21,639 nt of DNA from Bdellovibrionales bacterium. Its GTDB lineage: Bacteria > Bdellovibrionota > Bdellovibrionia > Bdellovibrionales > UBA1609. The stretch is from positions 1 to 21,639 of the forward strand of contig JBFWVI010000030.1 of the NCBI GenBank assembly GCA_050246815.1, in the 5' to 3' direction. The translations under genes and the position numbers were made by a program. This document shows positions 1 to 21,639 of the stretch, piece by piece (within the stretch, counting starts at the first letter, position 1; each line of letters starts with the position of its first letter). The notes below the pieces were generated by a model. That model was given only the letters and a program-made list of their open reading frames with translations, searched no databases and had not been told where the DNA came from.

Positions 1-566
1 AAACGAGTGTGCAGGAATTTTTCCAAGGACTCGGTGCGAGCCAGCTGGCGGTAGATCTCGCCCTTTTCTTCGTTGTCCAAAGTTAAGGCGGGCGTTGAGC
101 TTTCAAATTCTTTGCGAAACCAGTCGCGCACTTCGGGGCGGCATTCGGCCAGTTGTGCGGTCAAAGTTTGGCAATAACATTTTTCAAGGTGGCTGATGAT
201 ATTGCGCAAAGTGGTTTGGCCAAGTCCCAGGGTCGAGCCGATATGAAAATTTTGATCCAAGTCTTTTTCACTTAAATTGAAGTGTGCAAGTTCGAGCACG
301 AGGGCCTGGCGTTGATTCATTTCCAAGGGGTCAAGTTTGGCTTTCAAATGACCATAAGAGCGATAGGTCTCAATCAAGTTGTAAACGTCGAGCTCTTTGC
401 CTGAAAAGCCTTCGCCGGTGGAGCTATTTAGATTTTGGGCAAACTCCACGCCCTCAAAAAACATGCGCCATTCCGGAGGCAAAGAGTCCGGTTGCTGGCG
501 AAAGCGGGTGAACATGTCTTCGATATATTCAAGATTGGTGCGGCTCATAAAAGCAAACTTTTCCAC
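1..566 (-). CDS. sucA: 2-oxoglutarate dehydrogenase E1 component, N-terminal part (runs off the window's left edge)
   Basis: Not in the ORF track. Manual minus-strand translation from GTG at 566 (AAGAGG SD just upstream) gives MEKFAFMSRTNLEYIEDMFTRFRQQPDSLPPEWRMFFEG...LIETYRSYGHLKAKLDPL...LEKCYC...ARTESLEKFLHTR. This matches the SucA N-terminal motifs (N..YIE.M...DS...W..FF.G; YR..GHL.A.LDPL; E.FLH). Confidence 0.93.
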   Translation of the reverse strand, partial: MEKFAFMSRTNLEYIEDMFTRFRQQPDSLPPEWRMFFEGVEFAQNLNSSTGEGFSGKELDVYNLIETYRSYGHLKAKLDPLEMNQRQALVLELAHFNLSEKDLDQNFHIGSTLGLGQTTLRNIISHLEKCYCQTLTAQLAECRPEVRDWFRKEFESSTPALTLDNEEKGEIYRQLARTESLEKFLHTR

Positions 567-728
567 GGGCAGGCCTCTTATGTAGCGTCAGCTTCAAGTG
601 TTGTTATGACCAGACATCTTTATATCAAGAGTTCTTCTGCAGGGGTATCTTGGGCTATCTTAATGCGATGCGCAGTCAGTGGATTCTAGGCGTGCCCGAC
701 CGGACCAACTGTCGATAAGCTAGAGCAC

Positions 729-3626
729 ATGGCCAAGCGTTTTGCACGTCGATTGGGGCGGACCCTAATCACTTTATTTGTAACTTACGTGGTGATCCTT
801 TCGGTCATTTTGGGGGTTTTATTTTTGGCCCCTGAACTTTGGTCGCCACCCCTGCGCGAACAAATTGAAAAGCGCCTGCGAGAAAAGGCCGGGATTGAGG
901 TGGTGATCGAAAGGTTGCGTTTGGTCGGGCTCTGGCCGCTGACCATACGCTTAGATAATGTGCAACTAAAGCCCAGTGCTAATGGCCTGAGTGGTCAGAT
1001 CGCCGCTCTGGATCTTTCGATCAAAGGGGAAAGTATCGCAGGCAATTGGCTAAGACCCAAAATGGTACTGGCTTTGAAGATGCATGCGCCCCACTTTCAG
1101 TTGGTTAAAACCACAATTCAAGCACATGCAACAGACTCCTCGCCTCAGTCGGGAGGCGAGGAGTCTTCGATGATTCCCGCCCTGCTTAAGGTTCGACCAG
1201 TGGGTTTGGATGTGGGCTTGCAAGTGCGGGTGGAAGAGGGGCAGATCGAGCTGAACAATCTGGCCGCGCCTGTACGACTTCACCAGTTTTCCTTTGATTT
1301 GGAAGTTCCAAGTTTGCGTGAGTCTTGGTGGCGGCCGACCATGAAGACGGGTATGAAAGTTGAAACCTCAGTCGCCGGCACCAGTCTGAATTTGCCAATC
1401 ATGTTGGATATCCAAGGCTCGAGCCTAAATCCGCAGAGTTTCAACTTCGACAAAGTGATTTTGAACGTGGCCAACTTGCAGATGAGCGGCAAGGGGCAAC
1501 GGTTATGGCAAGAAGACACCGACGAGTTTCAGTTCACTCTACAGCCGGTGGATTTGCAGCAGCTCCCCCCTGTATTTTTGCCGCAGGGCCAATGGCAAGG
1601 CGCCTTTAGTGGAGGGTTTACTTACAAGCGCAAGGGTGACGCTTTGCCCGAAGTTCGCGGTGAGCTGCAGAGTCAGGGCGTGAAGGGAGTATTGGATTGG
1701 AAGCAAGGCGCACACTCGATTAAGGGGCATGTCGCGGTGAAAAGCAATATCCGCTTCATGTACGGTCTAGGCTTGGCCGTGGACGACAGTTCAGTGGCTT
1801 TGGATTTGACCGCCGCCGAGGTTTCAAGTCCGCCATGGTTCAGTAAGCCTAAGGGTGTTGAGATGGTGATCGATGTCGTGGCTGATTCGCGCGATCAGCA
1901 GTTGTGGCTGCGTCGCGCCTTGCTTCGCTTGGCTCACCTGCGACTCGAGGCCACGGGCCACTTTCGATTGCAAGAAGAGTTACGAGGACAGCTCGATTTG
2001 ATTCTGCCGCTCACAGTCATGGCGGGGCTCGAAAAGTACTTCACACCTTTGGCAAAGTCACCGGCTCGGGGTGAAGTGACGGGCTCAGTGAATATCGCCG
2101 GTCCCTTTCGACAAGCTGAAAAACTAACCTATGATTTAAGAAATTTAGAGTTGAGAAAAATAACCGGTAATTTGCAGTACGAATCCGATGGTCGTAAAGT
2201 CAAAGGGCCCTTTGGTGCAGACATCAAGCTTATGGGTCAGATGAGTCCCAAGGGGGTCGAACGCGCAGGTGTCAGTGGTTTTGCTGACCTGTCGCAGTTG
2301 CAGCTTGAATGGGGGACATGGCTAAAAAAACCCCCGGTTTGGCGCTTTCAGCTGACGGGACAAGCGGCAAAGCAGGGTGAAATATGGGATTTACGGCAAC
2401 TTCGTTTGGTGAGTCAGGGCGGCAATCTGAATCTGAGCGGCCGCGTGCGTCCTGACACAGCCTTTGGGTTTGATATTCAAGCACGTTTTGAAAATGCCGA
2501 TCTTAGTTTGTGGTCCGAAGTCGCTCGGGTGCCGGATATCAAGCTGGGAGGGATTCTAAACGGACAATTGAATCTAGCGGGAAAATTTATTCCAACCGAA
2601 AGTTTGGCGGGTAGTCCGTTGGCATTGAGTGGGAATCTTAAATGGCGTGAGGGAATTTTGCGCTATATTCCCGCCACAACAGTTGTGGCGACGCCGCCAT
2701 CGGACGAGGCAACACAATCCGCACTCGCCCAGCCCGCCGCGTGGCTGCCGTCTTGGCCACTCTATCGTCAGGCAAAACTCAAACTGGATACCAAATTTAA
2801 TCAGGTGCAGATTCGCGATATTAAGATCAATGGTGTCACGATAGTCGGTCAGGTGGGTGCGGGTCGTTTTCAAGGGTCAGGTAAAATCAATGATCTGTGG
2901 GGTGGGGAAGTTGGGATTGGTAAGATTTTATTGATGCCTTTAGTGGCTCCGGTTGGAATGGAACTTAAAGGCAGTTGGCAGCGCGTGGACGCGGATACTT
3001 TGTTGGCTTGGCTGAATCCCAAAATGAAGGGCTACATGCACGGCAAGGTCAGCGGCACGATCAGCGCTTCTGGCGCCGTACCGGTGGCGTCCGTCGGCTT
3101 CAAGCAGATCGCGGCCGAGGGTGGGTTGCAAGTGACCCAAGGGGTGCTGAGTACGTATCAAATTGAAGAAAAAATTAACGATAGCCTGGAAAAATTAAAA
3201 TTGAAAAGTAAGAGTGGGGTCAAGGGAAGGCCTGTGCCCTTTTATGCTCAGGCCGGATATCAATTGACCGATGGAAATTTAAATTTAGAAAATTTTCTGT
3301 TGACCACCGAAAAACGCGATGAATTGCGGCTGCAAGGCATGATTCGTGGCGATTTGGGAGTGAATTTAACCGGGACTGTCGCCATCGCCAATGTGAAGGT
3401 AAACGGAGCGATTGCGGCGGCCAATTCAGATAAACAGGGGCGGTTAGTTGTGCCTTTGCAAATCAGCGGAGATGTGCGGCGTCCGGAATTCGCACTGAGT
3501 AAAACCACGCTCAAGACCATGCTGACCAAAACAGTCGAAAATGAGGCTAAAGAGCTGGGTGAAAAGCTAAAGAAAGATTTAGGCAAAGATCTAAAAAAGA
3601 AATTAAAAAATATTTTTGGTCAATAG
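729..3626 (+). CDS. AsmA-family (AsmA-like C-terminal domain) envelope protein
   Basis: 965 aa. Single N-terminal TM anchor, long run of amphipathic Gly-rich beta-strands, AsmA-type C-terminus (LNLENFLL...LRLQG...LTGTV...VPLQISGDVRRPEF) and a terminal amphipathic helix. Confidence 0.8.
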   Translation: MAKRFARRLGRTLITLFVTYVVILSVILGVLFLAPELWSPPLREQIEKRLREKAGIEVVIERLRLVGLWPLTIRLDNVQLKPSANGLSGQIAALDLSIKGESIAGNWLRPKMVLALKMHAPHFQLVKTTIQAHATDSSPQSGGEESSMIPALLKVRPVGLDVGLQVRVEEGQIELNNLAAPVRLHQFSFDLEVPSLRESWWRPTMKTGMKVETSVAGTSLNLPIMLDIQGSSLNPQSFNFDKVILNVANLQMSGKGQRLWQEDTDEFQFTLQPVDLQQLPPVFLPQGQWQGAFSGGFTYKRKGDALPEVRGELQSQGVKGVLDWKQGAHSIKGHVAVKSNIRFMYGLGLAVDDSSVALDLTAAEVSSPPWFSKPKGVEMVIDVVADSRDQQLWLRRALLRLAHLRLEATGHFRLQEELRGQLDLILPLTVMAGLEKYFTPLAKSPARGEVTGSVNIAGPFRQAEKLTYDLRNLELRKITGNLQYESDGRKVKGPFGADIKLMGQMSPKGVERAGVSGFADLSQLQLEWGTWLKKPPVWRFQLTGQAAKQGEIWDLRQLRLVSQGGNLNLSGRVRPDTAFGFDIQARFENADLSLWSEVARVPDIKLGGILNGQLNLAGKFIPTESLAGSPLALSGNLKWREGILRYIPATTVVATPPSDEATQSALAQPAAWLPSWPLYRQAKLKLDTKFNQVQIRDIKINGVTIVGQVGAGRFQGSGKINDLWGGEVGIGKILLMPLVAPVGMELKGSWQRVDADTLLAWLNPKMKGYMHGKVSGTISASGAVPVASVGFKQIAAEGGLQVTQGVLSTYQIEEKINDSLEKLKLKSKSGVKGRPVPFYAQAGYQLTDGNLNLENFLLTTEKRDELRLQGMIRGDLGVNLTGTVAIANVKVNGAIAAANSDKQGRLVVPLQISGDVRRPEFALSKTTLKTMLTKTVENEAKELGEKLKKDLGKDLKKKLKNIFGQ

Positions 3627-3638
3627 GCGGGTCTGAAA

Positions 3639-4556
3639 ATGGAAGAATTAAAAATTTGGTTACAAAATGTTGGACAGATTTGGACCTACGAGCTTTTTGT
3701 GGTCGATGGCCAACCTTTCTCGTTGGGCAAATTGGTCACTGGAATCATTCTGCTTGCGGTTGGCTATTGGCTTTCAAAGCGCCTGGCTCGCACTGTAGAG
3801 CGACGACTGATCGCACGGCTTGAAATTGAAGCCTCCATGAAAATGACGTTGAGTCGCGTTTTGTTTTACTTTTTCTTGGCTGTTTCAACGCTTTTCACTT
3901 TGCATACTCTGAATGTACCGATCACCATTTTCGCGGTTTTGGGCGGCGCTTTGGCGATCGGTTTTGGCTTCGGTTCGCAGAATGTGGTTAATAATTTTAT
4001 TTCGGGCATCATTTTGATGATCGAACAGCCGGTGCGCGTGGGTGACATTGTTGAGGTTGACGGAGTGCGGGGGATTATCGAGATAATTGGAATTCGCTCA
4101 ACACACATTCGAACTGTTGAAAATCGCGAAGTCGTGATTCCGAACAGCTTTTTCCTTGAAAAGTCAGTGATAAATTCGACTCTTAGTGACGACATAATAC
4201 GTGGTAAAATCTCTTTAGGGGTAAGCTACGGTTCGAATATAGAGAGGGTTAAAGAAATTTTAGAAAATGTATGTATAGAAAATGAAAATGTGAAGACTGA
4301 GCCTAAGCCTCGAGCGCTGTTTTCAGACTTTGGCGATAGTGCATTGATTTTTGATATTCTGTTTTGGTATTCGCTACGTGGCGAGATCACGCTTGGCGAG
4401 ATTGAAAGTGAGTTGCGGTTTGAAATTAATAAACGTTTCAGTGATGCCAAAATTTCGATCCCATTCCCACAGCGCGATGTGCGTGTATTGGCGGATCAAG
4501 CGTTGAGGGTGTCTTTGGCCGCGGCTAATGAAAACGGGGTTCGCGAAGGCCGTTAA
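3639..4556 (+). CDS. Small-conductance mechanosensitive channel (MscS family)
   Basis: TM3 signature GGALAIGFGFGSQNVVNNFISGIILMIEQPVRVGDIVEVDG, plus IGIRST, IPNS, FGDSAL and IPFPQRDV motifs. Starts 12 nt after the AsmA-family gene. Confidence 0.95.
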   Translation: MEELKIWLQNVGQIWTYELFVVDGQPFSLGKLVTGIILLAVGYWLSKRLARTVERRLIARLEIEASMKMTLSRVLFYFFLAVSTLFTLHTLNVPITIFAVLGGALAIGFGFGSQNVVNNFISGIILMIEQPVRVGDIVEVDGVRGIIEIIGIRSTHIRTVENREVVIPNSFFLEKSVINSTLSDDIIRGKISLGVSYGSNIERVKEILENVCIENENVKTEPKPRALFSDFGDSALIFDILFWYSLRGEITLGEIESELRFEINKRFSDAKISIPFPQRDVRVLADQALRVSLAAANENGVREGR

Positions 4557-5985
4557 TGCCAACCCATTCGGGGGCAATAGTTAGTTCGCTTTCAAAGAAA
4601 ACGTCATTTAAAACAGCTAAAGCGCCGGGGTTGGCCCTACGTACGTCCTTGATCCATTCGTTTGACCGATTCAGTACCCATGCTTTGAATTCTGCCCACG
4701 ACAGTGGTTTTAGGCTTCCTGTTTTGGGGTAAAATTCATAGACGCCGCTTGCATTAAGATCAGCGTCTTTTTGCCGTGTTGCGACTTTACCAAAAAGCTT
4801 ATTCAGGTGAGCCGAAGCGTGGTTGAGCATATGATGGTTCATGCCTCGAACCACGATCAGTCGGGCGGTTGCGGGATTAATTTTAAAAGCCAGGGCATGC
4901 ATCCAGTAATGCACGATTGGCGGCAGGATCTCATCATTTTCTGCAATCAAAATATTCTTTTGTAAATCGGAGGGCATTTGTCGAATGTCTTCGAAAGCAG
5001 AGCTCAATAGCATGCCATTGATCATGCGAACCACACCGTTGCGTACCAGTCGATCTTGTTGAAGATGAGGAAATTGTTTTTCGACTAGGTCGGCGGTCGA
5101 AGAGAATAGATCATCTGTGTAATACTGCTGGTGAAGTTCTTTTTTCTGCTGACGCCCCCTTTGTTTAGAAGCAATCCACTGAAAAGTTGATCTGGCGGCC
5201 CACGGCTTGAAGATCAGGGCCGTGGTGTTGACACAGCCGCTGACTGCGGTCGTCCACGAAGTAAACAGTCGGGGTAAATCCATGGCTAAACGAGCCGTCA
5301 GTTGGCCAGAATATGATTCGCCGGCCAAATAAATCGGTCGCTTGGCCGTGGCCGTCGCGGACGCCAGGTAGCCCAAGCGAATCAGGGCTTCTTGCAGTGC
5401 CTTGGCTGTGGAAGGGGCTTGGACAGTTTCAAAATCGATGGCGTCTTGGTGGTCTAAATGACCTTCTCGCAGGTGGCGAACCACATGGGAAAGACCTTGC
5501 CCTAAGGCCTCGAGCGTAATCACGCTTAGCCCATGTTTTTGTTGCTCAAGAATCAAGGCTTGAAAATCATGGTGCATGGCCTCAAGGCTACGCGACAAGC
5601 CGCCCAGTAAAATCATCACGCCGACTTCTTGTCCTTCGGCCGGATAAAGTCGCGCACGATGGAAGTTTTCAATTTTGTTTTTGTTGGGGCCGATCTTCGT
5701 GCGGATTGCAATCGTTTGAGTGTCTTTTACGCTTGAGACTAGCTCCATCGCCTTTAAAACCTGATTCACGGGAGTGTCTTTTGTAATCGTTCGACGCCAA
5801 TAGTTTTCGGCCTGTTCAAAGATCGGCTGATGAAAGGATTGCAAGAGACTATCGCAAACTTGTTTATTGACTGTCGCGGCCGCCAGCAGGCCCACAGCTG
5901 CGCTTTTTAATGGCACAGTCGCCAGCAAAAAAAGTAGCATTCCAAATGCGATTAGGCGACGAAGTATTGTCGTGATGAAACTCAT
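4525..5985 (-). CDS. Putative secreted alpha/beta-fold hydrolase (start uncertain: 5985 or 5940)
   Basis: Hydrophobic N-terminal signal-like segment. Oxyanion-region MILLGGLS, LEALGQGLS (like D.xGHGxS), nucleophile elbow YLAGESYSG, acid in AENDEILP and His in GMNHH. Confidence 0.75.
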   Translation of the reverse strand: MSFITTILRRLIAFGMLLFLLATVPLKSAAVGLLAAATVNKQVCDSLLQSFHQPIFEQAENYWRRTITKDTPVNQVLKAMELVSSVKDTQTIAIRTKIGPNKNKIENFHRARLYPAEGQEVGVMILLGGLSRSLEAMHHDFQALILEQQKHGLSVITLEALGQGLSHVVRHLREGHLDHQDAIDFETVQAPSTAKALQEALIRLGYLASATATAKRPIYLAGESYSGQLTARLAMDLPRLFTSWTTAVSGCVNTTALIFKPWAARSTFQWIASKQRGRQQKKELHQQYYTDDLFSSTADLVEKQFPHLQQDRLVRNGVVRMINGMLLSSAFEDIRQMPSDLQKNILIAENDEILPPIVHYWMHALAFKINPATARLIVVRGMNHHMLNHASAHLNKLFGKVATRQKDADLNASGVYEFYPKTGSLKPLSWAEFKAWVLNRSNEWIKDVRRANPGALAVLNDVFFESELTIAPEWVGINGLREPRFH

Positions 5986-6172
5986 AAGGAGACGAATTAG
6001 CAATAGATGTGCCCTCAGGGGAAGAGTTTTATCTGAAGACGGCTGTCGAAGTGCCTACACGAGAACAAAATGCGGCTTTATCCAATAAAATCAGGGTGTT
6101 CTTAGTGCACCTGAGAGGATGTTGCCAAATCCGTGGAATTCCAGGCGATTTTTTGTTACAACTGTCGTCTTG

Positions 6173-7102
6173 ATGAAAACACCAATTCAATCTCAACAAA
6201 CCAAGGCCTTAGAGCCTCCAGATGTGGCTTTGGGCTCTCGCCCCGAAGTGGCCTCTAAGCTCGAATGGGCGGGCATGGAGAAGGTCGCTTCGCCAATCAA
6301 AATGCGTTTGCCGGACGGGCAAGAGATCCTGACTCCCGCAGAGCTGGATTTAGGTGTTTCTTTGGACCAAGCTGAGGCGCGCGGGATTCACATGTCGCGC
6401 CTGTTCACTTTGGCGCAGCAGCGTCTGGGTCAGATGCCCTTAAACTTACTGAACGCGCGATCTTTGGCTGCTGAAATGATTACCAGTCAGTCGGGCCTAA
6501 GTGAGAACGCCTTTTTGAATGTGCGGTTCACTTTACCTTTGCTACGCCAGGCATTGGTGAGTGAGCAACAAGGCTGGCGTCAGTATCCGGTGTGGCTCAA
6601 AGTGCAGGGTAACCCTAAAAGTTGGACCTGTCAGATGGGGGTGGAGGTGCTTTACTCGAGTACTTGCCCATGTTCGGCGGCGCTGTCTCGTCAGGTCTTG
6701 CTGGACCAGTTTTCAGAGGCCTTCACCGGTCGGGCTTCTCTAAGTCCGACCGAAGTTAAAGACTGGCTGGAGGAGCACGGCTTACCCGCGACGCCCCATG
6801 CACAACGTAGCCGTGCTGTGGTGGAGGTAGATTTGGCTCAAGCCGAATTTGCCCCACATCCGTGGGAATTGATCGATTTGATTGAGGCGCGTCTAGGTAC
6901 AGCTGTTCAAGCTGCGGTGAAGCGAGTGGATGAACAGGCCTTTGCTTTGTTAAATGCGGAAAACTTCATGTTTTGCGAGGATGCCGCACGTTTGCTGAAA
7001 GCGGCCATGAATGAAGATCAGCGTCTTCGAGATTTTAACATTATGGTGGAGCATCAAGAGAGCCTGCATGCCCATAATGCTGTGGCGCGAACTAGAAAAT
7101 GA
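6173..7102 (+). CDS. folE2: GTP cyclohydrolase I, type IB (FolE2)
   Basis: Motifs RGIHMSRL, YSSTCPCSAALSRQ, ATPHAQRS, VKRVDEQAFA, MFCEDAAR and ESLHAHNA. ATG 6173 preferred over 6119 because a promoter-like element lies between them. Confidence 0.95.
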   Translation: MKTPIQSQQTKALEPPDVALGSRPEVASKLEWAGMEKVASPIKMRLPDGQEILTPAELDLGVSLDQAEARGIHMSRLFTLAQQRLGQMPLNLLNARSLAAEMITSQSGLSENAFLNVRFTLPLLRQALVSEQQGWRQYPVWLKVQGNPKSWTCQMGVEVLYSSTCPCSAALSRQVLLDQFSEAFTGRASLSPTEVKDWLEEHGLPATPHAQRSRAVVEVDLAQAEFAPHPWELIDLIEARLGTAVQAAVKRVDEQAFALLNAENFMFCEDAARLLKAAMNEDQRLRDFNIMVEHQESLHAHNAVARTRK

Positions 7103-7117
7103 GAGTTATTTTCATTT
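7097..7117. promoter_or_regulatory. Fur-box-like inverted repeat
   Basis: AAATGAGAGT-T-ATTTTCATTT is a 10-1-10 inverted repeat with 8/10 matched positions. It resembles the AATGAnAATnATTnTCATT Fur consensus, overlaps the folE2 stop and sits 3 bp upstream of the fur -35. Confidence 0.7.
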
Positions 7118-7120
7118 AAC

Positions 7121-7149
7121 TTGACGCTCAAAAGCCGATCTTTTAAGTT
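7121..7149 (+). promoter_or_regulatory. Sigma70-type promoter for fur-uvrA
   Basis: TTGACG (7121-7126), 17 bp spacer, TAAGTT (7144-7149). ATG follows 8 nt later with no SD. Confidence 0.6.
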
Positions 7150-7157
7150 TTGATCCC

Positions 7158-7670
7158 ATGGAACAGCAAAGCCGTCCCCCTGAATTGAGTCGTGGTTTAA
7201 ACGCAAAAACAGCTTCTGACACATTGATGAAGCGCGAGGCTTGGGATCCTGCCCAATTTAAACGCATTGTGCGTGAGATGGGGCTTAAGGTGACGACCCA
7301 GCGACTGGCGATTTTAGAAGCTTTGACCGGAGGGCGTGCTCACGTCACAGCGCAAGAGGTGTTTGAGGTGGTCAATCACAAGCATCCCGAGATTGGCTTT
7401 GCCACTGTGTATCGTTTTTTGCGCAAAATGACTGAGCTGAATTATGTGACCGAAGTGCGTATGGGTGGTTTGCCGGCGCGCTACGAGTTGACGCCGCGTC
7501 GACACCACGATCATTTGACCTGCACGCGCTGCGGGCGAATTGTCGAATTCGAGAATGTGCAAATTGAATCTTTGCAGGACCGTGTGGCGCGTGAACACGG
7601 GTTTCTTTTGACTCATCACGTGCTCGAGCTTTACGGTCTTTGTCGGCATTGTCAAAAGCCGAAGGGATAA
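7158..7670 (+). CDS. fur: Ferric uptake regulator (Fur family)
   Basis: GLKVTTQRLAIL, HVTAQE, IGFATVYRFL, RYEL, HHDHLTCTRCG, IVEF, HVLELYGLCRHC. The HHDH motif is typical of iron-sensing Fur. Two CxxC motifs form the structural Zn site. Confidence 0.88.
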   Translation: MEQQSRPPELSRGLNAKTASDTLMKREAWDPAQFKRIVREMGLKVTTQRLAILEALTGGRAHVTAQEVFEVVNHKHPEIGFATVYRFLRKMTELNYVTEVRMGGLPARYELTPRRHHDHLTCTRCGRIVEFENVQIESLQDRVAREHGFLLTHHVLELYGLCRHCQKPKG

Positions 7671-10279
7671 TGGAAAGTAACCGTCTAGGAATTAGCGTTA
7701 AGGGTGCCCGCGAACACAATTTAAAATCAATCGATGTGTTTGTTCCGAGGGGTAAAATCACAGTTGTCACAGGATTAAGTGGCAGTGGTAAATCTTCGCT
7801 CGCGTTTGACACTATTTACGCTGAAGGTCAGCGCCGTTATGTGGAAAGCCTTTCTTCTTATGCTCGCGGTTTCATCGAGCAAATGAAGAAGCCCGATGTG
7901 GATTCAATCACAGGTTTGGCGCCTGCCATCGCCATCGATCAAAAATCGATCAGCCATAACCCACGCTCGACCGTTGGCACAGTTTCCGAAGTTTATGATT
8001 ATTTGCGTTTGCTGATGGCCCGTATTGGTGTTCCAGAATGCCCTGTTCATCATATTCCGGTGGCGGCACAAAGCCCAAATCAGATTGCTTCGGATATCCT
8101 TTCGCAAAAAAAAGGAGCCAAGTTTTTGCTTTTGGCGCCTGTTTTTCGCGACAAAAAAGGTGAATTCCAGGCTGAGTTTGAAAAATGGGCACGTAAGGGT
8201 TTTACTAAGGCCAAAGTGGATGGTCAGTGGATCGAGCTGGCCAAGGCGACCAAGCTGAGTCGTCATCGGGCGCACGATATTGATTTGTTGATTGATCGTT
8301 TGGTGGTGGACACATCTCACGAGCCGCGTTTAAAGCAAAGTTTGAATTTGGCGCTGTCTTTGGCTCAAGGCCAAGCGGCCGTGGAATGGGTGGGCGGCGA
8401 GACCAAAATGTATTCGATGCACATGGCCTGCCCCGCATGTGGATTTAGTTTTCCTGAAATTGAGCCCCGCTTTTTTAGTTTCAACAATCCACGTGGGGCA
8501 TGTCCAACGTGCCATGGCCTTGGCACTCAAGATATCGAAGAAATTGAGCAAGAAACCTTGAGTAACACAGGCGATGGTTGGCGTACATCAAAGACCACCA
8601 CTTGGCGGGTGAACAATCCAAAAGCCGTGCACGAGGGCGATGAGGACACTGAAATTGATGAGCGTGCCTTAAGGGTGTGCCCAGATTGCCAGGGTACACG
8701 TTTAAAGCCCGAGGCCCTGAATGTGAAAGTGGCCGGACAAAATATTGCCGAACTTTCCCATTTGGCCATTGATGATATCTTGCAGTTTTGCCGTGGCTTG
8801 AAGTTAAGCGAGCGCCAAACTTTAATCGGTGGAAAAATTTTAGAGCAAATCACATCACGTCTCAGCTATTTGCAAAGAGTAGGTGCCGGCTATTTGAGTT
8901 TAGATCGGCCGACGCGAACCCTTTCTGGTGGTGAGGCTCAGCGGATTCGTTTGGCTTCGCAAGTGGGATCCGCCTTGGTGGGAGTGCTCTATGTTTTAGA
9001 TGAGCCCAGTATCGGACTGCATCCGCGGGATCATCATCGTTTGCTTGAGATCTTAAAAGAAATTCGTGATTTGGGAAATACGGTTTTAATGGTCGAACAC
9101 GATGAAGAGACCATTCGTGAAGCCGATCACCTGATTGATCTGGGGCCTCGTGCCGGTCGGCTGGGTGGTGATTTGATCGCGGCAGGTTCGCCTGAAGAGT
9201 TGGCAAAAAATCCGCAAAGTTTGACCGGCAATTATCTGTCGGGTCGTACTAAAATCGAAGTGCCGGTGAGTCGACGCAAGGGCCATGGCCGTTTTTTGCA
9301 AATCAAAGGGGCTACGGGCAACAATTTGCGCAATGTGGATTTAAAGATTCCACTTGGCACCCTGACGGGGGTGACTGGTGTTTCGGGCAGTGGAAAATCC
9401 ACCTTGATCATCGACACCCTTTACCGCTTGCTGGCGCGCCATTTTTATAAGTCGAGCCTGGTAGCGGCTCCTTATGTCGGTGTGGAGGGTTTGGAGTCGA
9501 TCGACAAAGTGATCGAAATCAATCAAAAGCCGATTGGCCGCACGCCCAGGTCCGTTCCGGCAACTTATGTGGGCCTGCTGCCTTTGATTCGCGATCTTTA
9601 TGCCAGTATGCCCGAAGCTAAAATTCGTGGTTTTGGCCCAGGCCACTTTAGTTTCAACGTCAAAGGAGGGCGCTGCGAAACTTGCCAGGGTGGAGGCGCC
9701 ATTCGTGTGGCGATGCATTTTTTGGCCGATGTCTTTGTTCCATGTGAAGTTTGCCAGGGCAATCGCTATACGCGTGAAATTCAAAATGTAAAGTTTCGCG
9801 ATAAATCCATCGCCGATGTTTTGAAAATGACCGTCGAAGAGGCTTTGGAGTTTTTTAAGAACCATCGCCAAATTCATCGTCGCCTTGAAACATTGCATCG
9901 GGTGGGCTTGGACTATATGACGCTTGGGCAAAGTTCGACCACGCTTTCGGGTGGAGAAGCGCAGCGTGTGAAGCTTTCACGAGAGTTGGCGAAGCGCGGA
10001 ACGGGTAAAACATTGTACATTCTGGATGAGCCCACCACGGGGCTTCACTTTGACGATATTAAAAAGCTGCTCGATTTACTGCAGGAACTGGTGGATCAGG
10101 GCAATACGGTGGTGGTGATCGAACATCAGCTGGATGTGGTCAAAGCCTGTGATCATGTGATTGACTTAGGTCCTGAGGGCGGAAAAGGTGGCGGCCAAAT
10201 TGTCGCCGAGGGCACTCCGGAACAAGTGGCCAAAGTGTCTCAAAGCGAGACAGGACGTTTTTTAAGGCCGCTGCTCTAA
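7670..10279 (+). CDS. uvrA: Excinuclease ABC subunit A
   Basis: GAREHNLK, two Walker A motifs (GLSGSGKS, GVSGSGKS), two LSGGEAQR signatures, LDEP Walker B motifs and Zn-finger CxxC pairs. ATG 7670 overlaps the fur stop (TAATG). Confidence 0.98.
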   Translation: MESNRLGISVKGAREHNLKSIDVFVPRGKITVVTGLSGSGKSSLAFDTIYAEGQRRYVESLSSYARGFIEQMKKPDVDSITGLAPAIAIDQKSISHNPRSTVGTVSEVYDYLRLLMARIGVPECPVHHIPVAAQSPNQIASDILSQKKGAKFLLLAPVFRDKKGEFQAEFEKWARKGFTKAKVDGQWIELAKATKLSRHRAHDIDLLIDRLVVDTSHEPRLKQSLNLALSLAQGQAAVEWVGGETKMYSMHMACPACGFSFPEIEPRFFSFNNPRGACPTCHGLGTQDIEEIEQETLSNTGDGWRTSKTTTWRVNNPKAVHEGDEDTEIDERALRVCPDCQGTRLKPEALNVKVAGQNIAELSHLAIDDILQFCRGLKLSERQTLIGGKILEQITSRLSYLQRVGAGYLSLDRPTRTLSGGEAQRIRLASQVGSALVGVLYVLDEPSIGLHPRDHHRLLEILKEIRDLGNTVLMVEHDEETIREADHLIDLGPRAGRLGGDLIAAGSPEELAKNPQSLTGNYLSGRTKIEVPVSRRKGHGRFLQIKGATGNNLRNVDLKIPLGTLTGVTGVSGSGKSTLIIDTLYRLLARHFYKSSLVAAPYVGVEGLESIDKVIEINQKPIGRTPRSVPATYVGLLPLIRDLYASMPEAKIRGFGPGHFSFNVKGGRCETCQGGGAIRVAMHFLADVFVPCEVCQGNRYTREIQNVKFRDKSIADVLKMTVEEALEFFKNHRQIHRRLETLHRVGLDYMTLGQSSTTLSGGEAQRVKLSRELAKRGTGKTLYILDEPTTGLHFDDIKKLLDLLQELVDQGNTVVVIEHQLDVVKACDHVIDLGPEGGKGGGQIVAEGTPEQVAKVSQSETGRFLRPLL

Positions 10280-10345
10280 AACCCCACTGGGCCAAGATCA
10301 AATAAATTTTATGTCTATTTTTACAGCTCTTTTGCCTTTGGGCGG

Positions 10346-10373
10346 TGCAGAAACCGAGCGAAATCACCGATAT
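10346..10373 (+). promoter_or_regulatory. Possible sigma28 (FliA)-type promoter for the HD-GYP gene
   Basis: ACCGATAT (10366-10373) resembles the GCCGATAA -10. The -35 match (TGCAG, 10346-10350) is weak. Confidence 0.3.
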
Positions 10374-10415
10374 ATAAGTGTGTGAGTGGGATGGACCGCG
10401 GAAGGAGGGTATTTC

Positions 10416-11069
10416 GTGGCGTGGGATGATATTCCCGAATGGGCGACACAAATCGCCAATTCGATTTTGTTAACCGTGAAGGAAAAAGATCCGCACACGT
10501 TTTACCATTGCTGTCGCGTCGGACGAGGTGCTCGTCAGTTGGCCAAAGCCGCTGGGTTGAATGAATTTGAACAAGCTGTTCTTGAATATTCAGGTTTGTT
10601 CCATGATGTCGGTAAAGTTGGTATTCCGGATAATATTTTATTAAAACCCGGACGTCTTGATCGTGAAGAAATTGAAGTGATGAAAGCACATCCCATAAAA
10701 AGTGCGGCCATTATCGATCCATTGACCCACAATCCCTTTTTTCGTTTTATGCTTCCTGGTGTTCGCTATCACCACGAAAAAATCGATGGCACCGGTTATC
10801 CGTTTGGACTGGTGGGTGATCGGATTCCTTTAAGCGCGCGGCTAGTGGCTGTGGTCGACACCTATGATGCCATGACTAATGTTCGTCCTTACCGTAAGCC
10901 TCTGCCCAAAGACAAAGTCATTCAAGAGCTAAAAGATTTCTCGGGTCGTCAGTTCGACGCTCAATTGGTGAAGGTATTTTTAGAGCTCTTGCCACACATC
11001 GAAAGGCAAGACCCCGATAAGACCTCTCAAGAAGAAATGGTCGTTGCGAGCATTCTGAAAGCGGCTTGA
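10416..11069 (+). CDS. Stand-alone HD-GYP cyclic-dinucleotide phosphodiesterase
   Basis: KDPHTFYH, LFHDVGKVGIPD.IL.KPG.L, HHEKIDGTGYP, VVDTYDAMT..RPYR, GRQFD. Start GTG 10416 lies 6 nt after a GGAGGG SD. Confidence 0.93.
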   Translation: MAWDDIPEWATQIANSILLTVKEKDPHTFYHCCRVGRGARQLAKAAGLNEFEQAVLEYSGLFHDVGKVGIPDNILLKPGRLDREEIEVMKAHPIKSAAIIDPLTHNPFFRFMLPGVRYHHEKIDGTGYPFGLVGDRIPLSARLVAVVDTYDAMTNVRPYRKPLPKDKVIQELKDFSGRQFDAQLVKVFLELLPHIERQDPDKTSQEEMVVASILKAA

Positions 11070-11079
11070 ACCACAATCT

Positions 11080-11976
11080 TTAGTTTGTTAGAAACTCCGC
11101 AACTGACTTAATATCCACTGCACAGTGGGGGCCATAAAGCGGAACCCAATCCAACTGGAATTTGTTCTGTAGAGCCCTTACACTAAGTGCTTCGGTCCCT
11201 TCGTAATTGCCAAATTTATCGTACAGACCGCAACTCAGGTAAAGGGCTGGTGCATTTTCAGGTACCATATTTTGAATCATCTGGTGGGGAGCATGGGCGA
11301 GCCATTCGTCTTTATCGGCATAAAACATTTTGGCAAGCATCAAGACGTTTTTAATTTCTGCCGGGTCTGCCCCCGTTCGATCAATAAAGTCTTGTAGATC
11401 TTTTTCTGAATCAAAAGGCGTTCCTAGGTAGACCGGCGGACATAGTGCGGCGATTTTTTTAAAAAGTTCAGGGTGTTTCAGGCCCAAAACCAAGGTATTG
11501 ATTCCACCCATAGATTCGCCAAAAAGAAGACGACGAACTGGTTTTCCAAGCCGCAGCTCGACGGTGGGAATAACTTCATTTGTGAAGATGTCAGCTAGGC
11601 CGCTAGCAGGCTGCTTGCCCTTTGTGTTCAGCAGCCAAACGGGGCCAAATGAAATCGAGACCACCGTGGGCGGACTTATTTTTCGCTGCTGCCAATATTG
11701 TTGAATTTGTGCTGTGTAAAAGGTGTCGTCGTTCCAGTTGTCTTCGGTTTGACCGCGGCCGTGCAGCAAATAAGCAATGTCGCCGTTGGAGGAACCTTCT
11801 TTTGGCGTATGCACGCAGTACTTCCAGGCGCGTGGTCTCGACACGCTGAAACACTCTTTGTTGGCAGGGGTGTATTTGACTTTTTGCCCAGCCGAAGAGA
11901 TAGGCTGTGCCCAAGACAAATAAGAAGCTGTACTAGTTAAACAAAAAATTAAAATAATAAGAGCCTTGATTTTCAT
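11080..11976 (-). CDS. Secreted alpha/beta-hydrolase (putative esterase family)
   Basis: Signal peptide (MKIKALIILIFCLTSTASYLSWA), YLLHGRG, GESMGG nucleophile elbow, CGLYD acid, GPH catalytic His. ATG abuts the hemB stop, with SD GAGGGG inside the end of hemB. Confidence 0.88.
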   Translation of the reverse strand: MKIKALIILIFCLTSTASYLSWAQPISSAGQKVKYTPANKECFSVSRPRAWKYCVHTPKEGSSNGDIAYLLHGRGQTEDNWNDDTFYTAQIQQYWQQRKISPPTVVSISFGPVWLLNTKGKQPASGLADIFTNEVIPTVELRLGKPVRRLLFGESMGGINTLVLGLKHPELFKKIAALCPPVYLGTPFDSEKDLQDFIDRTGADPAEIKNVLMLAKMFYADKDEWLAHAPHQMIQNMVPENAPALYLSCGLYDKFGNYEGTEALSVRALQNKFQLDWVPLYGPHCAVDIKSVAEFLTN

Positions 11977-12960
11977 TTACCCCTCTTCATTCAACCATTT
12001 GGCTGCGTCAACCGCATGATAGGTTAAAACCATATCGGCGCCGGCCCGTTTGAAACTCAATAAAATTTCTAGTACTGCGGCTTTTTCGTTCAGCCAACCA
12101 TTTTGTGCGGCAGCTTTGACCATGGCGTATTCACCACTCACATTATAGGCCGCGATTGGCACCGGAAAGCGGCGTTTAAGTTCCCAAACGATATCCAAGT
12201 AGGATAGGCCAGGCTTGACCATTAAAATATCGGCCCCTTCTTGGTAATCGAGCTTCGCTTCTAGGATGGCCTCGCGACGGTTGCCGGGGTCCATTTGGTA
12301 GGTGCGTTTGTCGCCAAAGGCCAATTTATTTTGAAGTGCATCGCGAAAGGGGCCATAAAAGGCGGAGGCGTATTTGGCTGTGTAGGCCATAATACCGGTT
12401 TCAGTGTGACCTGCATTATCCAAGGCCGTGCGTATGGCGGCGACGCGGCCGTCCATCATATCGCTAGGGGCAACCATGTCGACTCCCGACTGCGCCTGCA
12501 GCACAGCCATTTGGGCCAAAACTTCCACGGTTTCATCATTCAGAATTTTTTCGCCTTTGATCAATCCGTCATGGCCATGGCTGGTGTAGGGGTCTAGGGC
12601 CACGTCGCTGATCAAACATAAATCAGGGAAGGCCTCTTTTAATTTTTTAGCTGCACGCGCACTTAAATTGTTGGCGTTCAAGGCCTCGCTGCCACGATCA
12701 TTTTTTTTATTTGGTTCAACTTTTGGGAATAACGCTAAACTCTTGATGCCTAAGGCCCGGGCAGACCTCACTTCTTTTTCCAGTATATCTAGGGACAAGC
12801 GAAAAACGCCTGGCAAGGACTCGATTTTTTCTCTTTGATTTTGTCCCTCGCAGACAAAGACGGGCCAGATCAGAGCGCTGGGTGTGAGGCTGTTTTCGCG
12901 CACAAGATCGCGTAGTGCCACGGTTTGACGATTGCGGCGAGGGCGTCGTTTTAGCTTCAT
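11977..12960 (-). CDS. hemB: Porphobilinogen synthase (delta-aminolevulinic acid dehydratase), Asp-rich non-Zn type
   Basis: RPRRNR start, APSDMMDGRV, AKYASAFYGPFRDA, YQMDP, MVKPG, AYNVSGEYAM. Start ATG 12960 overlaps the maf stop (ATGA). Confidence 0.97.
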   Translation of the reverse strand: MKLKRRPRRNRQTVALRDLVRENSLTPSALIWPVFVCEGQNQREKIESLPGVFRLSLDILEKEVRSARALGIKSLALFPKVEPNKKNDRGSEALNANNLSARAAKKLKEAFPDLCLISDVALDPYTSHGHDGLIKGEKILNDETVEVLAQMAVLQAQSGVDMVAPSDMMDGRVAAIRTALDNAGHTETGIMAYTAKYASAFYGPFRDALQNKLAFGDKRTYQMDPGNRREAILEAKLDYQEGADILMVKPGLSYLDIVWELKRRFPVPIAAYNVSGEYAMVKAAAQNGWLNEKAAVLEILLSFKRAGADMVLTYHAVDAAKWLNEEG

Positions 12961-13559
12961 GGCTCGCGTCCTTTCCAGGCAAATGGTAATGGCAGTTGCC
13001 ACTCCCTTAAAATTTGAGTCAACGCGATGAGGGGCAGTCCCACAATTGAGCTGGTGTCCGAGCAATCCATTTTTTCAATCAGGCTCACGCCCGCTTTTTC
13101 CCATTTGTAGGCCCCCGCACAATCAAGGGGTTGATCTAGGTCCACATAGGTTTCAATTTCTTTTTGGCTAAGTTGTCGAAACTTGAGGCGGGCAATAACC
13201 GTGGCGGTTTTGACTCCAAGTTTAGGGTGATACATCCAAAGGGCGGTGATCAATTCGTGGGTTTGCCCCTGCATTTGCATTAGAATTTCGACGGCTCGTG
13301 TGGATGTGCCTGGCTTGGATAATATTTGCCCATTCAAGTGGGCCACTTGGTCGGAAGCGATAATCAAAGCTTCGGGACGAAGTTTTTGCACGGTCTCACC
13401 TTTTAGGGCGGCCAATTTTTCAGCTACGATTTGAGGGGGGAATCCAAGCTTTTTTAAAGGGGCTTCGTCCACTTGGGCCACCTGCACTTCAAAGGGCAGA
13501 TGGATCTGTTTCAACAGGGATTGGCGATAGGCTGAGGCGCTGGCTAAAACCACATGCAT
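12957..13559 (-). CDS. Maf-family nucleoside triphosphate pyrophosphatase, YceF-like (m7GTP) subtype
   Basis: VLASASAYRQ, VDE, IASDQV, KP, CAGAYKWE, IVGLP. An aromatic residue before the Arg, DQ (not DT) and CAG..K.E (not KAG.Y.IQ) indicate YceF rather than YhdE type. Confidence 0.88.
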   Translation of the reverse strand: MHVVLASASAYRQSLLKQIHLPFEVQVAQVDEAPLKKLGFPPQIVAEKLAALKGETVQKLRPEALIIASDQVAHLNGQILSKPGTSTRAVEILMQMQGQTHELITALWMYHPKLGVKTATVIARLKFRQLSQKEIETYVDLDQPLDCAGAYKWEKAGVSLIEKMDCSDTSSIVGLPLIALTQILREWQLPLPFAWKGREP

Positions 13560-13565
13560 GGCGCA

Positions 13566-13627
13566 AATTTCCACCCAAAGCCAAGCCGTGTCAAAGGCTT
13601 GCTATTTGTTACGGAGCACGTCACCAT
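13566..13627. promoter_or_regulatory. Back-to-back divergent sigma70-type promoters for maf and lgt
   Basis: Minus: TTGACA (13594-13589)-N17-GAAATT (13571-13566)-N6-ATG. Plus: TTGCTA (13599-13604)-N17-CACCAT (13622-13627)-N7-ATG 13635. Confidence 0.5.
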
Positions 13628-13634
13628 GCGGTTC

Positions 13635-14744
13635 ATGGCCACTTATGTGCATGATCTGGATCCTTTTGCGATCCAATTTTCGAAAGCTTTGGAAATTGGT
13701 CCTCTTCACCTAGACGGAATTCGCTGGTATGGGCTGGCGTATCTGGCTGGTTTTTTATGTACGTACCTTGCCATTCGTTACATGGCCAAACAACAAACTA
13801 CGCCAATGAAAGTGGATGAGGTCGCCGACTTTATTACCATGGGCGCGGTAGGGGTGATGGCGGGTGGACGTTTAGGCTATTGTCTATTTTATTCTCCTCA
13901 ACTTTTGATCGACTTCAGTCTCACACCTCCATTTTGGGGAGTCTTGAAGGTGTACGAGGGTGGCATGTCTAGCCACGGCGGGATCTTGGGTGTGATTTTA
14001 GTGTGTTTATGGTGGGCCAGGTCACGCAAGGTCGATGCATTTCACATTTTTGATTTGGTGGCACTTGGTGGGGGCATAGGCTTCTTTTTTGGACGCATCG
14101 CCAACTTTATAAATGGTGAGTTGTGGGGGCGTGAGGCGCCGGCTGGCTTAAGTTGGGCGGTCAAATTTCCACAAGAGATGTATGGTTGGACCCGCGACAA
14201 TTTGATGAAGTTAATGGAAATTGCGCCGGCTGTGAATGCGTTGGGTTCGGTGACCAATTCCAAAGGTGAAACGATCTCTTTAAACGCGGATCTATGGCGC
14301 AGTTGGGTGCAAAATTACCGCACCGATGTGCAGTCTTGGAATATGGTCAATGAAGTGGTTGAAAAGCTGATCGTGGCCACGCAAACCGGTCAAATGCAGG
14401 TGATTCAAGCGCTGGAGCCATTCTTGACAGCGCGCTACCCATCGCAACTGATTCAATCGTTTTTGGAAGGATTTTTGGTTTTTGCTGTGCTGGCGATCTT
14501 GTGGTTAAAGCCGCGAAAACCCGGTGTCATAGGCGCTGGATTTGGTATTGGCTATGCGGTGGCCCGAATCATTGGTGAACAATTTCGCATGCCGGATGCG
14601 CAGATTGGCTTTCAATGGTTAGGGCTGACCCGTGGGCAATGGCTGAGCATTTTGATGCTGGCTTTTGTGGTCGTTTACACGGTTTACATTCTGAAGCGCT
14701 CCTCTAAGCCTATGGGTGGCTGGAAGGCGCAAATCAAATCTTAA
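13635..14744 (+). CDS. lgt: Prolipoprotein diacylglyceryl transferase
   Basis: IRWYGL, GGRLGY, GGMSSHGG, GRIANFINGELWGR, PSQL, ARIIGEQFR.PD, GQWLS. Alternative start ATG at 13626. Confidence 0.96.
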   Translation: MATYVHDLDPFAIQFSKALEIGPLHLDGIRWYGLAYLAGFLCTYLAIRYMAKQQTTPMKVDEVADFITMGAVGVMAGGRLGYCLFYSPQLLIDFSLTPPFWGVLKVYEGGMSSHGGILGVILVCLWWARSRKVDAFHIFDLVALGGGIGFFFGRIANFINGELWGREAPAGLSWAVKFPQEMYGWTRDNLMKLMEIAPAVNALGSVTNSKGETISLNADLWRSWVQNYRTDVQSWNMVNEVVEKLIVATQTGQMQVIQALEPFLTARYPSQLIQSFLEGFLVFAVLAILWLKPRKPGVIGAGFGIGYAVARIIGEQFRMPDAQIGFQWLGLTRGQWLSILMLAFVVVYTVYILKRSSKPMGGWKAQIKS

Positions 14745-14816
14745 TCTGCGCCTGGTCCAACTTTTGTAGCTATTCGCGTTGGCCCGCTGAGGGGCTGTTT
14801 TCGCGAGGTTGGACGT

Positions 14817-15515
14817 ATGAAGAATGCCAAATTTGGGCTTACGCTGGTGATTTTTTCAATCGTGGTGACCGCTTGTGGTTCAAGTAAAACCATGAAGGGC
14901 AATCAAACATCGGCTAAAAATGAATCGGCCAAGACAACAGAAAAAAAGGTGGAATCGGGCGCAGTCACTTGCGACACAGTCAAAGATCAGACCGTTAAGC
15001 CAGGCATTCCCACCGCGGTTATGAGTTTAAAGGTTAAAGAAAAGGCACAAAGCATGATCATGACTCTTTGCACGGGTGAGCAGGTGCGCTACAGCGTGAT
15101 TTCGGATCTCGACTTTGTGATTGATCGTAAAAATCAAAGTGATGCCGATATGATTGAGGTACACAATCGCACCACTTGCTCCAGTATGAATCGTTCAGTG
15201 AAAGCAGATCAAATCGCGGCACAGGCAATTGGGGCGCAGGCCTCGGCCCCACTCAATGAATTTCGTTCCATACGTGTTTTGCCGCTGGGGAATAAGCAGT
15301 TGGACTCATATGAGCTGCTGTCTTTAGATCCGGGCCGCCCCAACTATCTTGATGTACAGTTTAAAAAATGCCAGGAGTGGCAACCAACGGATGGTGCCGC
15401 AAAATGCGCAAAATCTGAAGTGGTGGAAGAGCAGACTGTCATCGTGTCGATTGATTTTAACGGTCAGCACCATCGGGGTCACCGCCTTGAAAATCAAGGC
15501 GGCTGTATTCAATAG
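14817..15515 (+). CDS. Uncharacterised lipoprotein
   Basis: Signal peptide II with lipobox VTA-C (Cys20) followed by a Ser/Thr/Lys-rich tether. GAGG SD upstream. Six further Cys. No recognisable family. Confidence 0.8.
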   Translation: MKNAKFGLTLVIFSIVVTACGSSKTMKGNQTSAKNESAKTTEKKVESGAVTCDTVKDQTVKPGIPTAVMSLKVKEKAQSMIMTLCTGEQVRYSVISDLDFVIDRKNQSDADMIEVHNRTTCSSMNRSVKADQIAAQAIGAQASAPLNEFRSIRVLPLGNKQLDSYELLSLDPGRPNYLDVQFKKCQEWQPTDGAAKCAKSEVVEEQTVIVSIDFNGQHHRGHRLENQGGCIQ

Positions 15516-15544
15516 TGAAAAGCATCTTAGCCTTTCGCTATTTT
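15511..15544. terminator. Imperfect hairpin between the convergent lipoprotein and nrdB genes (possible bidirectional terminator)
   Basis: AATAGTGAAAAGC-ATCTTA-GCCTTTCGCTATT stem, followed by a short T-run on the plus strand. Confidence 0.4.
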
Positions 15545-16541
15545 AGAACTGTTCGTCAAAAGTGACGTCGCCGGTGACTCCGATTTGGTAGGCAGAAACG
15601 CGGCGTTCAAAGAAGTTGGCAAGCTCTTGCGTGTCCTGCAAAGCCATGAAGTCGAAAGGGTTTTTTGCTCCAAATTCATGGGGCATGCCTAGGCGCTCCA
15701 GGCGTTGATCTGTGATAAACTCTAAATAAGTGCGCATGTCGCGTGCACTTAAGCCGGCTACACCGTTGTCTAAAATATCGTTAGCAAAAGTCATCTCGCA
15801 ATCGATGGCTTCTTTGAACATGGCCACAACCATGTCTTTCATGCGGTCATCGAAGAGCTCGGGCTGTTCGGCCATTGCAGTATCAATGACCTTGTAGGCA
15901 AAATCGATATGAGCGCTTTCGTCACGAAACACCCAGTTGGTGCCGGTAGCCAAACCGTTCAAGAGACCCTTTGAACGCAAAAAATAAACGTAGGCAAAAG
16001 CGGCGAAAAAGAACAGACCTTCAACAGTGCCGGCGAAGCAAATCAGGTTCATTAAAAAGCGTCGGCGGTCTTCAATGGTGTCCAGGCTGTTCAACTGGTT
16101 GATGGAATCCATCCACTTAAAGGCAAACTGCCCCTTCTTTTGAATGGAAGGGATATTGTGAATCGCGCTGAAGGCCTTTTCGCGCTCTTTGAGGTCTGGA
16201 ATATAAGTGTCCAGAAGGGTTAGATAAAATTGCACATGCAGGGCTTCTTCGTACAACTGGCGAGACAGATAAAGTCGGGCTTCAGGTGAGTTGACGTGCT
16301 TATAAAGATTCAGCACCAAATTGTTGCCCACGATCGAGTCACCGGTTGCAAAAAAAGCAACTAAGCGGCTGATCAAGAAACGCTCGTTTGAAGACATCTT
16401 GCTGTTCAGGTCGACGATGTCAGAACTGAAATCCACTTCTTCCACAGTCCAGGTGTTTTTGATGGCGTTTTTGTACATTTCATAAAAGATAGGATATTTC
16501 ATCGGGCGCAAAGTCAGATTGAAGCCAGGATCCAAGATCAT
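15543..16541 (-). CDS. nrdB: Ribonucleotide reductase class Ia beta subunit
   Basis: Metal ligands in FFATGD, EEALH, VEGLFF and RDESAH. Radical Tyr present at H+4 (EALHVQFY). C-terminal NFFERRVSAYQ. Confidence 0.96.
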   Translation of the reverse strand: MILDPGFNLTLRPMKYPIFYEMYKNAIKNTWTVEEVDFSSDIVDLNSKMSSNERFLISRLVAFFATGDSIVGNNLVLNLYKHVNSPEARLYLSRQLYEEALHVQFYLTLLDTYIPDLKEREKAFSAIHNIPSIQKKGQFAFKWMDSINQLNSLDTIEDRRRFLMNLICFAGTVEGLFFFAAFAYVYFLRSKGLLNGLATGTNWVFRDESAHIDFAYKVIDTAMAEQPELFDDRMKDMVVAMFKEAIDCEMTFANDILDNGVAGLSARDMRTYLEFITDQRLERLGMPHEFGAKNPFDFMALQDTQELANFFERRVSAYQIGVTGDVTFDEQF

Positions 16542-16591
16542 TTTTTAATTCCCCCCATAAAGTCGCAAATTCAATAAGATCACGGTTCAAG

Positions 16592-16613
16592 CGGGCCGTC
16601 CATCGACGGCCCG
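16592..16613. other. Perfect GC-rich hairpin in the nrdA-nrdB spacer
   Basis: CGGGCCGTC-CATC-GACGGCCCG: 9-bp stem with a 4-nt loop and no long U-tract. Confidence 0.6.
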
Positions 16614-16627
16614 GTGCATGGATATTT

Positions 16628-19078
16628 TTATTGGCACGCTTCGCAGAGCTCTGGGTTCTCTAAGGAGCAGGCTAAGGCCTCCGAATCGGTGTAAGTTTTC
16701 TTTGGAGTCGCCGCTTCGCTCTTGGCGGTCACCTTGGCGATCTTTGTCGCTGGACGTGAACGCAAATAGTAAGTGGTTTTGATTCCTTGTTTCCACGCGT
16801 ACATGTACATGCTGGAAAGCTTGCCGATGGTCGGACTTTCGATAAATAGGTTTAAGCTCTGGCTTTGGTCAATAAAGGCGCCGCGACCGGCGGCCAGATC
16901 GATCAAAGACTTCTGCGGCACTTCCCAAACTGTGCGGAAAATGTGGCGAACTTCCGCTGGAATAGCTTCGATATTTTGAATCGAACCTTCTTGGGTTTTG
17001 ATTTGGTTGCGCACTTCCTCATTCCACAAGCCCGTTCGTTTCAGTTCGTCCACCAGGTAGCGGTTGATCTGAATGAACTCACCGCTTAAAGTTTCGCGTT
17101 TAAACAAATTGGAAACCTGGGGCTCGGTGGCCTCATAAGCTCCAACAATCGAAGCGATGGTGGCTGTGGGCGCAATTGCGATCATCAAGGAGTTGCGAAG
17201 ACCAATCTTTTTGATTTTGCGGCGTAGATTTTCCCAGCGCTCCATGTCTTCGGGCACGACGCCCCAGTGGTCGAACTGCAACTCGCCTTGGGCGGCGCGG
17301 GTTTCATTAAAGGACGGGTGAGGTCCCATACGTTCCGCCATTTGGCACGAAGTCAAAAGGGCGTTGTAATAGATTTCTTCTTGGATTTTATTCGACAGTT
17401 TCAATGCCTCTTCAGAATCAAAGGCATAGCGTAGCTTAAAGAAAGCGTCTTGCAGGCCCATGACACCCAGGCCCACCGGGCGCCAGCGTGCATTTGAGGC
17501 GCCTGAGGTTGGAGTCGGGTAAAAGTTGATATCGATCACGCGATCCAAGTACTTCACCGCCACTTGCACGGTGTGGGCCAACTTTTCAAAATCAAAAGCG
17601 CCGTTGATCACATGGGCGCCCAAGTTGACCGAGCCCAGGTTGCACACGGCGGTTTCGCCGCTTGAGGTCACTTCCAAAATCTCGGTGCAAAGATTGGATA
17701 AATGAATCACGTTTTCAGGGCGGCCAGTCTGGTTGCTTTTTAAATTGCTAGCGTCTTTAAACGTCATCCAACCGTTGCCGGTTTCAGCCAGTGTTTTCAT
17801 CATGCGCGAATAAAGATCACGGGCTTTGACCTGGCGGGCGAAGAGCTTGTGTTCTTCGGCTTCGACGTAGGCTTTTTCAAATTCCGGGCCAAAGCTGTCG
17901 ACGAAGTGGGGCACGACTTTGGGGTCGAATAACGACCACATGGCATCGGCTTCAACCCGTTTCATAAACAAGTCTGGAACCCAGTTGGCCAAATTTAGGT
18001 TGAAGGCGCGTGAGGCTTCATCGCCAGTGTTTTCGCGCATATGCAAAAATTCTTCGATGTCGGCGTGCCAGGACTCAAGATAAACGCAGGCGGCACCTTT
18101 GCGGCGACCGCCTTGGTTCACGGCCGCAACCGAAGAATCTAGGGTTTTCAACCAAGGGATCAAGCCGTTCGAGTGGCCATTGGTGCCCTTGATCAGCGAG
18201 CCGCGGCTGCGCACGCGCGAAAATGAAACACCGATGCCTCCGGCGAATTTAGAAAGCAGTGCGATGTCTTTATATTTGTCATAGATCGAGGATAAGTCAT
18301 CCAGCGGTGAATCGAGCAAATAGCAGCTTGAGAGCTGCGAGCGCTCTGTGGCCGAGTTGAACAGGGTTGGTGAACTGGGCATATAATCCAAAGTCGAAAT
18401 CAACTCATAAAATTCTTTTGCCTCTTGAAAGGTTTTGGCTAGACCGCAGGCGACCCGCAAGAAGAAGTACTGTGGCGTTTCGATCACCAGACGCGACTGT
18501 GGGTCTTTTAAAAGGTAGCGATCATAGACTGTGCGCAGCCCAAAATACTCAAAGCGATGGGTGCGGGTGGAGTCGATGATGATATTTAAAGCTTCTTTAT
18601 GTTCTTTGACGAATTCATATTTTTCTTTGGAGATAAGTCCGGCTTGAAAGCCGCGTCCGACGGATTCATAGAAGTTACGGATATTTTGTTGGTGAACTTC
18701 TTCGTCAATATAACGAGCCAACAAACGTGATGCCAGTTTTGAATATTCGGGCTCTTCGCCAATTAAAAGCGCCGCTGTTTGAATGCACAACTGATCAAGT
18801 TCTTTGGTGGTGGCGCCGTCGTATAGTCCGCTGATGACCTTGGTGGCCACACGCATGGGGTCCACGCCTTTTAGGCCACTTGAGCAGGCTAGAGCAACAT
18901 TCACGATTTTATTGACGTTAACGGGCTCTTGCGAGCCATCGCGTTTTTTAACCCGCATAACGATGGGGCCGTCGGTTTCGCCCGCGTTGCGGGCGGCGGG
19001 TGTTTCTGTCATCGGTTCAGTTGTCGGCGTGACAGGTTGGCGAAGGAGTGGGTTGTTGAGTTCTTGTTGCGTATTCAT
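16628..19078 (-). CDS. nrdA: Ribonucleotide reductase class Ia alpha subunit with N-terminal ATP cone
   Basis: ATP cone (VKKRDG), SPTLFN, QLSSC, QGGRRKGA, SNLCTEI, CNLGS, APTATI, DQSQS, TTYYLR and C-terminal CEAC. SD GAGGAG at 19094-19089. Confidence 0.97.
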   Translation of the reverse strand: MNTQQELNNPLLRQPVTPTTEPMTETPAARNAGETDGPIVMRVKKRDGSQEPVNVNKIVNVALACSSGLKGVDPMRVATKVISGLYDGATTKELDQLCIQTAALLIGEEPEYSKLASRLLARYIDEEVHQQNIRNFYESVGRGFQAGLISKEKYEFVKEHKEALNIIIDSTRTHRFEYFGLRTVYDRYLLKDPQSRLVIETPQYFFLRVACGLAKTFQEAKEFYELISTLDYMPSSPTLFNSATERSQLSSCYLLDSPLDDLSSIYDKYKDIALLSKFAGGIGVSFSRVRSRGSLIKGTNGHSNGLIPWLKTLDSSVAAVNQGGRRKGAACVYLESWHADIEEFLHMRENTGDEASRAFNLNLANWVPDLFMKRVEADAMWSLFDPKVVPHFVDSFGPEFEKAYVEAEEHKLFARQVKARDLYSRMMKTLAETGNGWMTFKDASNLKSNQTGRPENVIHLSNLCTEILEVTSSGETAVCNLGSVNLGAHVINGAFDFEKLAHTVQVAVKYLDRVIDINFYPTPTSGASNARWRPVGLGVMGLQDAFFKLRYAFDSEEALKLSNKIQEEIYYNALLTSCQMAERMGPHPSFNETRAAQGELQFDHWGVVPEDMERWENLRRKIKKIGLRNSLMIAIAPTATIASIVGAYEATEPQVSNLFKRETLSGEFIQINRYLVDELKRTGLWNEEVRNQIKTQEGSIQNIEAIPAEVRHIFRTVWEVPQKSLIDLAAGRGAFIDQSQSLNLFIESPTIGKLSSMYMYAWKQGIKTTYYLRSRPATKIAKVTAKSEAATPKKTYTDSEALACSLENPELCEACQ

Positions 19079-19340
19079 ACTTTAAAGTCTCCTCTGTGGG
19101 GGTAGGGACACGTTTCGATCACACACCAATTCCGATTTTCAGCGTATAAGGTGCCATTAGACAGGTTTGTCTTGCGATCCGGTTCGACCAAATTCCCCTC
19201 CGTTTTCGGTCGACCTTTTTAATTTTTTCGGGCTCTCGCGGGAATCGTACCGGATCCCTGTACCCCGTCTCACGGCCTTCCTTAACCGCTGTTTCAGAGT
19301 TCGCGTCGTCTGTTTTTTCAGCCGACAGAATCTGAACTTA
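19079..19340 (-). ncRNA. Candidate structured cis-regulatory leader RNA of nrdAB
   Basis: 5' hairpin 19336-19293, then nested helices CAGCG/CGCUG, UAAGG/CCUUA, GCCGUGAGACGGG/CCUGUCUAAUGGC (12/13), GAUCCGGU/ACCGGAUC and UCGACCGAA/UUUGGUCGA. G-U pairs work only on the minus strand. Confidence 0.6.
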
Positions 19341-19346
19341 AATCTG

Positions 19347-19376
19347 ACGCTATCGCGCCTAAAAAACTTCCGTCAA
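19347..19376 (-). promoter_or_regulatory. Sigma70-type promoter for the nrdA leader
   Basis: TTGACG (19376-19371)-N18-TAGCGT (19352-19347). Predicted +1 near 19340, immediately before the 5' hairpin. Confidence 0.5.
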
Positions 19377-19449
19377 GAGTGAAGCCGCACATTACGCGGC
19401 CGATTACAGAAATCTTTTTCTCGTCTCAAGACAAAAAAATCATCGATGA

Positions 19450-19462
19450 AATCAATCACTTA
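19450..19462 (+). promoter_or_regulatory. IHF-consensus site
   Basis: AATCAATCACTTA is an exact match to WATCAANNNNTTR, preceded by an A-tract at about 19433-19439. Confidence 0.45.
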
Positions 19463-19680
19463 AACTTATCCCTTTCGAAGGGGTCCTAAATTCGCTGGCG
19501 TCATTTTTCGCACCATTGACCTATGGTATCTGCGCAGATTTCTTGACTCTTTCACCTGCCTAAAATTTGAGCACGAAATGTTTTGCTTTCGCAAGCAAGA
19601 AGGTGCGCATTGGGCGTCAAACGTTTGTTGAGCGTGAGCGCATCATGACGGAAGAATGACGGTTTGACATGGAACAGCTG

Positions 19681-21264
19681 TCAAAAGCCCCACTCCAGAT
19701 GTAGGTTTAAGTAATGACCATCCATTTTGACCGAACTTGTGCCGTCACCGGCTTTGAAGTCGATCTGATCATGGCGAAAGGCGTAGCCGATAAGCCCCGT
19801 GATATGATCACGAAGTTTATATGAACCCATGAATCCGAGTTGATAAGACAGCGCGGGTTGAAGACTGGCGCCGGCAGGCAGGTCAATGCCCGAGACATTA
19901 TAATAGGTTTGTTGGTTCAACTGCAGTCCAAGTCTTTTGCTGAGGGGCTGCCACAGTTGCACGCCCACGAAAATGTCGGCAGTGGCCAGATTGGTGACGA
20001 CCACGGAATCGCGGGTCAGGCCCTTGGCGAAGGGGCGCTCGCGATAGCCTAAACCCCCGTAAAGGCGCATTTGGGTGACCCCTTGAAAGTAGGTTCGCCA
20101 AATTCCCTGCAATTCGAAAGAAGAATAGGTGTAATTTTTGTTGTTGATGAGCACGCCGCTGAAGTCAGCGATCGCAACGCCACCCCACTGTGCGTGACGG
20201 GCAAAATGGCCGTAACCCAAGCGGCCGGTGCCGTTGATGGCGCCGAATTTCAAGCCCGCTCCACCCAGATCTCCAAATGTTGCTTGGTAATCCAGGCTGG
20301 TTAAAAGATAGCTCGCGATGAAATACTGATCGCGCGCCTGTTCTATGGCCTGACGGCGCTTGGCTTCAGCAATCGCTTTGGGGGTGCGCAAGCCGTCATA
20401 AACATTGAATTCAAGTTCGCGTGGCGATGAGTTTTCGTTCAAGGCCGCACTGGACTGAACTTCAATACGCCAAAGACCACCACTGAACCGTGGGTTCAGG
20501 CGGACTTCAGTTTTCTTCAGGTCTGTCCACTTTTGCAGATCTATCCATTTGCCATCTTTATCCTGACGACTCAATTTCACTTGATAAGAGGTGGCTCCCT
20601 GAGCGGCTTGCCATTTGATGCGTTCGACGAACTGGTCCTCTGGGCGCACGATTTCGGGTGGTTCCAAGGCACCTCCGCGCAAAGTGAACGGGCGAGGTGT
20701 TTTAGGCGATTCGCCCATTTCTTGCGCTTCGGGCATAATGCTGGTCACTTGCCAAGCATAAAGGCGAGCCACCGGCAACTGTAACTTGAGTGTCGTGTCC
20801 TTGGTGGTTTGAGAAGTGACGCTTTCACCTTGCTCATTCAAAATATCGACTTTGTACGCGGCGCTGCCAGGACGCGGACTCCAACTGAATTCAACTTCGG
20901 CTTTTTCAGTTTGGTCAGTCTTTAAGATTTCGTTTTCTGCGGGTTTCAGCAGATCGGGGGGCAGAATGCGCACCCAGTGATCAAAGGCTTCGCCCCATTC
21001 GCCCCACACTCTGCGGTCGTCTTGAGAGCGGATTCGAATCTGGTATTTACCGGGCTGGATGGAACCGCTCCATGCGGTGGTTTTGGTGCTGAAGATGTTG
21101 GGTTTTTTAAGTTTACCGCCTTTCAGATAGCGACGGAATTCCAGTTCATAACGGATACTGTCGGGAACAGCCTCCCACTCCATTTCCACTTTACGTGTGG
21201 GCACTTGCGCAAAAATGGGACCCGCCATCATGGTTAAAATCAAGGTGATCGCAAGTTGTCTCAC
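19681..21264 (-). CDS. Secreted outer-membrane protein: three fibronectin type III-like domains plus a C-terminal beta-barrel
   Basis: Signal peptide (...GPIFA). Three repeats with an FN3 pattern (MEWEAVPDSIRYELEF; FSWSPRPGSAAYKVDI; IKWQAAQGATSYQVKL). About 215 aa of alternating beta-strands ending in a BAM-type signal YLNLHLEWGF. GTG start with GGAG SD. Confidence 0.75.
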   Translation of the reverse strand: MRQLAITLILTMMAGPIFAQVPTRKVEMEWEAVPDSIRYELEFRRYLKGGKLKKPNIFSTKTTAWSGSIQPGKYQIRIRSQDDRRVWGEWGEAFDHWVRILPPDLLKPAENEILKTDQTEKAEVEFSWSPRPGSAAYKVDILNEQGESVTSQTTKDTTLKLQLPVARLYAWQVTSIMPEAQEMGESPKTPRPFTLRGGALEPPEIVRPEDQFVERIKWQAAQGATSYQVKLSRQDKDGKWIDLQKWTDLKKTEVRLNPRFSGGLWRIEVQSSAALNENSSPRELEFNVYDGLRTPKAIAEAKRRQAIEQARDQYFIASYLLTSLDYQATFGDLGGAGLKFGAINGTGRLGYGHFARHAQWGGVAIADFSGVLINNKNYTYSSFELQGIWRTYFQGVTQMRLYGGLGYRERPFAKGLTRDSVVVTNLATADIFVGVQLWQPLSKRLGLQLNQQTYYNVSGIDLPAGASLQPALSYQLGFMGSYKLRDHITGLIGYAFRHDQIDFKAGDGTSSVKMDGHYLNLHLEWGF

Positions 21265-21306
21265 AGTGGCTCCAGCTGACGTTCTAGGGGTTCACGGCGT
21301 GGTTCA

Positions 21307-21639
21307 CTAACGATTCAAACGATTGTTAATCAAATCTTGGACGACACCAGGGTCCGCCAAGGTTGAAATGTCGCCGAGTTCGCCGTAATTGTTCTCTGCA
21401 ATTTTTCGCAGAATTCGGCGCATTATTTTGCCGCTGCGGGTTTTGGGAAGGCCCGACGCAAACTGCAAAAGGTCAGGCTTGGCAAATGGGCCGATCTCTT
21501 TACGGACATGGTCGATTAGATCATGGCGTAGTTCATCGCTGGGGGCGACCCCGGACTTTAAAGTCACGTAGCAGTACAGGCCTTGTCCTTTTAAATCGTG
21601 TGGATAACCAACGGCAGCGGCCTCAGCTACTTTGGAGTG
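21307..21639 (-). CDS. acs: Acetyl-CoA synthetase, C-terminal part (runs off the window's right edge)
   Basis: The open frame extends to the window edge: [28 protein letters not shown]...IGPFAKPD...[16 protein letters not shown]...GDISTLADP, including the acetylation-site Lys motif. Confidence 0.95.

Follow-up and report, generated by a model that had tools for sequence, protein, structure and literature searches.

How does a bacterium of the order Bdellovibrionales adjust the synthesis of ribonucleotide reductase (RNR), the enzyme that sets the dNTP supply? The question is raised by a gap of 600 nt between the start of nrdA and the end of the upstream neighbour gene, at 19681 of the window (the whole stretch of 21,639 nucleotides that was analysed). 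The nrdA gene (minus strand, 16628-19078) encodes 816 amino acids with ATP-cone and RNR domains by Pfam; nrdB (minus strand, 15543-16541) is likewise confirmed by Pfam, and two more RNR large-subunit loci lie elsewhere in the genome. The best matches to this NrdA are Pseudobdellovibrionaceae or Bdellovibrionales MAG loci, at no more than 84% identity. The gap holds a leader: the minus strand from about 19340 to 19079 is a conserved, unclassified cis-regulatory 5' leader of nrdAB, about 260 nt in length. The initial annotation had described it as a ligand- or protein-sensing leader. The protein option fits best, through hairpin loops of the type bound by CsrA, and a small-molecule riboswitch is the less likely form of that proposal.

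Transcription of the leader would start from a promoter with the sequence TTGACG-N18-TAGCGT (minus strand, 19347-19376; -35 element TTGACG at 19376-19371, -10 element TAGCGT at 19352-19347), which a scan for consensus promoters missed, returning 0 sites. The same sequence precedes nrdA in 28 of 40 and 4 of 20 family genomes (two sets), and a looser pattern that admits TATCGT variants, TTGAC-N18-20-TA[GTA][CA][GC]T, is found in 52 of 62 nrdA upstream regions; in the host's 3.4-Mb genome TTGACG-N18-TAGCGT has a single occurrence. Because the promoter recurs before the nrdA of relatives and stands once in its own genome, the +1 near 19340, which the initial annotation had placed by a promoter-like element, is a well supported prediction from promoter comparison. 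As a rule, nrdA in the family has a leader of 59-400 nt. At the downstream end, the nrdA Shine-Dalgarno sequence GAGGAG (minus strand, 19089-19094) precedes the ATG at 19078-19076; it contains a GGA that is preceded by G-A, not A-N, and that lies outside any predicted hairpin loop.

The 267-nt minus-strand leader folds at -88.6 kcal/mol (z -3.50); the mean of 200 dinucleotide shuffles is -70.7 +/- 5.1, and none of them is as good. The plus-strand complement reaches a z of -1.05, with 30 of 200 shuffles as good. With z -1.05 for one strand and -3.50 for the other, the strand asymmetry is real; the initial annotation had argued for a minus-strand RNA over a DNA palindrome. Every helix named in the initial annotation is present in the sequence at the coordinates given there. 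The 5' hairpin alone (19340-19291) has a z of -4.89, with 0 of 200 shuffles as good (its counterpart in the nearest relative, G003, has z -2.32). The 149-nt domain at 19290-19142 has a z of -4.90, again with 0 of 200 as good, and the 3' part of the leader a z of +0.93.

The large domain (minus strand, 19140-19291, about 150 nt) has an outer closure of UAAGG/CCUUA (19284-19280 with 19151-19147) and GCCGU/AUGGC (19276-19272 with 19157-19153), and its minimum free energy (MFE) fold includes these closing helices, a 12/13-bp helix and an 8-bp helix. A 9-bp hairpin inside the domain is present in the sequence as described, and enforcing it costs merely 0.7 kcal/mol (-57.2 versus -57.9). The RNAalifold consensus of three leaders of genus g1 retains the AAGG/CCUU and GCCGU/AYGGC closure in 3 of 3, with little covariation; it also keeps GGG/CCC with GGGA/UCCC, the hairpin C that contains the 9-bp hairpin, and hairpin D. 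The 8-bp helix and the distal part of the 12/13-bp helix are absent from this consensus and are not kept in G003 or G002; read from the alignment, 5 of the 8 pairs of the 8-bp helix are left in G003. The MFE of G003 has the four-branch shape of the trio consensus (z -2.28), and G002 folds as local hairpins (z -2.13). Thus the nested domain proposed from the window stands in the window itself (z -4.90) and in its outer closure among the g1 leaders, but not in its 8-bp helix and most of its 12/13-bp helix. A pseudoknot between the GGGAA loop and an upstream UUCCC had also been suggested; in an alignment reading, G002 has no complement to form it, and the comparison does not support it.

The MFE fold and the local hairpins compete for the same nucleotides. 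In the window, the MFE buries the motifs of hairpin B and hairpin A' inside long helices, and the 3' strand of hairpin D joins the 12/13-bp helix instead. Enforcing hairpin D in the domain costs 8.3 kcal/mol over the MFE, and a form made entirely of local hairpins is 21 kcal/mol less stable (-36.8 versus -57.9). Since hairpin B and the AAGG/CCUU closure cannot form together, the RNA could adopt either of two states.

The local hairpins recur beyond the window. The comparison set comprised about 60 nrdA upstream regions from family genomes (NrdA is detected in 98 of 109) and two strain variants, and the g1-type leaders compared were three full sequences and two partial variants. The strain variants are contigs from two other metagenomes; they span parts of the leader, with a likeness of 90-95% or lower. 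Their depth is about 4, so that a lone difference may be an error, which is improbable for paired changes. In 19154-19290 the better variant contig differs by 3 substitutions and 1 deletion, and within 19291-19315 by 10 substitutions and 3 indels. A pattern scan of metagenomes for AAGGANGGC...GTACANGGANNNGGTAC gave two loci, both unrelated coding sequence, and was set aside.

The modules that recur are a 5' motif, hairpin B, a GUAC hairpin, an A-rich linker, hairpin C, and hairpin D followed by UAAUGG. The 5' hairpin, P0 (minus strand, 19293-19336), carries the family-conserved motif (G)UUCAGAUUCUGUC in its 5' strand, which includes a 9-nt palindrome, CAGAUUCUG, at 19334-19326; the motif is conserved in the family as UGUUAAGAAUCUGUU, of which the window version is GUUCAGAUUCUGUC. 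In the two strain variants the 5' strand of P0 is unchanged and the changes are confined to the loop and the 3' strand; among them, the pair G19319-C19312 becomes A-U (both sides), a G-C becomes G-U and a U-G becomes U-A. A duplex test for P0 over 17 family leaders gave a z below -2 in only 1 of 17, which is not significant and speaks against P0 as a feature shared by the whole family.

Hairpin B (minus strand, 19272-19289) has the form GCGGUU[AAGGAA]GGCCGU, with an A-N-GGA hexaloop. It is found in all four genus g1 genomes with differing stems (acgguu/ggccgu, agcaguu/ggcugcu and agcaguu/aacugcu). In genus g46 it is 96.7% paired, and 48% when slid by one column, with one pair switching from G-C to A-U in 5 of 13; the g46 loop reads C-U-U-A-N-GGA-Y-R-A-C-G, where N is A, C, U or G. 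Hairpin A' (minus strand, 19247-19263) is GUAC[AGGGAUCCG]GUAC, with a loop of the ACA-N-GGA type. Its nucleotides have an alternative pairing, GGGAUC/GAUUCC (19258-19253 with 19246-19241) within CGGG/CCCG (19267-19264 with 19232-19229), and in other genera the stem of the GUAC hairpin varies as ACAC/GUGU and UGCAU/GUGCA. An A-rich single-stranded linker, AAAAAAUUAAAAA, follows (minus strand, 19216-19228; family consensus CA(A)nAAAUU).

Hairpin C (minus strand, 19181-19215) is GGUCGACCGAA[AACGGAGGGGAA]UUUGGUCGAACC and contains the 9-bp hairpin; its core in the window is tcgaccgaa[AACGGAGGGGAA]tttggtcga and its loop is Shine-Dalgarno-like. The local MFE encloses the G-run in all 14 leaders that carry one (z -2.28 in the window), and one strain variant has a compensatory change, C19208-G19189 to U-A. 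Hairpin D, AGACA[AACC]UGUCU (minus strand, 19159-19172), is followed by UAAUGG; in alignment A5 it is 85.9% paired, and both sides change at 3 of 5 pairs. Taken alone, hairpins B and D have unremarkable folding energies (z -0.89 and -0.77). Across these hairpins, the stems diverge around loops that persist as A-N-GGA, ACA-N-GGA and ACGGAGGGG. CsrA leaves three conserved elements unaccounted for: the 5' motif, the A-rich linker and the UAAUGG...UAUAC stretch downstream of hairpin D.

The leader as a whole evolves fast, as its sequence comparison makes plain: at the DNA level only G003 is alignable, being the sole match, at 74% identity, in a DNA search of 41 relatives. The order of the hairpins is B then A' in genus g1 and A then B in g46. 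Whole modules are missing from some close relatives despite the same promoter and gene (C and D in G001, of the same genus; A and B in L087; C in L096 and L107). A covariance model of the C and D module, R1, matches 13 of 109 family genomes, which belong to just 2 of 35 genera; each has a single match, and every match precedes nrdA. The alignment fitted to this model is 73.1% paired compared with 66.4 +/- 1.6 in shuffled alignments, and both sides change at 12 of 17 pairs compared with 6.5 +/- 1.5; slid by +1, it is still 61.9% paired with an equal covariation score. Counted on aligned sequences in this way, the pairs give the module moderate support. MAFFT with RNAalifold on five divergent leaders was uninformative because these were misaligned, and misalignment is also why the g46 consensus fold, which recovers hairpins A, B and D, misses the stem of hairpin C. 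Conservation in homologous leaders, which the initial annotation had put forward as a test, extends to the local modules and the outer closure and holds only in part for the nested domain.

None of this corresponds to a catalogued RNA family. Rfam 15 has no match at gathering score in the whole window. At E <=10, the region 19000-19720 returns only two chance-level matches (AaHKsRNA82, 19.8 versus 51.4 bits and on the plus strand; HIV-1_SL4, 15.9 versus 31), which bears out the earlier statement that the leader has no clean assignment to a known family. Rfam likewise has no match at 17 Bdellovibrionota nrdA loci, and a literature search found, among the papers listed, no account of a Bdellovibrio nrd leader or of CsrA control of nrdAB.

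Known regulators of RNR genes differ from the leader in specific ways. Structured leaders with a Cobalamin riboswitch precede closely related class Ia nrdAB in Actinomycetota, as at a Nonomuraea nrdA homologue (L070, 97.1 bits), but this family has no match in the window or at the 17 Bdellovibrionota loci, and RF00174 is absent from the host's whole genome. Cobalamin-like words noticed by eye in the leader (AAGGAAGGCCGUGAGA and AGCCCG) were rejected because no covariance model supports them. The 2'-deoxyguanosine riboswitches of Mesoplasma florum, which belong to the purine clan, are RNA sensors that control RNR genes. Their size and architecture are unrelated to those of the leader, and the Rfam scans of the window gave no match to purine-clan or 2'-dG families or to AdoCbl variants. 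The host genome has an nrdR gene, and in six more distant family members (L112, L119, L122, L123, L129 and L135) the same promoter is followed directly by two palindromes that resemble NrdR boxes. No NrdR box lies within 4 mismatches of CACTAGATATAGTG in 19079-19700, so the window's nrdA differs here from those relatives; in g1 and g46 the RNA modules occupy the place that NrdR boxes hold elsewhere in the family.

The reading that best accommodates the conserved loops is that of a new CsrA-type, protein-bound translational leader of nrdAB, which we put forward tentatively, as a serious possibility that falls somewhat short of probable. A protein-bound leader is favoured because the invariant nucleotides are the A-N-GGA and ACA-N-GGA loops, which fit the CsrA consensus, and because the gain, loss and reordering of hairpins is easier to reconcile with several protein sites than with a single aptamer. 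The CsrA consensus from SELEX is RUACARGGAUGU (PMC4347634); its ACA and GGA do not vary, and the GGA lies in a hairpin loop. The hairpin A' site, GUACAGGGAUCC, agrees with it at 10 of 12 positions. Of 52 family leaders, 8 have a site with at least 10 of 12 positions, and they represent at least 5 genera; 1000 shuffles give 0.39 +/- 0.65 (maximum 4). ANGGA is found in loops of stems of at least 5 bp at 48 sites compared with 23.4 +/- 4.4 (a count reached in 0 of 300 shuffles). The shuffle figures overstate the case, since these two tests were picked after a broader one and the leaders share ancestry. That broader first test, which counted every GGA in the loop of a stem of at least 4 bp, gave 168 versus 153.9 +/- 10.3 and no enrichment. 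Sites of the RUACARGGAUGU type are present at 2 of 17 further Bdellovibrionota nrdA loci and, at 10 or more of 12 positions, in 0 of 61 nrdA upstream regions from other phyla; the background in the host genome is 58 such sites in 6.8 Mb (8.5e-6 per nt).

The host encodes the candidate protein. Its csrA gene (PF02599, 92.9 bits; C8:7738-7965) adjoins fliW (PF02623, 124.9 bits), behind a flagellin-like gene. CsrA is present in 102 of 109 family genomes and, because it is nearly universal, its presence or absence is uninformative about the leader. Flagellin is the classical target of FliW-CsrA, and the host's own flagellin leaders contain hairpins of the kind met before nrdA, namely GUCUCA[AGGAA]UGAGAC, GCGCA[AAGGA]UGCGC, CAUUA[CGGA]UAAUG and GUACAAGGAA. 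When clusters of ANGGA hairpins were ranked genome-wide, three flagellin leaders and the nrdA leader stood among the top 11 clusters listed, the latter with three sites of which one lies in the promoter, outside the RNA; with two ANGGA sites only, the nrdA leader is one of several hundred such genome windows. The B. bacteriovorus CsrA represses a hag reporter (PMC13443453). By eye, the nrdA leader of that species (L036) shows GCUA[AGGAA]UAGC.

Were CsrA to act on this leader, its dimers would bind hairpin B and hairpin A', the GGA triplets of which are about 25 nt apart. Further sites are predicted in loop C and in the GGA-containing Shine-Dalgarno sequence of nrdA. Binding would hold the local-hairpin form over the more stable long-range fold and would block entry of the 30S subunit, also at the start of a short upstream ORF (uORF) in those leaders that have one. 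CsrA would thereby tune nrdA translation, most likely by repression (the direction is a guess), and RNR synthesis would follow the CsrA-FliW state of the cell. In established CsrA-controlled leaders, such as Bacillus subtilis hag (part of the FliW-CsrA-flagellin circuit) and E. coli glgC and pgaA, GGA occurs in upstream hairpin loops and in the Shine-Dalgarno sequence. The nrdA leader resembles them in its GGA hairpin loops, the GGA of its Shine-Dalgarno sequence and the position of csrA beside fliW; it differs in being much longer, in its very stable long-range fold and in its predicted target, ribonucleotide reductase.

A new small-molecule riboswitch would read the same leader otherwise: the ligand of the domain would be a metabolite (a dNTP or NDP, ATP or dATP, a cobamide or another), and a switch between the long-range fold and the local hairpins would alter access for initiation downstream. 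Several observations suit such a sensor. The association is strictly with a single gene, R1 being found once per genome and only before nrdA, in a genome with two further RNR large-subunit loci, and related NrdA genes of Actinomycetota do carry a riboswitch, the Cobalamin family met at L070. The domain is stable for its sequence (the z of -4.90) and is nearly invariant in the strain variants, beside a P0 3' strand that is heavily changed; some of its pairings are mutually exclusive (B with the AAGG/CCUU closure, D with the 12/13-bp helix), and conserved unpaired stretches remain without explanation. The architecture that an aptamer would need is, however, not conserved. No single form runs through the carriers, for the g1 trio shares only the outer closure and local hairpins, the 8-bp and distal 12/13-bp helices being lost in G003 and G002, and g1 and g46 arrange their hairpins in different orders, with modules absent from G001, L087, L096 and L107; this variation in order and presence between genera makes a single aptamer a poor fit. 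The best-conserved loop nucleotides form a protein-binding motif, the leader is without a terminator and without a clear helix that sequesters the Shine-Dalgarno sequence (its 3' part having z +0.93), Rfam offers nothing above chance level even at E <=10, and the genome is without a Cobalamin riboswitch. A riboswitch is thus unlikely, given that the domain is only partly kept, that module order varies and that the conserved loops are of the CsrA type and not a junction core.

A little less likely still is a leader that has no specific sensor at all, a long 5' UTR that would act through mRNA stability, processing or Rho, or, in another form of the same idea, a 5' motif that is a DNA operator. 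Long leaders are, as noted, the rule before the family's nrdA, and a stable hairpin is present at the 5' end. There is also a precedent in P. aeruginosa PAO1, in which a 411-nt 5' UTR of nrdAB lowers transcript level, stability and protein; the available part of that report (PMC12528414) identifies no element in it. That UTR is likewise a long leader of the same operon and has a negative effect, but it belongs to another phylum, and the leader described here has specific conserved hairpins and a named candidate for its protein partner. For an operator, the CAGAwTCUG palindrome, the central base of which flips between lineages, would suit a DNA-binding dimer. What a generic UTR leaves unexplained is the conservation of specific loops together with covariation in their stems, and the enrichment of CsrA-type motifs.

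The least likely of the alternatives is coupling through a uORF, in which a short ORF, with its stop over the AUG of nrdA, would have loop C as its Shine-Dalgarno sequence, so that nrdA translation would depend on translation of the uORF. In the window this ORF has 38 codons (minus strand, 19075-19191), with a TTG start at 19191-19189 that sits 5 nt past the GGAGG of loop C, inside the stem of hairpin C, and a TGA stop at 19077-19075 that overlaps the nrdA ATG (19078-19076). A start 3-7 nt after the G-run with an ORF reaching the nrdA start is found in 9 of 14 leaders versus 1.12 +/- 0.97 in shuffles, and an exact ATGA overlap in 6 of 14 versus 0.67 +/- 0.78, with 0 of 1000 shuffles reaching either count, a test that overstates the effect since the leaders are related. 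The ORF of G003 has 37 codons in another frame, which suggests that openness is kept, not a peptide. Against an essential role, the uORF is missing in 4 of 14 leaders (three without a start codon, one with a 4-codon ORF), in a fifth the ORF (12 codons) stops 57 nt before the nrdA start, and all five retain the loop motif. In one strain variant the TTG becomes TTA through one of the two paired substitutions that keep hairpin C intact, and the start codon itself is within the stem of that hairpin. Coupling of this kind is improbable as the explanation of the leader, and the uORF is possibly an accessory rather than the core.

Predatory Bdellovibrionota replicate their DNA only in a non-motile growth phase. 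It is conceivable, if doubtful, that the leader is an undescribed RNA switch that gates RNR and hence DNA replication in predatory Bdellovibrio-like bacteria, either as a new riboswitch class, which would then act on a central pathway, or as a two-state RNA set by a flagellum-linked FliW-CsrA checkpoint. In the two-state form, alternation between a stable long-range fold and CsrA-bound hairpins would couple dNTP supply to the switch between motility and growth. Because the modules of g1 and g46 stand where relatives have NrdR boxes, one layer of regulation may also have taken the place of another at this locus. If CsrA does control nrdAB, the leader would provide a direct post-transcriptional tie from the motility state of the cell, as FliW reports it through flagellin, to the synthesis of DNA precursors, and nrdAB would be the first named CsrA target beyond flagellin in the phylum.

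The promoter of the nrdAB operon is retained in more distant members of the family, where six nrdA loci (L112, L119, L122, L123, L129 and L135) carry it as TTGACA-N18-TATCGT. In these relatives the first 60 nt directly 3' of the promoter hold two NrdR-box-like palindromes, whereas in the window's lineage the same position is occupied by the RNA modules, the conserved hairpins and motifs of the leader. No NrdR box is found at this place in that lineage, despite the presence of nrdR (C106:880-1308) in the genome from which the window derives. In leaders that lack the C+D hairpin module, the G-run word of hairpin C takes the role of nrdA's own Shine-Dalgarno sequence, as (C)GAGGGGG in loci L100, L104 and L132 and as GGAGGGG in L115.

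The conserved 5' motif, which also lies within the first ~20 nt of the relatives' leaders, contains a 9-nt palindrome, CAGAUUCUG (19326-19334, minus strand). Its central base switches by lineage, reading AGAUUCU in the window, the nearest relative (G003) and locus L146, and AGAAUCU in most of genus g46. Such a pattern would fit a DNA-binding dimer, positioned around +7 to +15, no less well than an RNA strand.

The 527-aa ORF that lies upstream of the promoter (19681-21264, minus strand) has no Pfam match, and the interval separating the two contains, on that same strand, the small hairpin CCCUUCGAAAGGG (19483-19470). Downstream, the first ~40 NrdA residues, preceding the ATP-cone (GPIVMRVKKRDG; 18960-19078, minus strand), differ greatly among family members, both in how long they are and in their sequence.

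The genome carries two additional ribonucleotide reductase large-subunit loci, at C45:19376-21031 and C4:42078-43964. The Pfam barrel match of the latter ORF (1056 aa) is broken into two pieces, which suggests an insertion, and the palindromic words ATATTGATCTGG / TATCTAGAATATCA upstream of it may be NrdR boxes.

In this genome csrA and fliW are clustered with a flgL-like gene (C8:6238-9393; L126). Of the seven flagellin genes, several are preceded by leaders that bear A-N-GGA hairpins and a GGA-containing Shine-Dalgarno sequence (flagellin leaders at C22:30750, C8:30700, C8:32030 and C5:41541); this is the B. subtilis-type circuit. The other clusters at the top of the genome-wide ranking, each with four ANGGA-in-loop hairpins in a 200-nt span, lie at C122:1204(-), C35:33915(+) and C98:5555(-) and may be additional targets of CsrA.
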